Notes under the pieces: generated by a model
What the model was told of the DNA's origin: nothing
Database searches by the model: none
Seen by the model: only the letters and a program-made list of their open reading frames with translations
Source of the DNA: a virus
UHGV virus genome: UHGV-0109738
Reading direction: 5' to 3' (one strand)
DNA length: 64,000 nt
Program-made: the position numbers and the translations under genes
Shown here: piece after piece, positions 1 through 64,000 of the stretch
How positions within the stretch are numbered: the first letter of the stretch is position 1
Layout of the letters: every line of letters begins with the position of its first letter

Positions 1-9683: not shown

Positions 9684-9692
9684 CTGCTATCC

Positions 9693-9971
9693 TTAAAACC
9701 ACTCCCTGAGCGGGCGCTCTGGTGTAACCACCCACTCACGGAACACGGAATCATCAAATCCATCGTCAAGAAGACGGATATTAACAAAGTACCCTTCGTT
9801 TCGCGTGTATTCTGGTTCTCCGTCATCAGAAACATCTGTCTCCCTGAACGTAAAACCAATCTCATCAACCAGAACGGCATTCTGCAGCTCTTCGTCCTCT
9901 TCCCAGTTAAGTTTCCTGAGAAATGCCCTGAAATCTGCTTTATCACTGAAACGCAACGTGAAATCTCTCAC
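9693..9971 (-). CDS. hypothetical protein (92 aa), possibly tail-fibre associated
   Basis: ORF track; 4-nt overlap with tail fibre gene stop. Confidence 0.4.
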   Translation of the reverse strand: MRDFTLRFSDKADFRAFLRKLNWEEDEELQNAVLVDEIGFTFRETDVSDDGEPEYTRNEGYFVNIRLLDDGFDDSVFREWVVTPERPLREWF

Positions 9972-11767
9972 TCCACAACCTCCCCAAGCTGCGCATCTGT
10001 TAGCTCTTTATGCCAGAGACGAAAATTCCTCACATGCCCAAATAAATGGCGTAATCCTGCTGTAGTTTGTCCACCAATGCGAATGGTTGCTGTACTCCGG
10101 ATATATTCCCATTTGGTTTTAGTTTCGCTGCTTAACTTACCGTTACTGACTACACATGTGGACCGTTCGGACTTTACCCGCATACCAATAAGCATTTTTT
10201 CCAGCCCGGCATTTTCATTTATTCGTCGGTCTGAACCACCTATATCACAATACGGAAAACCGTCGTACCCACCTGATGAACCAAACCCCATTACGATCCC
10301 CGCATCTGCCTGATGCCGGTATGTGTCAAAAACACGCGGCGCTGCATTTGGCGTTTTATACCAGTTCTTATGTACCTCACAAAGAACCGTAAAAGGAAGA
10401 TTATAAAGATTATTCTTAATCGGAACTGTAACCATATCGCTTGCCCGCGTTACCGGTGCCGTCCCCGTAACAATAAAAGATGATGCGCCTGTACCAGCCT
10501 CAATCTGTGGAGTGGTTACATCGAGATAATCCCCTGATGCAACCATCTGCCCTGTATCCGGAGAATACTGGACAAAACCACCAACCGTATTTTCTGTTGT
10601 ATCTGCTTTTAATGTAGCCTCAAAAAATATCCAGCCAGTTGCATCATCCTTAACAGACCTTGCTGTAACACGGCTTGTCTGACCTGTCTTGCTAATTATG
10701 CGGGTGGTAAGGTTCAGGTTTGCTGCTCCTATTGATGTCCTTACCTCCCCATCATAATGTTCAAATAAAATACGAACGGCGATATTATCAACTTCACTTT
10801 TTACCCGACAGGATATAGTTACATGCTTTTCGTCCCCTGAAGTATCAACCCCTCCGGCACTCGAATACAGTCCGGTAATGGTATGCGCTTTACTTGTACC
10901 AACAATCGAATCCTGTACGACAAACCGGCCATAATTAAACCCAAAACTATCTGTGCCTGTTTCTGTAACGTCCAGTGAAGTTGACTTATTCCACTTCGAA
11001 GGGTCTGTACTGTTTATTAACAGGTTTGTGCGCGTCCCCTCAATCAGTAATCCTTCGCGTTCAAAACGTGGCTCATTAATACCAGCCACAGTTAAAACAC
11101 CTGATTTGTTAATGTAAGTAGCAGTGCTTGCGCGTGAGAAAGAAACAACTTTATCTGATGATATTGTTTTTTCTTCCCCATTAATGGTTACTTTTTTAGT
11201 ACCAGGGCCGTAGCCCGTGATCATATCGAGAGAATCGTTAAACGGTATCCATACGTCCGGCAGCGGTTGCAAAACATACGCGTAAGGCTGTGCGGTCTGA
11301 TTGGCGTATTCGTGGGCTTCGTCTCTGTATGTCTTAGCTGAATCGGCTGCGCTTGTCGCTGTTGTTGCAGCGTTGGTTGCAGTGGTAGCTGATTGTGATG
11401 CTAATTTTGAGGCTGAAATCACATCTTTGTTGTCGCTAAAAAATTCAACTGCGTCCGCTATTTCTGATTCTTTGCCCTGATAGTAACGCAGTGTTTCGGC
11501 GACATCCTGAGCAAGACCATCCACAGAGATCGAATCTGAAAGCAGGATGCTAAATTTAGTTCCAGCCGGAATAGCCGGACTTGCCGCAGGAGTTACCGAC
11601 AAACTTGTTGCGCTTTTTACCTTTGTGATTGAAAAAATCTGCACCGGATCGCTAATGGCAATAAGAGTGCAACCCACTCTGATCAGAGATAATGCGGCGT
11701 TGAATTCAGTCCCTGCCCCGGTAACTGTGTTTCCGCTAACAGCTATAGTGCCTGTTGTGTAAATCAT
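9968..11767 (-). CDS. side tail fibre protein
   Basis: 599 aa; N-terminal MIYTTGTIAVSGNTVTGAGTEFNA and TTATNAATTATSAADSAK region typical of lambdoid Stf proteins. Confidence 0.75.
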   Translation of the reverse strand: MIYTTGTIAVSGNTVTGAGTEFNAALSLIRVGCTLIAISDPVQIFSITKVKSATSLSVTPAASPAIPAGTKFSILLSDSISVDGLAQDVAETLRYYQGKESEIADAVEFFSDNKDVISASKLASQSATTATNAATTATSAADSAKTYRDEAHEYANQTAQPYAYVLQPLPDVWIPFNDSLDMITGYGPGTKKVTINGEEKTISSDKVVSFSRASTATYINKSGVLTVAGINEPRFEREGLLIEGTRTNLLINSTDPSKWNKSTSLDVTETGTDSFGFNYGRFVVQDSIVGTSKAHTITGLYSSAGGVDTSGDEKHVTISCRVKSEVDNIAVRILFEHYDGEVRTSIGAANLNLTTRIISKTGQTSRVTARSVKDDATGWIFFEATLKADTTENTVGGFVQYSPDTGQMVASGDYLDVTTPQIEAGTGASSFIVTGTAPVTRASDMVTVPIKNNLYNLPFTVLCEVHKNWYKTPNAAPRVFDTYRHQADAGIVMGFGSSGGYDGFPYCDIGGSDRRINENAGLEKMLIGMRVKSERSTCVVSNGKLSSETKTKWEYIRSTATIRIGGQTTAGLRHLFGHVRNFRLWHKELTDAQLGEVVE

Positions 11768-11809
11768 CGCAATAACTCCGTTTTGTTAATTAACTAAACA
11801 ATTCTACCA

Positions 11810-11831
11810 TTTTGTGATCTGTGTTACACTT
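11810..11831. promoter_or_regulatory. CRP-consensus-like site TGTGA-N6-TTACA in divergent intergenic region
   Basis: cattTTGTGAtctgtgTTACAc; 19 of 22 nt shared with site at 19160-19181. Confidence 0.35.
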
Positions 11832-11964
11832 TGGGCTTATACATAATGTATTTTTTGATCTATATCAACATACGAAATGATAGCTTCTGCGGTGATTTGC
11901 TCATCGGATGGGTGGATCATCACGAACAACAAATGACAGTAAAACAAACAGTAAGGTGAATACA

Positions 11965-12210
11965 ATGAAAAAACTAATTGTTGCTTGCATCTTATCAGCT
12001 CTGTCTTTTGGTGCTTTTGCTTCTGTAAATTCGACAGATAAGAGTGATGCTGGCACTGCTCAATATGGTGATACTGGCCTTGATAACCAACGTTCGAGTT
12101 ATTTCAATACTGACTCATGGAAAGAAAAACAACTACAAGGTAAAATTATTGACAGTGAATGTAATTTACCTATCCATTTTTCTGGTGTAAATGATGGGTG
12201 TAAAAAATAA
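11965..12210 (+). CDS. secreted small protein (moron), 81 aa with signal peptide
   Basis: MKKLIVACILSALSFGAFA signal sequence; AAGGTGA SD; opposite strand to tail genes; own terminator. Confidence 0.55.
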   Translation: MKKLIVACILSALSFGAFASVNSTDKSDAGTAQYGDTGLDNQRSSYFNTDSWKEKQLQGKIIDSECNLPIHFSGVNDGCKK

Positions 12211-12221
12211 AAACAATGCAT

Positions 12222-12250
12222 AAAAAAACGGGGCTTATGCCCCGTTTTTT
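12222..12250. terminator. bidirectional rho-independent terminator
   Basis: AAAAAA-cggggc-ttat-gccccg-TTTTTT between moron ORF and J stop. Confidence 0.75.
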
Positions 12251-15200
12251 ATGCTGTCGTTGATGTTCTAAATGATCCGGTGCCTCTTGCTACTATCATT
12301 GTTGGAGAATACAACGCGGTACAATATGCGTATCCTTCAGATGATGATGTTTGAGGACAATATATTTTCCCGATAATATCTGATGCTTTTAAACCAGAAA
12401 AAGCGCATTGCACTGTTAATGTGCATCCACCATAAGGCACGTAATATGAAATTGTTTTGTTTTTATCTCCGCAACTAAACGTTACGTTATAAGTGGATCT
12501 ATATTCACCAGACATTAATGAAATAGTCGCCATAAGCATAACTGATTTCGTCAATGCATTATCCGTGCTGTCTTTATATGTGATGGTTGCGCTATAACTT
12601 CCGTTATGCCCAAGCACTCGATCTGGACCAACCCCCATGTTAGCAACGTCACCGACAAATGACTTTGCCTCTACTGTACCTTTAAACTTCCCGCTTGTGG
12701 CCTGAATCTCACCAGTGAATTTACCAGATGTTGCGTACACCGTACCGCGTACAGTGACGTTGTTGAACTCCGCATTGCCGTTTTTATTTAGCATCCAGCC
12801 AGCCGAACCAGCTTTATAGTTGGTTGACTGAATTTGCTGCGCAATCTTCGCGGTAGTGATTGATGCGTCTCTGATCCACGCATCACGGATGTAGCAAGCA
12901 CCGTTAGTAACATAGAACGGGGTCTGATAGGAGCCACCTGCCGCAGTCATAAGCACGAAACGGTCAACGAGGAAAATACACTGCGATTGAACGTTAGTCC
13001 CGCTACCAGTAAGGCCGAGCGACATTCCTGTAGCGTATTTCATACCGTTTTTATCAGTGGCAATCTTAATTGAATATGACGCATCAACGTTACCTTTGAA
13101 GTCAGTCAGTGCTTTTGATGTCGTTTCTATCGCCGTTGTGTTTCCGTTAATAGTTACTTTCAACTGGTCGATTCTGGTTGACAATGCCTCGTCTGCCGTT
13201 GCCATAGCCTGTGACCATTCCGTGATGCTTGAGTTTACATCGTCGAAAGATGCCGAGATCTGGCCAAATTTTTCCGCGCTTGATGTTTCATGCGTAGAAA
13301 GTGCAGTTGACACTTCGGATACTTTCGAATTAATCGTACTGGTAAGCGATGAGTTAAGGCTGCTGATTGCGTCAGTGCGTGCATTCTTCTCATCTGCGAT
13401 CGCTTTATCCATCCTGGTTACGTTGCTTGTCACCTTGCTATCGAGCGTGGAAATTGACGCATTAACCCCGCTAATAGCTTCTGCGCGTGCGCTCGCCTCA
13501 TCTGCGATTGCTTTATCAAGACGGGAAACGCTCGCGTCGGTCTTGCTTTCAAGACTACTGACGCTGGCGTTAACGTTGCTAATAGCTTCTGCGCGTGCGC
13601 TCGCCTCATCTGCGATTGCTGTGTCTACCCTTGCTATTTCCGCTTTTGTTTTTCTTTGTCCTTTCCTGTATTTCGCCTCAATAACAGTGCTCATCTTGCT
13701 TTGCGCCATTGAGTTATTAATAAGCGCCAGAGATGCGTTTTGCAGACCTGCTTTCGCCTGAACTATCTCGTCGCTGTTTTTATCAACCTCACTTTTAACG
13801 CTGCCAAGCGACGCGCTGATACCTGATATCGCCTGAGCGCGTGTGCTTGATTCGTCAGCGATAGCTTGATCAAGACGGCTAACACTGGCATTTGTGTTAT
13901 TTTCAAGCGTTGTTAAATCAGCTTTAACCACTGTTATTGCGTCGCTTCTTGCCTGCGTTTCATCTGATATTGCCTTATCGAGGCGCTTAACACTGGCGTC
14001 AGTTTTCTTGTCAAGCGTTGAGATACTTGCGTTCACGTCGCTGATAGCCTGAGTACGCGCACTTGTTTCGTCTGCAATTGCCCGATCAAGACGGTTTACG
14101 CTGGCGTCAGTTTTCTTGTCAAGATTGCTTATTGAGGCATTTACACCGTTAATAGCTTCAGCGCGAGCGCTGGCCTCGTCAGCTACTGCGCGTTGCACAT
14201 TAGAGATCTGACCTTTAAGGTTTGTGTCCATCACATTCATTTCTGCCGTGATGGTTTCCAGTGATTCCGCTGTCGCTTTTTTCTCTTCAGCGATAACGTT
14301 GTCAATGCGGTCAATTTCCGCTTTCGTCTCTGTCCTGCCTTTCTTGTACTGAGCGGTAAGAGTTACGCGAGTGTTAGTCTGTGCAAGCGAGTTATTAATA
14401 AGAGCAAGTGAGGCGTTTTGCAGACTTGCTTTTGCTTGCGCTAGTTCGCTGCCAACTTTTTCGCTAGACACCTCTAGCGAGTCGATTCTCGACTCATGCT
14501 GTCCAATATCATCGGCGTTTTCCTTAACCTTTTTATAAAGATCTTCCGTTTCTTTTTTAAGTGTGTCCGTGTCAGCTTTTATTGATCCCGTTTCTATGGT
14601 TAGGTTGTCAGTTTCAGTCCTTAAATCGTCAGTTATATTGGTCAGATTATCAGTTGCAGTTTTGAGGTTGTCAGTAGCAGTTTTAAGGTCATTCGTAGCG
14701 CTTTCGATAAGATCAGTGCGGTCGCCTAGATCTTTAATGTCACCAACCATTTCTTTAAATTGTTTGGAATTCATTACGTCTTTGGTGACGTAATCGGTAA
14801 TTTCGTCAAAGTTTTCTGTTGGCTTACCTGACGCTTCCACAAAGTCAGACACACCAAAAGCGTTACGCGTGCGCACATAAACGTAATATATGTGACCTGT
14901 ATTCATGCCGCCAAACGTCCACTGATGACCACGCCCCGTATATTGTGCTTTAGTGGTTACTGATGCCGGGTCGGTGATCTGTGTTTCACCTGAGTAATAA
15001 AACTCGTAACTGGTATCAGTGGTAAGCGTTGTTCTGCTGATCGGATACACTGTTGCCTGGAATACACCAGGAACCCAATTAACGCCAATCGGGGCTGCTG
15101 GTGCACCAATAACCAGATCAACTATACTCTCAGCGCCCTTCATGCCAGTATCATTACGACCGCGAATGCCTAATGAGTAGGTTCCTGAATCAATGCCATA

Positions 15201-17219
15201 AAAATCATAACTGTAATTCGTAGTTTCGTAGCTTTTAACCACAGCGCCGTCGGCGTTATACACGCGAATCTCAAAGGTCAGGCGACGCGTTGTCGTCTGT
15301 GTTTCCCATGTTGCGCGACATTGAACCGTTTCAGATCCAACGTTTAACACCTTCAGATTTTCAATGTTCGGCACGCGGAAGTGATTAAGCGTGTCGTTAT
15401 TGATCTCGAAGATTGCGCCATTATCGACTACGGCCTGCTTATGTGGATCATGCTGTGCGGCCTCGATGGTGTATACGCTGTTATTTTCTGTTTCTGCTAC
15501 GCTGGTGATTCGACATAAAACGGGTTTTGCTGCGTTGGTTGATACAGCAAAAACAGTACCGTTACGAATCCATGCCGGGGCGGATGCAAGGGTAATTTTG
15601 TTTCCGCTAACTCCAGTGATCTGGTGTTTTTTAAACTTGCCATCGCTATCAAGCAGGCTGATCGTATCTCCAGCGGAGATATATTTGGCATCAACCTTGT
15701 CTACAGTTATTACTTTGCCATTGTTCGCAACGATGCGACCGCCTAAGCGAGCGCCTGCGCGGTTATTGTCCAGGATTTCGATAATATCACCTGGCGTAAA
15801 GTGAATCGCGTCACGGGCCATTTTAAACGTGAATTTTGACGGCTCGCGTTTTGCTGTTTCTATCAGCCATTTGCCAGCGCGGTACGCTTGCCCGCGTGAC
15901 GTGCAACCGAAAGCCTCTAGCGTGGTTTCGTTATAACCATCGCGGGCGATCAGTTCATCGTCTGCCACGTATTCTTTTGATTGCTCCCAGCCGTTTTCCG
16001 GGTCAGTCCATGACACAATCACGGCGTTGTAAGATTCTGCGCGGGCAATACTTGAACGAGTAAACGCGCCATCAACTACGTTTGCATTTGTAATGGTGGC
16101 GATTGGATCTTGTGGCGCATCAATCATCACGGTAAGGCGCTGCCCGTCCCATAATGCAATACCACGGAACATGCCTGCAATATTATCCAGTAAGTCGCGT
16201 GCGCTAATTTGTTCCGTGATGTAAGCATTAAGCGTCATGCGAGGTTCAAAGCCGCCGTAACCATCGCTAACCAACTGATCGCAGTATTGGGAAAGCGTAT
16301 ATAATGCGCCATCGTCAACATCAATGTAACCAGCGTGGCGAGCAAGTCCGAAACGTTCATTTTTAACCAGATACCGGAAAAGCCATGCAGGGTTATTGGT
16401 GTACGCTTTTTTAAATCCACCAAGCCATAAACCGGAATACGTGCGCGTTTCAGGGTTATAGTTGTCCGGCACATCAACAATCAGTCCGCGCAGATGATAA
16501 GTGCGGGCAGGAGTATCAGTATACTGGTCATGGTCAATTACCGCGCCAGCTACAGCGGTATGAGGGTAAGACAGGTTATCGTCGATTATCTCGCTGTAAC
16601 TGCTCCACCGCGTATCATTACGAAGAAGATCGCTTTTGCTGTCTGGCGTTACGCGACGAACGCGAATATCAAACGGCTTTTCATCCGGTGCGTTGATAAC
16701 GTGAGCTTCCAGGTATTCACCACTCTGTTTACCAGGCCCGATCGTAATGTCTTTAACCAGCGACCACGTCGATGATGATGATGGCTTAACATCAACCATT
16801 AACATGACTGACGTGTTATATTGATTGCCCTTATCATCTGACTGAACTAGAGCATCAACGCCAACATTCAATCTAACGCGGGTGACGTTTGGGTCTGAAA
16901 CGGTCCTGATTATTGGCGTATCGTGAGTTACCTTCGCATTGACAATAACAGTTGATTCAATGGCGTTAAAACCGTTAATCGGTGATTGGTCAGCTGTGCC
17001 ATTGCGCCACGCTATACTTACCCCAGGGATTGACGTATTTCCGTTGGCGTCAGTAACAGGCGTGTCATTAAGCATCACATCATTTAATGGCGCTTTCTGG
17101 TTTACCGGGCCGTATATCGGCCCCTCGCTGAGAATGTCTAAAACACGATAAAACTGTTTATGATACAGGTTATCGTTCAATAAATGTGGTGTTTTGGCTT
17201 TGCCGCCGCCGCTACTCAT
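12249..17219 (-). CDS. J: host specificity / central tail fibre protein J (expanded, 1656 aa)
   Basis: N-terminal and C-terminal regions align with lambda J (e.g. RVRRVTPDSKSD..WSSYSEIID); about 500 aa repeat-rich coiled-coil insertion. Confidence 0.9.
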   Translation of the reverse strand: MSSGGGKAKTPHLLNDNLYHKQFYRVLDILSEGPIYGPVNQKAPLNDVMLNDTPVTDANGNTSIPGVSIAWRNGTADQSPINGFNAIESTVIVNAKVTHDTPIIRTVSDPNVTRVRLNVGVDALVQSDDKGNQYNTSVMLMVDVKPSSSSTWSLVKDITIGPGKQSGEYLEAHVINAPDEKPFDIRVRRVTPDSKSDLLRNDTRWSSYSEIIDDNLSYPHTAVAGAVIDHDQYTDTPARTYHLRGLIVDVPDNYNPETRTYSGLWLGGFKKAYTNNPAWLFRYLVKNERFGLARHAGYIDVDDGALYTLSQYCDQLVSDGYGGFEPRMTLNAYITEQISARDLLDNIAGMFRGIALWDGQRLTVMIDAPQDPIATITNANVVDGAFTRSSIARAESYNAVIVSWTDPENGWEQSKEYVADDELIARDGYNETTLEAFGCTSRGQAYRAGKWLIETAKREPSKFTFKMARDAIHFTPGDIIEILDNNRAGARLGGRIVANNGKVITVDKVDAKYISAGDTISLLDSDGKFKKHQITGVSGNKITLASAPAWIRNGTVFAVSTNAAKPVLCRITSVAETENNSVYTIEAAQHDPHKQAVVDNGAIFEINNDTLNHFRVPNIENLKVLNVGSETVQCRATWETQTTTRRLTFEIRVYNADGAVVKSYETTNYSYDFYGIDSGTYSLGIRGRNDTGMKGAESIVDLVIGAPAAPIGVNWVPGVFQATVYPISRTTLTTDTSYEFYYSGETQITDPASVTTKAQYTGRGHQWTFGGMNTGHIYYVYVRTRNAFGVSDFVEASGKPTENFDEITDYVTKDVMNSKQFKEMVGDIKDLGDRTDLIESATNDLKTATDNLKTATDNLTNITDDLRTETDNLTIETGSIKADTDTLKKETEDLYKKVKENADDIGQHESRIDSLEVSSEKVGSELAQAKASLQNASLALINNSLAQTNTRVTLTAQYKKGRTETKAEIDRIDNVIAEEKKATAESLETITAEMNVMDTNLKGQISNVQRAVADEASARAEAINGVNASISNLDKKTDASVNRLDRAIADETSARTQAISDVNASISTLDKKTDASVKRLDKAISDETQARSDAITVVKADLTTLENNTNASVSRLDQAIADESSTRAQAISGISASLGSVKSEVDKNSDEIVQAKAGLQNASLALINNSMAQSKMSTVIEAKYRKGQRKTKAEIARVDTAIADEASARAEAISNVNASVSSLESKTDASVSRLDKAIADEASARAEAISGVNASISTLDSKVTSNVTRMDKAIADEKNARTDAISSLNSSLTSTINSKVSEVSTALSTHETSSAEKFGQISASFDDVNSSITEWSQAMATADEALSTRIDQLKVTINGNTTAIETTSKALTDFKGNVDASYSIKIATDKNGMKYATGMSLGLTGSGTNVQSQCIFLVDRFVLMTAAGGSYQTPFYVTNGACYIRDAWIRDASITTAKIAQQIQSTNYKAGSAGWMLNKNGNAEFNNVTVRGTVYATSGKFTGEIQATSGKFKGTVEAKSFVGDVANMGVGPDRVLGHNGSYSATITYKDSTDNALTKSVMLMATISLMSGEYRSTYNVTFSCGDKNKTISYYVPYGGCTLTVQCAFSGLKASDIIGKIYCPQTSSSEGYAYCTALYSPTMIVARGTGSFRTSTTA
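13380..14220. repeat. intragenic tandem repeats within J (coiled-coil repeat region)
   Basis: Exact 43-bp repeat gctaatagcttctgcgcgtgcgctcgcctcatctgcgattgct at 13473 and 13582; protein repeats RLDKAIADExSARxxAIS..NASIS..KTDASV. Confidence 0.7.
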
Positions 17220-17232
17220 GGTTTTTCTCCTG

Positions 17233-17763
17233 TTAACTTACAACGTCTAATGCATCTCTGTTGTTGCTTGTGTCTATGCCTAACGATCCGACGTTTGAAC
17301 CTATTTTCATTTCACCCAACAGGATTGGCACTGGTCTACCCTGGCCTACCTTGTTTTCAACGCTGGTGTAGGTGTTGTTCGTTATGGTGTTATCTTGTGC
17401 GCTTTCTGCTGACGTCTTTATCTTCAGGTTGCGAGACATAAAGATCGAGAACGCAACGCTAACCACTGAAACACCAATCAAGATCCAACCCACAACACCA
17501 ATCCCCGCAATACCACCTTCAACTACTGGAGCAATAATGATGGTTGTTCCGTCAGGGTATTTACTGTTAACCGCTGCTGGCGCGGTCTTTTCGTCATAAT
17601 CTTTTCCGGCAATTCGTAAGCGCAAAGGTGTATTTAAAAAAGCCTTCTTGAACTCCTGATCCTGCGCGGTCAATAGGCTAAGTCCTTGCGCTGGCGTATC
17701 AACGTTTAAACACACTTTGCCGTAATATCTTCGAAGATTGCCCGTAAATCTAAATTTGAGCAT
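17233..17763 (-). CDS. I: tail assembly protein I
   Basis: C-terminal motif PVPILLGEMKIGSNV resembles lambda I (VLPVLYGEMRVGSRV); position between K and J. Confidence 0.75.
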   Translation of the reverse strand: MLKFRFTGNLRRYYGKVCLNVDTPAQGLSLLTAQDQEFKKAFLNTPLRLRIAGKDYDEKTAPAAVNSKYPDGTTIIIAPVVEGGIAGIGVVGWILIGVSVVSVAFSIFMSRNLKIKTSAESAQDNTITNNTYTSVENKVGQGRPVPILLGEMKIGSNVGSLGIDTSNNRDALDVVS

Positions 17764-18437
17764 TTGTCAGATCTCCATATTGAATGCGTTTGTCGAACAT
17801 ACGCGGGCCGCATTTGCTCGCGGCGGCTTAGCAGTCCGGCATTGTCATGATGCAAAACAGTGTTATCGCCCAGGAAAATCATCGCGTGGCATGGGTCAGC
17901 ACCTTTAAACGGCTGGCGGATAATCACGTCACCAGGCTGAATGCTTTGCGCATCAACCATGAAAAACCCGTTCAATGGCAGGTTTTTTATGTACAGGTTT
18001 TCCCCACGCAGCCACCACCCATCGTGGCGCTCAAAGTCAGGTAGATCCACGCCGCAAAGGTGATAGGCGTCACGGAAAAGCGAGTAGCAGTCTGTTTTCC
18101 CGTGCTCAAATTTACGGCCTAACAGGTGCGCTACCGGGAGAAACTTTCTCACCCTGCCACCTGAACATAAAAACCACGGCAGGCCGGAAATAACATGCTG
18201 TTGTCGATCCCGTGCCGACAATACCAGGGTATCATCGGTGTGGGAGTGGAAAACTGCTGTTATAACGCCTAATTCGTCAGCTTTGATATAATCGTCAGGC
18301 GAGATTTTAAAGCTGTTGTGCGGCGTTTCAGACACGTTTAAGCACGGGTAAAAATAATCGTTATCTATCACCAGGCCGCAAACTTCCTCACGCGGGTGTG
18401 CTGCTGCATAGCGAATCATTTTATCTTCAAGCGCCAT
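17706..18437 (-). CDS. K: tail assembly protein K (MPN/JAB plus NlpC/P60-like)
   Basis: HSHTDD metal-binding motif; position between L and I; start set at ATG just after L stop. Confidence 0.7.
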   Translation of the reverse strand: MALEDKMIRYAAAHPREEVCGLVIDNDYFYPCLNVSETPHNSFKISPDDYIKADELGVITAVFHSHTDDTLVLSARDRQQHVISGLPWFLCSGGRVRKFLPVAHLLGRKFEHGKTDCYSLFRDAYHLCGVDLPDFERHDGWWLRGENLYIKNLPLNGFFMVDAQSIQPGDVIIRQPFKGADPCHAMIFLGDNTVLHHDNAGLLSRREQMRPAYVRQTHSIWRSDKCSNLDLRAIFEDITAKCV

Positions 18438-18439
18438 AA

Positions 18440-19144
18440 TCAACCCACCTTGCTTGATCCTGGGAAACATGAAATTGGTAACGGATTCGGGCGCGGAAAA
18501 CGCAAACGGCAACCGCTTAGGCGGTGGCTGCATTTATCCAGCTTTGGATCGCTTGTCGATTCGTCTTTGTCAGTAGCTACAGGGCCGCCACTATATCCGC
18601 AACCGTCGCCGCGATATTGCCACTGGCAAACGTCAGCGAGGATTGTGCGCCCAGGGATAACCGCTTTATCAGCATCAATTGGCGTTGACAGTTCATATTG
18701 CACCTGGTCCGCTGTTTCTTCGCTCATCGCTTCAACGACGTAAAAAGACACAGCCTCAATAGATGGATCTGCATCTGGATTGCCGTTGGGGAAGTTAACG
18801 GCGTCCAGGTATTTTACTTCCACCTGGCGGCGAGTAACCTTCATTCCTCGCAGGTCGTTGAAATCGTTATTCATCCCGGTGATTAGCCCGCCAATGTTGG
18901 CTACTACCATTTGGGGGCGTGAGTAAACGCCTTCGTTTTTCATTTCGAAGCCAGTTGCCTCGATCGGGTAGCTGTTGTAAGCCAAGCCCTTCCAGATAAC
19001 CTGGCCGTAATAGCCATTCGCGCCGGAATGGAAGCGGATAACCTCGCCACCCAGGGGCGTAAGGTCCAGCTCAAATAAGTCAATGACCGCGCCGACTCCG
19101 GCATCGACGGAATCAATAATCATCTCTCTCGGAATATTGCGCAT
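18440..19144 (-). CDS. L: minor tail protein L
   Basis: Aligns with lambda L throughout (e.g. YLDAVNFPNGN, CQWQYRGDGCGYSG, DKCSHRLSGC). Confidence 0.9.
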   Translation of the reverse strand: MRNIPREMIIDSVDAGVGAVIDLFELDLTPLGGEVIRFHSGANGYYGQVIWKGLAYNSYPIEATGFEMKNEGVYSRPQMVVANIGGLITGMNNDFNDLRGMKVTRRQVEVKYLDAVNFPNGNPDADPSIEAVSFYVVEAMSEETADQVQYELSTPIDADKAVIPGRTILADVCQWQYRGDGCGYSGGPVATDKDESTSDPKLDKCSHRLSGCRLRFPRPNPLPISCFPGSSKVG

Positions 19145-19159
19145 TTTCTCACCTTGTCA

Positions 19160-19181
19160 TTTTGTGATCTGCGTCACGCTA
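19160..19181. promoter_or_regulatory. CRP-consensus-like site TGTGA-N6-TCACG in divergent intergenic region
   Basis: cattTTGTGAtctgcgTCACGc; homologous to 11810-11831. Confidence 0.35.
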
Positions 19182-19235
19182 AATCATACCAAAATGGATT
19201 GATCGAGGTTTTTACAATATGTATATTTTACTCAA

Positions 19236-19442
19236 ATGAAGGGGAAGTTAACAAAATGGCACAAAGGGCGCGGGATGAACGATAAACTATGGAGACTGAC
19301 CTTATTTGTGAGTAATGGGCGTGATATCGAGGCTGAATTCGATAACCCTAGCGACGCCTTAGAAACGTCCATTTACCTATCAGAAAAAGATGATCGCGTC
19401 CTGGGCTACCGGATTAAACCGATTAAAAGCGGGGATCAGTAA
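19236..19442 (+). CDS. hypothetical moron protein
   Basis: ORF track; opposite strand to tail genes; start uncertain (internal ATG at 19275). Confidence 0.35.
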   Translation: MKGKLTKWHKGRGMNDKLWRLTLFVSNGRDIEAEFDNPSDALETSIYLSEKDDRVLGYRIKPIKSGDQ

Positions 19443-19443
19443 A

Positions 19444-19794
19444 ATGCAAAAATACCGTCTAGATGTATGGATGGCAGGCAGTAAAGATTGGGAAGGTTAC
19501 GGATTATATGACAGTTACGAAATGGCAGTCGAGGAAGGAGAAAAACTTGTTCGCTTCTTCGGGCGCGCCAGGGAATTCAAAATAACTCAGGTACAAATAG
19601 ATGAGAAGGTGGAAGATATGAACCCGAAAGATATTAACTTTAACGTCAATGTTAATTTTGCTGACTCTATGGATCAGTCTTGCCCTGGTGAAATACACGC
19701 AAAGGGTTTCCCGGCTGATGATCCTGATGCAAAACGCGAATACGAAAAAGCGGCAAAAGATTTCTGTATCGACAATTTAAGTTGCTTTGATTAA
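19444..19794 (+). CDS. hypothetical moron protein (116 aa)
   Basis: ORF track; start reassigned to ATG overlapping upstream stop. Confidence 0.45.
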   Translation: MQKYRLDVWMAGSKDWEGYGLYDSYEMAVEEGEKLVRFFGRAREFKITQVQIDEKVEDMNPKDINFNVNVNFADSMDQSCPGEIHAKGFPADDPDAKREYEKAAKDFCIDNLSCFD

Positions 19795-19799
19795 AAATT

Positions 19800-20285
19800 A
19801 TGAAATGGTACAACATCTTTACTTATAATGAAGGGAAATTATTCTGGAAGATACCAACAAGCGGTAGAATTACCAACGGCAAGGAAGCCGGAAGTTTGCA
19901 CAACGGGTATATTGTTATCTGTGTGCAAAATAAAAAGTATAAGGCACACAACATAATTTGGGAAATGCACAACGGCCCGATCCCAGAAGGGTATGTGATT
20001 GACCATATAAACCATATAAGGAGTGATAACAGAATATAAAATCTAAGAATGATAACAAAACAAGAAAACATGAAAAATATGCCGTTATCCAGAAGGAATA
20101 AGAGCGGGTGCATTGGCGTATGGTGGAATGAAGCGAATAAAAAATGGATTGTAAGAGTGATGATTAGTGGGGTGTATCGGCATATAGGGTGTTTTAATAG
20201 CTACCTTGATGCGTGTAACGCCTCAAAAGAAGCGCACGAAATCGGAGGGTACTATAAAGAACATGGCGCGGCGCAATCACAGTGA
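19800..20285 (+). pseudogene. HNH homing endonuclease with AP2-type DNA-binding domain, interrupted by a single in-frame TAA
   Basis: Two track ORFs (19800-20039, 20049-20285) are in the same frame separated by TAA at 20037-20039; motifs HNGYIVI..AHNIIWE..IDHINHIRSDNRI then NLR..QENMKNM and AP2-like SGCIGVWWNEANKKWIVRV. Confidence 0.7.
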
Positions 20286-20511
20286 TTATGTATACACGTT
20301 GAAACAGGCCGCCCGCCTTATCGGTTATCATGAACACGAATTTATTGATTTGCTGATTGAGCGCGGGATACTGTACCAGGTCTGCTTAACGCTGTACCCT
20401 AAAGCGAAATACCTACAGGAAAAGTTATTTATCATCATGACGGATGAAAACCAGGTTAATCACTCATTCGTCACTGATAAGGGATTGACATATTTGAAGG
20501 GGGCGTTATGA
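20263..20511 (+). CDS. hypothetical protein (82 aa), possible HTH
   Basis: ORF track; internal ATG chosen; overlaps 3' end of HNH ORF in another frame. Confidence 0.35.
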   Translation: MARRNHSDYVYTLKQAARLIGYHEHEFIDLLIERGILYQVCLTLYPKAKYLQEKLFIIMTDENQVNHSFVTDKGLTYLKGAL

Positions 20512-20588
20512 GATGTGCGAACATTACGTTCTGGAAATGATCATTATCATTATTGGATTGTCATGCATTCTGCTATCGACACTATAAA

Positions 20589-20613
20589 CCCCGCCGTGGC
20601 GGGGTGTTTTTTT
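20589..20613 (+). terminator. rho-independent terminator
   Basis: ccccgcc-gt-ggcgggg followed by T-run; ends the plus-strand moron cassette. Confidence 0.7.
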
Positions 20614-20795
20614 TAATCGTAGGATAGAAATGCTACTTCTTTGCCATCCCAAGTCGTACAGCCGATATATCCATCACCCATATCATGAAGATACCACGTC
20701 TCGCCATTATCAGCCCGGACAGTAAGATCATTAATTTCATAGTCGGCGAACAATGTAAAAGCGCCAGTGCGCTCCACTACACAAAAATAAGGCAT
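20613..20795 (-). CDS. hypothetical protein (60 aa)
   Basis: ORF track. Confidence 0.35.
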   Translation of the reverse strand: MPYFCVVERTGAFTLFADYEINDLTVRADNGETWYLHDMGDGYIGCTTWDGKEVAFLSYD

Positions 20796-20806
20796 ATCCC
20801 CTCCCT

Positions 20807-21160
20807 CTAATTAATAACTTGCTCAAATGTTGCATTTAGCGTGTATAGCGGACCGTCTTTAGTCATGCTCCAGCTACGGCAAACAAAAAGCCTTTGCACG
20901 TTATCCATCGACGGCGACCAGTAAAAAGCCTCGACAGCGCCACGCGCCCTCAAGAATGCTTCCGCCTGGATCGCTACATTCCCACCATCGCCGCATCCTG
21001 CACTACTGCCTTTAAAAACCAGGGTGTAACTATCAAGTAATGTGTTAATCCCTTTCGCCTGGCGTTGTTCATACCCATCACCAAGTTTAATGACAGATAC
21101 GTTTGGTTCCCTGGTCACGCTGTAGCTTCTTTGCGGCGTCCATCTGAACACTTCCGGCAT
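20807..21160 (-). CDS. M: minor tail protein M
   Basis: N-terminal FRWTP..GDGYEQR and C-terminal NATFEQVIN match lambda M (FRWKV..GDGYSQR; EFSAEFEQVVN). Confidence 0.85.
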   Translation of the reverse strand: MPEVFRWTPQRSYSVTREPNVSVIKLGDGYEQRQAKGINTLLDSYTLVFKGSSAGCGDGGNVAIQAEAFLRARGAVEAFYWSPSMDNVQRLFVCRSWSMTKDGPLYTLNATFEQVIN

Positions 21161-21192
21161 AAAACCCCCACAAGTTACATTTTGTATATATC

Positions 21193-21216
21193 TTTACGCG
21201 CTTCTACGCGAAAAAT
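21193..21216. promoter_or_regulatory. conserved motif TTTACGCG-N4-TACGCGAAAAAT (copy A) upstream of M
   Basis: tttacgcgcttctacgcgaaaaat; second copy at 33325-33348. Confidence 0.4.
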
Positions 21217-21327
21217 GAGATCTTTGTCACAATGATTATAGCTAGTTTACAAAATGGCTTCACGTAGCATGCAACAAGATGTATATAGAAAGCAAGAAGA
21301 AAGCAGTACCAACGAAGGAGGCCCAAA

Positions 21328-21483
21328 ATGAAACGCTATGTAGTAGTAATGCTAAATAACGCATTCGAACAAGTGGAAATAGCAATCGTTAAGGGTTTCG
21401 ACGACGCATTCAAATACGGTCAATTCATGATGAATGCGAAAGAAGATGAATACCGGGACTTCTTCCTGAAGGCACTTAACTAA
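21328..21483 (+). CDS. small protein (51 aa) with strong RBS
   Basis: GAAGGAGG SD 7 nt upstream of ATG; below the 60-aa track cutoff, found by manual translation. Confidence 0.5.
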   Translation: MKRYVVVMLNNAFEQVEIAIVKGFDDAFKYGQFMMNAKEDEYRDFFLKALN

Positions 21484-21500
21484 GGATGATGGGGTGAGTT

Positions 21501-21755
21501 ATGAAACTGGTAGCGATTGACAAAAACCTGAAAGCACAGAAAAACGCGCCGGAACGTGTAGTTAAAAAAGCAAGGGAGCTTTTGAACGCGTTTTTAAACA
21601 AGGATGTGTCGCCCAAAAAATTAAAAGACGGTTACGGCTACGCCTTCCGCGCCAATTTAGACTGGCGAGTCTATAGCCAGGATCTGAAGGAGTGGGTGAT
21701 TGTTGAACATCATAAATTTAATGAATTATCTGGCGTGCGCGGTTGCCATAAGTGA
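21501..21755 (+). CDS. hypothetical protein (84 aa), weak RelE/HigB-toxin-like motif
   Basis: ORF track; motif GYAFRANLDWRVY..VIVEHH reminiscent of RelE/HigB-type toxins (unverified). Confidence 0.4.
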   Translation: MKLVAIDKNLKAQKNAPERVVKKARELLNAFLNKDVSPKKLKDGYGYAFRANLDWRVYSQDLKEWVIVEHHKFNELSGVRGCHK

Positions 21756-21865
21756 GTCGGGATATGAAGGACGATAAATTCACCTGGCGTGAGATCTGGA
21801 ACATCTGGTTAGTGATGTCCAGTAGGAGTTACATCGCACGTAACGGCAGACTGTAGGAGAAAAAA

Positions 21866-22048
21866 GTGATTATTGAAGAAACAAAACGTTGTTATGGTGT
21901 CCGGTTAGATCTTGAAAATGATGTATTGTGGATAACCGAACTTATGGGGACTGACACCATCGTGATTGACAAGTCGCAGGCTGTACAGCTTATTGCTGGA
22001 CTACAAAAGTTTGTTGATGGTGAGTTTAAAAACGAAGAGGTAGACTAA
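21866..22048 (+). CDS. hypothetical protein (60 aa)
   Basis: ORF track; GTG start with AGGAG SD. Confidence 0.4.
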   Translation: MIIEETKRCYGVRLDLENDVLWITELMGTDTIVIDKSQAVQLIAGLQKFVDGEFKNEEVD

Positions 22049-22053
22049 GAAAA

Positions 22054-22072
22054 AGGCCACTATAAGTGGCCT
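22054..22072. terminator. terminator-like hairpin (bidirectional)
   Basis: aggccac-tataa-gtggcct flanked by A-run and T-containing run. Confidence 0.5.
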
Positions 22073-22077
22073 TAGTG

Positions 22078-24420
22078 TTATTTGCGGCGCGGTTGCAACA
22101 TTCCGCCCGGTCTTTGAGATTCCCTTGTTATCATCTTCATAGCTACACGTTCCATTGTCTGTTCAAGTCTGCGGCTGTCTTCGTCGCTGAATCCGTTCGT
22201 TGTCTGAATGCTGATACTGACAGGCATACTAATACCGCCACCGCCGCCAATATCACGGCCCGGAATAACTCTGCCGTTCTCGCCAGGAATCATATATTGA
22301 TTCCCGTTAGGCGTCTGGAATAGCTCCGTCCTGTTGTTTTCCCCGACACGGTACAAGTTGCCACCAATGACGCTACCACCATTAAAGCGCCTGCCACCGA
22401 AGATGGATGTTGCCAGAGACATGATCGCAGTGAGTGCCGCAGAGCCAGCCGCCGCCCAGCTACCGCCAGTTGATGCTGCTGTTGCCGCCGCTGCCGGGGC
22501 CGCTGCCGCAGCGATGCTACCCTGAGCGGCTACCGCACTTGCCGTTGTGCTGGCCTGCGTTGCCTTGCTTTGTGTCTCCATCATGATTTGATCTGCTATC
22601 CAGTTGGCGGCTATGTCAGAAAGCCTGTTGCCGATGTTCCCTAGTATATTGCTCCCTAAGTTAGCAAAAACATCGCTCAATGATTGAGTGCCGTTAAGCA
22701 GGCCAACAAGCGCATTGCTCATGCCACCTTTAAGGCCATTAACGCAATCACCGATAAGGCCGTTAGTGTCGCTTTGCGCCTGCCACTGCTCCCATTTCAG
22801 ATCGCGGATCTGCTGCTCATAGGCTAACAATTCCTGTTTCTGTTGTGCTTCTGTAGCGCCCAGGTCGATAAGCATTTGCTTACGGACGGCCCATTCATTT
22901 TGTGCCTGCTGGATGGGGTCAACCTCGCCTTTTAGCTGGTCCATCGGGCTAACTATTTGCGACCATTTATCACGCAGTTCATCTACCGGGATCTGCGCTA
23001 ATTCTTCTTTCAGTTCCTTGCCGATCCCTTTTTGCGCGGCGCGGTACTCAAGGAGCGTGATTTTACCCTGGGCAAATGCAGCATCAATGGCCTTGCCGTT
23101 CTCCAACGCTTTGCGCATGGCGGCGGCGTCTTTGTTGTACTGATCAGAAACGCTTATACCTTTGTCACCAAGCCGATCAGCTTCCGATTTCTTCTCTTTT
23201 TTCTGTTTTTTCGGCTTGTCTACTGGCTTGTCGAATCCGGTAATCGCTCCGTCATTGGCAGCATTCTGTTCATTTTTCCTTGCTTCTTCTGTAGCCTGGA
23301 TTGCTGCGGTCAGATCATCCTGTAGTTGCATGACCTTGCCAACGGTCTTCCCGTATTTCTTCTCGTAGTTGCTGTTATATTCGTCGGTTTGCTCTCCTAC
23401 TACCTCCTTCACCCATTTATAGCCATCCATTAGCGCCTTGATTGGCGTCACCATTGCGATGATCTTCTCTGCCACCTCTCCAGCCTTAACAGCCACATCA
23501 TCAAACATGTCGATAAATTCGCTACCAGCCGTTTTGAGTGTGTCGAAGCAGGTTTTAGCGAATTTAGCGCCATCGCCAAGCCCTTTAACGCCTTTCGTGA
23601 TCAAGTCGATAGCTGAAACAACGCCATCTGACACGCCAAAAAGATCATCCAACTGCTCAACAAGGCCCATAATTTCTACTTTAAGCTCATTGATAGCCAT
23701 GCCGGATGTGCGCGGCAACTGAGCAAACTTATCGTTTGTTTCCTGCGTAGCCGCCTGTATTGCGTTAACCATCCTTTCAGCCGTGATCTTGCCGTCCAGC
23801 ATTTCGGCGCGGAACTGGCCCATTGATAATCCCATATGGCGGGCCATTGTTTGTACGATGGTCGGCGTGTTTTCAAGCAGGCTGTTAAATTCTTCGGCAC
23901 GAAGAACACCGCCGTCGATAGACTGACGGAATTGACGCATTGAGTTAGACATCTGTTCCGCTGACGCGCCGCCTAATGCACCCATTTTCTGAATAGTGCC
24001 AACCAGGTTAAGCAATTGCCCTTCCGTAGCGGAGGTGTTTTTTAGTGAGATAGCCAGGCCTTGCCATAATTCGCCAGTATCTTTCAGGCTCTGCCCCGTC
24101 TCCCTGGATATTTCTTTCAGACCATCAAAAACCCGCCCGGCAGATTCCGCGTCGCCTGTAAGCATTTTGATTTTGACGCGTAGCATTTTGGCCTGCTCTG
24201 CCATTTCCATAAACTGTCTAACGGCCTCGGCAGCAATTAGCAGATGGATAACCCTGGTCAGTGCTTTGATTGATGTTTTCAGTGTGTTTACCTGGCGATC
24301 GGCCTGTTTAGCACCGCGCTCTATACGGTCAAAGGCCTGGTCTGCCTGTCGTTGTGCTACAAGAAGTTGTCCTGTTTTTGCGTCAACTTCGTAATAAATT
24401 GTGCCTACACTGGTAGCCAT
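22078..24420 (-). CDS. tail tape measure protein
   Basis: 780 aa, alpha-helical, Gly/Ala-rich C-terminal region; located between tail chaperone position and M. Confidence 0.85.
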   Translation of the reverse strand: MATSVGTIYYEVDAKTGQLLVAQRQADQAFDRIERGAKQADRQVNTLKTSIKALTRVIHLLIAAEAVRQFMEMAEQAKMLRVKIKMLTGDAESAGRVFDGLKEISRETGQSLKDTGELWQGLAISLKNTSATEGQLLNLVGTIQKMGALGGASAEQMSNSMRQFRQSIDGGVLRAEEFNSLLENTPTIVQTMARHMGLSMGQFRAEMLDGKITAERMVNAIQAATQETNDKFAQLPRTSGMAINELKVEIMGLVEQLDDLFGVSDGVVSAIDLITKGVKGLGDGAKFAKTCFDTLKTAGSEFIDMFDDVAVKAGEVAEKIIAMVTPIKALMDGYKWVKEVVGEQTDEYNSNYEKKYGKTVGKVMQLQDDLTAAIQATEEARKNEQNAANDGAITGFDKPVDKPKKQKKEKKSEADRLGDKGISVSDQYNKDAAAMRKALENGKAIDAAFAQGKITLLEYRAAQKGIGKELKEELAQIPVDELRDKWSQIVSPMDQLKGEVDPIQQAQNEWAVRKQMLIDLGATEAQQKQELLAYEQQIRDLKWEQWQAQSDTNGLIGDCVNGLKGGMSNALVGLLNGTQSLSDVFANLGSNILGNIGNRLSDIAANWIADQIMMETQSKATQASTTASAVAAQGSIAAAAAPAAAATAASTGGSWAAAGSAALTAIMSLATSIFGGRRFNGGSVIGGNLYRVGENNRTELFQTPNGNQYMIPGENGRVIPGRDIGGGGGISMPVSISIQTTNGFSDEDSRRLEQTMERVAMKMITRESQRPGGMLQPRRK

Positions 24421-24723
24421 GATTTAACCTCATGCAAAATGTGATCTATGCATCTATTTTATACAAAATGTCTTTATTTTAACGATACCGTTTTGTATAG
24501 ATGATGTAGAGAAAGATAGAAGAGATGCAGGAAGGCCGGATGTCCCGGAGGAAGTGAAAGAGGATAAGAAAATGAGAAACGTAAACTACCGTCCCAACGA
24601 ATATGAACGCTATGCGGACCTTATCGAAGAAATGTTAAAAGCACTTAAAAAATAAACAATATGCGTGTATAACTAAGTTAAAGGAAGCATTTAGCAAATC
24701 AGAATAATTACAGGGGGTTGATT

Positions 24724-25143
24724 ATGAAACGGTTAGCAAAAATGGTGCTTGCTGTGATTGCTGCACTAGCATTTAACGCTAACGCTAACGCTAACGAGGC
24801 CATAAACATTAACTGTGAAGAAGTGGCAAACCATGTAGCCGCATATCACGACATGATCAAAAAAGAACCAGCCGCACCCACAATTCTTTTTAAGGCAATT
24901 GATAAAAATTTTGAAGGTAAACCAGTTTATGCTCGTTGGTTTAATTATGGCCTTGTAAACGAGGCTGCTGTAGGCGTAGTCTTTGAAAACAACAGCGAAA
25001 TAAAAAACAGGATAGCTAACGAGTGTAAAGCAAATAAAGTTGCTTTCGCTGAAAGAATTTTTAATAAAGGCGGCGCTGGTGCAAAAAATCACGCAATTGT
25101 CGATTTAGGTAACGGTTTTATTGATATTGTTAGAATCAAATAA
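24724..25143 (+). CDS. secreted hypothetical protein (moron), 139 aa
   Basis: Signal peptide MKRLAKMVLAVIAALAFNANA; AGGGGG SD; contains AACGCT x3 hexamer repeat. Confidence 0.55.
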   Translation: MKRLAKMVLAVIAALAFNANANANEAININCEEVANHVAAYHDMIKKEPAAPTILFKAIDKNFEGKPVYARWFNYGLVNEAAVGVVFENNSEIKNRIANECKANKVAFAERIFNKGGAGAKNHAIVDLGNGFIDIVRIK

Positions 25144-25150
25144 GACAAAC

Positions 25151-25173
25151 GCCCGGATCTACCGGGCTTTTTC
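25151..25173 (+). terminator. rho-independent terminator
   Basis: gcccgg-atcta-ccgggc followed by TTTTTC. Confidence 0.7.
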
Positions 25174-25845
25174 TTGCTTGCGATTTTCCATTCTTTTTAG
25201 CGCCTTTTTAGCAGCCTCCATTTGCTCGTCATAAGCACGTTTATTTATGTGAACATTTGGTCTACTTCTTTCATTTCTTTCGTCTGGCGGCGTTTTAGCG
25301 CGCACTGCGGCCCTGTATCCGGTCATTGTCATGTTCCACGCTTCTGATTCAGATAATCCCAGATGAGCAACGGCAGAATAAACGAAATCAAGTACATCAA
25401 ATGTCGGCTTGTATTCACCTTCCCGGATCTCGCTTGTATTTTCTTCCGGCCCGTCACCGATTAAACCGTGGTACATGCAGTGTTGCGCCAGCGTAATAAC
25501 ATCATCAACTGGCATTATTCCGGGCTTTAACCTTAATTTGCCCGAAGGAGTAAACCAGCATTCGCCCAATAACGGGCCTGTTTCGTCGTCTGAGCAACAT
25601 TTCAGGATGTGCATTGACGTTTGCACTATCCCACCATAACACCGCGCCATAATGCGATTGCGGAGGTCTGGATCTGTAGGTAATCGTGAAGGGTATTTGC
25701 TACCGTGGATGGTTGCGAAATATTCCACAAGCTCCCTGTCATTACCGATTTTAGCCATCGCAGCGAAACACGGGTTAAATTCATAGCGCTTACCGTTCAC
25801 CATAGCCACAAATTGTCCGGTACGAACATGAATCATAGTCTTCAC
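25159..25845 (-). CDS. putative tail assembly protein (position-based)
   Basis: 228 aa ORF between major tail protein and tape measure genes. Confidence 0.3.
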   Translation of the reverse strand: MKTMIHVRTGQFVAMVNGKRYEFNPCFAAMAKIGNDRELVEYFATIHGSKYPSRLPTDPDLRNRIMARCYGGIVQTSMHILKCCSDDETGPLLGECWFTPSGKLRLKPGIMPVDDVITLAQHCMYHGLIGDGPEENTSEIREGEYKPTFDVLDFVYSAVAHLGLSESEAWNMTMTGYRAAVRAKTPPDERNERSRPNVHINKRAYDEQMEAAKKALKRMENRKQEKAR

Positions 25846-25881
25846 CCTAAAAGAAAGGGGGCTAAATAGCCCCCTTATTGT

Positions 25882-26358
25882 TTACGCAGCAACCGGATCG
25901 GTTACAGTTACCTGGCCAGCGCTTTCGCACTCGATAGACCAGGTCGTCACATCATCATACGGAGCCTCTTCTTTGAAGGAGGTGCAAAGGAATGGCCCCT
26001 CGGTTACATCGGTGGCACTGACAATTTTCAGCCACACATATGGTTGATTTCCGGTAGCAGTGCCCGGAGACATTACATGCCGTTTTAGTGCTTTCTGGTT
26101 GTATGTATCATCGCTACGTGAAACACCATCACCAGAGAAGCTCACTGATTTATAAGTAACCAGCGACTCTTTGGTATAGTCGGCGGATTTATCAGCGGTA
26201 GCGTCTGCGGATTCCCATTCTACGGAAAGCGTTTTGCCGCGCATCATACCTAACGGCTTGTAGCCACCCTCTTCCGGTTTCGCGCTGGGACAAGCAATGG
26301 CATAGAACACGGCAACATCACGCCCGGTAAACGCACCGGATTTACAGGTTTCGGACAT
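25882..26358 (-). CDS. major tail (tube) protein
   Basis: 158 aa; position immediately upstream of chaperone/tape-measure genes. Confidence 0.5.
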   Translation of the reverse strand: MSETCKSGAFTGRDVAVFYAIACPSAKPEEGGYKPLGMMRGKTLSVEWESADATADKSADYTKESLVTYKSVSFSGDGVSRSDDTYNQKALKRHVMSPGTATGNQPYVWLKIVSATDVTEGPFLCTSFKEEAPYDDVTTWSIECESAGQVTVTDPVAA

Positions 26359-26371
26359 ATTGGTTTACCTC

Positions 26372-26758
26372 TTATCTGGATATGATGGATTGAAAAGCTA
26401 CGGTAAAAATAAAGCGCCCTTCTCTTGTCTGCATCGCAGGAATAGCGCCAACTGGCTTCATGTGTGTAATTTTATCAGTTTTATATTCTGTTAACATACT
26501 TTGACGGATGGCATCGGCCAGGTCTTCCACTTCACAGATATTTGCATCATTACGCGCTGAAATAACCAGGATGCGAAAATAATCACGGGTTATTGCTTCT
26601 TCACCAGCCGCGCCGCCGTTTTGCTGGATAACAATGTATCGGTCGTTATTCGAATTGGATTTTTCATTCCAGAAACGGGCCTGCAAAATATAGCCTTTAT
26701 CGTACCCGTGGGATTTAATCCAATCCCTTATTTCGTCGTATACTTCGCTGCGTTTCAT
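26372..26758 (-). CDS. tail completion/terminator-like protein (position-based)
   Basis: 128 aa; ATGA-type overlap with upstream gene. Confidence 0.35.
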   Translation of the reverse strand: MKRSEVYDEIRDWIKSHGYDKGYILQARFWNEKSNSNNDRYIVIQQNGGAAGEEAITRDYFRILVISARNDANICEVEDLADAIRQSMLTEYKTDKITHMKPVGAIPAMQTREGRFIFTVAFQSIISR

Positions 26759-27219
26759 GTTTTGTAACCTTCTACAATCTCTTTATAAATATCGTCGGCG
26801 TTGTTTGGATCTTCGAATGCCTTGCGCAAGAATTCCGGCTCCGCGTTTGGGTCCCAATATTTACCTTTGCCAGTACCGCCGCCGAACTCAATTACCTGTT
26901 TCGGCCCGAAATCTGAAAGGTTATTTGTTTTCCCGAAATGTTCACGCGGCTGGCCTTTTAATGTGCCTGGCATATTGTGCACCCATTCAGCGTAACGGGC
27001 TGTATATCCCAGCCGTAACTGCATACCCTCCGCCGTGTTACCTATATATTGAAATTGGCTGTTAATTAAAAAACCCGTATCAACCGGTGTCATGTTTGCC
27101 GCAAAGCCACCAGCCAGCATACCGACGCGCCATAAAACTTCGTGCGTCTTTTTATCGGTGATTTCCTTTAGCTCCTGCTTTAATCTCTCACGGACGCGTT
27201 TAACTCCCCTGATAGGCAT
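26755..27219 (-). CDS. HK97 gp10-like tail component
   Basis: 154 aa; position in head-tail joining block. Confidence 0.4.
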   Translation of the reverse strand: MPIRGVKRVRERLKQELKEITDKKTHEVLWRVGMLAGGFAANMTPVDTGFLINSQFQYIGNTAEGMQLRLGYTARYAEWVHNMPGTLKGQPREHFGKTNNLSDFGPKQVIEFGGGTGKGKYWDPNAEPEFLRKAFEDPNNADDIYKEIVEGYKT

Positions 27220-27221
27220 GA

Positions 27222-27590
27222 TTAACCCCCTGTCACGATCTTATAATCCGGCGTATCGTTAAACATGCTCATATCCCATTCAACGATCCCGGTAATAATG
27301 TTGGCTCCTGCCGCCATCGGGTCGGTAATATTGGTGGTGTCACCAGTGGCAATCATCCAGCCGTTTTCCGGGCGCTGTACTGGCTGCATATTATGAAGCA
27401 GTTCGGTAAATACGGTTATTGTATTGCTAACCTCATTACCGTTTGTGTCTGTTGCAGTGCCGTCGGTGCGCTCCCATGCGCAGTTAATCAGGTATGGTGC
27501 GCCGTATACGTCGGCGTTTGTCCAGTCGTCATGCGTTACGGGGTAGATGGTGGCTAATGCCTTGTAACTGAATCGCGCAATCTTACTCAT
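27222..27590 (-). CDS. head-tail adaptor protein (position-based)
   Basis: 122 aa. Confidence 0.35.
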   Translation of the reverse strand: MSKIARFSYKALATIYPVTHDDWTNADVYGAPYLINCAWERTDGTATDTNGNEVSNTITVFTELLHNMQPVQRPENGWMIATGDTTNITDPMAAGANIITGIVEWDMSMFNDTPDYKIVTGG

Positions 27591-27774
27591 AGCCGTAACT
27601 CCAGCTAATGACCTTTGGATGAGTTTTCGCCACGCGCGGGCAAAGAATTACCCATAAGCCAGCATCATTGAGGTAGGCCGCCACCTGGCGTCCGCTATCC
27701 GTTTTAACCCACACGCGGGTAAATGGTTTCGGCAATACTGGATTTGGTAATGTCAGGTCGTTCCACATTGTCAC
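27583..27774 (-). CDS. hypothetical structural-module protein (63 aa)
   Basis: ORF track; overlaps neighbours by a few nt. Confidence 0.35.
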   Translation of the reverse strand: MTMWNDLTLPNPVLPKPFTRVWVKTDSGRQVAAYLNDAGLWVILCPRVAKTHPKVISWSYGYE

Positions 27775-28157
27775 ACCCTCCTGCTCTTACCAATCCACAG
27801 CCCGGCGTGCGCGGTGTTTTCTGGATCTGGTGGAATTAGTTCGGCTGTACAATGGTGTTTGTCCAGTGAGTAAAGCAACGAATAGGCCGCCTTCCATCGC
27901 TTATTAAAATCGACATAGCGGTATGACTGACTCGCACCGTTCGGCCCAGTCTGCGAGGAAACGTATTTATCAGCCTGGCTTAGTCCTAACAGGCCAATCA
28001 GATAAAGCTGAATCAATGTTGCAGTGGAGGCCGGATAGTTGGCATCAAGGCATTCATTAACGCTATTTGCCTGCTCCACCAGCAAAGATAAGATAACGTC
28101 TGGCAGGTCAATACCCTGGCTTTCAATATATTCCCGCGCCTGTTCTGTAGTGACCAT
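27771..28157 (-). CDS. head-tail connector-like protein
   Basis: 128 aa from ATG with GGAG SD. Confidence 0.4.
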   Translation of the reverse strand: MVTTEQAREYIESQGIDLPDVILSLLVEQANSVNECLDANYPASTATLIQLYLIGLLGLSQADKYVSSQTGPNGASQSYRYVDFNKRWKAAYSLLYSLDKHHCTAELIPPDPENTAHAGLWIGKSRRV

Positions 28158-28222
28158 TTTGTTTTCTCCACATACAAAAAAATCCCCGGCATCGCGCCGG
28201 GGAGTTACAGGAAACATATCAA

Positions 28223-29287
28223 TCAGGTATTGCTGCCGTAGACCACACCTGAACGACCTTTCATATCACAGGTGATCTGAAGACCCTCAGCAGACATAAT
28301 GCGGAAGTTGTAGTTATCGGTCGGCATCATGCGCGGTAACGGAACTACGCCAGTGGTCATGCCAATCAGCGGGGTGATGACGCCGCGACTACGCTGATAA
28401 GCGATAAATTCGTTGTCAGTCAGCGCATAGGTCTGGCGAATATCATCAACCGGGACAAACGGCTTGATAACATCCAGTACACTACCAACAATTACGCCAT
28501 TAACGATGTGTGGGCGTGCCAGGTTAGCCATGATTTCTGGCGATACCCACATTACATCGTATTTAGCTACGAAGTTGGCGCGGGCCAGTTTCCCGAACTC
28601 ACCAGTGGTAAAGAATTCAATAATCTTATCGAAAGTCGCGGTGGTCAGGTCGATTTTAGCGACAGTTTTCAGTTTAAGTTGCTGGGTGTTTTTGTGGTTT
28701 TTAAGACCCATTGCTTTATGACCATCAACCACGATGCGATCGTTACCATTCAGGTAGAACTGGACGCGTGCTTTGTTGAATTTTTTCAGTTTAAGGCGCT
28801 GGCTGTCTAATGCAAGGTCGATGCCTACAGTATTTAAGCCCTGAGCTAAACGCCAGTTAACACCGTAACCCGCTGCGAACATCGGGATCGGGTCGCCATC
28901 GCTGCCGTATTCGGTGTGATCAAAGCCGTGTGGCGCTTGACCATCCATAGACATCACAACTTCATCATCGATGTCACCGGATACGTTGTACATTTTCAGC
29001 GTTTTACCGATTGGCAGTACGGTTTGCACACCCATCAGGTCGTTTACGATCTCAATACCGATTTCTTCGGTGTTCAGTTCGATAATCTGGTTATCGATTT
29101 CTTTCCAGAATTCTTTTGCGAAGCCGCCGACGGCGTTACAGGTCAACATTTCAGCGGTCATATTTGCCTGATTTGCAGCAATCATGGCGTTGTGCTGCTC
29201 GTTGAAGATATTGCGTTGCGCCCACAGTTCTTTCCAATGGCCCTGCATACGGGCGTTGGTGGCAAGGTTTTCTTTTGTAAAGTACAT
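28223..29287 (-). CDS. major capsid protein
   Basis: 354 aa; position after scaffold/decoration genes; size typical. Confidence 0.65.
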   Translation of the reverse strand: MYFTKENLATNARMQGHWKELWAQRNIFNEQHNAMIAANQANMTAEMLTCNAVGGFAKEFWKEIDNQIIELNTEEIGIEIVNDLMGVQTVLPIGKTLKMYNVSGDIDDEVVMSMDGQAPHGFDHTEYGSDGDPIPMFAAGYGVNWRLAQGLNTVGIDLALDSQRLKLKKFNKARVQFYLNGNDRIVVDGHKAMGLKNHKNTQQLKLKTVAKIDLTTATFDKIIEFFTTGEFGKLARANFVAKYDVMWVSPEIMANLARPHIVNGVIVGSVLDVIKPFVPVDDIRQTYALTDNEFIAYQRSRGVITPLIGMTTGVVPLPRMMPTDNYNFRIMSAEGLQITCDMKGRSGVVYGSNT

Positions 29288-29304
29288 GTTTTTCCCCTTT
29301 TAAA

Positions 29305-29733
29305 TTAAGCAACGCGAACGCGGATAAAATCTTCCGCCTCCAGGGTTACGTCTTCCTGGCAGTATGCGATGATCGGATCTGGCGCTGCCTGTTCACTTGG
29401 CGCAACAAACAGTTTCACCCCGTCGGCTGCGAGAGCAATAGCTGCACCCTTAACATAAGCGGCTGCAGGAACAAGGAGAGCAAACTCTCGGCCCTGTTCC
29501 ACATAATCAGCAACAACAGTTTCATTTGCAGCGATTGCATCAGTAATGGTTTTGCCTTCGTGGAATGCCGGGTTGACGATGTACAACTGAGCTGCACCGA
29601 CATCAGCACTGGTTGCTTTTGCAAACTTACCTCCGTCCAGTTTTACCAGTTCACCTGGTTTTACTGCGACCTTAGCAGTGTAGGTTTCGGTAATGGATTT
29701 ACCATCAATATTTACACGACGAAAACGAGACAT
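29305..29733 (-). CDS. head decoration/structural protein (DUF2190-like)
   Basis: 142 aa, Ala-rich. Confidence 0.4.
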   Translation of the reverse strand: MSRFRRVNIDGKSITETYTAKVAVKPGELVKLDGGKFAKATSADVGAAQLYIVNPAFHEGKTITDAIAANETVVADYVEQGREFALLVPAAAYVKGAAIALAADGVKLFVAPSEQAAPDPIIAYCQEDVTLEAEDFIRVRVA

Positions 29734-29747
29734 TGTATTCCCTCCAG

Positions 29748-31052
29748 TTAGAAATAAGTGTTAAAGTCAGGGACTTCGCCTTTTTTGTCTTCACTTGCTG
29801 TGTTGGCGGCTAGCGGAGTTGCTTTACCCAGGGATTTAAACATTGCCTCTAATGCTTCACCGCTTAATGCGTTAGCAACAATTTCGCCGTGAACTTTTGC
29901 TACTGCGGCGCGTTTTTCTGCTACTTCTTTATTTGCGTTTGCTGCAATTTCTTCTTTAATTGCTTTCTGGTTGGTCTGTAATTCTTCTTGGTTGGTCTGC
30001 AATTCTTCTACGCTTGCCTGTACTGGTTTTAATGCCTCTGCTACTGCATTAGCGATATTGGCGGCTAAGCCTTCGTTAATTTCTTTTACCAGTTCGGCGC
30101 GTTCTTCTTTTGTCAAAGGCATGGGATCGTCCTCCGATTTATTGGCCTTAATTTTTTCATTCAGGGAGAAAAGATTAGAAAGGTGTTCAGCGAACTGAGC
30201 AAACCATGATTTACTTTCCTCGTTGGTTGCAAGCTCGCCATTATTGAGAATAATTTTATCAGCCTGTTTTTCGTAGTTGTATCTTTCCGCACAGTTTTCA
30301 TTAGTGGCGATCGTCACCTCTCTATCAGTGAAGTCCACCACGTATACGTAATCAGCGTCAGGGAACATTTCCCGCGCGGCAGCGGTTAACTGCTTTTCAA
30401 GTGTGCGATAGCTATTTTCTTTCATTGCCACCGCCATTAACGGCTTCGCCTGGTCGGTATTAACCATTAAGCCTACGCCCTGTTCCGGCGAAGCGGCTGG
30501 CGGCTCATGCAGCAAGATAGCGTCATGGTCGATCGACATGATTTTCACTACATGGTCAGCACCCTGGGCTTTCATTTTTTCGGTGGCTGGCATACGCTGG
30601 CGATATACAGCGACGGACGACCAGATAGGATCTTTGCTTTCTCCTTTCTCCAGTGCTTCCAGTCGGGCTAATAATTCGCGGCCCTGGCTTGAATGGCTGG
30701 CGGTTTCCACATCCACCCATTTTTCCACATAAACACGGTTGCCGCGTAACTCAACGTTTCTGTTCCACGCACCACAAAAACCCGTGTTTAATCCTTCCGG
30801 GCTAAATGCTGAAACAAATTTACCGTCAACGGTAGGATGGCCCAGCGGGGCAAGCGTACCCTCCAGTGACTGGTAATTAGCGATAATTTCAGCTTCCGGG
30901 TAATATTCACGATTCATAACGATATTGAATGGCAGCGTATATGATGGCACAACAATGTGCTCGCGTCCGTTATAAGTTTCCCGGCGTATGGTATTAGCGG
31001 TTAATTTGGTATTAACCTGAATCAGTTCTTTACTCACGGTTTTTACTCCCAA
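29748..31052 (-). CDS. putative scaffolding/prohead protein
   Basis: 434 aa with C-terminal coiled-coil (EELQTNQEELQTNQKAIKEE). Confidence 0.45.
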   Translation of the reverse strand: MGVKTVSKELIQVNTKLTANTIRRETYNGREHIVVPSYTLPFNIVMNREYYPEAEIIANYQSLEGTLAPLGHPTVDGKFVSAFSPEGLNTGFCGAWNRNVELRGNRVYVEKWVDVETASHSSQGRELLARLEALEKGESKDPIWSSVAVYRQRMPATEKMKAQGADHVVKIMSIDHDAILLHEPPAASPEQGVGLMVNTDQAKPLMAVAMKENSYRTLEKQLTAAAREMFPDADYVYVVDFTDREVTIATNENCAERYNYEKQADKIILNNGELATNEESKSWFAQFAEHLSNLFSLNEKIKANKSEDDPMPLTKEERAELVKEINEGLAANIANAVAEALKPVQASVEELQTNQEELQTNQKAIKEEIAANANKEVAEKRAAVAKVHGEIVANALSGEALEAMFKSLGKATPLAANTASEDKKGEVPDFNTYF

Positions 31053-31987
31053 TCTTCGCCATATTTAGCGTGCGCAACTTTATAGTTTTCTTGCGCCCGA
31101 TCTAATATTCGTTCGTTTAATATGTTACCGTCTTCGTCAACTAATACGGTAATCGTGCTACATTTGCAGTTAATTGAATTAGGGGATCTACTCCACCATT
31201 CGCGCTGCTCATCTATGGTGTATGTTTTACCGTGCCGCTGCGCGTGCGATAGCCTGGTAGTCGGTGATAATGCCGAAATGTGCATTTGCATAGTGCGCAG
31301 ATTAAATTCTTCTGTCGCCGCTTCTGCCTCATCCATACGCGCTGTGCGTAACGCTGTGCATATTTCAGTTCGAGCAATACGTTTACACCTGTATAGCGGT
31401 AATTGCGTCTCCTGATTCAATGTGCGCGCTATTTCCAGTGGGTTTAAACCACGGGCCATGCCTTCAGTTAGTCGGCGGGCCATATCCTTTTTGATCTGTG
31501 CTGTCAGCCCGCGCATTTCCTCAAATACACGGGTACGGACAAGGGCAAGGCGTGTGCGGTAAGTTGTGCTGGATAGCACGACAGACACATCAGGATAGGC
31601 GCTTGAGTACGTGACAGACTGGTTAGCGAGGTTGGCATATTCCTGTGCCGTGCCGCGCTGATAAGCCACCTTCACGTAATTCTGCCAAAACCAAAAACTT
31701 TCCGGGTCGGTTAGCTCGAATATCTCATCAATCATGTCGCTGGCGTCCTCCAGCATGTCATGCAGTTCATCCATGTAAATCTGAAAGGTGTATTTCTTAT
31801 TAACAGCCAGGCTATATTGTATTCTGTCAAGTATGGCGAGATATGGATCGGCTATTTTGTTCAGGCAGGATTTGAAACGCTTAATAGCGCCAGACCTTAA
31901 CTTCCCTGTCATGGTCGGGTCTTCGGTGTTAGATGGCATTATCGCGGCTGGAGGTATTCGCCTGATTATTTTCTTCACCTTCATCAT
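31043..31987 (-). CDS. head morphogenesis (minor head) protein
   Basis: 314 aa; directly downstream of portal. Confidence 0.5.
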   Translation of the reverse strand: MMKVKKIIRRIPPAAIMPSNTEDPTMTGKLRSGAIKRFKSCLNKIADPYLAILDRIQYSLAVNKKYTFQIYMDELHDMLEDASDMIDEIFELTDPESFWFWQNYVKVAYQRGTAQEYANLANQSVTYSSAYPDVSVVLSSTTYRTRLALVRTRVFEEMRGLTAQIKKDMARRLTEGMARGLNPLEIARTLNQETQLPLYRCKRIARTEICTALRTARMDEAEAATEEFNLRTMQMHISALSPTTRLSHAQRHGKTYTIDEQREWWSRSPNSINCKCSTITVLVDEDGNILNERILDRAQENYKVAHAKYGEDWE

Positions 31988-33302
31988 CGTTTTCCTCGTC
32001 TTCCAGTTCTACTTCATTAGCCGGGCCATCGTATCCGGCAGCTTCACGGATCTCGTCACCGCTGAATATTTCCTCACCAGTAGCGAGACATGCATGATTG
32101 ATTTGTGCCATTTTGTATGCCGCGTCGAGTAGCTCAGCTTTTGTCATGGCGTTAAGGTCGTCCCACAGCACAGATACGTCTACTGGCATACTGATAAGGC
32201 GGAGATCTGCCATCTTGCGGAATAGTTCCTCAAGCTCGCCTCCTATTTCCTCCCGGCGGGTCATACAGCGGTTATTGAAGTAGCGGAGGTCTTCGGTTGA
32301 TGCACGCTCACCCTGCTGATTCCCAACCAGGATACGCGTTGGAATGTCGATGCCAGCGGCGGCGGTTTGCAGGTTGACGTCATAGGTAGCGGACGGATCG
32401 GCTACGGCAGTAACCAGCGGGCTAACGGTAGCTCCCTGCAATGCCATCATCACATCATTACCTTTATTTATATCCTCTGCCGCTTCATTGAATTTTTCGC
32501 GTAGCTCTGTAACGTCGCAACCGTATGTTGCAGCCAGGGAACGGAAATCAATCTCTTTATCGAACGAGATAGCCAGTTGACGTGCTGCGTTTTTCAGGAA
32601 TGATTCACCGCTGCCGCCTTCCACTTTCTCCAGTGAAACGAATGCGTTATAGGACGGTTCAAGGAAAGCGATGGCATCATCAGAATAATCACCGAAGATA
32701 AATATGCGATCTGGATGTATCTTTCTTGCTATGGTCTTACTGTTAATGCGCTCCTTGTATTCCCACCATGTAGGCAGGCCATAGTTTTCTTTATCCGGGT
32801 TTTCTTCGAAGTCCTTCGGTGTAAGAGCACCAGCCCATACGGGGGTAAATTTGGCAATGCCTACGCCTTTTGTTACTGGCTGATCCCACGGCTTGTTATC
32901 CCTGACGTGAATTAACAGTCCAGCATAACGACCGATGAGGCGGCGGCGATCGCATTCAGCAATTACGCGCCAGAATCTATTGTCGAATCGTTTTTTGATT
33001 TCTCTTTCCCACGAAGTTTCCTTTTCCGCTTTCTCGTCTTCCGTACCTTCAATCAGCGTTGGCCTGGTGCGCCAGCACGTAGTAATGATCTTCTCAATAG
33101 CACCGTGAGCGATACCACCGCGACGATACAGTTTGTATAAATCGGCATAGGTGATTTCTTCTTTAAATCCGTATTCACTCCACGCAGCATCACGTTTGGC
33201 ATCTATCCCCATAGTGAACGGATGTGCCGCTGCATAGCGGGCAAAGGCCGCCTGGCGTTGAGACAAGGCAGCATTAACCGCCAATTCTAAATTGGATGGC
33301 AT
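31929..33302 (-). CDS. portal protein
   Basis: 457 aa from ATG preceded by AGGAG; acidic C-terminus; follows terL. Confidence 0.7.
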   Translation of the reverse strand: MPSNLELAVNAALSQRQAAFARYAAAHPFTMGIDAKRDAAWSEYGFKEEITYADLYKLYRRGGIAHGAIEKIITTCWRTRPTLIEGTEDEKAEKETSWEREIKKRFDNRFWRVIAECDRRRLIGRYAGLLIHVRDNKPWDQPVTKGVGIAKFTPVWAGALTPKDFEENPDKENYGLPTWWEYKERINSKTIARKIHPDRIFIFGDYSDDAIAFLEPSYNAFVSLEKVEGGSGESFLKNAARQLAISFDKEIDFRSLAATYGCDVTELREKFNEAAEDINKGNDVMMALQGATVSPLVTAVADPSATYDVNLQTAAAGIDIPTRILVGNQQGERASTEDLRYFNNRCMTRREEIGGELEELFRKMADLRLISMPVDVSVLWDDLNAMTKAELLDAAYKMAQINHACLATGEEIFSGDEIREAAGYDGPANEVELEDEENDDEGEENNQANTSSRDNAI

Positions 33303-33324
33303 AATGTTTACTCCTGAATACATG

Positions 33325-33348
33325 TTTACGCGTTGCTACGCGAAAAAT
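33325..33348. promoter_or_regulatory. conserved motif TTTACGCG-N4-TACGCGAAAAAT (copy B) upstream of portal
   Basis: tttacgcgttgctacgcgaaaaat; 21 of 24 nt identical to copy A. Confidence 0.4.
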
Positions 33349-33413
33349 AGAAAAATTCGTGAGGGATTGTGAGGCAGATTTTGTGTAGCTAATTGAGAAT
33401 TATTATTGTTCAT

Positions 33414-33432
33414 CTTCGAAAATTTTTCGAAG
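33414..33432. repeat. 19-bp perfect palindrome in terL-portal intergenic gap
   Basis: cttcgaaaatttttcgaag. Confidence 0.6.
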
Positions 33433-33450
33433 TTGATAATAATCAATAAC

Positions 33451-34935
33451 TTAAAACCCTCGCAGGCGCTTAGGTAACATAAGGCCCATTGCCTGTGGCT
33501 GGCTTAGTTCGGTGATACCCCATACCATTGCGTCCATACGGTCAGGGGATTTTTTGGCGGTAGCTGGCACGTATTCCATCATTTGATTTTCCAGCGTATA
33601 TAGCTCACCAGTGTGTGCCACCCTTCCTTGTGCATACAGTGCTGATATTGGTTCGGCGCGGGCGAATTTACCTTTGCTTGCGTGCACCTTAACAATGCGG
33701 CCTTTGAATCCTGCATTGCGTAGCGTGGCCTCTGCCATGTCACCGCCCTGGTTGGTTTCGATAACTATCGCGTCAGCTTCATGGATGTCATAAGCGTTCA
33801 TTGCTGCTTGCGCCCAGTCGTTAGGCGACATGCGGCCTGAATAGTCACCGTCTACTGAATACTGTGCGTACTTGCCGCCACCATAAGCGGAACACGCCAT
33901 GATCCCCGTTTCGTCTGACTCATCAGATGATGTTGTCGCAGGGTCAATAGCTATCACAGTGCGGATTTTCTCCTGCGTTATCTGCATCCGGTGCGCGGCG
34001 GTAATCATCGCCTCTGTCCACAACGCACCCTCTTCGTCGAATTTACGCGGGCGCTGCATGTACTGGGCCTCAAATGACCGTCTGTGTGCCTTCAGTCCAG
34101 CTTCATGGGCGTCATTGTGCTTTTTAGGCCATAGCCAGCCATCTGGCAGGTTATGAGGAATGGGGATAGCGAACTCGTTTTCAGGATACAAATCCCGGTA
34201 GTCAACGCTGTTGTCGATTTTCACTGGCAGGTTCAAGTGATACCACTTTTCACCGCTTCCACCGCGTAGCAGGTAGCCGGACAAATCATCGTAGTGGATG
34301 CGCTGCATGATGACGATGACAGGCGTTGTTTGCACCGCCAGACGTGAAGCAAGCGTGTCGTTGTAGTTGGTGTTTACCTGCTTTCTCACCACGTCAGAGT
34401 AAGCGTCAGCGGGTTTTAATGGGTCGTCGATGATTAACGCGCCATTAAATCCTGGCTCCATATACCCCGCACGGAACCCTGTAACCTGGCCAAGCGATGA
34501 CGTTGCATACACGCCGCCACCGTATTCAGTCCACCACATTGATTTTGAGTTTGCATCGTTGCGGATCCTCATGGGCCACATTGCCTGATATTCAGGCGTA
34601 CAGATCATGTTTCTTACGGTCGAGGAATTGAGTAACGCCAGGTTGTTGGAATAGGAGACATGAAGGAATCGTGTGCGGGGATTTATTGCGAGTGACCGCG
34701 CCATCATGTTGATAGTTGCGATCATGGTTTTGCCGTACCCTGGAGGGATGTTAATGATGAGTCGGGTTATCTCACCATTGACAACGCGTTGCAGTGCGTC
34801 GCGGATAGCTAAGTGATGGCCTGAGATTAACATCTTCGTTCCGTTCGCTTGCTTATAGAAGTAGCGATTGAAAAACAGGCCATCGTTTTCACATTTGGAC
34901 TGAATAACTCGTTCTTTGATTGTCAGCATAATCAC
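33451..34935 (-). CDS. terminase large subunit
   Basis: 494 aa; Walker A-like PPGYGKT; follows terS. Confidence 0.85.
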   Translation of the reverse strand: MIMLTIKERVIQSKCENDGLFFNRYFYKQANGTKMLISGHHLAIRDALQRVVNGEITRLIINIPPGYGKTMIATINMMARSLAINPRTRFLHVSYSNNLALLNSSTVRNMICTPEYQAMWPMRIRNDANSKSMWWTEYGGGVYATSSLGQVTGFRAGYMEPGFNGALIIDDPLKPADAYSDVVRKQVNTNYNDTLASRLAVQTTPVIVIMQRIHYDDLSGYLLRGGSGEKWYHLNLPVKIDNSVDYRDLYPENEFAIPIPHNLPDGWLWPKKHNDAHEAGLKAHRRSFEAQYMQRPRKFDEEGALWTEAMITAAHRMQITQEKIRTVIAIDPATTSSDESDETGIMACSAYGGGKYAQYSVDGDYSGRMSPNDWAQAAMNAYDIHEADAIVIETNQGGDMAEATLRNAGFKGRIVKVHASKGKFARAEPISALYAQGRVAHTGELYTLENQMMEYVPATAKKSPDRMDAMVWGITELSQPQAMGLMLPKRLRGF

Positions 34936-35417
34936 ACCTCATCTTCTACTTCCTGAACGATGCGGGCGATCTCTTCTTTTGTGACTTCTACCTGTACTGG
35001 TGCTTCTTCCCTGTTGCCTACGATTTCCTGCGTAACGCGTTCGCCATACTTACGCGGTTGCAGTTTTGCCAATAGCCATTTACGGGTTTCAATCATCAAT
35101 TGATGGCGGCGGCATTGGTCTTTATCGGTGTTCTCCGCTGCGTCCGCTATGTCGATAATCTCATCAGCCAATACCTCAAAACCGATCTCTTTCGCGCGTA
35201 TGTACATGTCCGAGAACTCTGGCACGTCTCTGAACCATTTAAGGATTGTTGAACGCGCAGGCATATCAGGCATCTTCGAAATCTTGTTAATACTTTGACC
35301 GTCCGCCACCAGCTCACAGATCTCTAATGCCTTTTCTTCGGTATAACCATGCGGACGGCCCACCTTTTTAGCTGCTGGCTTTTTATCGTCAGCTTTTGCC
35401 TTTTTAGTGCGGGCCAT
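34932..35417 (-). CDS. terminase small subunit
   Basis: 161 aa; basic N-terminus with HTH; 4-nt overlap with terL. Confidence 0.75.
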   Translation of the reverse strand: MARTKKAKADDKKPAAKKVGRPHGYTEEKALEICELVADGQSINKISKMPDMPARSTILKWFRDVPEFSDMYIRAKEIGFEVLADEIIDIADAAENTDKDQCRRHQLMIETRKWLLAKLQPRKYGERVTQEIVGNREEAPVQVEVTKEEIARIVQEVEDEV

Positions 35418-35582
35418 ATTTCACCTCTCAAAACCATTTGCACAGAATATATAAACACGCAATTAATGTTGCGCAGTATGTTACCGTTTCCAGAAAGTCG
35501 AATAGCTCTTTCATTGATACCATCCACTTTATTTGACTTGCTTAATTTAGGAAGCGCATAAAATGCGCGTCCAAGCCATAAC

Positions 35583-35651
35583 CTATTGAGTCAGTGCGGT
35601 CATGGTAAGAACAATCGCAACAATCAGGAAAAAGAAATCAAGCCATTTCAT
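35583..35651 (-). CDS. micro-ORF P7, hydrophobic peptide (22 aa) MKWLDFFFLIVAIVLTMTALTQ
   Basis: AGGGGG SD 6 nt upstream; single predicted TM helix; member of tandem array. Confidence 0.45.
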   Translation of the reverse strand: MKWLDFFFLIVAIVLTMTALTQ

Positions 35652-35736
35652 TTTTAACCCCCTGCGATTCAGTTGACACTTAAAAGCACCGCAACGATGA
35701 CAATCACTATAATCATGCAAAAGAAGTCTGCTTCCC

Positions 35737-35817
35737 TCATCTTTTAAACCCTCGATAAAAATCAACGGCAATAACTGTAATAACAGCCACCAGCAATAGC
35801 ATTTCGTATGCGTTCAT
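35737..35817 (-). CDS. micro-ORF P6, hydrophobic peptide (26 aa) MNAYEMLLLVAVITVIAVDFYRGFKR
   Basis: Start overlaps P5 stop (ATGA); shared N-terminal motif M-x-x-Y/F-D/E. Confidence 0.45.
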   Translation of the reverse strand: MNAYEMLLLVAVITVIAVDFYRGFKR

Positions 35818-35912
35818 TTGATACTACCCATAACAAGGCCGATGATTATGATTATGGCGACAACGCCTAGCATCATTCCGCACATAATCGCCAGTAATTC
35901 GAATATATCCAT
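35814..35912 (-). CDS. micro-ORF P5, hydrophobic peptide (32 aa) MDIFELLAIMCGMMLGVVAIIIIIGLVMGSIK
   Basis: AGGTGA SD; stop overlaps P6 start. Confidence 0.45.
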   Translation of the reverse strand: MDIFELLAIMCGMMLGVVAIIIIIGLVMGSIK

Positions 35913-35958
35913 GCCGTCACCTATACAACATTCTTCCACCAGAAATAGATAATGACGG

Positions 35959-35994
35959 CTACACCGACCACCAGATGAGATCGTAAATATTCAT
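35959..35994 (-). pseudogene. micro-ORF P4, truncated (MNIYDLIWWSV), hydrophobic continuation in -1 frame
   Basis: GAAGGTG SD; -1 frame continues VAVIIYFWWKNVV to stop at 35921. Confidence 0.3.
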
Positions 35995-36005
35995 GGTGAA
36001 CACCT

Positions 36006-36080
36006 TCAGCTTTCAATGAATATCATGATCGCCAGCCATACAGCGACGCATAAAGAAAGGATAACGAGTGGGTCAATCAT
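36006..36080 (-). CDS. micro-ORF P3, hydrophobic peptide (24 aa) MIDPLVILSLCVAVWLAIMIFIES
   Basis: GGAGGGG SD; start overlaps P2 stop (ATGATTGA). Confidence 0.45.
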   Translation of the reverse strand: MIDPLVILSLCVAVWLAIMIFIES

Positions 36081-36189
36081 CTTGCCCCTCCACCCAGCGC
36101 TTGATCTTTGCGTTTATTAGTGCAACTGCAATAAAACCCACCAGATATACAGAAATGCCGATCAATCCGGCAATGATATAATCATCCAT
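36073..36189 (-). CDS. micro-ORF P2, hydrophobic peptide (38 aa) MDDYIIAGLIGISVYLVGFIAVALINAKIKRWVEGQDD
   Basis: Translationally coupled to P1 and P3. Confidence 0.4.
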   Translation of the reverse strand: MDDYIIAGLIGISVYLVGFIAVALINAKIKRWVEGQDD

Positions 36190-36193
36190 AACA

Positions 36194-36262
36194 TTATTCA
36201 CCAACCAGTAATATTACAGCGGCAGCCATTCCGATAAACAAACCCAACAGAAAAGTAACCAT
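36194..36262 (-). CDS. micro-ORF P1, hydrophobic peptide (22 aa) MVTFLLGLFIGMAAAVILLVGE
   Basis: GGGGGTG SD; ATG 3 nt after stop of HExxH gene. Confidence 0.4.
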   Translation of the reverse strand: MVTFLLGLFIGMAAAVILLVGE

Positions 36263-36264
36263 AA

Positions 36265-36849
36265 TCACCCCCGTTTAAAGCTCATTACACGCGGTACAAG
36301 CGCTTCTTTTGCTTTAGGCTTACGTTTGCCTTTCTTCGCTGGTTTTTTCTCTTCTTTCGGCTCCTCTGCCTGTTCAACTGCCTGTTCTGCTGCATCAGTC
36401 GCCTTTTCCGCCTGGTCTAATGCCTGCTCTACGACTTCAGCCGCCTGCATTGCTGCAACCTGTGCTTCGTTTGATTCTGCCAGGATTGGGAAGAATGCGT
36501 CAAAGATGCGGCCTACCATGTAAGCATATGTCTCGTTTGCTGGGTGAGTTGGATCAGTGGTCGCCACGACGCCTACATCACTTAAAACGTGGAATGTAGT
36601 GTGTGCGCATTCATGTACCAGCGTTCCTAACTCATTATCGAATACTGCGATCACGTAGAAGTTACCGCCTTTCTCACCCGTGCAGGTTAATGTCAGGCCG
36701 CCTGCCAGTTCGAAATCAGGTTCGATCGGAATCCCTGCCTTCTCGCAAAATTCATAAAACATGTCGCGGGTCGGGCAGAAGAAAACAGTTGTATGCTCAA
36801 AGAGCGGAACTTTGAATTGAGGCAACTTGATGCCTTTAGCCTTAGCCAT
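36265..36849 (-). CDS. putative zinc metallopeptidase-like protein (HExxH motif) with lysine-rich C-terminal tail
   Basis: 194 aa; motif LVHECAHTTFH; C-terminus EEKKPAKKGKRKPKAK. Confidence 0.5.
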   Translation of the reverse strand: MAKAKGIKLPQFKVPLFEHTTVFFCPTRDMFYEFCEKAGIPIEPDFELAGGLTLTCTGEKGGNFYVIAVFDNELGTLVHECAHTTFHVLSDVGVVATTDPTHPANETYAYMVGRIFDAFFPILAESNEAQVAAMQAAEVVEQALDQAEKATDAAEQAVEQAEEPKEEKKPAKKGKRKPKAKEALVPRVMSFKRG

Positions 36850-37128
36850 CAGAATATTCCTCTATCCTGAAAAATATAACCCCCGCAAAACTGGACACCG
36901 CAGGGAGTGAAAACAGCTATAAAACACTAAAAACGGCGCTGCATGAGTACCGTTTTCAGAATTTTATAAAACTGGATAATGGCGCTTTCTTCTACCCAGG
37001 TAGCGCCCTACCTGTTAATGAGGTTGTTTACCAGGTATTACGTGTTTTTGACTATTCCGCCGTCGCTCGCGGGAAGGATTGGCCCGGTTATGGCTGGCTG
37101 GCAGAAACGGCGACACGTCCACGCGCTG

Positions 37129-37599
37129 TTATTCTTTGCGTAAGCACTGCGTTTTGATGTAGTCCTGTAACCCAGTGATCTGAGCGTCTTTCGTTTTTAG
37201 TTGTTCTCTGAGGGATAGATAAGCTGATTCAGCGTCGGGAGTGAGTCTACAGGTGGCTCCATCAATGGCGCTGGCGGATCCGGTGGGGTCAGACACTCGC
37301 ACGGGCGTTGCGTTGACGCGCAGCCGGATAGTGCCGTTATCAATACCAGTGCGCAGATCGGCAATGTCAGATCTGATAGCTTTAATTTCATCGTGATACC
37401 TCTTATCAAGTTTTGACAGTTCGGCGTTTCGCTCCTTCATCTGCTGAATAGTATTACTTGCTGTTTTTAGTGCGCCCTGCGTAGTAGTTAGCTCGCTTTG
37501 CATTGTGTTTATCACTGACTGGCAATGACTGAGCGCGGCAACAAGGCCAACAACAATACAAACAACAACGGCGATGATTAACGTCTTCACCTTGTCCAT
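37129..37599 (-). CDS. Rz i-spanin
   Basis: 156 aa; N-terminal TM then coiled-coil; follows endolysin; contains embedded Rz1 frame. Confidence 0.8.
37197..37391 (-). CDS. Rz1 o-spanin lipoprotein (embedded in Rz)
   Basis: [24 protein letters not shown] lipobox; proline-rich; alternative frame within Rz. Confidence 0.75.
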   Translation of the reverse strand: MKLKLSDLTLPICALVLITALSGCASTQRPCECLTPPDPPAPLMEPPVDSLPTLNQLIYPSENN

Positions 37600-38078
37600 G
37601 TTTCACCCCATTCGCAAACGGCATATTCAACCTCGCGGCGGTTAACCAGGCCTTGCCACTTCTTACCGCCAGCGTATACCCAGCGTTTAAGCTGTGCGCA
37701 CGCTTCTGATTTCTTGCCGTCATTGAGTAGCTTCAATAAGGTTGATGTTTTGAAATTGGTAGCGCCTACGTTATAGGCGAATGAATAAAGTGCTGCGCGG
37801 GTAAAATCTGATATTTCGACTTTAATATAGGGATCGATCGCTTTTGCGGTCTTGTGTAGATCTTTATTTAACAAAGCATCGCATTCTGATTGCGTGTAAG
37901 TCTTGCCAAGCATGATGTCTTTTCCCGTATGACCGTGGCAAACAGTCCATACACCAACAACATCACGATAAGGATTGTAATCAACTCCCTCTAATGGCTT
38001 AATCATCACCGCCGCAATAGCGATCGCCCCACCAGCCGCCGCCGCAACAATCTTGTTTTTCAGCGATTGGCTAATCAT
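37587..38078 (-). CDS. SAR endolysin (phage lysozyme)
   Basis: N-terminal signal-anchor [26 protein letters not shown] followed by lysozyme-like domain; start immediately after holin stop. Confidence 0.8.
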
Positions 38079-38079
38079 G

Positions 38080-38280
38080 TTACTTATTCCCCATTCGCGC
38101 GTCGTGTTCCTCTTGCGCTCGCTTGTTCTCCTGTGATTTGAAGTAATAGTTAACGGCAAATGTGCCTACGGTTGATAAGATACCCACAAAGACGGCAATA
38201 TCATTGATGGTTATCGCGCCGAAAAAAGCAGTTACGGCCCCAGTCACATACGCGCACGCCTCCCGTATTCTGTCGAACAT
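38080..38280 (-). CDS. holin (phage 21 S-type pinholin-like)
   Basis: 66 aa, two TM segments, charged C-terminus [26 protein letters not shown]. Confidence 0.75.
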
Positions 38281-38300
38281 AGATTTTCCTCCAACAAAGC

Positions 38301-38322
38301 AAAAACCCGGCGCGGGGCCGGG
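38301..38322 (-). terminator. rho-independent terminator immediately upstream of holin (tR'-like position)
   Basis: Minus-strand cccggc-cccgc-gccggg followed by TTTTT. Confidence 0.6.
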
Positions 38323-38387
38323 TAGTTATAGTTTCGCATTGTTAGAGAATATTTTAATCTGTTTGTTTACGACCTACAAATACGGCG

Positions 38388-38564
38388 TTACGGCTTTCTA
38401 TATATCAGGCCATTATCAAGCAATGTTTGCATATGCCACCGATCCATGTCGCTTAATTCCCAATAAGGAACATCATCAGGTCTTATCATCACCGATTCAC
38501 CTCTAACCAAATAGGCGATGTTAAATACCTTATGTAAATAGATGCCATCTTCGATCTCGTTCAT
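38388..38564 (-). CDS. small hypothetical protein (58 aa), paralog of 38561-38740
   Basis: Manual translation; N-terminus MNEIEDGIY; start overlaps upstream stop (ATGA). Confidence 0.4.
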   Translation of the reverse strand: MNEIEDGIYLHKVFNIAYLVRGESVMIRPDDVPYWELSDMDRWHMQTLLDNGLIYRKP

Positions 38565-38740
38565 AGGTCGCTAACCTTAAACAGTATGCCTTTATCAACG
38601 CCACGCTTAATGTCTTCCCTTGTTGTTTTGAAGAACGGCTCATATTCCCCACCATCGAAGCTGATTGTTACAGTATCGCCGCCCACTATGTAAAAAACGT
38701 TCTCCATCAGGTTTACACCATAGATACCGTCTTCAATCAT
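38561..38740 (-). CDS. small hypothetical protein (59 aa), paralog of 38388-38564
   Basis: Manual translation; N-terminus MIEDGIYGV; ATGA overlaps at both ends. Confidence 0.4.
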   Translation of the reverse strand: MIEDGIYGVNLMENVFYIVGGDTVTISFDGGEYEPFFKTTREDIKRGVDKGILFKVSDL

Positions 38741-38931
38741 TTCTTGCGCTCCTTAATAGCTCGCTTGATCTGCACTACCGTAGCATCGAAGAAAGCGAGA
38801 AACATCACTACAGGCCATAAAGGAATCTCAAGGCCACCACGATCGAGATCGTTATATTTGATGAAACAAGACATCAGGATAGCGCCAGCGATATAAAGGA
38901 GAAATACAGCAAAGATAAGACATTCAATCAT
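38737..38931 (-). CDS. small membrane protein (64 aa)
   Basis: ORF track; hydrophobic N-terminal half. Confidence 0.45.
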   Translation of the reverse strand: MIECLIFAVFLLYIAGAILMSCFIKYNDLDRGGLEIPLWPVVMFLAFFDATVVQIKRAIKERKK

Positions 38932-39064
38932 CCTCTTTCTCCCCGCCTAAATGTTGATATATTTTTTCAGCATTTTCCCCGCGCTCAAAACAATAATGCT
39001 CAAACATGCGCCAGTGTTCACTAAGAAACATAACAATAAACTTGTTTACGTATTCGTCATCCAT
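38924..39064 (-). CDS. small hypothetical protein (46 aa)
   Basis: Manual translation; start 3 nt after upstream stop. Confidence 0.35.
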   Translation of the reverse strand: MDDEYVNKFIVMFLSEHWRMFEHYCFERGENAEKIYQHLGGEKEDD

Positions 39065-39066
39065 CG

Positions 39067-39378
39067 TTAATCATCCTCTTCATCGTCTTCTTGTTCAGCT
39101 AGGAAATCATCGACAGAACAGTAAGTAACTGGCGGGATATATTCGAAGTCATCCGTATCAAGATCGAGCGTCCTGCTGTCGCCGTCGTCGTCAATCGTAT
39201 TCATTCCTAACTCACCGAAAGGGCCGTACCCAATGTGGCCCAGGTATTCGCAACCAATCGCAAACCCAGGGTATTCGCCTTTACACCGGATTTTGTAAAG
39301 TTTATTTGATGCGCTCAATTTCCGACCCTCCACTTTCTGCTTCAGTGATTTTGTATTCTGCCGCCAGTTCAGCGCCAA
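39067..39378 (-). CDS. hypothetical acidic protein (start uncertain)
   Basis: ORF track; acidic C-terminal tail EQEDDEEDD; N-terminal region ambiguous between frames. Confidence 0.3.
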   Translation of the reverse strand: MALNWRQNTKSLKQKVEGRKLSASNKLYKIRCKGEYPGFAIGCEYLGHIGYGPFGELGMNTIDDDGDSRTLDLDTDDFEYIPPVTYCSVDDFLAEQEDDEEDD

Positions 39379-39628
39379 GCAATTCCACTTCCATATTAGC
39401 GATACCCTGGAACATCAGATAGGCAAAAACTAGGCTTTTAATTCTATCCGGGTCTTCAAGATGGTCTGCATTAAAAGGCGGTTCCGATACGTGGAAGCAT
39501 TTAACATGCGCATCGTCTTCAGTGGCTACACGGAAACATGCGCCAGGTTACCCGGCGAATTCCCCCAATCTTTCTTCGTTCGGTAAAGTACCACGGAAAA
39601 CTTTAACGCTGATAAATTTAGTCATTGT

Positions 39629-39910
39629 TTATTCTCCTTCGTAAAGAGTTGCCACCAGTTCGGCATCTGTTAGCGTGTTATAATCTGTATAAAACCCGCA
39701 ACGCATAAGTGAAGAAAGGCCAGCCACTTTGCACCACATAGGGGTCGATTCGCTCAAATATTCATTCTCCCTTTTTTCGCTGTATTCCAGTTCATAAAAC
39801 CGACTATTGTTAACACCCTCAATTACACGGCTGTATGTGCCATCAAGCCTACTAACTCCGCGCCATAGTCTGATCACAACCATAATTTCTACTCCGTTTG
39901 ATGGGGCCAT
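39629..39910 (-). CDS. hypothetical protein (93 aa)
   Basis: ORF track; start lies within a GGGGCC/GGCCCC hairpin. Confidence 0.4.
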   Translation of the reverse strand: MAPSNGVEIMVVIRLWRGVSRLDGTYSRVIEGVNNSRFYELEYSEKRENEYLSESTPMWCKVAGLSSLMRCGFYTDYNTLTDAELVATLYEGE

Positions 39911-39922
39911 TCGGCCCCGTGT

Positions 39923-40063
39923 TTATTCTTCTTCTCCTCCTCTAAATCCTAAGCACTCCGCGTATTCGTCAATGCTTAATGCTTCTTCACCTGGTGCCAA
40001 TACTTCAAAGTAGCGGGCGTATAGTTCGAAAACCCAGGCCGGATATTTAGCGTTAGCGTTCAT
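39923..40063 (-). CDS. small hypothetical protein (46 aa)
   Basis: Manual translation; AAGGGG SD. Confidence 0.35.
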   Translation of the reverse strand: MNANAKYPAWVFELYARYFEVLAPGEEALSIDEYAECLGFRGGEEE

Positions 40064-40072
40064 GGTTCCCCC

Positions 40073-40351
40073 TTATGCCATGCGTGCAAATTCAAGTGAT
40101 TTGCATTCGTAGTCTTCCTCTGCCTGTTCGATGACTGCCATCATCATTTCGTTTGCGTTGTTGAATGCGTTGCTTTGTGCGAACTTGTCGGCTCCACCTT
40201 CTTCTTCGAACTCCGCGTTGTTTGCTGCAATGTAGTGATATTCGATGTTGTTCAGGTAAGGGCTTGCAGCGTGTGCTGGGTCTTCTTTCTCCACCATCTC
40301 CCAAAATGCGTTTAAGCGAGATTCGACTTCTTTGTTAATCCAGCGTTTCAT
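40073..40351 (-). CDS. hypothetical acidic protein (92 aa)
   Basis: ORF track. Confidence 0.45.
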   Translation of the reverse strand: MKRWINKEVESRLNAFWEMVEKEDPAHAASPYLNNIEYHYIAANNAEFEEEGGADKFAQSNAFNNANEMMMAVIEQAEEDYECKSLEFARMA

Positions 40352-40429
40352 TTTTCTACCCTCCGCATCGTTCTCTCTTCAGCTTCTTTATAACAAAATG
40401 GCACTGCCGAAACAATGCCATTTCGTAAA

Positions 40430-40451
40430 CCTTGTGATACAGATCACATTT
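40430..40451. promoter_or_regulatory. perfect CRP-consensus site TGTGA-N6-TCACA
   Basis: ccttgTGTGAtacagaTCACAttt in the only sizeable intergenic gap (40352-40449) of the late small-gene block; adjacent 8-bp inverted repeat aaatggca/tgccattt. Confidence 0.45.
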
Positions 40452-40674
40452 ACGTTTCTTCCGTAAAAGTAACCTTCATCGCCCCATCCGAACTACGGAC
40501 AACATAACGACCAATACCGCCTAGCGGCCCTGCATACCATAAGTGACCGTAAGTGTCAGTTACGACGATAAACGGAAATTTAGGAGACAATCCCATCGGT
40601 TTTTCAGCCGTATACTGTGCGCCTTCTTCAAAACAGCCTAATTTCGATTCGTTACACGTTAAAATCATTTTCAT
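40450..40674 (-). CDS. small protein, paralog family A member 1 (74 aa)
   Basis: Shares F-x-x-G-x-x-Y ... TD-x-x-G-x-LW pattern with three adjacent genes. Confidence 0.5.
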   Translation of the reverse strand: MKMILTCNESKLGCFEEGAQYTAEKPMGLSPKFPFIVVTDTYGHLWYAGPLGGIGRYVVRSSDGAMKVTFTEET

Positions 40675-40910
40675 ACCCCTACATACGAAAACGCAGCAAA
40701 AGCACCACCACCAGCACGCGCATAAACAAGTGCCGTGCCATACCCCATCTTATAAAATCGCCATAACTGACCCTGGTCGTCAGTAATGGCATGAATATAT
40801 TCCTGATCCTTTGCGTCAACCAATGCCGCGTCAACCTCGTAGATCTTGCCATTCTTAAAAAACGCGCTGCATCGTGAGTATGTGCACTGGTATCTATGTT
40901 TCCGATTCAT
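40671..40910 (-). CDS. small protein, paralog family A member 2 (79 aa)
   Basis: FFKNGKIYEV..ITDDQGQLWRFY; ATGA overlap with member 1. Confidence 0.5.
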   Translation of the reverse strand: MNRKHRYQCTYSRCSAFFKNGKIYEVDAALVDAKDQEYIHAITDDQGQLWRFYKMGYGTALVYARAGGGAFAAFSYVGV

Positions 40911-40920
40911 AGCACCTCAC

Positions 40921-41178
40921 TTATTCCGGTTTACTGCCTTCGCGGGCGCAAAACTCCGCGATCTCACGGAAATCATGCACTATGCGATAAATATACAAAC
41001 CAGCGGCGTTATTGATATGGCTAACATAAGCGAAATAAACTTTATCATCATCGCCAGTTATCGCCATTGCACCATCACCGCCCGGTGCGCCGTGGAGTTG
41101 AACGCCGCAATAGATCTTCCCTTCTTCAAAAATATTGCGGTCGCGCGTCTGCAATACCTCAAAATATAAATGTTTCAT
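40921..41178 (-). CDS. small protein, paralog family A member 3 (85 aa)
   Basis: FEEGKIYCGV..ITGDDDKVYFAY; AAGGGG SD. Confidence 0.5.
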   Translation of the reverse strand: MKHLYFEVLQTRDRNIFEEGKIYCGVQLHGAPGGDGAMAITGDDDKVYFAYVSHINNAAGLYIYRIVHDFREIAEFCAREGSKPE

Positions 41179-41188
41179 TGTTGCCCCT

Positions 41189-41401
41189 TTAATAACGTTC
41201 AAAGCTGGCAGCAAAACCTACACCGGATATTTCACCGCCTTCATAGCTCGGCCTGAATACCCATATTTCGTCATGATTATCAATCAAGGCAAGGCAATTA
41301 CTCATTGTGTGTGCTTCATTGCCATAAACGATGTGAACGTCATAAATACTCCCAATCGTGAAAACACTGTCATTGCTTGAGTATGAGCATTTAACTTGCA
41401 T
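41189..41401 (-). CDS. small protein, paralog family A member 4 (70 aa)
   Basis: FTIGSIYDVH..LIDNHDEIWVF. Confidence 0.5.
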   Translation of the reverse strand: MQVKCSYSSNDSVFTIGSIYDVHIVYGNEAHTMSNCLALIDNHDEIWVFRPSYEGGEISGVGFAASFERY

Positions 41402-41646
41402 CAGAAAACCCCTTTATAATCGACCGTGTATTTTGCTATCAGATTCCAGTCGCAGTAATTAAGCATGTTGCGAGGCTGCCAGCCTTTCATCCCGACCGCC
41501 CGCCGCGCAGCGTGACGGCGATAATCATCGTTATAGTCAGCTATGCACCACGGCTGGAGAACAAACATATAATTTGCTTCATTAACCAGGATAGCCACCA
41601 GCTTTCCTGTTGCCTTGTCTTTTGCCCTGAAATAATTCACTTTCAT
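41401..41646 (-). CDS. small hypothetical protein (81 aa)
   Basis: ORF track; tightly packed co-directional. Confidence 0.45.
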   Translation of the reverse strand: MKVNYFRAKDKATGKLVAILVNEANYMFVLQPWCIADYNDDYRRHAARRAVGMKGWQPRNMLNYCDWNLIAKYTVDYKGVF

Positions 41647-41858
41647 TTTAACACCTCGTCGATCAACATTTCTTCTTCCAGGTTAGCCGGACGTTTACGA
41701 AATATCCCGGCAAAAACCAGATCTTCGAGTAGGTCTTTACGCTTAAATAACCACTCTTTCATTATCACCCCGTCGTTGCTGCGATATACGACGCCGCTTT
41801 TCAGAAAATAAAAAGTGCGGCTATTGGTCTGTAGGTAGAGATCTTCGTAAACGTCCAT
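41643..41858 (-). CDS. small hypothetical protein (71 aa)
   Basis: ORF track; 4-nt overlap. Confidence 0.45.
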   Translation of the reverse strand: MDVYEDLYLQTNSRTFYFLKSGVVYRSNDGVIMKEWLFKRKDLLEDLVFAGIFRKRPANLEEEMLIDEVLK

Positions 41859-41862
41859 ACCG

Positions 41863-42090
41863 TTAATCCTCTACAATCTCAAGCCCGCGCCCCTTGTCCC
41901 CGACGAAATCGCCCAAGCTGAACGTATACGACCACGCCGGATTGATGTAATGGTCATCAGCACCAGCGGCAATGAGATCAGCACCATTAATCATGCAAGT
42001 AATATCATCGCTATGAACGACATTAACGACCTTACCAACAACCTGTTTCAATGACTGGTATCCGTGATCGTGCAAGAATTTAACTTTCAT
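41863..42090 (-). CDS. small hypothetical protein (75 aa)
   Basis: ORF track. Confidence 0.45.
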   Translation of the reverse strand: MKVKFLHDHGYQSLKQVVGKVVNVVHSDDITCMINGADLIAAGADDHYINPAWSYTFSLGDFVGDKGRGLEIVED

Positions 42091-42320
42091 TCGTCTGCCT
42101 CCCAGTGGTCTATGCTGATTAAAAAGTCCCGGATAGCGTGTCGTTCGTCGCGCGTTGGCTTGCGCTTACGGTAAATCTTAAAGTCAAACCATTCTTTTTC
42201 TTGTTCGAAATCCAGGTTGTAAGCAAGCACCTCAATATATCCACATTCGTGATACTGGTACGCCACGCCAGCACGAACAAAAAAGCGGGTTTTATCCCGC
42301 TTGTGTTCATAGATACGCAT
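42087..42320 (-). CDS. small hypothetical protein (77 aa)
   Basis: ORF track; 4-nt overlap. Confidence 0.45.
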   Translation of the reverse strand: MRIYEHKRDKTRFFVRAGVAYQYHECGYIEVLAYNLDFEQEKEWFDFKIYRKRKPTRDERHAIRDFLISIDHWEADE

Positions 42321-42330
42321 ATTTGCCCCA

Positions 42331-42561
42331 CTATGCAGTCGTGTAACTATCTACCAGCTTTTCATCCTTCATTCTGGCAAGCTGGGAGATATTCATCGTG
42401 TAGCCTTCATCAGAGAAAAGCCACTCCGCAGCCTTGCGACGAAAAGCTATATCATCATGGTTGCGCGTCCATGTAGCGATCACCACGCGCTTTCCATCAG
42501 TGGCAAACATGGTTAATTCGTTATCAACAACGTCGATAGCCTGCCAGATTTTTAGTTCCAT
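42331..42561 (-). CDS. small hypothetical protein (76 aa)
   Basis: ORF track. Confidence 0.45.
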   Translation of the reverse strand: MELKIWQAIDVVDNELTMFATDGKRVVIATWTRNHDDIAFRRKAAEWLFSDEGYTMNISQLARMKDEKLVDSYTTA

Positions 42562-42917
42562 GATTTATCACCGTAGATCTTGAATAGTTCACACGCTTTC
42601 TGATCTTCAAATATATTCATATGCAGGTCACGCAGACGGCGCATTGTTCGGAATCGCGGTCTAAACTCCTGGCTCCGTTTAATGTATTTGCCGCCAATTG
42701 AATAAATATGCCCGTATGAATACCATCTATTCCCTACCCATATTTCATATTCTTTGCCTTCGTAATTGAATTTTATCGTTAGCTCGTCCACTTCAACTAT
42801 TGACCATTTATCAATGATGTCATTAAGCATTTCGTCCCATTCTTTCAGGAATGGATGCTGATAAAAACCGAAAAGCGTATTTGCAGCGTGGCAAAGGTAA
42901 TCAATGATTATTTGCAT
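42552..42917 (-). CDS. hypothetical protein (121 aa)
   Basis: ORF track. Confidence 0.45.
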   Translation of the reverse strand: MQIIIDYLCHAANTLFGFYQHPFLKEWDEMLNDIIDKWSIVEVDELTIKFNYEGKEYEIWVGNRWYSYGHIYSIGGKYIKRSQEFRPRFRTMRRLRDLHMNIFEDQKACELFKIYGDKSWN

Positions 42918-43137
42918 ATTTCCACCTTCTCAATATGTAGTAAATGTTATCGTAAGCTATATTATCCGCATCTTCCTGTGTTATATGTCTGGCATCAAAA
43001 AAGAAATCAGCGTCGTGCCATACATGAAAAAGAAGTCGCGCGAATTGTCTGCGGCGGCGCTTACTGCGTGATAGTTCGTTAAATTCTATTAACGCTTTAT
43101 CATATGCTCTTATCATGCGCTTACGGTTACTTTTCAT
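42901..43137 (-). CDS. small basic protein, paralog family B member 1 (78 aa)
   Basis: MKSNRKRMIRAYDKALIEF..; tandem paralog of 43142-43342. Confidence 0.5.
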   Translation of the reverse strand: MKSNRKRMIRAYDKALIEFNELSRSKRRRRQFARLLFHVWHDADFFFDARHITQEDADNIAYDNIYYILRRWKYANNH

Positions 43138-43141
43138 ATTG

Positions 43142-43342
43142 TCACCACATCATATAGTAAACGTTATCATCTGCTAATTCGTCTGCGTCTCTTTGGCAGT
43201 CGATTGTCGCATCATCTTCGTGCCATTCTTTAGCAAATAAACGCGCCCATTTACGACGCTCACGTTTATTGTGCCGCAGGTCACTAAAAACCATTAAAGC
43301 CTTGTCGTAAGCTCTTACCAGGCGTTTCATTCTACTTTTCAT
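43142..43342 (-). CDS. small basic protein, paralog family B member 2 (66 aa)
   Basis: MKSRMKRLVRAYDKALMVF.. Confidence 0.5.
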   Translation of the reverse strand: MKSRMKRLVRAYDKALMVFSDLRHNKRERRKWARLFAKEWHEDDATIDCQRDADELADDNVYYMMW

Positions 43343-43548
43343 TTTTCACCCTTCCTTAATTCCTTAATTTCAATATTGCGTAACCGGACGTCGCACGGCG
43401 TTTCAGATTTACCAGTAAGCGCCAGCGTCAGGTTTTCAGGTGTCGTGTAAAGAATTATCTCTTTACCAGTGCTAAATTTAATTTCTATGCGGATCTCGTT
43501 TTCATCACCGCACAATACGCGGCTAATTGACAGGCCAGCTTTTTTCAT
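43339..43548 (-). CDS. small hypothetical protein (69 aa)
   Basis: ORF track. Confidence 0.4.
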   Translation of the reverse strand: MKKAGLSISRVLCGDENEIRIEIKFSTGKEIILYTTPENLTLALTGKSETPCDVRLRNIEIKELRKGEK

Positions 43549-43561
43549 TGCTCAACAAACC

Positions 43562-43873
43562 TTAAAATCTGTATTGCCAGTAAATATCACACTTTATTGC
43601 GAATACCTTCACCGGATCAGGGCCGAATAGTGGATGTTGAATCAACTTGATTTCGTACCCCATGTAAGGCAATACGATAATCCGGTCTTTCTCATCATCC
43701 GATGGATAACCCCATTTAATGATTAATCTTGTGTACTCCCGCCCCTCCAGGCGTTTACGCCAGTATTCATTGTAAAGCCGGTATTCTTCCACCTTCTTTC
43801 CCGCCCGGATGGCGTGGAAGTATTCACCTTTTAAATTCAAATGTAAGTGTTTATTTGCCATCGCTATGATCAT
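43562..43873 (-). CDS. hypothetical protein (103 aa)
   Basis: ORF track. Confidence 0.45.
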   Translation of the reverse strand: MIIAMANKHLHLNLKGEYFHAIRAGKKVEEYRLYNEYWRKRLEGREYTRLIIKWGYPSDDEKDRIIVLPYMGYEIKLIQHPLFGPDPVKVFAIKCDIYWQYRF

Positions 43874-44120
43874 GTAAACAGTCGTTATAGCCTTCGATGT
43901 ATCCGGTTAATCCTGTGTTACTTACTGACCAATCAGCCGAACGGCGCTTGATGGCCTTGTCCATAGTCATCTCGTCACCTGGCCCGCCTGGCTCGATGTA
44001 TTTTCTTAAATCCCTTACTATCCACGCCCTTAATTGTTGCGTATCACTGCACACACGCGCCGTTAATGTCAGATTATTAACCAGCTTTGCGAATAGATGT
44101 TCTTTTAATTTAGGCTTCAT
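43851..44120 (-). CDS. hypothetical protein (89 aa)
   Basis: ORF track. Confidence 0.4.
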   Translation of the reverse strand: MKPKLKEHLFAKLVNNLTLTARVCSDTQQLRAWIVRDLRKYIEPGGPGDEMTMDKAIKRRSADWSVSNTGLTGYIEGYNDCLHDHSDGK

Positions 44121-44310
44121 CCTTCACCTCGCGACGATAGATTTCTACTGGCTTAACCGGAATAGCGTTAAAATCACCTTCATCCAGTGCGGCAATAAAC
44201 GTTAGCGCCAACCGTGCTTCAACACCGCTTAAATACTTGCACCATGCCTCACCGTTATAATCTTTAAAAAGAATAATCACTTTTTTCATGTTTATCTCTT
44301 GTTGTTTCAT
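44110..44310 (-). CDS. hypothetical protein (66 aa)
   Basis: ORF track; begins right at Q stop, leaving no room for a lambda-like pR' gap. Confidence 0.4.
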   Translation of the reverse strand: MKQQEINMKKVIILFKDYNGEAWCKYLSGVEARLALTFIAALDEGDFNAIPVKPVEIYRREVKDEA

Positions 44311-45032
44311 TATTCACCCCGTGTCACTCGTTTAATTTCGTTATCAGCCCGCGCCTCTTCTTTGAACAATTCAGTAATGGCGTCTTCATAGAAAGCACGG
44401 TATTTCTTCCACCACGTTGATCGGCTTACCGGAAATACAAGCTGATTAACCGCACGCCGGACAAGATCTACAGGGAAACGCGAGTACCCGCGCCCGCCGC
44501 AATGCTGGCACGTTTTGAACGCTGGCATTTCCGCTGCTTCACTGGCTGCTTTATCCGGTATCTCGCCGCGCCCTTTGCATCGTTTACAATGATTGCGAAC
44601 TTTTCCATGCCCCTTGCATTTTTTGCAAAGGTGTTTTTCTCCGTAGTCGTCAAACGTAAATTTATATCCGCCGCAATCCATACAAGTTTTTTCTGTCGCG
44701 GCACTCTGGCAGTAATCCCGAAACGCGAAAACGGCAACAAGAATAATAAGATCATTGCGTTTGTCCTCGTCCAACTCCATGACGTATTCGTAATCTTTTG
44801 CCATAGCTCTTAAACGCTCTGTAAGCAAAACTACGGCCCTGTGTTTTTCGGCTTGCGATAATTCCATCTTCCCTAAAAAAGCGCTATAACCAAGCTCTAC
44901 GCGCGATTGCGCCATACCTGCTGCGGTTAGTGCATCAGTAGTATTAAGCGAGTCTGGGGACGTGCCCCGGCTTTCATCTGACAAACGCGGTGATTTTGGG
45001 AGGTGGAATTTAAGAATAGATTCCAAATTCAT
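44310..45032 (-). CDS. Q: late antitermination protein Q (lambda type)
   Basis: N-terminus MNLESILKFHLPKSPRLSDESRGTSPDSL..AAGMAQS aligns with lambda Q; Cys-rich zinc-binding region. Confidence 0.85.
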   Translation of the reverse strand: MNLESILKFHLPKSPRLSDESRGTSPDSLNTTDALTAAGMAQSRVELGYSAFLGKMELSQAEKHRAVVLLTERLRAMAKDYEYVMELDEDKRNDLIILVAVFAFRDYCQSAATEKTCMDCGGYKFTFDDYGEKHLCKKCKGHGKVRNHCKRCKGRGEIPDKAASEAAEMPAFKTCQHCGGRGYSRFPVDLVRRAVNQLVFPVSRSTWWKKYRAFYEDAITELFKEEARADNEIKRVTRGE

Positions 45033-45214
45033 TATTTACCCCCGTAACGTGCAACCAGTCTTTTGCGATCAGATATTGATTGCACTAGCTTTCTTTCAAA
45101 CTCTTTCAATGCAAGCAATTCGCGCATATGAAAAGCCTGGATTTGTCGGACTGTAGCTAAATCATGCTCATCGCGCTGAATATCTATTTGCAGATCTTTA
45201 ACTTCGTTTTTCAT
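45032..45214 (-). CDS. hypothetical protein (60 aa)
   Basis: ORF track. Confidence 0.4.
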   Translation of the reverse strand: MKNEVKDLQIDIQRDEHDLATVRQIQAFHMRELLALKEFERKLVQSISDRKRLVARYGGK

Positions 45215-45618
45215 TGCTCACCCCACATATTAGTCGCGTATTCGTCAATATCCGGTAGTAGGTCGCCGCGTTCGCGGATCTTAATAAACAAGCGTCCGCC
45301 TTTTACCTTCCGGCAGCGGACAATTTTTATTGAGTCAATTTGTCCATCATCTTTCCAAAATCCGGCATAAGTAAGGCTGTCAAATAGGCATTTAGGGATA
45401 TTATCAAGATCCCTGGTCCGGTTATCAGGCGGCGCGGCATAAATGGCGATTGCCAGTCGGCAAGACAGGTTAATGTCTAGATTTAATAATTCGATGATGT
45501 CTTTTACTTGTTCCCGGTATTCCTTCCCCACTTCGCTGATATAGTGAAAACCCCGTGAATGTCGGTAATAGCGGTTATTCGATGGCGGGTAAGGCAGGCT
45601 AAAAGTATATTCATTCAT
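45211..45618 (-). CDS. rusA: crossover junction endodeoxyribonuclease RusA
   Basis: LPYPPSNNRYYRHSRG and RDLDNIPKCLFDSLTYAGFWKDDGQ match RusA. Confidence 0.9.
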   Translation of the reverse strand: MNEYTFSLPYPPSNNRYYRHSRGFHYISEVGKEYREQVKDIIELLNLDINLSCRLAIAIYAAPPDNRTRDLDNIPKCLFDSLTYAGFWKDDGQIDSIKIVRCRKVKGGRLFIKIRERGDLLPDIDEYATNMWGEQ

Positions 45619-46220
45619 GCTGCCTTTCTCCTTAAGGCGTCCAATTTAGCCTGATAGACTTTTATGATCTCCTTGCATTCTTCGATCGCCCATTTATGAG
45701 TTTCGTTGTTGTTCTCCAGCGCTTCCACCCTGGCAAGGCCAATTTTCCTAATCAGCGCTGGGCGATATGCTTCTATGTTGCCATCTAATGTCTGGTTGCA
45801 GTGCCTGCATTGTTTGTGGCAATTATCCTCGTTAAAACGAAGGTGCCCGGCGGCGGCAACCGTTCTATAGTGTCCGGCATCTGCTCCGCATTGTTCGTAA
45901 TAGTAAGTCCCGCATGATATGCACGGCTGACCCGCGTCACGTTCGCGGATATAGGCATTAAATACCGCTTGTGCCTGCTTCAACCAATAACTACGCGGAT
46001 TTAACTGCTTCCGCTTCCGGTTGCGTTCTTCCCGCTGGCTATCACGGCGTTTCTTCCGTTCCATAGCCTTCATAGCCTTCTCACGGTCGCGGCATAGCTG
46101 ATCAAACTTCAGCTCTTCCAGACACTCATCACTGCACCACGTTTGATTGTGATATTTAGGCTCAAAAAAAACGCCGCAGCACTTGCAACGGCGTCTTATT
46201 GGTTTTTTAGGGTTCTGCAT
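45615..46220 (-). CDS. ninG: NinG/Rap recombination protein
   Basis: Aligns with lambda NinG (RRRCKCC..; PRSYWLKQAQ; CISCGT..DAGHYRT; LRFNE.N.HKQC). Confidence 0.85.
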   Translation of the reverse strand: MQNPKKPIRRRCKCCGVFFEPKYHNQTWCSDECLEELKFDQLCRDREKAMKAMERKKRRDSQREERNRKRKQLNPRSYWLKQAQAVFNAYIRERDAGQPCISCGTYYYEQCGADAGHYRTVAAAGHLRFNEDNCHKQCRHCNQTLDGNIEAYRPALIRKIGLARVEALENNNETHKWAIEECKEIIKVYQAKLDALRRKAA

Positions 46221-46234
46221 AAAAACCACCCCTA

Positions 46235-46411
46235 TTATTTTTGATTCTCTGTTTCGTTCAGCCTTTCGGCGTGTCCGGCCCTTAGCCAATGATCTAAGCA
46301 TTCGTTGCACTCGTTACAGCCTCCTTTCTTTGTGCTGCATACATTGCACATTGCACGCATGACGCTTTCTCGTTCATAGTCGTCATGCCATTGGTAATTA
46401 TCAAAAGACAT
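46235..46411 (-). CDS. NinF-like small zinc-finger protein
   Basis: MSFDNYQWHDDYERESVMRA..C-rich; AGGGAGG SD. Confidence 0.55.
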   Translation of the reverse strand: MSFDNYQWHDDYERESVMRAMCNVCSTKKGGCNECNECLDHWLRAGHAERLNETENQK

Positions 46412-46519
46412 AATGCTCCCTCCCTTTAAGGTGATTTCTACGCATTTCAGCGCTGCCGGATTTTTAAAGAGCATTTCGTTTGCTTGAAGTATACAAAATG
46501 GATACGCCAGAACAAGGTG

Positions 46520-46561
46520 AATGGCGCCATTATGTGATCCACATCACGCAATGGCGCCATT
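46520..46561. promoter_or_regulatory. twin 12-bp perfect palindromes AATGGCGCCATT flanking a CRP-like TGTGA-N6-TCACG
   Basis: aatggcgccatt at 46520 and 46550, 30 bp apart; centre atgTGTGAtccacaTCACGc. Confidence 0.45.
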
Positions 46562-46570
46562 TTGTAAATT

Positions 46571-47335
46571 TCAGTCCGGTAAAACGCGGTTAAGCGTAGT
46601 ACGATTGATGGCCCGGTCGTTAGCCAGGAATACAGCACGGGCAAAGCCGCGCGGCGTTAGTGAGCGGATCATCTTAGTGCGTTTCGACTTTCCTCCTAAC
46701 TTCGCGTGCTGTTTGCTGTCTTCCCATTCATCCGGCATAGGTACAGGCCGGAATAGCGGCTGCTTAAATCCATTCCCGCACCAGATACAAGTTTTCTTCG
46801 TGTATGCGTCGCGGTCGGCGATGTATTCCGGGAAAGCAGGATGTTTGTCGTCTTCCGGCAGGTAGCCACCGTAAGCGCACGGATTGAAGATAAAATCCGG
46901 CTTACGCCATAACGTTGACAGTGCGCCCACCGGATTTTCCACCATCCACGGGACGTGATACATGTCAGCCAGCGTTTCTACCAGTTTTGCGTTATATGCC
47001 GCCTTCACCTGGAAGTCAGGATCTTTTTCACGCTTGCTGGCAAACCAACGAGCGTCGGACACGGCTAGATGGTCGCATGGCGGGAAGGCCAGAATAATGT
47101 CAGGATCTGGATAAACAGACAAATCAGGGGAGAACATCACCAGGAAATGGCTGTCAATCCATACGTTAACGTATTCAATATTCGGATGAATGATTTTTAC
47201 GCCTTCATAGTCGCCGTGGTTAGCGCCGTCATAGTTGAAGCAATAACACTTATAGCCAGCGTCAGCCCAATCTTTAACGGCGTACCCGCTGCCGTCGTAC
47301 AACGACCACACCACCCAATTTTTAAGCCCGCTCAT
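46571..47335 (-). CDS. putative DNA (cytosine-5)-methyltransferase-like protein
   Basis: Motifs resembling C5-MTase I (SLYDGSG), IV (FPPCDHLAVS) and VI (ENPVG); 254 aa. Confidence 0.45.
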   Translation of the reverse strand: MSGLKNWVVWSLYDGSGYAVKDWADAGYKCYCFNYDGANHGDYEGVKIIHPNIEYVNVWIDSHFLVMFSPDLSVYPDPDIILAFPPCDHLAVSDARWFASKREKDPDFQVKAAYNAKLVETLADMYHVPWMVENPVGALSTLWRKPDFIFNPCAYGGYLPEDDKHPAFPEYIADRDAYTKKTCIWCGNGFKQPLFRPVPMPDEWEDSKQHAKLGGKSKRTKMIRSLTPRGFARAVFLANDRAINRTTLNRVLPD

Positions 47336-47877
47336 TTTCTGCCCTCAAACGTAAAATAGCGGCGCATGATGATAGTGATCACCGTTACCGCTGCCATTTT
47401 TGAGATGAATTGAATAGCTGATATTTCCGGTATAAATGCCATAAACGATAGCGTGGGAAAAATTAACGCATCGCCGATAGCTGAAGCTATATTTGCAGGC
47501 CAGCGTTTCGAATCGAAATCACCAGGTAAAACACGGTAAACGCCGCCAGAAATAAGCGCACAGGAAACAACCGCAACGAATGACGCGATCGCCACCATTC
47601 CTGCATCATAGTTTATCAGCACCGTAATTGCGCCAGCGGCGGCGCATGTTGTAGCCGACCATTTCAGGCCGCCGTCATATAACAAGAAGTCACGGATCAT
47701 CATATTGACACACACTGCGGCTACCGTGGTGATCGGAATTACCCACGGGCCACAGTGGTTAACAATAAGATTGATGATCACGAAAACGGCGACATAAACG
47801 CAGGCTAATAACCTGTCAATTGTCACCCTTTTCATTTGGATCGTACCTCTTATCACGAATAGCTTCAGCTCTATCAA
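47332..47877 (-). CDS. hypothetical multi-pass membrane protein
   Basis: ORF track; several hydrophobic segments. Confidence 0.45.
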   Translation of the reverse strand: MIELKLFVIRGTIQMKRVTIDRLLACVYVAVFVIINLIVNHCGPWVIPITTVAAVCVNMMIRDFLLYDGGLKWSATTCAAAGAITVLINYDAGMVAIASFVAVVSCALISGGVYRVLPGDFDSKRWPANIASAIGDALIFPTLSFMAFIPEISAIQFISKMAAVTVITIIMRRYFTFEGRK

Positions 47878-48115
47878 ACTTCAAATCAAGTCGAGTTGAA
47901 ATGCAACCACATTGAGGGTTAAGCATAGAAGGCGGCAATCCCTTACAACTGGTTATAGCTTCATCTTTTATTAATCCACCATTCAGCGGCATATCAAAAA
48001 CAGCCTGTTTCTTTCTTTGTTCTTCCTCACGTTCCGTTAATATTTGCTCAGCTTTTAGCGCGTTATAGCTAATTAAATCAATTAGTGTGTCTGTCGGATC
48101 GCTGTTATTGCTCAA
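47816..48115 (-). CDS. hypothetical protein (99 aa)
   Basis: ORF track. Confidence 0.35.
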   Translation of the reverse strand: MSNNSDPTDTLIDLISYNALKAEQILTEREEEQRKKQAVFDMPLNGGLIKDEAITSCKGLPPSMLNPQCGCISTRLDLKFDRAEAIRDKRYDPNEKGDN

Positions 48116-48309
48116 AATAGCCTCTAAACGCGCCTCCTTGAGACAAATTAGCAGATCCCATACATCAAGCGTGGTTAAATCTGCCCCCCTTCTTAGCGTT
48201 GTAAATAGTGGCTATTTTTGGCGCTGATTTTTCCTCTTTTTTGTCGTAGCCGTTTTGCTTACCTCTTTGCTCTATGGTTTCTGATGCAAGTCTTAATAAA
48301 TCTGCTGCC

Positions 48310-48849
48310 TTAGTCATTATTTGCGCCTCTCGCGTATAGCTCTTTACGTGTTATCTGCGTGAAAATACATTCATGTCTGCACCGTGGATGCCAGATCAAG
48401 AACAAGCTCCCTTTATTGTTTCCGCTTGCTGGTTTCCCTGTCGCGGCATTTATAAAAGCCAGCCGCCCGCGCGTAATTAATCGGCATTCGTTTGCCGTCT
48501 CCACGCCGTTCATAAACCAGTTAACAGAAATGTCAGCGGGCAATAACATTACACAGCCAATGTGATTTCGTTGATGTTCAAGCGCCGCCTTATCAACGAA
48601 TGGCCCCGGATTAGAATATGGCGGATTCATCCAGACATACTCACCAGGCATCGCCACCGCTCCCCACGGATAATGGAGCGTGTCCATTTCTTCGGTTATA
48701 TATCGCGGTATTAATGCGTTTGCCTTGTTTGCCGCCACATCCGCGACGAATTCGAATTCCAGATCCATTCCTCTAAAAACAGGTTTCGGCGTCTGCCATA
48801 GGTCTTTTATTTCTTTCGGCGTGTTGCTGCCGCCGTAATCATTTTTCAT
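48310..48849 (-). CDS. phage-type DNA N6-adenine methyltransferase (Dam family)
   Basis: Catalytic NPPY motif (VWMNPPYSN); size 179 aa typical of phage Dam. Confidence 0.7.
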   Translation of the reverse strand: MKNDYGGSNTPKEIKDLWQTPKPVFRGMDLEFEFVADVAANKANALIPRYITEEMDTLHYPWGAVAMPGEYVWMNPPYSNPGPFVDKAALEHQRNHIGCVMLLPADISVNWFMNGVETANECRLITRGRLAFINAATGKPASGNNKGSLFLIWHPRCRHECIFTQITRKELYARGANND

Positions 48850-48858
48850 TACGCCCCC

Positions 48859-49110
48859 TTAGAAATAATCCTGATCAGTTCCCCATCGGTTGTTCAAATA
48901 CCCCACCAGCCAGACAAAACGCTCGATACTGATTAGCGGGGCGACCTTGCGATAATGCTTGTCTAATATCAGCCGCGTGGCTTTATCGCTGTAGCCGTTC
49001 TTTTCCACCTCCGCTTTGCAGGCCGAAAGCGCCGCGCGGGCGGCAGTTTTTACGGCGTTAAATTGCGGCTCTGACATATTGAATAAAGCCATAGGATCAC
49101 CATGTATCAT
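48859..49110 (-). CDS. hypothetical protein (83 aa)
   Basis: ORF track. Confidence 0.4.
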   Translation of the reverse strand: MIHGDPMALFNMSEPQFNAVKTAARAALSACKAEVEKNGYSDKATRLILDKHYRKVAPLISIERFVWLVGYLNNRWGTDQDYF

Positions 49111-49348
49111 CCCAATCCGGCGCGGCAGTCAAGCAAAAACCAATGAATGCGCTCACAGCCAATAAAGCGCGGGCTGCAAAAAGAATATTCCCAATGTCGT
49201 TAAATTCAGGCAGCGACCACGTAATAAACATACCCCCCAGCATAATAACACCGATAACAGTCAGGGCCGCCAGGAAAACAAAAAGCGTAGCCAAAAGCCA
49301 CGCCCCCAACCAGTTAAAAAAGCTCTTAAGCATTTTAAACGTCCTCAA
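49097..49348 (-). CDS. hypothetical membrane protein (83 aa)
   Basis: ORF track; two hydrophobic helices. Confidence 0.4.
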   Translation of the reverse strand: MRTFKMLKSFFNWLGAWLLATLFVFLAALTVIGVIMLGGMFITWSLPEFNDIGNILFAARALLAVSAFIGFCLTAAPDWDDTW

Positions 49349-49538
49349 TTACCCCGCCTTTCACGCGCTCTTTAATATCCCATACGTGAGGCTTGCATAT
49401 TTCTTGATAGTAGTGATCCGGCCTGCTGCCGAAATACCATTTGCCATCCATATAAAAATAAACGCCAGAAAAATTTCCTGGCGCTGCCTTTGTTGCTGCT
49501 TCTGGAATTTTCCATTCCATGTAATGTTTAAATTTCAT
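49335..49538 (-). CDS. hypothetical protein (67 aa)
   Basis: ORF track. Confidence 0.4.
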   Translation of the reverse strand: MKFKHYMEWKIPEAATKAAPGNFSGVYFYMDGKWYFGSRPDHYYQEICKPHVWDIKERVKGGVIEDV

Positions 49539-49722
49539 GAGTTTTTAAATAACCCCTTCTGAATGCTTTGATGTAAAGTCCTAGCCTTCTTATATGCTGA
49601 ACGCCATCAATGATGCGCACTAAATAAATTGCACCGTTTGTGTCAGATACAAAACGACAGCCAAAACCAATACCAACCAACTTCAGGTTGTCAGGTATTC
49701 TATAATCAGTTTTCTGTTCCAT
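49528..49722 (-). CDS. hypothetical protein (64 aa)
   Basis: ORF track. Confidence 0.35.
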   Translation of the reverse strand: MEQKTDYRIPDNLKLVGIGFGCRFVSDTNGAIYLVRIIDGVQHIRRLGLYIKAFRRGYLKTHEI

Positions 49723-49820
49723 GCCTCACCTCATATGGTATTCAATAAGCCACCTGATAAACAGACATAAGGCAATAAAACCCCAGCAACAGCACATATA
49801 AAACAATGTGTCGTCCATAA

Positions 49821-50096
49821 TTAAGCCTCAATAACACCGTAATCAAACGTGCCTAAATACCGTTCGATACTTACAACCTCAATACCATCAATACACCGTT
49901 TCCACACAGACACCTGGCTTTCATTTTCTCTGAAGTGCATATTAGAAAGCACTTCATCGGCTGGATAGTCTTTCCCGGCGACGTAGGCATCGTGACCTAC
50001 GCCACCTTCTACGCAATAAAGCATCAATTCGCGTTCCATTTTTGCTTCCTCCGCACCGTAAACCTTTTGATTTCGGCTTACAAAACGGATATGCAA
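49821..50096 (-). CDS. hypothetical protein (91 aa)
   Basis: ORF track. Confidence 0.4.
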   Translation of the reverse strand: MHIRFVSRNQKVYGAEEAKMERELMLYCVEGGVGHDAYVAGKDYPADEVLSNMHFRENESQVSVWKRCIDGIEVVSIERYLGTFDYGVIEA

Positions 50097-50138
50097 TTAC
50101 AATACAAAATGTATATTTATGTGATCGGAATTACTCGG

Positions 50139-50759
50139 TTAATGCAGTACACGTTTTCCCTGTTCAGGCGTCGGCTGTGCGTTTTTCCGTGCGTCATTAA
50201 GCACAGCGATAGCCGCCTGTACGCCGAAATCATTTGCACGCATATCATTGCCAACCATTTCACCGTAAAACAATGGCATGAGCGATTTTACTTCTTCCTC
50301 TTTGTGGCCTTCCTCAATGTATTTCTGCAACATCTTAACCTCAAAGATATTTTTCATCAGGCCGCGCATAGAATGCAGTGAAACACTACAAAGCTGATCC
50401 TTGTTCAACGGGAAAATAACAGCACTTCCGAACGCGAGCGGATCAACCTCTTCCGGCACTGGTACGCGTCCGAATTCTTCCTCCATGCGCTTCACAAAAG
50501 TAAGAGAGAATACATAACGCGCTACCGATGTTTTTTCTTCCATACTTAAAGACACGTAATCGCGGATTGACGCCCCCATCACAATATCAACAACCTGTAG
50601 CGCCAGATTCAAATCAGCGTCATACGCGCCAGCTTCCATATCTTTCAATACTTCGTGATAATCTTTAATTTCCACTTCGTGAAAGTTTGCATCATCTGTA
50701 TAGCGAGTGATCAACATACCTTCATTACCGAGAGAGTAAGCTGTTTTGATGTCGTTCAT
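50139..50759 (-). CDS. hypothetical protein (206 aa)
   Basis: ORF track. Confidence 0.5.
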   Translation of the reverse strand: MNDIKTAYSLGNEGMLITRYTDDANFHEVEIKDYHEVLKDMEAGAYDADLNLALQVVDIVMGASIRDYVSLSMEEKTSVARYVFSLTFVKRMEEEFGRVPVPEEVDPLAFGSAVIFPLNKDQLCSVSLHSMRGLMKNIFEVKMLQKYIEEGHKEEEVKSLMPLFYGEMVGNDMRANDFGVQAAIAVLNDARKNAQPTPEQGKRVLH

Positions 50760-50772
50760 GATATTTATCCTT

Positions 50773-51105
50773 TTATAGTGGGTGATGCCATTTCATTTCT
50801 GTTTCTGAATTAAACGGGTTTCCTTCGCTTGAAAGGAATAAATCACGCTCCCGTTTCAGTTCTTCCGGGCTTATTTCTATTTCATCAATCTGACCGAACG
50901 ATCCCGGCATCATTCGTTTTAAATCAGATAGCGGACGCATAAGGCCGCAGCCGCGTAACAGCATATCGACCGCGAATTGTCTACGTCCGGCGGCGTCATT
51001 AAAGCGCCGTGCCCAGGGCACAACCACGATCCTGCGTTCGAATTCGATAAATAGTGATAGCTTGTTTGTTTCGCTATCATATGCTTTATGGAATTTAATT
51101 TTCAT
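50773..51105 (-). CDS. hypothetical protein (110 aa)
   Basis: ORF track. Confidence 0.45.
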   Translation of the reverse strand: MKIKFHKAYDSETNKLSLFIEFERRIVVVPWARRFNDAAGRRQFAVDMLLRGCGLMRPLSDLKRMMPGSFGQIDEIEISPEELKRERDLFLSSEGNPFNSETEMKWHHPL

Positions 51106-51286
51106 TTAACACCTCGACGTATTGCTCAAGATGCCATGTACCAACTTCATCCATGTTTTCGTCGTATATAATGACCTCTCCGCCTTGCCTGAATCTGAAA
51201 GCAGTAGCTGTAAATTCACGGCCCCACCACGCCTTTAATCGCTCCCCACCTTTCATGTGTTTAACCTTTACTTCTTTTATGGCCAT
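51095..51286 (-). CDS. hypothetical protein (63 aa)
   Basis: ORF track. Confidence 0.4.
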   Translation of the reverse strand: MAIKEVKVKHMKGGERLKAWWGREFTATAFRFRQGGEVIIYDENMDEVGTWHLEQYVEVLNEN

Positions 51287-51549
51287 ACGCCGAACATCCC
51301 ATTCAGTCCGGCGAACAATTTCCGCCAGTGGTTTTCAACATAAGCCCGGAACGGCTTAACGCGAACATTGCGGGCCTTCAGTTCAATCTTGTCGAAGAAA
51401 CGCGGCTCTATAATTGTTCCGTCCAGATATTTAACCAGGATCGGGCGCTCAAGATCGTTATATGTCTTGTTCAGCACAACCAGACCAGGGTCACTACGAT
51501 ATTCAGACAAAACAACAAGATCGCCCTCTTTTACATTCCAAGTAACCAT
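51277..51549 (-). CDS. hypothetical protein (90 aa)
   Basis: ORF track; ATG start adjacent to upstream micro-ORF stop. Confidence 0.4.
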   Translation of the reverse strand: MVTWNVKEGDLVVLSEYRSDPGLVVLNKTYNDLERPILVKYLDGTIIEPRFFDKIELKARNVRVKPFRAYVENHWRKLFAGLNGMFGVWP

Positions 51550-51668
51550 CACATCACCACCTTACCAATAAAAGCCAATACCGCAGCAAGTGCTCCGCAA
51601 AATACAATCGTAAACAGGAAACAAATAACGCAAAACGCGACCGTCACAATATCCTTACCGACTTTCAT
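51549..51668 (-). CDS. micro-ORF, hydrophobic peptide (39 aa) MKVGKDIVTVAFCVICFLFTIVFCGALAAVLAFIGKVVM
   Basis: Manual translation; ends with ATG-TGA overlapping next start. Confidence 0.35.
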   Translation of the reverse strand: MKVGKDIVTVAFCVICFLFTIVFCGALAAVLAFIGKVVM

Positions 51669-51676
51669 GATTGGCC

Positions 51677-51790
51677 TCACATGTTAGTGATGAGTTTAAT
51701 GATCGATACCGTGATATAAAGCGATACGCTGAGATACAGCACGGCGATAGATAAAGCCGCAAGCAATGCGGCAATTTTTGCAAGGTTCAT
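51677..51790 (-). CDS. micro-ORF, hydrophobic peptide (37 aa) MNLAKIAALLAALSIAVLYLSVSLYITVSIIKLITNM
   Basis: Manual translation; GGAGGG SD; ATGA overlap with upstream gene. Confidence 0.35.
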   Translation of the reverse strand: MNLAKIAALLAALSIAVLYLSVSLYITVSIIKLITNM

Positions 51791-52011
51791 TTGCCACCCT
51801 CCGCAATGAACTTATTAAGCCATTTGTTATTAGCCAGCCGTTCGGTATCTTCGCCGAATGATTTACGGTCGCTTAATTCCTGGCGAGTAAGCTGAGGACA
51901 TTTATCGTGCCACCCCGCAGACGTTTCGAACTCATACAGGCCGCCGTCAAAATAAATAAGCTCATCACGACCGTCAGGAATTTCCTTGTCTACTTCTTTT
52001 TCTTTAATCAT
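51787..52011 (-). CDS. hypothetical protein (74 aa)
   Basis: ORF track. Confidence 0.4.
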   Translation of the reverse strand: MIKEKEVDKEIPDGRDELIYFDGGLYEFETSAGWHDKCPQLTRQELSDRKSFGEDTERLANNKWLNKFIAEGGK

Positions 52012-52023
52012 GATAACACCTCA

Positions 52024-52302
52024 TTAATCGTTAATGACCTGGCCCATACGCCCGCGATATTTGCGCATACGTGGATCGACATATTCAGGCCAATGCATAT
52101 CCGGTTTTCTTTGCAGTGGGTAAAAACTTGCCTGCCAGTTGTCGAACCATATTTGCTTTGCGTACAGGTCACTAAATCTTTTCGCCATCCGATCCGCTGC
52201 CGTGCCGCATAAAAAAAGCCCGCGATCGATTTGATCACGGGCTTCTCTTAAAACTTTCTCTTTTGTTCGCGGCGGCGGTGGTGCTTTTAAATAATTACCC
52301 AT
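52024..52302 (-). CDS. hypothetical protein (92 aa)
   Basis: ORF track. Confidence 0.4.
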   Translation of the reverse strand: MGNYLKAPPPPRTKEKVLREARDQIDRGLFLCGTAADRMAKRFSDLYAKQIWFDNWQASFYPLQRKPDMHWPEYVDPRMRKYRGRMGQVIND

Positions 52303-52317
52303 CGCTAACCTATTGAA

Positions 52318-52734
52318 TCAGAATGGAATATCATCGTCGAAGTCCATCGGCGGCGGATTATTCCCGTTATTATTTTGAGGCGGTGGCGCTTTCTGCTGCT
52401 GGCCTTGCTGCTGGCCTTGTTGGTTAACGTTCATGAATTCAAATTCGTTAACCGCCACTTCTACCGCAGTTCCCTTCGTGCCGTCGTTCCGGTCATATTG
52501 CCGAACATCAAGGCGACCGCTTACCACTATTTTCCCACCCTTGCGGATATGTGGCGCTAATTTTTCCGCACGCTCACCAAATACCAGACAAGTGATCCAC
52601 ATTACCCGCTTATTATCGCCGTAGCCATTCGTTACAGCTAACGGAAAACTACCAATCGCTTTCCCGCTCGGCGTGTAGCGAACCTCCATATCATTACCTA
52701 TATTCCCGCCCGCCGTGATTGAATTTAAACTCAT
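52318..52734 (-). CDS. ssb: single-stranded DNA-binding protein
   Basis: OB-fold N-terminus, Gln/Gly/Pro-rich linker and acidic tip DFDDDIPF. Confidence 0.9.
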   Translation of the reverse strand: MSLNSITAGGNIGNDMEVRYTPSGKAIGSFPLAVTNGYGDNKRVMWITCLVFGERAEKLAPHIRKGGKIVVSGRLDVRQYDRNDGTKGTAVEVAVNEFEFMNVNQQGQQQGQQQKAPPPQNNNGNNPPPMDFDDDIPF

Positions 52735-53375
52735 TAACCCATCTCCCCGTTAAGCTCCGCTTTGCGGATACCATATACGTCTTGCGCTTTCTGCCTTTGC
52801 TCTGAATTTTCAGGCAATAACTTCCAGCATTTACCGAATATTTCCCTTAGTGTTTTTTCGTCCGGCGCTTTCGCTGCTGCATCACAGAAACGTGCTAACA
52901 CTTCATCAGGATTTGGCGGCGCTTTCTTCTGCTGCTGTTGTTGTTTTGGTGGGTTTTTCTGTTGTCGCGGCTGCTGGCCTGTCTGCTTCGCGTAATCATC
53001 AGTATCAGGATCGCGAGCATCATCTATGCAGAATAAACCGTTCAAAGCATATTTCCGCGCGTAACTTGATGTTGCTCCTGTTAGCTGGCTGGCGTCCATA
53101 CCCTTCTTGCTTTCTTCCTCCCTGGCATAAGCAGTTACCGCTATTACGTCTTCACCGTCGCTTAGCGTCGCCGTGGCTTTCACATAATAGCGATTGCCGA
53201 TCAGGACAATTTCATCACTAACAGTCAGCGTGATATTTTGAAGCAGTGGTTTAACCGCCTCTAAAATATCCTCCGCCGACCTGTAATTATACCCGCCAAA
53301 ATTATTACGCTGATTTTTCGGCGCGTTCAGCGTTTGCTGAATCGTCCATAGCTTTTTATGTAACTCTGTTTTCAC
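52734..53375 (-). CDS. erf: Erf-family single-strand annealing recombinase
   Basis: Aligns with P22 Erf (LNAPKNQ..YRS.EDILE.VKPLL; DEIVLIG.RYYVKATAT; KKGMDA.Q.TGATSSYARKY.LNGLF.IDDA). Confidence 0.9.
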   Translation of the reverse strand: MKTELHKKLWTIQQTLNAPKNQRNNFGGYNYRSAEDILEAVKPLLQNITLTVSDEIVLIGNRYYVKATATLSDGEDVIAVTAYAREEESKKGMDASQLTGATSSYARKYALNGLFCIDDARDPDTDDYAKQTGQQPRQQKNPPKQQQQQKKAPPNPDEVLARFCDAAAKAPDEKTLREIFGKCWKLLPENSEQRQKAQDVYGIRKAELNGEMG

Positions 53376-53524
53376 CCTTTAATCTCCTTCGCTGTTAACA
53401 CTATGTATAAGGCTTTATTCGCGGCGCTCCACATTTCGGCATCATGAAGCATTTCCGCTACCGCCAGTTTGAATTGAAGCGCCAGAATAACCATAATGTT
53501 ACCCCCGAATGTTTACATTTTGTA

Positions 53525-53779
53525 TTAATGGTAGCGGACTTTATCCAGGGGTTTTTCCCCTAAATGGCGTGGTTGCGTTGCGTGGTAGTAGTTGCCGCTT
53601 TCATTTTCCGTATACCATTTCACTGATCCTTTGCGACGTTCTTTAATGCTATTTGGTTTGCATCTTTCCTCGTTTGCAAATCGAATAGCTTTATCCACAT
53701 TGTCTGTTTTATTGATTGCAGGTGATGATTTTCTTTCGTTTTCTCTTTTTATCCTTCTGCGTTCTCTGGCATTCATTTT
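53525..53779 (-). CDS. N-like transcription antiterminator (arginine-rich motif)
   Basis: N-terminal ARM MNARERRRIKRENERK; first gene leftward of cI, downstream of nutL-like element. Confidence 0.55.
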   Translation of the reverse strand, partial: KMNARERRRIKRENERKSSPAINKTDNVDKAIRFANEERCKPNSIKERRKGSVKWYTENESGNYYHATQPRHLGEKPLDKVRYH

Positions 53780-53859
53780 GCTATCACATTTGCCATATAT
53801 AATTGTAACGCTCATAATCTGATCTCCGTATATCCTTGATGAAAATTAATAAAAATCAT

Positions 53860-53897
53860 CTTCGTTAATTGCCGCACTTCCAGCGGCTGACCAGATT
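53860..53897 (-). promoter_or_regulatory. nutL-like element (boxA CGCTCATTAAC plus boxB hairpin GCCGC-TGGAAGT-GCGGC)
   Basis: Minus-strand boxA-like sequence 10 nt upstream of a 5-bp-stem hairpin with GA-rich loop, about 80 nt upstream of N start. Confidence 0.45.
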
Positions 53898-54314
53898 GTT
53901 AATGAGCGGCTTAACATCTTTCAACTAATCCCGCAATCATCGCCGTTCCCGGCGTGACCTTGCTCACTCCAAGCAAGCTGACTCGTCGCCTTGCGTGCGG
54001 TTTCGTGGGGGATGTAACGCTTTAAACACCCCATGCGCCTTGTTATCAGTGCCGCTTTCGGTCCCCCATCGGGGAGTTACTCCACGGTTGACAAGGTGTT
54101 AAGCCTGATTTTTAAAGTGCCAGGAAGTTGCTTTTGTTACCTGCGACCTTCCTTTGACTCGCAATATACGCCCCGTAAAACATCGAGTCAATCCATTTTG
54201 TATACTTTTTTAAAATATTTTATATGCTATTGATATTTAAACAATAAATAACGTTTTCTGTTTACGTTTTGGCGTTTTTAAGGCAAAGAAAAGCCGCCAT
54301 CCGGCGGCTAATGT

Positions 54315-54962
54315 TTATGGCAGGTTTACGATCTTCGCATCAACCACCACGCCTATAATTTTCGATTCTGGATTCATAGGGATTGGCGGATACAGCGGAT
54401 TGAGCGAACGTAAAAGCCTTTGACCTCCATCAATAATCAACTGTTTAAACGTCGGTATCTGCCCTTCCTCAAGCTGGGCTATAACCAGTTTGCCGTCAAT
54501 AGCTGGCGCGTGCGGGTCCACAAGTATCATCGTCCCCGCCGGGATGCTCAACCCCTGCGGCGCGTTCATTGATTCACCTTTGGCAACCAGCCAGTAACTG
54601 TCATCTGAACAAATAACGCTAGTCGTAACGTGTCGTAATGCTGAACGCCTTGCGTCATCCATATTGTTTACTGTGTCCTTCCAGTCAATAACCGGGTAAC
54701 TACCTAAATCACGCGGCGGCACGGCCTGAAGTGTATTAGAAACAGAATCATCAATGACCATGCCATCATGTGTAACAGTAAACTGCCGACGACCAAGCTC
54801 GCGCATAATCCGCGCAATATCTTCAAGATTTGGCTCTCGGCGACCGTTCAGCCAGTGTGACAGGCCGCCTTTAGTTATCCCCATACGATCCGCGAGTGAA
54901 TCCTGGCTCATGCCCTGCGCCCGCATGAGCTGCTTTGCTAAGTCATACCATTTTGTTTTCAT
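54315..54962 (-). CDS. CI-type prophage repressor (HTH plus S24 LexA-like peptidase domain)
   Basis: N-terminal HTH (MSQDSLADRMGITKGGLSHWLNGRR); C-terminal S24 motifs (AKGESM..; K in QLIID). Confidence 0.85.
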   Translation of the reverse strand: MKTKWYDLAKQLMRAQGMSQDSLADRMGITKGGLSHWLNGRREPNLEDIARIMRELGRRQFTVTHDGMVIDDSVSNTLQAVPPRDLGSYPVIDWKDTVNNMDDARRSALRHVTTSVICSDDSYWLVAKGESMNAPQGLSIPAGTMILVDPHAPAIDGKLVIAQLEEGQIPTFKQLIIDGGQRLLRSLNPLYPPIPMNPESKIIGVVVDAKIVNLP

Positions 54963-55266
54963 GTCGCTACCCTATAACCTCAAAAAGTTTGATGCAAGTC
55001 ACAAAACGTGTATTTTAAGCCTTGATCTTAAAATTCCATTTTGTAAACTTGCAGACAAGGTAAGGCCATACTTGCAAAGACGCAAGGAAAAAGATACGGA
55101 AGGCACAAAAAGGCACTTACCTTATGCTCTTTAAAAATCCGGTGTCGCTGCGAAGCGAAAAACAAATATCACGCAACGGCGGGATCTGTTGAGCGGTCAG
55201 TCACTGCTATCTAATGCTAATGGGATGCCCGCCCGCGCGTTCACTCTAACCATAGGAGAAAATGCG

Positions 55267-55524
55267 ATGAGTATAAACATGATTAGTAAAGCATGGAACG
55301 TAAAACTTAATAGCCCGATTCAAAAACTTGTCTTAATGGCTCTGGCTGAAAAGGCAGATAACAAAGGACGGGTACATGATGCATCACGCAAAGAAGTAGC
55401 CGCAATGTGTGAACTTCCTGTTCATACGGTACATGATGCCTTCGCCGCGTTAATGGATAAAGGATTTGTTTGTCGTCTTGATGCATTCAGTGATGTCTAT
55501 GTAGTGATGTTGCCGGAGGGATGA
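55267..55524 (+). CDS. putative early regulator / winged-helix protein (Cro- or CII-position)
   Basis: 86 aa from ATG with AGGAG SD; first rightward gene after the cI-divergent region. Confidence 0.4.
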   Translation: MSINMISKAWNVKLNSPIQKLVLMALAEKADNKGRVHDASRKEVAAMCELPVHTVHDAFAALMDKGFVCRLDAFSDVYVVMLPEG

Positions 55525-55527
55525 TCT

Positions 55528-64000: not shown

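What the first reader, a model, noticed from the sequence alone, without database searches (positions are those of the whole stretch)
40450..41401. Four tandem paralogs of a 70-85 aa protein family
The four adjacent genes share the pattern F-x-x-G-x-(I)Y ... (I/L)(T/I)D-x-x-(G/D)-x-(L/I)W-x-(F/Y) ... G (for example FFKNGKIYEV..ITDDQGQLWRFY; FEEGKIYCGV..ITGDDDKVYFAY; FTIGSIYDVH..LIDNHDEIWVF). Tandem duplication with divergence suggests selection for diversity, as seen for phage anti-defense or host-range accessory genes.
Basis: seen in the sequence. Interest (0 to 1): 0.65.

Follow-up and report, generated by a model that had tools for sequence, protein, structure and literature searches.

The report
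Tandem Gp54-like small phage proteins
Four neighbouring genes in an E. coli prophage are real, very diverged copies of one small beta-barrel protein family of unknown function; its predicted fold most resembles a phage protein known to be sensed by a bacterial immune system.

Summary
The four minus-strand ORFs at 40450-41401 (A 74 aa, B 79, C 85, D 70) are homologous. Pairwise, only B-D is clearly significant. Leave-one-family-out HMMs still recover each one as the top non-model ORF among 517 window ORFs (E 1e-3 to 6e-12; best unrelated ORF E >= 0.22). Profile-profile scores for the two outliers, A and C, exceed all 100 column shuffles.

The window is an mEp021-like (mEpimmI) temperate coliphage. 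The genes sit in a block of about 24 small unannotated ORFs between the Q antiterminator gene and the lysis genes, and a hairpin terminator follows gene A. In related phages the same slot holds 0-5 members drawn from at least 9 subtypes. Each window paralogue is under purifying selection (pN/pS 0.10-0.24).

Function is untested. The most likely role is a set of small protein-binding accessory factors acting during lytic growth.

The parts
41189..41401 (-). Gene D, 70 aa (MQVKCSYSS...). First (5'-most) family member of the array. Its ATG overlaps the stop codon of the upstream gene g12.
   Evidence: ORF. SD-like AAAGGGG upstream. Matches phrog_31142 at 8e-5. Leave-out HMM E 1e-6. Orthologue pN/pS 0.24.
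40921..41178 (-). Gene C, 85 aa from the ATG (MKHLYF...). Most divergent member, with a longer C-terminal part.
   Evidence: ORF. SD-like AAAGGGG. Leave-out HMM E 6.9e-5. hhalign against the core profile scores 29.6, P 4.8e-5, with 0 of 100 shuffles reaching it. pN/pS 0.17. AlphaFold on the C-only alignment failed (pLDDT 47).
40671..40910 (-). Gene B, 79 aa (MNRKHRYQCTYS...). The hub member, most similar to all the others, and the protein that was modelled.
40450..40674 (-). Gene A, 74 aa (MKMILTCNES...). Last member of the array. Its start overlaps the stop of B by 4 nt.
   Evidence: ORF. SD-like GTAGGGG. Leave-out HMM E 9.7e-4. hhalign against the core profile scores 27.7, P 1e-4, with 0 of 100 shuffles reaching it. 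pN/pS 0.17.
40387..40426 (-). Intrinsic-terminator-like hairpin (15-bp stem, UCGG loop) followed by UUUUGUUAU, 24 nt downstream of the stop codon of A. It marks the end of the transcription unit that carries the array.
   Evidence: RNA fold of the 101-nt spacer: -28 kcal/mol, z -3.6, 0 of 200 shuffles fold as well. Coordinates. The orthologous position in mEp010 is annotated as a Rho-independent terminator, T8. The simple consensus scan missed it.

Best explanation
What it is (shown). The four genes are ancient, individually conserved paralogues of one family of small (70-95 aa), soluble proteins. They have no signal peptide or membrane segment. The window is an mEp021-like (mEpimmI) temperate coliphage.

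Where they sit. The genes are tightly packed, each with its own ribosome-binding site. This packing suggests translational coupling (inferred). They lie at the distal end of a gap-free run of small ORFs that begins directly after the Q antiterminator gene and ends at a hairpin terminator after gene A. The slot is an accessory cassette locus: related phages carry 0-5 members drawn from at least 9 subtypes, and mEp021 itself has none.

Fold (predicted for B; extended to A, C and D by homology). A six-stranded beta-barrel with a long beta1-beta2 loop, the rare topology solved for Gp54 of phage Bas11. The conserved residues are F-x-x-G-x-x-Y at the start of beta2, the D-x-x-G-x-x-W hairpin and a C-terminal F. 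I read these as building the core and the turns (inferred). The loops and surfaces differ between paralogues, and pI ranges from 4.6 to 9.0.

Most likely mode of action (inferred, not shown). Each paralogue is a small protein-binding module made together with Q during lytic development. Each binds a different host or immune protein, so the array forms a repertoire of host-takeover or counter-defence factors, or conversely of proteins that defence systems sense.

Approximate confidences: paralogy 0.95; Gp54-like fold 0.65; accessory binder of host or defence proteins 0.4; specifically anti-defence 0.2-0.25.
For: - Homology.
- Phage identity and position between Q (44310-45032) and the holin/endolysin/spanin genes.
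- Ribosome-binding sites and overlapping stop/start codons.
- Terminator after gene A.
- Variable array composition, and absence from the viable phage mEp021.
- Purifying selection on each paralogue.
- Predicted structure: pLDDT 80.9, six strands, a 10-residue beta1-beta2 loop.
- Structural relatives are many small uncharacterised proteins of Drexlerviridae and other enterobacterial phages.
- Sequence relatives occur in Bas11 itself (gp71, the C-terminal half of gp48, the N-terminal part of gp79), and in a T1-like contig that also carries a Pfam Gp54 gene.
- The four proteins have no hydrophobic segments and differ widely in charge.
Against: - No functional evidence of any kind: no match in PADLOC, Pfam or NCBIfam, and no paper on the family.
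- The fold link rests on one predicted model (B only) and one method. Foldseek against the PDB did not list 9axb among its top 50.
- The C-only alignment gave an unusable model (pLDDT 47).
- Sequence profiles do not connect the family to Gp54: hhalign P 0.046-0.45, and no PF25180 hit.
- The function of Gp54 is itself unknown, so the analogy transfers little mechanism.
- Expression timing is inferred from gene order only. The positions of the promoters are not established.
- Purifying selection without positive selection is not the typical signature of an arms-race interface.
Confidence: 0.4

Rival explanations
1. Prophage-benefit (moron-like) genes. The proteins are made in the lysogen and protect it, for example by superinfection exclusion or by acting against other phages.
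For: The host element is a temperate phage, and the genes are in a flexible accessory region between Q and the lysis genes, where lambdoid phages often carry morons (established knowledge). The array is followed by its own terminator. Presence is patchy: 19 of 5426 complete E. coli genomes.
Against: There is no intergenic space for a dedicated promoter. D overlaps the upstream gene g12, and the run of ORFs is gap-free back to Q. Promoter-like sites in the block are no more frequent than in shuffled sequence (12 found, 16 expected). No PADLOC match. The relatives occur in strictly virulent T1-like phages, where a lysogen-protection role is impossible.
Confidence: 0.15
2. Small nucleic-acid-binding barrels (SH3, Tudor, Sm or OB-like) that modulate phage or host transcription, RNA or DNA transactions during late development.
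Confidence: 0.12
3. Virion-associated or assembly accessory proteins, such as minor decoration, chaperone or ejected proteins.
For: The orthologue of a gene two positions upstream (g11, window 41643-41858) is annotated in mEp021 as a 'virion structural protein'; the mEp021 paper mapped virion proteins by mass spectrometry. One BFVD structural neighbour is labelled 'putative minor capsid protein'. P0085 has a weak match to a PHROG called 'virion structural protein' (1.7e-6).
Against: No family member was found in mEp021, a viable phage: none in the Q-to-portal region examined, and tblastn with B and D found nothing in its record. Copy number varies from 0 to 5 among phages with near-identical structural modules. 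Such database labels are unverified.
Confidence: 0.08
4. The shared motif is chance or convergence (an Asp-box-like beta hairpin), and the four ORFs are unrelated or are not real genes.
For: Four of the six pairwise comparisons are not distinguishable from the background among neighbouring ORFs. The D-x-x-G-x-x-W element also gives many-stretch matches in unrelated beta-propellers.
Against: Leave-one-out HMMs and shuffle-controlled profile-profile scores support full-length, in-register, colinear homology for all four. All four are conserved under purifying selection across many prophages. NCBI's PGAP pipeline annotates them as four genes.
Confidence: 0.02

Closest known systems
Gp54 of Escherichia phage Bas11 (PDB 9AXB; Pfam PF25180 'Phage antiviral trigger protein Gp54')
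   Different: There is no significant sequence or profile similarity. Gp54 is a single gene in a virulent T1-like phage, not a tandem array in a temperate phage. Gp54 has a demonstrated partner (the CapRelSJ46 antitoxin domain) and unfolds on binding. Nothing comparable is known here. Foldseek did not reproduce the match.
phrog_31142 and neighbouring PHROGs of unknown function (9122, 4927, 6261, 10169, 2684, 9181)
   Same: phrog_31142 is essentially subtype E of this family (2.6e-45). It also matches B (6e-7), D (8e-5), F (3.4e-9) and P0082. Bas11 gp71 (phrog_9181), the C-terminal half of gp48 (phrog_2684) and the N-terminal part of gp79 carry the same KC...F-x-x-G-x-x-Y...D-x-x-G-x-x-[WY] pattern.
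   Different: A and C match no PHROG. None of these PHROGs has an annotated function. The T1-like relatives are scattered single genes or two-domain fusions, not arrays.
SH3-like / Tudor-like five-stranded small barrels
   Different: Six strands rather than five, and a much weaker fit than to Gp54. No sequence support.
Asp-box (BNR-type S-x-D-x-G-x-T-W) beta hairpin of sialidases and other propellers
   Same: The T/I-x-D-x-x-G-x-x-W hairpin of the family resembles an Asp-box (my own reading of the motif). This explains the multi-stretch profile hits to WD40, Reg_prop, NHL, BNR and GH43 propellers.
   Different: There is one hairpin in a 70-aa barrel, not a repeated blade. The propeller hits reach significance only by summing many weak stretches.

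Membership tests
Pfam PF25180 Gp54 (phage antiviral trigger protein) | Sequence match to the family HMM at or above the gathering score (27 bits) | tested here: not met
   A-D gave no PF25180 hit even at E <= 1. The positive control, Gp54 of Bas11, scored 116 bits, E 6e-34. hhalign of a Gp54 family profile against this family gave P 0.046 over 11 columns; single sequence P 0.45.
Pfam PF25180 Gp54 (phage antiviral trigger protein) | Six-stranded beta-barrel with a prominent beta1-beta2 loop (crystal structure 9AXB) | tested here: inconclusive
   [not shown]
Pfam PF25180 Gp54 (phage antiviral trigger protein) | Direct binding to and activation of CapRelSJ46 | not testable with these tools
   Requires co-expression toxicity, ITC or co-crystal experiments as in PMC11578894. 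Even close Gp54 homologues from Bas5, Bas8, Bas10 and SECphi27 do not activate it.
phrog_31142 (unknown function) | Significant match to the PHROG HMM | tested here: met
   B 6e-7 and D 8e-5. Subtype E 2.6e-45 and F 3.4e-9. Not met for A and C, which join only through family profiles.
Known anti-phage defence system components (PADLOC-DB 2.0) | Match to any defence-protein HMM | tested here: not met
   0 families for all four proteins at E <= 1.
BNR / Asp-box or other beta-propeller repeat families | Several tandem blades, each with the repeat motif, and a Pfam match | tested here: not met
   A-D have one D-x-x-G-x-x-W hairpin each and no Pfam repeat hit. The propeller proteins found by the profile match through 5-15 short stretches.
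Moron (autonomously expressed prophage gene cassette) | Own promoter upstream and a terminator downstream | tested here: inconclusive
   A terminator is present after A. There is no intergenic space and no above-chance promoter-like site upstream of D. Consensus scans cannot exclude internal promoters.

The most novel reading that the evidence does not exclude
The Gp54-type six-stranded barrel is a widespread phage scaffold for engaging bacterial immune sensors. This array would then be a modular repertoire in which each paralogue blocks, or decoys, a different defence protein, for example CapRel-type or other toxin-antitoxin sensors. Phages would tune the repertoire by swapping cassettes at one locus. 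This would be a temperate-phage 'anti-defence island' built from a single fold.
Probability: 0.15. Interest if true: 0.75.

Novelty: new variant of a known kind. Interest (0 to 1): 0.42.

Why it matters
Small phage proteins of unknown function are where most triggers and inhibitors of bacterial immunity have been found. The Gp54 barrel is so far a one-off structure with no known function.

If the fold assignment holds, this family shows that the rare barrel is not confined to T1-like phages. It also shows that it can be multiplied and shuffled as cassettes in temperate coliphages of the human gut.

It offers a compact, testable set: four conserved paralogues, natural phages with 0-5 copies, and a defined structural analogue with a known defence partner. 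These can be used to ask what Gp54-like proteins do for the phage.

If the fold assignment fails, the finding is only a well-supported but ordinary family of hypothetical phage proteins.

Tried and rejected
- Pairwise BLASTP and Smith-Waterman tests did not by themselves support the four-way claim. Profiles were needed.
- Word-indexed protein searches and tblastn against 50,697 phage records found only close relatives in E. coli and mEp-type phages.
- The exhaustive HMMER search of 1.84 billion representatives found 29 hits. The long ones are WD40, Reg_prop, NHL and BNR propellers matched through many short stretches, and one Gp34-type tail-fibre protein. I rejected these as motif-level matches.
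- An HMM search of PDB sequences gave nothing below E 0.38.
- Linking Gp54 to the family by sequence failed with local and global hhalign, using either a single sequence or a 6-sequence profile.
- AlphaFold on a C-only alignment, intended as an independent test of the shared fold, gave pLDDT 47 and was discarded.
- Foldseek against the PDB gave no significant hit. The afdb50 library was unavailable.
- Weak pairwise hints that g7, g19 or g20 might be extra members were not confirmed by the family HMM.
- PADLOC, NCBIfam and Pfam gave nothing for A-D, and Pfam gave nothing for ten neighbouring genes.
- The mEpimmI paper does not discuss these genes.

Full report
**1. What is in the sequence**

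The interval 40450-41401 holds four adjacent ORFs on the minus strand:
- D, 41189-41401, 70 aa
- C, 40921-41178, 85 aa from the ATG at MKHLYF
- B, 40671-40910, 79 aa
- A, 40450-40674, 74 aa

Transcription runs D, C, B, A. Each ATG is preceded by a purine-rich Shine-Dalgarno-like sequence: AAAGGGG, AAAGGGG, GTGAGGTG and GTAGGGG. The start of D overlaps the stop of the upstream gene. The start of A overlaps the stop of B. The D-C and C-B spacers are 10 nt each.

**2. Is the similarity more than chance?**

Pairwise, mostly not. Smith-Waterman scores against shuffles give B-D z 5.9-6.7, A-B about 4 and B-C about 3.3. A-C, A-D and C-D are at noise level. Among all 276 pairs of the 24 small ORFs in this gene block, unrelated pairs reach z 4-5.

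I therefore collected orthologues. Scans of IMG/VR with B and D returned 37 loci from mEp021-like phages. These hold orthologues of A-D and also further family types:
- E and E2, 71 aa
- F, 74 aa
- G, 94-95 aa
- H, 82 aa

Iterative HMM searches started from A or from D converge on one set. Started from D, that set comes to contain all four window proteins. Started from A, C stays just outside the inclusion threshold (E about 0.004).

Two controlled tests support homology of all four:
- Leave-one-family-out HMMs, searched against all 517 ORFs of at least 35 aa in the window, rank the omitted protein directly after the three family members in the model. E-values are 9.7e-4 (A), 6.2e-12 (B), 6.9e-5 (C) and 1e-6 (D). 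The best unrelated ORF has E >= 0.22.
- For the two outliers, hhalign against the profile of the other types gives score 27.7 (A, P 1e-4) and 29.6 (C, P 4.8e-5). Both alignments are colinear and in register. One hundred column-shuffled controls give mean 10.8, sd about 2.2 and maximum 19.

In the 26-sequence alignment, F18 and Y24 (numbering of B) are invariant, and G21 and F74 are at least 90% conserved. The consensus is KC..S....F..G.IY.V..L.G...(loop)...D..G..W.FY....G.V.......A.F. Identity of A, C and D to B is only about 20%. No other ORF in the window belongs to the family.

**3. Genomic setting**

The region is 82-87% identical at the DNA level to Escherichia phages MagusPhagus, mEp010, mEp044, mEp554, mEp013 and mEp021. 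These belong to the recently described non-lambdoid, Nus-dependent 'mEpimmI' group (PMC11893012). The window is such a prophage, with its genes on the minus strand.

The four genes lie in a block of about 6 kb holding 24 small ORFs. The block runs from the Q-like antiterminator gene (44310-45032) to the holin (38080-38280), endolysin and spanin genes. Ten neighbours were tested and none has a Pfam domain.

From Q down to gene A the ORFs are packed with essentially no gaps. The 98-nt spacer after A contains a 15-bp hairpin plus a U-tract at 40387-40426 on the minus strand (-28 kcal/mol, z -3.6). The equivalent site is annotated as a Rho-independent terminator in mEp010. A second, GC-rich terminator (38305-38323) sits in the 107-nt gap just before the holin gene.

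From this layout I infer that the array is the distal part of the transcription unit that also contains Q, and so is expressed during lytic development. This has not been shown.

**4. Variation and selection**

At the same slot, downstream of the conserved gene g12, related phages carry these arrangements:
- D-C-B-A (the commonest)
- G-D-C-B-A
- E-D-C-B-A
- E-C-B-A
- F-E2-C-B-A
- E-B-A
- F-E2-B-A
- G-D-A
- D-C followed by a truncated B

Further E. coli prophages carry a 94-aa protein followed by a divergent 67-aa D-like type (P0082) at the same position relative to Q and the lysis genes.

The viable phage mEp021 has no detectable member. In the region from the portal gene to upstream of Q that I examined, g12 is followed directly by other genes, and tblastn with B and D finds nothing in its record. 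The array is therefore dispensable, and its composition varies by cassette.

The databases also contain fusion ORFs joining two paralogues, namely P0066, P0072 and P0037. These indicate recombination or deletion within arrays.

Each paralogue is nevertheless conserved. Pooled pN/pS among orthologues is 0.17 (A), 0.10 (B), 0.17 (C) and 0.24 (D). Only the beta2-beta3 loop region of D is relaxed (pN 0.36, pS 0.58).

The array is rare. Megablast finds it in 19 of 5426 complete E. coli genomes, always on the chromosome. In the best-matching records it is annotated as three to five hypothetical proteins, most often four.

**5. How far the family extends**

An exhaustive HMMER search with the family profile over 1.84 billion representative proteins found only 29 hits at E <= 1e-3. 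The full-length hits are:
- the E. coli prophage proteins
- P0082 and P0084
- P0085, a 212-aa protein with two copies of the domain. It lies on a 50.5-kb metagenomic contig that also carries a Pfam Gp54 gene; I read this contig as a T1-like phage.

Most of the remaining hits longer than about 300 aa are WD40, Reg_prop, NHL, BNR or GH43 beta-propellers, plus one Gp34-type tail-fibre protein. They match through 5-15 short stretches over the D-x-x-G-x-x-W hairpin. I read that hairpin as Asp-box-like, and I regard these hits as motif-level matches, not homology.

A-D match no Pfam, NCBIfam or PADLOC model. B and D match phrog_31142 (unknown function), which is subtype E.

**6. Structure**

AlphaFold2, run on the 28-sequence alignment with B as the target and without templates, gave mean pLDDT 80.9 and pTM 0.70. 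The model has six strands (residues 5-12, 23-31, 38-43, 49-55, 59-63 and 70-78) and a 10-residue loop between beta1 and beta2.

The paper on that structure (PMC11578894) describes Gp54 as follows:
- It is 66 aa, of unknown function, and not essential in the laboratory.
- It directly binds the antitoxin domain of the fused toxin-antitoxin defence protein CapRelSJ46, partly unfolding as it does so, and thereby activates it.
- The authors suggest it may benefit the phage by inhibiting another defence system.

Foldseek against BFVD found many small uncharacterised proteins of Drexlerviridae and other enterobacterial phages, with TM-scores of 0.6-0.8. Consistent with this, the family HMM picks up three proteins in Bas11 itself: gp71 (63 aa, E 8e-5; hhalign P 2.7e-4), the C-terminal half of gp48 and the N-terminal part of gp79.

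Caveats:
- Foldseek against the PDB did not list 9axb and gave no significant hit.
- A C-only alignment, intended as an independent check, gave an unusable model (pLDDT 47).
- Sequence profiles do not link the family to Gp54: P 0.046 over 11 columns covering the F-x-x-G element, and otherwise nothing.
- Pfam PF25180 'Gp54' recognises Gp54 (6e-34) but none of A-D.

The fold assignment is therefore probable, not proven. Membership in the Gp54 sequence family is not met.

**7. Most likely mechanism**

Shown:
- four real, homologous genes under purifying selection
- soluble products with no hydrophobic segments and pI from 4.6 to 9.0
- an accessory and dispensable array with modular composition

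Predicted: a Gp54-like barrel.

Inferred: the conserved residues (F-x-x-G-x-x-Y, the D-x-x-G-x-x-W hairpin and the C-terminal F) form the core and the turns, while the loops and surfaces differ between paralogues. This is the pattern expected of one scaffold carrying different binding surfaces.

My best reading is that these are small protein-binding accessory factors made with Q during lytic growth. Each would engage a different host or immune protein, as a counter-defence or takeover factor, or conversely as something a defence system senses. I put about 0.4 on this general reading and 0.2-0.25 on a specifically anti-defence role.

Rivals:
- Lysogen-protective morons. Against this: there is no room for a dedicated promoter, and relatives occur in virulent phages.
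- Nucleic-acid-binding small barrels. Against this: three of the four are acidic, and the SH3/Tudor scores are only at noise level.
- Virion or assembly proteins. Against this: the array is absent from mEp021 and its copy number varies.
- Chance similarity. This is refuted.

**8. Verdict**

The family itself is undescribed. It has no Pfam model, and only one PHROG of unknown function covers part of it. It fits a familiar kind of object, namely small accessory phage proteins in a variable region.

The noteworthy element is the probable occurrence of the rare Gp54 barrel as a shuffled tandem array in temperate gut coliphages. Interest is moderate.

Noticed in passing
window 43142-43342 (-) and 42901-43137 (-): Two adjacent small ORFs (66 and 78 aa; MKSRMKRLVRAYDKAL... 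and MKSNRKRMIRAYDKAL...) are clear paralogues (Smith-Waterman z 29). This is a second tandem duplication in the same Q-to-holin block. Related phages carry one or both.
   Followed up: partly
window 38561-38740 (-) and 38388-38564 (-): Another adjacent paralogue pair (59 and 58 aa; ...EDGIY...), z 10, immediately upstream of the holin region.
   Followed up: no
window 42087-42320 (-) and 41643-41858 (-): A possible third paralogue pair, g9 and g11 (z about 4, not verified). The mEp021 orthologue of g11 (87% identical) is annotated mEp021_41 'virion structural protein'; the mEp021 paper mapped virion proteins by mass spectrometry.
   Followed up: partly
window 38305-38323 (-): A strong GC-rich hairpin followed by a T-run lies in the 107-nt gap between the last small ORF and the holin gene (38080-38280). 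mEp021 has an annotated terminator at the same place. It could be the tR'-type terminator on which the Q protein acts. That would place the late promoter downstream of the small-ORF block, so the block would belong to the early-right operon.
   Followed up: no
proteins P0066, P0072 and P0037 (database ORFs from E. coli prophage contigs): These are fusion ORFs between family paralogues: the E N-terminus joined to the A C-terminus, the G N-terminus joined to A at a shared TCNE motif, and a hybrid of the two A subtypes. They point to recombination or deletion events inside arrays.
   Followed up: no
L040 (Bas11, MZ501085.1) 45147-45338 (+), 37578-37943 (-), 47216-47653 (+); L056 365-559 and 4001-4639: The T1-like phage Bas11 encodes three proteins with the same KC...F-x-x-G-x-x-Y...D-x-x-G motif: gp71, the C-terminal half of gp48 and the N-terminal part of gp79. 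They are scattered through its small-ORF regions. A 50.5-kb metagenomic contig, which I read as a T1-like phage, carries a two-domain member with a hydrophobic C-terminal tail (P0085) about 3.5 kb from a Pfam Gp54 gene.
   Followed up: partly
window 38388-44310 (-): About 24 consecutive small ORFs (46-121 aa) lie between Q and the lysis genes. None of the 14 tested, including A-D, has a Pfam domain. This is an unusually long stretch of unannotated genes, and its content differs between otherwise similar phages.
   Followed up: partly
[not shown]
   Followed up: no

Follow-up and report, generated by a model that had tools for sequence, protein, structure and literature searches.

Twin palindromes upstream of nutR2 in an mEp021-type Escherichia coli prophage form one hairpin, a variant of a predicted terminator with a CRP-like top

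The two identical palindromes that lie between a methyltransferase-like gene and ninF in the window (the whole 64-kb stretch of DNA analysed here) are the lower stem of one stem-loop and not two separate sites. The best explanation, held with a little better than even confidence, is that this hairpin is the homolog of predicted terminator t4 beside nutR2, where it would end or insulate transcripts arriving from upstream, and that its top would serve as a CRP site for an internal promoter. Set beside its relatives, the element adds a new sequence form to a terminator that is already annotated, as a prediction, in a described phage group. Its features indicate an ordinary regulatory hairpin overlapped by a plausible CRP-dependent promoter, and not a methylation target. 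The positions of these features are collected in Table 1.

The first-pass annotation of this DNA had described twin perfect palindromes, 30 bp apart, around a CRP-like core, and both the reading of the sequence and a pattern search bear this out. AATGGCGCCATT was found at exactly two places in the 64 kb, with starts 30 bp apart, and the copies enclose the stretch ATGTGATCCACATCACGC (46532-46549); a search allowing two mismatches returned no further copy with fewer than two mismatches in the window. Since any given 12-mer is expected about 0.004 times in 64 kb (64000/4^12), two exact copies 30 bp apart are not a product of chance. A repeat finder placed both copies within a single inverted repeat, whose 19-nt arms are 89% complementary and flank a loop of 4 nt.

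Table 1. Features of the hairpin and its surroundings, with positions in the window.
Feature	Position	Strand	Evidence or remark
Near-perfect palindrome / RNA stem-loop, predicted TERM_4/t4 homolog of mEp021	46520..46561 (42 bp)	-	Inverted repeat, folding, GenBank MH706966, conservation
Hairpin arms and loop	Arms 46561-46543 and 46538-46520; loop 46542-46539	-	
Palindrome copy 1, AATGGCGCCATT	46550..46561	.	Base of 5' arm (transcript orientation); relatives: AATGGCGTCATT
Palindrome copy 2, AATGGCGCCATT	46520..46531	.	Base of 3' arm; relatives: AATGGCGCTTTT = stem end + U-tract
CRP-consensus-like site CGTGA-TGTGGA-TCACA (read on the minus strand), 9/10 core positions	46533..46548		Top of hairpin
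TTTACAAAATGG, copy of a phage-wide over-represented motif	46557..46568	-	Starts 3 nt past the methyltransferase stop codon
Predicted -35, TTGTTC	46510..46515	-	17 nt downstream of the CRP-like 16-mer; aligns with the pL-like -35
Predicted -10, TATACT	46488..46493	-	16-nt spacer from the -35; CCATTTTG ahead (motif copy 46490-46501)
nutR2: boxA-like ATGCTCTTTAAAAATCCGG, then boxB-like GCGCTGAAATGCG	46441..46476	-	Sequence copies and PMC11893012
Gene for 254-aa protein with C5-cytosine methyltransferase fold, mEp021 gp33 homolog	46571..47335	-	
ninF, 58 aa from ATG at 46411	46235..46411	-	Open frame reaches upstream to 46474 in the window
Terminator-like hairpin + T8 in 5' end of ninG	46164..46190	-	ARNold terminators at the homologous place in mEp010, 554, 013, 515, 044

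Between about 13340 and 64000, the window is collinear with mEp021 read in the opposite direction. Temperate coliphages of the mEp021 group (mEp010, 554, 013, 021, 515, 044 and MagusPhagus) share 85-95% identity with this region, as do prophages in 34-35 of 5426 complete E. coli genomes; by sequence, the host element is an mEp021-type E. coli prophage. All genes around the hairpin are on the minus strand. Transcription passes first through the gene of a Dam-family methyltransferase (48310-48849, Pfam PF05869), then through two small genes and the gene for the 254-aa protein and, beyond a 159-bp gap, through ninF, ninG, rusA and the gene of a Q-like antiterminator (44310-45032). The gap, in which the element had been correctly located between the methyltransferase-like gene and ninF, extends from the stop of the minus-strand gene at 46571-47335 to the ninF ATG at 46411 and contains, after the methyltransferase stop, the hairpin, about 45 nt of spacer, nutR2 and a Shine-Dalgarno sequence, followed by ninF. 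The first-pass annotation had missed the minus-strand direction of the genes, the pairing of the palindromes as arms of an RNA hairpin and the presence of nutR2 beyond it.

Searches of Pfam, NCBIfam and PDB sequences with the 254-aa methyltransferase-like protein gave no match. It does match phrog_757, 'DNA methyltransferase', in PHROGs (E 7e-87), and its family alignment contains invariant P-C and E-N-P motifs. The best Foldseek match of its AlphaFold model (pLDDT 88.5) was to the catalytic domains of DNMT3A/3B (E 2e-7). With these three lines of evidence, the description of the neighbour as a putative C5-methyltransferase is reasonable.

This neighbourhood had suggested that GGCGCC, the core of both palindromes, is a recognition or regulatory site of the adjacent enzyme. 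In favour are the C5-methyltransferase fold of the protein and the status of GGCGCC as a known restriction-modification word, which in the 64-kb window occurs solely in the two palindromes. However, nearly all homologs that carry the methyltransferase gene read GGCGTC and GGCGCT instead. In one relative (L032) there is no methyltransferase gene, yet the TTTACAAAATGG-type motif, the hairpin and nutR2 are found right after the membrane-protein gene. The element also lies downstream of the methyltransferase gene, whereas control sites of restriction-modification genes are upstream. The genome-wide count proposed in the first-pass annotation did find GGCGCC to be scarce, with 2 copies in the window against 14.2 expected from shuffles (19.6 expected in the prophage part by a fourth-order Markov estimate), but the same holds for mEp021 (1 observed, 17.5 expected) and for 100 kb of the E. 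coli K-12 chromosome (1 observed, 41.1 expected), where it is the most avoided of all 6-bp palindromes. As GGCGCC is equally rare in the host, its scarcity is a host-wide compositional feature and is uninformative on this enzyme. A role as a site for the methyltransferase is thus given very little credence; the comparisons indicate that the palindromes are unrelated to it, nothing links site and enzyme, and the idea of a methylation or restriction feature can be dropped.

The anatomy of the hairpin was established from 52 homologous loci with 39 distinct sequences, drawn from three IMG/VR pattern scans and seven phage records. The usual form, written in the direction of the transcript, is TTTACAAAATGGCGTCATTG(C/T)GTGAT-NNNN-(A/G)TCACATAATGGCGCTTT(T), which as RNA gives a stem of 16 bp, three of them G.U, with an unpaired loop of 4 nt and UUUU as its tail; the stem of the window has 19 bp. 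Both arms are almost invariant across the set, and the loop is hypervariable, with at least a dozen forms (GTGG, GCGG, ATGG, GAAT, TTAT and others). The 3-6 bases past the T-run vary among the 39 sequences, as does the first part of the next spacer, and downstream of this variable spacer GTATCCATTTTGTATACTTCAA and the nut site are invariant again. TTTACAAAATGG at 46557-46568 provides the A-tract and the first stem bases of the hairpin. Some other readings of the hairpin were considered and rejected: the DnaA-box-like TGATCCACA falls in the hypervariable loop; the hairpin itself is not a boxB or nut site, as its loop is not conserved, whereas a boxB hairpin has a conserved purine-rich loop, and the true nutR2 lies 45-80 nt downstream (46441-46476); and the short ORFs called across it in some phage records are not coding, given 1-nt indels among relatives.

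Conservation of this kind also bears on whether the structure is a functionless, neutral quasi-palindrome or a small repeated mobile palindromic element, a reading that is hardly credible. It draws on the fact that copies of TTTACAAAATGG and CCATTTTGTATA flank the palindrome as an inverted pair. A promoter family, described below, nevertheless accounts for these flanking motifs, which correspond to its -10 region and an upstream element, and both arms are conserved in the 39 distinct sequences while neighbouring positions are free to vary. Moreover, in contrast to REP- or MITE-like elements, there is one copy per genome, and the IMG/VR matches to two family-specific patterns were all at the homologous locus. 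The hairpin-arm pattern gave, in addition, eight unrelated IMG/VR contigs that matched one arm by chance and lacked the other. Two hairpin scans of species-representative genomes returned no matches, and an Rfam search of 46100-46900 at a permissive threshold returned chance-level matches only.

When the alignment was scored on the named structure, 90-95% of cells were paired, versus 27-54% when partners were slid by 1-3 columns. One-sided changes in the stem all keep the pair (U.G to C-G, G.U to A-U, U-A to U.G) or mend a C.A mismatch to U-A; uncompensated stem mismatches occur in two relatives (L020 and L023). Two-sided, compensatory changes were absent from the stem among the 39 distinct sequences, and the covariation analysis found none in an outer helix between the TTTACAAAATGG and CCATTTTGTATA copies, so covariation proves neither the hairpin nor the outer helix. 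The sense-strand hairpin is more stable than its antisense counterpart in 39 of 39 homologs (mean -21.4 vs -12.8 kcal/mol), because each of the three positions that break the symmetry forms a G.U pair in the sense RNA. This asymmetry points to a role at the RNA level, although it amounts to only three inherited positions. In the window, an 81-nt segment folds at -33.3 kcal/mol (z -5.2), and the 48-nt hairpin at -28.4 kcal/mol compared with -20.2 kcal/mol for the consensus.

At the aligned position between the cytosine methyltransferase gene and ninF, the mEp021 record (GenBank MH706966) carries the annotation 'terminator TERM_4; score=79' (20087-20120), which is of TransTermHP style. In the mEpimmI group, three nut sites serve the N-like protein Gp17, and one of them, nutR2, is sited downstream of a putative cytosine methyltransferase gene; terminators t1, t2 and t5 have been shown experimentally, while t3 and t4 are predicted only (PMC11893012). 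The window and the t4/nutR2 region of mEp021 agree in place, the hairpin having the cytosine methyltransferase gene on one side and nutR2 and ninF on the other, and in the stem, the CRP-like core, the promoter-like motif, boxA and boxB.

The nut sites themselves are recognizable as sequence copies. The 19-mer ATGCTCTTTAAAAATCCGG at 46476-46458 (minus strand) is followed by GCGCTGAAATGCG at 46453-46441; the same 19-mer recurs near 55122 on the plus strand, ahead of the repressor gene, which is the expected place of nutL, and a near copy, GCACTTTAAAAATCAGG, precedes the N-like gene near 54120, where nutR1 is expected. In distant relatives, a G.U pair of the boxB stem of nutR2 has become C-G. The nutR2-pattern search of IMG/VR found no contig with nutR2 and without the hairpin.

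With regard to termination, the transcript contains a stable, G+C-containing stem-loop at the end of a transcription unit, in sense orientation and 10 nt past the stop codon of the dcm-like gene (46571-47335). The run of U 3' of the stem is represented by TTTT, or TTT and a mixed tail, in most relatives, and by CATTCACC in the window. A simple terminator scan flagged the hairpin neither in the window nor in mEp554, and ARNold-based annotations of five phages (mEp010, 554, 013, 515 and 044) do not list it. Alternatively, the structure could be a hairpin for RNA processing or stability, either an RNase III target or a stem protecting a 3' end, in kind like lambda sib. Its long stem (16 bp in relatives, 19 bp in the window, -20 to -28 kcal/mol), its position right after a stop codon and the poor U-tract of the window would suit this function, but TTT(T) is kept directly past the stem in most relatives and the mEp021 GenBank record scores the hairpin as a terminator, so that processing is regarded as improbable.

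The first-pass annotation had also raised the possibility of an operator for a dimeric regulator, with a CRP-like core. This proposal is supported in part, by the conservation and the spacing of the core. Sites matching TGTGA-N6-TCACA with at most one mismatch number 7 in the window against 2.0 expected. At the hairpin, the core xGTGA-N6-TCACA is invariant in all 39 distinct homologs, with its central 4 nt hypervariable; 14 of the 39 have a perfect TGTGA half (10/10 core positions), and the left half in the window is CGTGA (9/10).

On the minus strand, the CRP-like 16-mer, a 17-nt gap, TTGTTC, a 16-nt spacer and TATACT follow one another. Transcription is predicted to start near 46481, shortly before boxA (from 46472), which would centre the CRP site at about -59.5 to -61.5, counted from a start that is itself predicted; the norm for class I sites is near -61.5, or one or more helical turns beyond it, on the face that polymerase occupies. 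The hexamers match the consensus at 3/6 (TTGTTC) and 5/6 (TATACT) positions and are kept in relatives as TTGT...CCATTTTGTATACT, with variable bases after TTGT. The sequence upstream of nutR2 aligns with that of the pL-like promoter through both the -35 and the -10. A promoter scan did not call the proposed TTGTTC-16-TATACT promoter, which was below the scan threshold. An antisense promoter with CCATTTTGTAAATT on the plus strand was rejected, as the CRP site would be at about -36.5 and there is no -35.

The lacP1 promoter, checked on the E. coli K-12 sequence, has the same arrangement (TGTGAGTTAGCTCACT, 17 nt, TTTACA): in both cases a TGTGA-N6-TCACx 16-mer lies 17 bp upstream of a weak -35, which is followed by a good -10. 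The two differ in the spacer (18 nt in lacP1, 16 nt in the window), and the site in the window, a predicted one, is embedded in a hairpin. There is a precedent for host CRP on phage DNA, since cAMP-CRP acts directly on the pir promoter of temperate phage T1 (PMC6737242). The likeness is that of host cAMP-CRP at a phage regulatory promoter, which for the window is predicted; in T1, however, CRP represses, the phage is unrelated, and no overlap with a terminator is described (PMC6737242).

Similar arrangements recur in the prophage. A CRP-like 16-mer followed at 31-32 nt by CC(A/G)TTTTGTA is found at four loci of the window (46533, 40433, 54988 and 50120), with a gap of 17-18 nt between the 16-mer and the -35 at each, and the same spacing to CC(A/G)TTTTGTA occurs at two mEp021 loci. 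The site at 40433 is a perfect AAATGTGATCTGTATCACA, the one at 50120 is a decayed copy, and the one at 54988 lies upstream of the pL-like TTGATC-16-TAAACT, which precedes nutL. The four modules are not simple recent duplicates, since the sequences between share little beyond TTG. Two more modules, at 19163 and 21216, have gaps of 20 and 27 nt, the latter amounting to one more turn of the helix. Another motif, T(A/T)TACAAAATGG, is present 14 times in the window against 1.24 expected, nearly always in intergenic positions. On the other strand it reads CCATTTTG followed by TA(T/A)A(C/A)(T/A), which corresponds to the end of a spacer and a -10 hexamer; read forwards, it lies roughly between -37 and -48, both in the pR-like promoter (TTGACT-17-TATATT, near 54190-54160) and in other sequences that resemble promoters. 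The recurrent motif would be a handle for mapping the promoters of mEp021-type phages. The lac-type layout, its recurrence and the alignment with the pL-like promoter support, without proving, a CRP-activated internal promoter feeding nutR2. The adjacent nut site is already published, whereas the reading as CRP site and promoter, like the phage-wide motif, is a prediction undescribed in PMC11893012, in which the term CRP is absent and 'promoter' appears only once, for the Ptac vector promoter.

These observations could also be explained entirely at the DNA level, by an operator for the promoter upstream of nutR2 that binds CRP and perhaps a second dimeric regulator on the outer arms, the RNA hairpin having no role. 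The invariant CRP-like half-sites, the lac-type spacing that recurs at other promoters, the stem without covariation and the weak T-tract would all agree with such an operator. A CRP consensus site measures 22 bp, though, and the symmetry here reaches 18-21 bp to either side of the centre; extended arms of this kind are missing from the other CRP-like sites of the phage, and the outer-arm sequence has no other copy in the window. Furthermore, the G.U positions make the sense hairpin 8.6 kcal/mol more stable, which DNA binding would not select. A pure operator is accordingly rated as rather unlikely, and the combination of a terminator with an overlapping CRP site is preferred.

In the preferred mechanism, the hairpin would end or insulate the transcripts that come from the accessory genes before it (ipe, dam-like, membrane protein and dcm-like). 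The palindrome top would bind host CRP 17 bp upstream of TTGTTC-16 nt-TATACT, at lacP1 spacing, and CRP would activate an internal promoter whose transcript is predicted to start about 10 nt before boxA of nutR2. Without Gp17, nutR2 transcripts would be expected to stop at the hairpin and T8 in the start of ninG (46190-46164); with Gp17, polymerase loaded at nutR2 would pass the ninG hairpin and continue into rusA and Q. Such a promoter for nutR2 would explain the third nut site of mEp021-type phages, and its confirmation would tie late-gene activation in a common group of human-gut coliphages to the carbon and cAMP state of the host. In the window variant, the stronger stem and poorer U-tract may alter intrinsic termination and probably weaken it.

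In phage lambda, the nin-region terminators tR2-tR4 are read through by N-modified polymerase. In both systems, intrinsic-terminator-like hairpins lie among the nin genes upstream of Q, and the mEp021-type phage likewise encodes an N-like antiterminator and depends on Nus factors, but the lambda terminators have no sequence homology to the mEp021-type hairpin. In this prophage, a separate nutR2 follows the hairpin with a promoter-like sequence between them, while lambda has no such nut site.

A more far-reaching version of the mechanism, which is tentative and on present indications doubtful, is a two-level switch. As RNA, the element would stop or insulate the accessory operon, and as DNA, its top would act as a class I CRP site switching on a third early promoter, dedicated to nutR2; ninG, rusA and the late activator Q would then be expressed only with both host cAMP-CRP and Gp17. 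The element would be one node of a phage-wide CRP regulon in mEpimmI phages, in which at least five or six promoters, among them the pL-like one and several of accessory ('moron') genes, would share the CRP-to-promoter spacing and a CCATTTTG-TAxAxT -10 region.

The twin palindromes can be placed in the history of this hairpin. Other relatives read GGCGTC...GGCGCTTTT in their place, and the twin form was found only in the window and in one identical IMG/VR contig (L031) among the 52 loci; it is absent from the 34 complete E. coli genomes that carry the element. GGCGCC is missing from both arms in 36 of the 39 distinct homologs, is present in both arms only in the window form and in one arm in L024. 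Relative to the consensus, the window has three substitutions: in the 5' arm a T has become C, which turns GGCGTC into GGCGCC, and in the tail TT has become CA, which turns GCGCTTTT into GCGCCATT. Only one of the three is present in mEp021. Stepwise states exist, with the first tail change only in mEp021, the first tail change and the arm change in L024, and all three in the window. Each of the three substitutions adds or strengthens a base pair, and the energy of the hairpin falls along this path from -20.2 kcal/mol in the consensus to -23.4 in mEp021, -26.1 in L024 and -28.4 in the window.

Compared with the mEp021-type form, these substitutions have lengthened the stem, removed most of the U-tract (from TTTTCACC, itself modest, in relatives to CATTCACC) and created the twin palindromes. 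Because the lower stem is AAUGGCG / CGCCAUU, perfecting it necessarily yields two identical self-complementary 12-mers. The palindromes, and with them the only two GGCGCC words of the prophage, are from this comparison a by-product of stem-perfecting substitutions. The 'correction' of quasipalindromes by template switching is a known mutational mechanism, and each of the three changes in the window does perfect an imperfect inverted repeat; the intermediates mEp021 and L024 show, in contrast, that the changes arose one by one. Ordinary point mutation with selection for a stronger stem would explain them equally well. In either case, the element is a clean natural example of a quasi-palindrome perfected step by step.

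A 12-mer, T(A/T)TACAAAATGG, recurs across the window, with 14 copies at no more than one mismatch against 1.24 expected. Nearly all of these copies are intergenic, and the 12-mer is also kept in mEp021. When read as CCATTTTG-TAxAxT, it appears to constitute the -10 region of a phage promoter family and also appears to provide the A-rich upstream element of the same family, at approximately -37 to -48. The motif is absent from the description of the mEpimmI group (PMC11893012).

An upstream CRP-like site is present at several promoter-like sequences, of which one is the pL-like promoter that precedes nutL and others are predicted promoters of accessory genes located among the tail genes. The gaps between CRP-like site and -35-like hexamer are 17, 18, 20 or 27 nt, a fixed spacing of class I type. 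This spacing relative to promoter-like sequences suggests a phage-wide CRP regulon. At 24460-24499 and 40390-40429, two motif copies face each other 16 nt apart (TATACAAAATGT-N16-CCGTTTTGTATA and TTTACGAAATGG-N16-CCATTTTGTTATA, respectively), with a CRP-like site 3-4 nt upstream of each pair. Because the copies face each other, these promoter-like sequences are themselves palindromic, and they could fire bidirectionally or act as operators.

Positions of CRP-like sites, promoter-motif copies and the terminator-like hairpin within ninG
Feature	Genome	Position	Strand	Remark
CRP-consensus-like sites	window	40433-40448, 54988-55003, 19163-19178, 21216-21231, 24440-24455		
CRP-consensus-like site	mEp021 (L060)	16519-16534		
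T(A/T)TACAAAATGG copies	window	19248, 21177, 21246, 24460, 24488, 32108, 40418, 46490, 46557, 54193, 55036, 57679, 58819, 61747		
Terminator-like hairpin	window	46164-46190	minus	followed by T8; within first codons of ninG

In the hairpin homologous to the predicted mEp021 terminator t4, at least 12 different versions of the 4-nt loop (46539-46542) occur across 39 homologs that are otherwise 90% identical. The loop, on which the CRP-like site at the hairpin top is centred, is far more variable than its flanks. In one relative (L032, IMGVR_UViG_2695420423_000006; region 5100-5700), the C5-methyltransferase gene is entirely missing, with the junction some 25 nt upstream of the TTTACAAAATGG motif; the hairpin and the antitermination site nutR2 therefore travel with the downstream module. 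The nutR2 region of most relatives contains a 15-codon frame with a TGA stop just before the Shine-Dalgarno sequence of ninF. In the corresponding region of the window (46412-46474), TTA stands in place of this TGA, and the open frame thus continues into ninF (79 aa versus 58 aa). The extension probably has no significance, because this "frame" is nothing other than the nut site. The position of the hairpin inside ninG corresponds to an annotated ARNold terminator in five related phages, and with such a structure in place, expression of ninG, rusA and Q would depend on nutR2-mediated antitermination.

The methyltransferase-like protein encoded at 46571-47335 is short, at 254 aa, and belongs to a family mostly of 227-250 aa, with 1178 hits and a wide distribution among T1-like and mEp-like phages. 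It had no Pfam or NCBIfam match. Its predicted fold resembles the DNMT3 catalytic domain, with only a very small region at the position expected for a target-recognition domain. The prophage and mEp021 both fall short of the expected number of GGCGCC sites by a factor of roughly ten or more, with 2 against 19.6 expected in the prophage and 1 against 17.5 expected in mEp021. Across 100 kb of E. coli K-12 (L061 and L062), no other 6-bp palindrome is as strongly avoided, GGCGCC being found once against 41 expected.

The left end of the window (1-8000) matches several E. coli chromosomes at 100% identity and carries cdtB and cdtC of cytolethal distending toxin type I, together with a RepL-like gene; on the basis of these genes and this identity, a second mobile element adjoins the mEp-like prophage. 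The G+C content of positions 1-9000 is only 38.6%. A segment of about 1.5 kb (39896-41400), flanked by the Q-like gene cluster and the lysis genes, is without an mEp021 counterpart; it contains several small acidic ORFs and begins with a predicted promoter module of perfect CRP consensus at 40433. The stretch 56960-57320 has many staggered matches in mEp021 (8091-9218 and 40142-41428); these correspond to repeats of about 190 bp within the zinc-ribbon-domain genes (gp12- and gp66-like).

What the first reader, a model, noticed from the sequence alone, without database searches (positions are those of the whole stretch)
46571..48849. Two distinct DNA methyltransferases with a membrane protein between them
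A protein with C5-cytosine methyltransferase-like motifs (FPPCDH, ENPVG) and a phage Dam-type N6-adenine methyltransferase (NPPY) are both in the early leftward operon, with no cognate restriction endonuclease seen. This points to orphan methyltransferases used for anti-restriction or epigenetic control. Several regulatory motifs in this prophage contain GATC.
Basis: partly seen in the sequence, partly recalled or inferred. Interest (0 to 1): 0.45.

Follow-up and report, generated by a model that had tools for sequence, protein, structure and literature searches.

The report
Two orphan phage DNA methyltransferases, known kind
A prophage in an E. coli chromosome carries two stand-alone DNA methyltransferase genes (one for adenine, one for cytosine) with a transporter-like membrane gene between them; the same gene set is already annotated in published relatives, so the finding is real but ordinary.

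Summary
The three ORFs and the quoted motifs are at the stated coordinates on the minus strand. The 179-aa protein is a clear phage Dam (PF05869, TIGR01712). The 254-aa protein hits no Pfam or NCBIfam model. It is nevertheless 60% identical to the 'Dcm-like' mini C5-cytosine methyltransferase of phage KarlJaspers/K42. That enzyme makes 5mC and triggers retron Ec86. The fold matches DNMT3-type enzymes best.

The locus is the early operon of an mEp021-group prophage, where both genes are already annotated as methyltransferases. No restriction enzyme is nearby.

- A fourth gene (DUF6378) lies between Dam and the membrane gene. It is frameshifted here.
- The membrane protein is a divergent VUT/YhhQ-family transporter.
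- GATC is not enriched.
- This copy of the cytosine enzyme has Asp at a glycine that is invariant in 117/117 homologs, so its activity is uncertain.

One oddity remains. In eight other phages this VUT gene abuts a DpdA-like gene, but this lineage has no DpdA, and the VUT gene is still strongly conserved.

Verdict: real, already known in kind, low interest.

The parts
48310..48849 (-). Phage Dam-type N6-adenine DNA methyltransferase, 179 aa, NPPY at residues 75-78
   Evidence: PF05869 E 1.9e-51 over profile positions 1-167 of 169. TIGR01712 equivalog 140 bits, cutoff 97. phrog_111 4e-63. PADLOC orphan MTase 4e-24. 40% identical to the KarlJaspers Dam-like MTase. dN/dS 0.07-0.11 against relatives.
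47816..48317 (-). DUF6378 gene (homolog of mEp021_31), disrupted in this window by a +1 frameshift in the G-run at 48184-48189; read as ORFs 48165-48317 and 47816-48115
   Evidence: DNA alignment with mEp021 and MagusPhagus shows GGGGGG against GGGGG/GGGCG. Intact homologs hit PF19905 at 2e-8 over residues 7-90. The tblastn match is split over two frames, while 44 other genes are intact.
47332..47835 (-). Six-helix membrane protein, a divergent short member of the VUT (YhhQ, queuosine-precursor transporter) family; ATG start at 47835, alternative TTG at 47877; stop overlaps the next start by 4 bp (ATGA)
   Evidence: No direct Pfam hit. 37/40 remote homologs hit PF02592. 120/120 profile hits carry PF02592. 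hhalign against bona fide VUT proteins gives probability 99.7%, E 4e-26. AF2 pLDDT 89 with six helices. dN/dS 0.03-0.055.
46571..47335 (-). Minimal 'Dcm-like' C5-cytosine DNA methyltransferase, 254 aa: motif I YDGSG 13-17, motif IV PPC 85-87, motif VI ENP 133-135, K180/K181; carries G94D at an invariant motif-IV glycine
46521..46560 (-). Strong RNA hairpin 11 nt after the methyltransferase stop codon, built from two copies of the palindrome AATGGCGCCATT, with GATC (46536-46539) in the apical part; position corresponds to predicted terminator t4 and the nutR2 region of mEp021
   Evidence: MFE -31.5 kcal/mol, z -5.0, 0 of 200 shuffles fold as well. mEp021 TERM_4 is annotated at the same relative position. 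nutR2 lies downstream of this gene in mEp021.

Best explanation
The region is a conserved accessory block in the early, N-like (Gp17)-antiterminated operon of an mEp021-group (mEpimmI) temperate siphophage. The phage is integrated in an E. coli chromosome. The block encodes two self-sufficient orphan DNA methyltransferases. One is a PF05869 phage Dam, expected but not shown to target GATC. The other is a minimal, DNMT3-like 'Dcm-like' C5-cytosine methyltransferase, from the family whose KarlJaspers/K42 member makes 5-methylcytosine. Inference: both are made only after induction or infection. They methylate the rapidly replicating phage DNA more completely than the host's limiting Dam and Dcm can. 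Progeny would then be pre-protected against restriction enzymes blocked by these marks. The known cost is detection by retrons (Ec86/Eco1 for the cytosine enzyme, Sen2 for Dam activity). The two genes between them are not methyltransferase partners: a DUF6378 protein of unknown role (broken here) and a VUT-family transporter homolog.
For: Identity of the enzymes. Catalytic residues C87, E133 and K180/K181 align with K42 C82, E128 and K175/K176, with identical spacing. K42 Dcm raises 5mC on msDNA by LC-MS, and the four-residue mutant does not. Operon context: the same gene order with ribosome-binding sites, terminator and nut sites is seen in mEp021, and the genes overlap by 4-20 bp. No REase appears in three annotations. 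The cytosine enzyme is self-sufficient: it stands alone, without a VUT neighbour, in T1-like and large lytic phages. It occurs in 1516 of 50,697 phage records. All three genes are under purifying selection. The prophage is otherwise intact, with 44 of 45 tested genes full length. Host Dam is limiting for high-copy DNA.
Against: No curated HMM recognises the 254-aa protein. This copy has Asp at a glycine that is invariant in 117/117 homologs and may be weak or dead. Target sequences are not established. The K42 assay was done in a dcm+ host, and its CCWGG assignment is indirect. The window enzyme also carries the 'SxQ' variant of a variable loop, whereas K42/KarlJaspers carries 'NPGW'. BASEL found no simple link between such genes and restriction resistance. 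GATC specificity of this particular Dam rests on family knowledge, not on a test.
Confidence: 0.75

Rival explanations
1. The cytosine methyltransferase gene in this particular prophage is inactive or crippled, so only the Dam is functional here. On this reading the block is starting to decay.
For: G94D lies in motif IV, seven residues after the catalytic Cys, where 117/117 homologs and all six close relatives have Gly. The neighbouring DUF6378 gene is frameshifted.
Against: The ORF is full length and all other catalytic residues are intact. The rest of the prophage is intact. The frameshift sits in a homopolymer and may be a sequencing error. The effect of G94D was not measured.
Confidence: 0.3
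2. The methyltransferases mainly serve phage regulation rather than anti-restriction. Examples would be timing of transcription, replication or packaging, or lysogeny control, through methylated GATC or C sites.
For: Phage P1 Dam is needed for packaging (established knowledge). A GATC sits in the loop of the hairpin just downstream.
Against: GATC and CCWGG counts are close to expectation in the window and in the early region. No clustered sites were found. The same enzymes occur in unrelated lytic phages with different regulation.
Confidence: 0.15
3. The four genes form one pathway. The VUT transporter imports a precursor (a 7-deazaguanine or another small molecule) that the methyltransferase-like proteins or DUF6378 use to make a modification other than plain methylation.
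For: Gene order Dam-DUF6378-VUT-Dcm is kept in a relative diverged to 53-66% protein identity. VUT and the cytosine enzyme overlap by ATGA. VUT is the most constrained gene. In 8/8 other phages the same VUT abuts a DNA-modifying DpdA-like gene.
Against: The cytosine enzyme works without VUT in K42 (5mC by LC-MS) and lacks a VUT neighbour in most phages. The conserved order comes from one lineage, so it is not independent evidence. There is no DpdA-like ORF in the window.
Confidence: 0.07
4. The 254-aa protein is not a DNA enzyme but an RNA or small-molecule methyltransferase that only resembles C5 DNA methyltransferases, as DNMT2 does.
Against: A 60%-identical homolog raises 5mC in DNA (msDNA), and phage escape mutants map to it. 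The best fold matches are DNA enzymes of the DNMT3 type.
Confidence: 0.03

Closest known systems
Dcm-like C5 cytosine methyltransferase of Escherichia phage KarlJaspers (Bas06, bas06_0055) / phage K42 Dcm (bioRxiv 10.1101/2023.08.16.553469)
   Same: 60% identity over 234 residues. Same motifs, and identical spacing of the catalytic Cys, the ENP Glu and the KK pair. Same small size and DNMT3-like fold. Orphan and phage-encoded.
   Different: The window protein has 18 more residues. It carries the 'SxQ' rather than the 'NPGW' variant of the loop before KLGGKS. It has G94D. It sits in a temperate phage's early operon next to a VUT gene rather than alone in a lytic T1-like phage.
mEp021_30 to mEp021_33 of Enterobacteria phage mEp021 (MH706966; PMC11893012) and the same genes of Escherichia phage MagusPhagus
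   Same: Orthologous block at 85-92% DNA identity with identical gene order. Already annotated as putative adenine MTase, hypothetical protein, putative 6-TM membrane protein and putative cytosine MTase.
   Different: In the window the DUF6378 gene is frameshifted and the cytosine enzyme has G94D. mEp021 carries the other (NPGW) loop allele.
Eukaryotic DNMT3A/3B catalytic domain and bacterial C5 MTases such as M.HhaI and E. coli Dcm (PF00145)
Phage Dam family PF05869/TIGR01712 (phage T1, VT2/933W and HP1 Dam; GATC specificity from my own knowledge)
   Same: Full-length HMM match above curated cutoffs, NPPY motif, about 180 aa, orphan.
   Different: Nothing notable. The target sequence of this member is untested.
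E. coli YhhQ and the phage VUT-DpdA two-gene cassette (e.g. Pectobacterium phage PEAT2 gp18-gp19)
   Same: Same transporter family (hhalign probability 99.7%). 31-35% identity to the phage VUT proteins. Same small six-helix architecture.
   Different: Here no DpdA-like gene follows. The downstream slot is occupied by the C5 methyltransferase.

Membership tests
C5-cytosine DNA methyltransferases (PF00145 superfamily) | Curated family HMM (PF00145 or NCBIfam) matches the protein | tested here: not met
   No Pfam hit at E<=0.01 and no NCBIfam hit at E<=0.1. Only 2 of 120 listed homologs carry a precomputed PF00145 hit.
C5-cytosine DNA methyltransferases (PF00145 superfamily) | Motif I (F/Y-x-G-x-G AdoMet loop), motif IV (P-C catalytic cysteine) and motif VI (E-N-x) | tested here: met
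   YDGSG 13-17, PPC 85-87 and ENP 133-135. G15, S16, C87, E133, N134 and P135 are invariant in the 34-sequence alignment; G17 is nearly invariant.
C5-cytosine DNA methyltransferases (PF00145 superfamily) | Motif VIII (Q-x-R-x-R) and a target-recognition domain between motifs VIII and IX | tested here: inconclusive
   No QxRxR was seen. An invariant Y178 and K180 and a conserved C-terminal LGGKSxRTKMIRSLTPRG are present instead. The intervening region is only about 60 residues.
C5-cytosine DNA methyltransferases (PF00145 superfamily) | Fold of the catalytic domain | tested here: met
Phage 'Dcm-like' mini C5-MTase family (phrog_757; K42/KarlJaspers Dcm) | Full-length sequence similarity to the characterised member, with conserved C, E and KK residues | tested here: met
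   phrog_757 7e-87. 60% identity, E 8e-100, to bas06_0055. C87/E133/K180/K181 align with C82/E128/K175/K176.
Phage 'Dcm-like' mini C5-MTase family (phrog_757; K42/KarlJaspers Dcm) | Invariant glycine of motif IV (PPCxxLxxSG) | tested here: not met
   The window has Asp94. 117/117 homologs with the motif have Gly, as do all six close relatives.
Phage 'Dcm-like' mini C5-MTase family (phrog_757; K42/KarlJaspers Dcm) | Formation of 5-methylcytosine in DNA | not testable with these tools
   Shown for K42 Dcm by LC-MS of msDNA. Not shown for this protein.
Phage Dam N6-adenine methyltransferase (PF05869 / TIGR01712) | Family HMMs above curated cutoffs over the full length, and the (D/N)PPY catalytic motif | tested here: met
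   174.5 bits against 28.1 and 140 bits against 97.05. NPPY at residues 75-78.
Phage Dam N6-adenine methyltransferase (PF05869 / TIGR01712) | Methylation of adenine in GATC | not testable with these tools
   Family knowledge only. A literature search on PF05869 gave nothing decisive.
Orphan (solitary) methyltransferase | No cognate restriction endonuclease in the neighbourhood | tested here: met
   The neighbours are ipe-like, DUF6378, VUT, NinF, NinG, RusA and Q. No REase appears in the mEp021, MagusPhagus or PGAP annotations. The best PADLOC models for the Dam are oMTase.
VUT family transporters (PF02592, YhhQ) | Family HMM or profile match | tested here: met
   The direct Pfam scan is negative. 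However, the L004 ortholog hits Vut_1 at 5e-4, 37/40 and 120/120 homologs carry PF02592, and profile-profile probability is 99.7%, E 4e-26.
VUT family transporters (PF02592, YhhQ) | Six transmembrane helices and conserved polar residues | tested here: met
   Six helices in the AF2 model, pLDDT 89. Y14, N22, G29, R48, D49, N75, N115, D122, Q142 and K146 are invariant across 44 sequences including the window.
VUT family transporters (PF02592, YhhQ) | Transport of preQ0/preQ1 | not testable with these tools
   Known for E. coli YhhQ (cited in PMC6884629). Untested for the short phage subfamily.
Phage 7-deazaguanine DNA modification system (DpdA-based) | Presence of a DpdA (TGT-like) DNA transglycosylase | tested here: not met
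   tblastn with two DpdA-like proteins (PEAT2, Opt-719) finds nothing in the window, best E 0.16. None is annotated in the related prophage.

The most novel reading that the evidence does not exclude
The VUT-family transporter is functionally tied to the DNA-modification genes around it even though the usual partner, DpdA, is absent. It might supply a precursor for a modification not yet described in this phage group. Alternatively it might feed a host-encoded deazaguanine system. Either way, the block would be more than two plain methyltransferases.
Probability: 0.08. Interest if true: 0.55.

Novelty: already known. Interest (0 to 1): 0.2.

Why it matters
It matters little as a discovery. Orthologous genes carry the same annotation in the published mEp021 genome. 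Both enzyme families are common in coliphages, and the cytosine family has an experimentally studied member. The case is useful mainly as a caution: a real, widespread phage C5-methyltransferase family is invisible to Pfam and NCBIfam, and PGAP sometimes calls it 'hypothetical protein'. The DpdA-less but strongly conserved VUT gene is a small open question about what phage-encoded YhhQ-like transporters do.

Tried and rejected
- A single-sequence PDB search with the 254-aa protein found nothing. A family profile gave only sub-threshold DNMT3B matches, E 0.38. The fold searches were what settled the matter.
- I considered whether the Dam could belong to the non-specific adenine methyltransferases Hia5/Hin1523. 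Those are EcoDam/T4Dam-like DPPY enzymes of about 281 aa, a different family. Rejected.
- I tested whether the 247-aa gene after VUT in T1-like phage Opt-719 is a Dcm-like enzyme, which would have been independent evidence of a VUT-MTase link. It is not. It is DpdA-like, 37% identical to PEAT2's.
- A search for a DpdA-like ORF in the window found none.
- The BFVD fold search with the membrane-protein model was uninformative, best E 0.06. The afdb50 library was unavailable.
- PDB sequence searches for the Dam, DUF6378 and PEAT2 DpdA-like proteins found nothing meaningful.
- The PADLOC scan gave no hit for the cytosine enzyme, VUT or DUF6378.
- The promoter and terminator consensus scan of the block found no more sites than shuffled sequence.
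- Literature searches on PF05869 gave no specificity data.
- Tests for GATC or CCWGG enrichment or avoidance found none.
Full report
**What is there**

On the minus strand the window holds three ORFs: 48310-48849 (179 aa), 47332-47877 (181 aa from TTG, or 167 aa from the ATG at 47835) and 46571-47335 (254 aa). FPPCDH is at residues 84-89 and ENPVG at 133-137 of the 254-aa protein. NPPY is at residues 75-78 of the 179-aa protein.

The genes are tightly packed. The membrane gene's stop overlaps the 254-aa gene's start by 4 bp (ATGA).

Downstream lie NinF-like, NinG (PF05766, 3e-67), RusA (PF05866) and a Q antiterminator (PF03589).

**Genomic setting**

The 2.8-kb block is 85.5-92.3% identical in DNA to seven complete phage genomes: MagusPhagus, mEp021, mEp010, mEp013, mEp044, mEp515 and mEp554. 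It is up to 91.6% identical to prophages in 35 of 5426 complete E. coli genomes.

These are the 'mEpimmI' Nus-dependent temperate siphophages described in PMC11893012. In that work the block lies in the early operon between nutR1 (upstream of the N-like gp17) and nutR2, which sits just after the cytosine methyltransferase gene.

In the mEp021 GenBank record the four genes are already annotated. They are named putative adenine methyltransferase, hypothetical protein, putative membrane protein with 6 TM, and putative cytosine methyltransferase.

The window is a chromosomal prophage. Bases 1-6000 are 100% identical to E. coli chromosomes such as Nissle 1917. The right end carries a replicative helicase and an integrase. 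Of 45 MagusPhagus genes tested, 44 are full length in one frame in the window.

**The adenine enzyme**

It matches PF05869 at E 1.9e-51 over nearly the whole profile, and TIGR01712 above its cutoff. The best PADLOC models are 'orphan methyltransferase'. It is 40% identical to the Dam-like enzyme of the T1-like phage KarlJaspers.

Membership of the phage Dam family is therefore established. GATC specificity is inferred from the family (my own knowledge of T1, VT2 and HP1 Dam). It was not tested.

**The cytosine enzyme**

Pfam and NCBIfam give nothing. A single-sequence PDB search is also empty. Even so, four lines of evidence agree.

- It matches phrog_757 'DNA methyltransferase' at 7e-87. It has more than 1100 homologs of about 227-260 aa and is found in 1516 of 50,697 phage records. 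BASEL phages annotate it as 'Dcm-like C5 cytosine methyltransferase'.
- A 34-sequence alignment shows invariant G15, S16, C87, E133, N134 and P135, plus a conserved C-terminal LGGKSxRTKMIRSLTPRG. This is a C5-MTase motif I/IV/VI pattern with a very short region in place of a target-recognition domain.
- There is experimental evidence for the family. The preprint 10.1101/2023.08.16.553469 studied the 711-bp dcm gene of phage K42, whose genome is 95.4% identical to KarlJaspers.
  - Phage mutants that escape retron Ec86 map to this gene.
  - Expressing it raises 5mC in msDNA by LC-MS.
  - A C82A/E128A/K175A/K176A mutant is inactive.

  I fetched KarlJaspers bas06_0055, which is exactly 711 bp. 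The window protein is 60% identical to it (E 8e-100), and C87, E133, K180 and K181 align with those four residues.

**Caveats on the cytosine enzyme**

- The window protein has Asp at position 94, seven residues after the catalytic Cys. All 117 homologs with the motif have Gly there, as do all six close relatives. Its activity may be reduced.
- The family splits about evenly into two variants of the loop before KLGGKS: 'NPGW' (57 plus 4 near-variants) and 'SxQ' (52). The window is SxQ, while mEp021 and KarlJaspers are NPGW. The target sequence therefore cannot be transferred.
- The CCWGG assignment for K42 is itself indirect. It rests on mutating the msDNA motif in a dcm+ host.

**The genes in between**

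Relatives encode a 129-170 aa protein here with an N-terminal DUF6378 domain (PF19905, 2e-8). In the window one extra G in the run at 48184-48189 splits it into two ORFs. This is either a real frameshift or a homopolymer sequencing error.

The membrane protein has no direct Pfam hit. An exhaustive HMMER search found 139 relatives. Of 40 scanned, 37 hit PF02592, the VUT family. A profile search returned 120 of 120 proteins with PF02592, named 'queuosine precursor transporter' or 'VUT family protein' by their sources. Profile-profile comparison of the phage group against these gives probability 99.7%, E 4e-26. The AF2 model has six helices (pLDDT 89), and the family-invariant polar residues are kept.

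**An unexplained point**

Outside the mEp021 group, 14 phage records hold a 29-35% identical VUT gene. I examined eight of these loci: PEAT2, Opt-719, LHE71, Phc, RCIP0319, Tbat1_6, ECO111 5-P and AB3P2. In all eight the VUT gene directly abuts a phrog_887 'queuine tRNA-ribosyltransferase' (DpdA-like) gene.

The DpdA-like label is annotation-level only. Pfam does not hit these proteins.

In the window and its relatives no such gene exists. The slot after VUT is the cytosine methyltransferase instead. This order is kept in a relative (L004) that has diverged to 53-66% protein identity.

VUT is nevertheless the most constrained of the three genes, with dN/dS 0.03-0.055. The Dam is at 0.07-0.11 and the cytosine enzyme at 0.05-0.13. 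Hutinet et al. noted that phage YhhQ homologs do not correlate with any deazaguanine group.

The cytosine enzyme does not need VUT. In a T1-like contig and two large phage contigs it stands alone, as it does in the two BASEL Drexlerviridae phages examined. I therefore treat the adjacency as shared ancestry, or as replacement of one gene of an older cassette. I give a functional link a low probability.

**Other checks**

- GATC occurs 277 times, against 298 (Markov) or 243 (zero-order) expected. CCWGG occurs 133 times against 148 expected. Neither is enriched or avoided.
- A strong hairpin at 46521-46560 (MFE -31.5 kcal/mol, z -5.0) follows the methyltransferase stop. It corresponds to mEp021's predicted terminator t4 and the nutR2 region.
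- No restriction enzyme is present in any annotation of the block.

**Mechanism: shown and inferred**

Shown here:
- family membership of both enzymes and of the transporter;
- orphan status;
- early-operon context;
- purifying selection;
- an otherwise intact prophage.

Shown in the literature:
- a close family member makes 5mC and triggers retron Ec86;
- over-expressed Dam activity methylates msDNA and triggers retron Sen2;
- host Dam is limiting for high-copy DNA.

Inferred: the enzymes are expressed on induction, saturate methylation of progeny DNA, and so protect it from methylation-sensitive restriction. The BASEL study found no simple correlation between such genes and restriction resistance, so this benefit remains a hypothesis.

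**Verdict**

The system is already known: orthologs are annotated in published genomes, and both enzyme families have been described. Interest is low. The DpdA-less VUT gene is the only feature worth a follow-up.

Noticed in passing
window 47816-48317 (G-run 48184-48189): The DUF6378 gene between Dam and the membrane gene is split by one extra G in a run of six. It is the only one of 45 tested phage genes that is not intact. It may be a real frameshift or a homopolymer sequencing error.
   Followed up: yes
window 47054-47056 (codon 94 of the 254-aa ORF): Asp replaces a glycine of motif IV that is Gly in 117/117 homologs and in all close relatives. The activity of this copy is uncertain.
   Followed up: partly
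L010 4004-5229; L011 4001-5304; L012-L017: In eight other phages the short VUT gene directly abuts a DpdA-like (phrog_887) gene, which looks like a two-gene cassette. The mEp021 lineage has the VUT gene but no DpdA-like gene, and the VUT gene is still under strong purifying selection.
   Followed up: partly
window residues about 200-212 of the 254-aa protein; homologs P0001-P0120: The Dcm-like family splits about 50/50 into 'NPGW' and 'SxQ' variants of the loop before KLGGKS. Both alleles occur within the mEp021 group (window and MagusPhagus against mEp021). This suggests a swappable segment that may determine the target sequence.
   Followed up: partly
window 46521-46560: A strong hairpin is made of two copies of the palindrome AATGGCGCCATT flanking a smaller stem with GATC in its apical part (z -5.0). 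It sits at the position of mEp021's predicted terminator t4, near nutR2.
   Followed up: partly
window 1-6000 and 54000-64000: The left end is 100% identical to an E. coli chromosomal island (RepL, H-NS-like and DUF6387 genes; for example Nissle 1917). Prophage genes matching MagusPhagus run from about 11.4 kb to at least 64 kb, with an integrase-like gene at 62739-63992.
   Followed up: partly
L009 49202-49901 (NZ_CP095538.1) compared with L003 3078-3866: PGAP names the same Dcm-like gene 'hypothetical protein' in some E. coli genomes and 'DNA cytosine methyltransferase' in others. No Pfam or NCBIfam model covers this widespread family.
   Followed up: no
L004 9188-9415: The diverged relative carries a Lar-type restriction-alleviation gene (PF14354) just after its Q gene. 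That is a second anti-restriction function in the same operon. I did not check whether the window has one.
   Followed up: no
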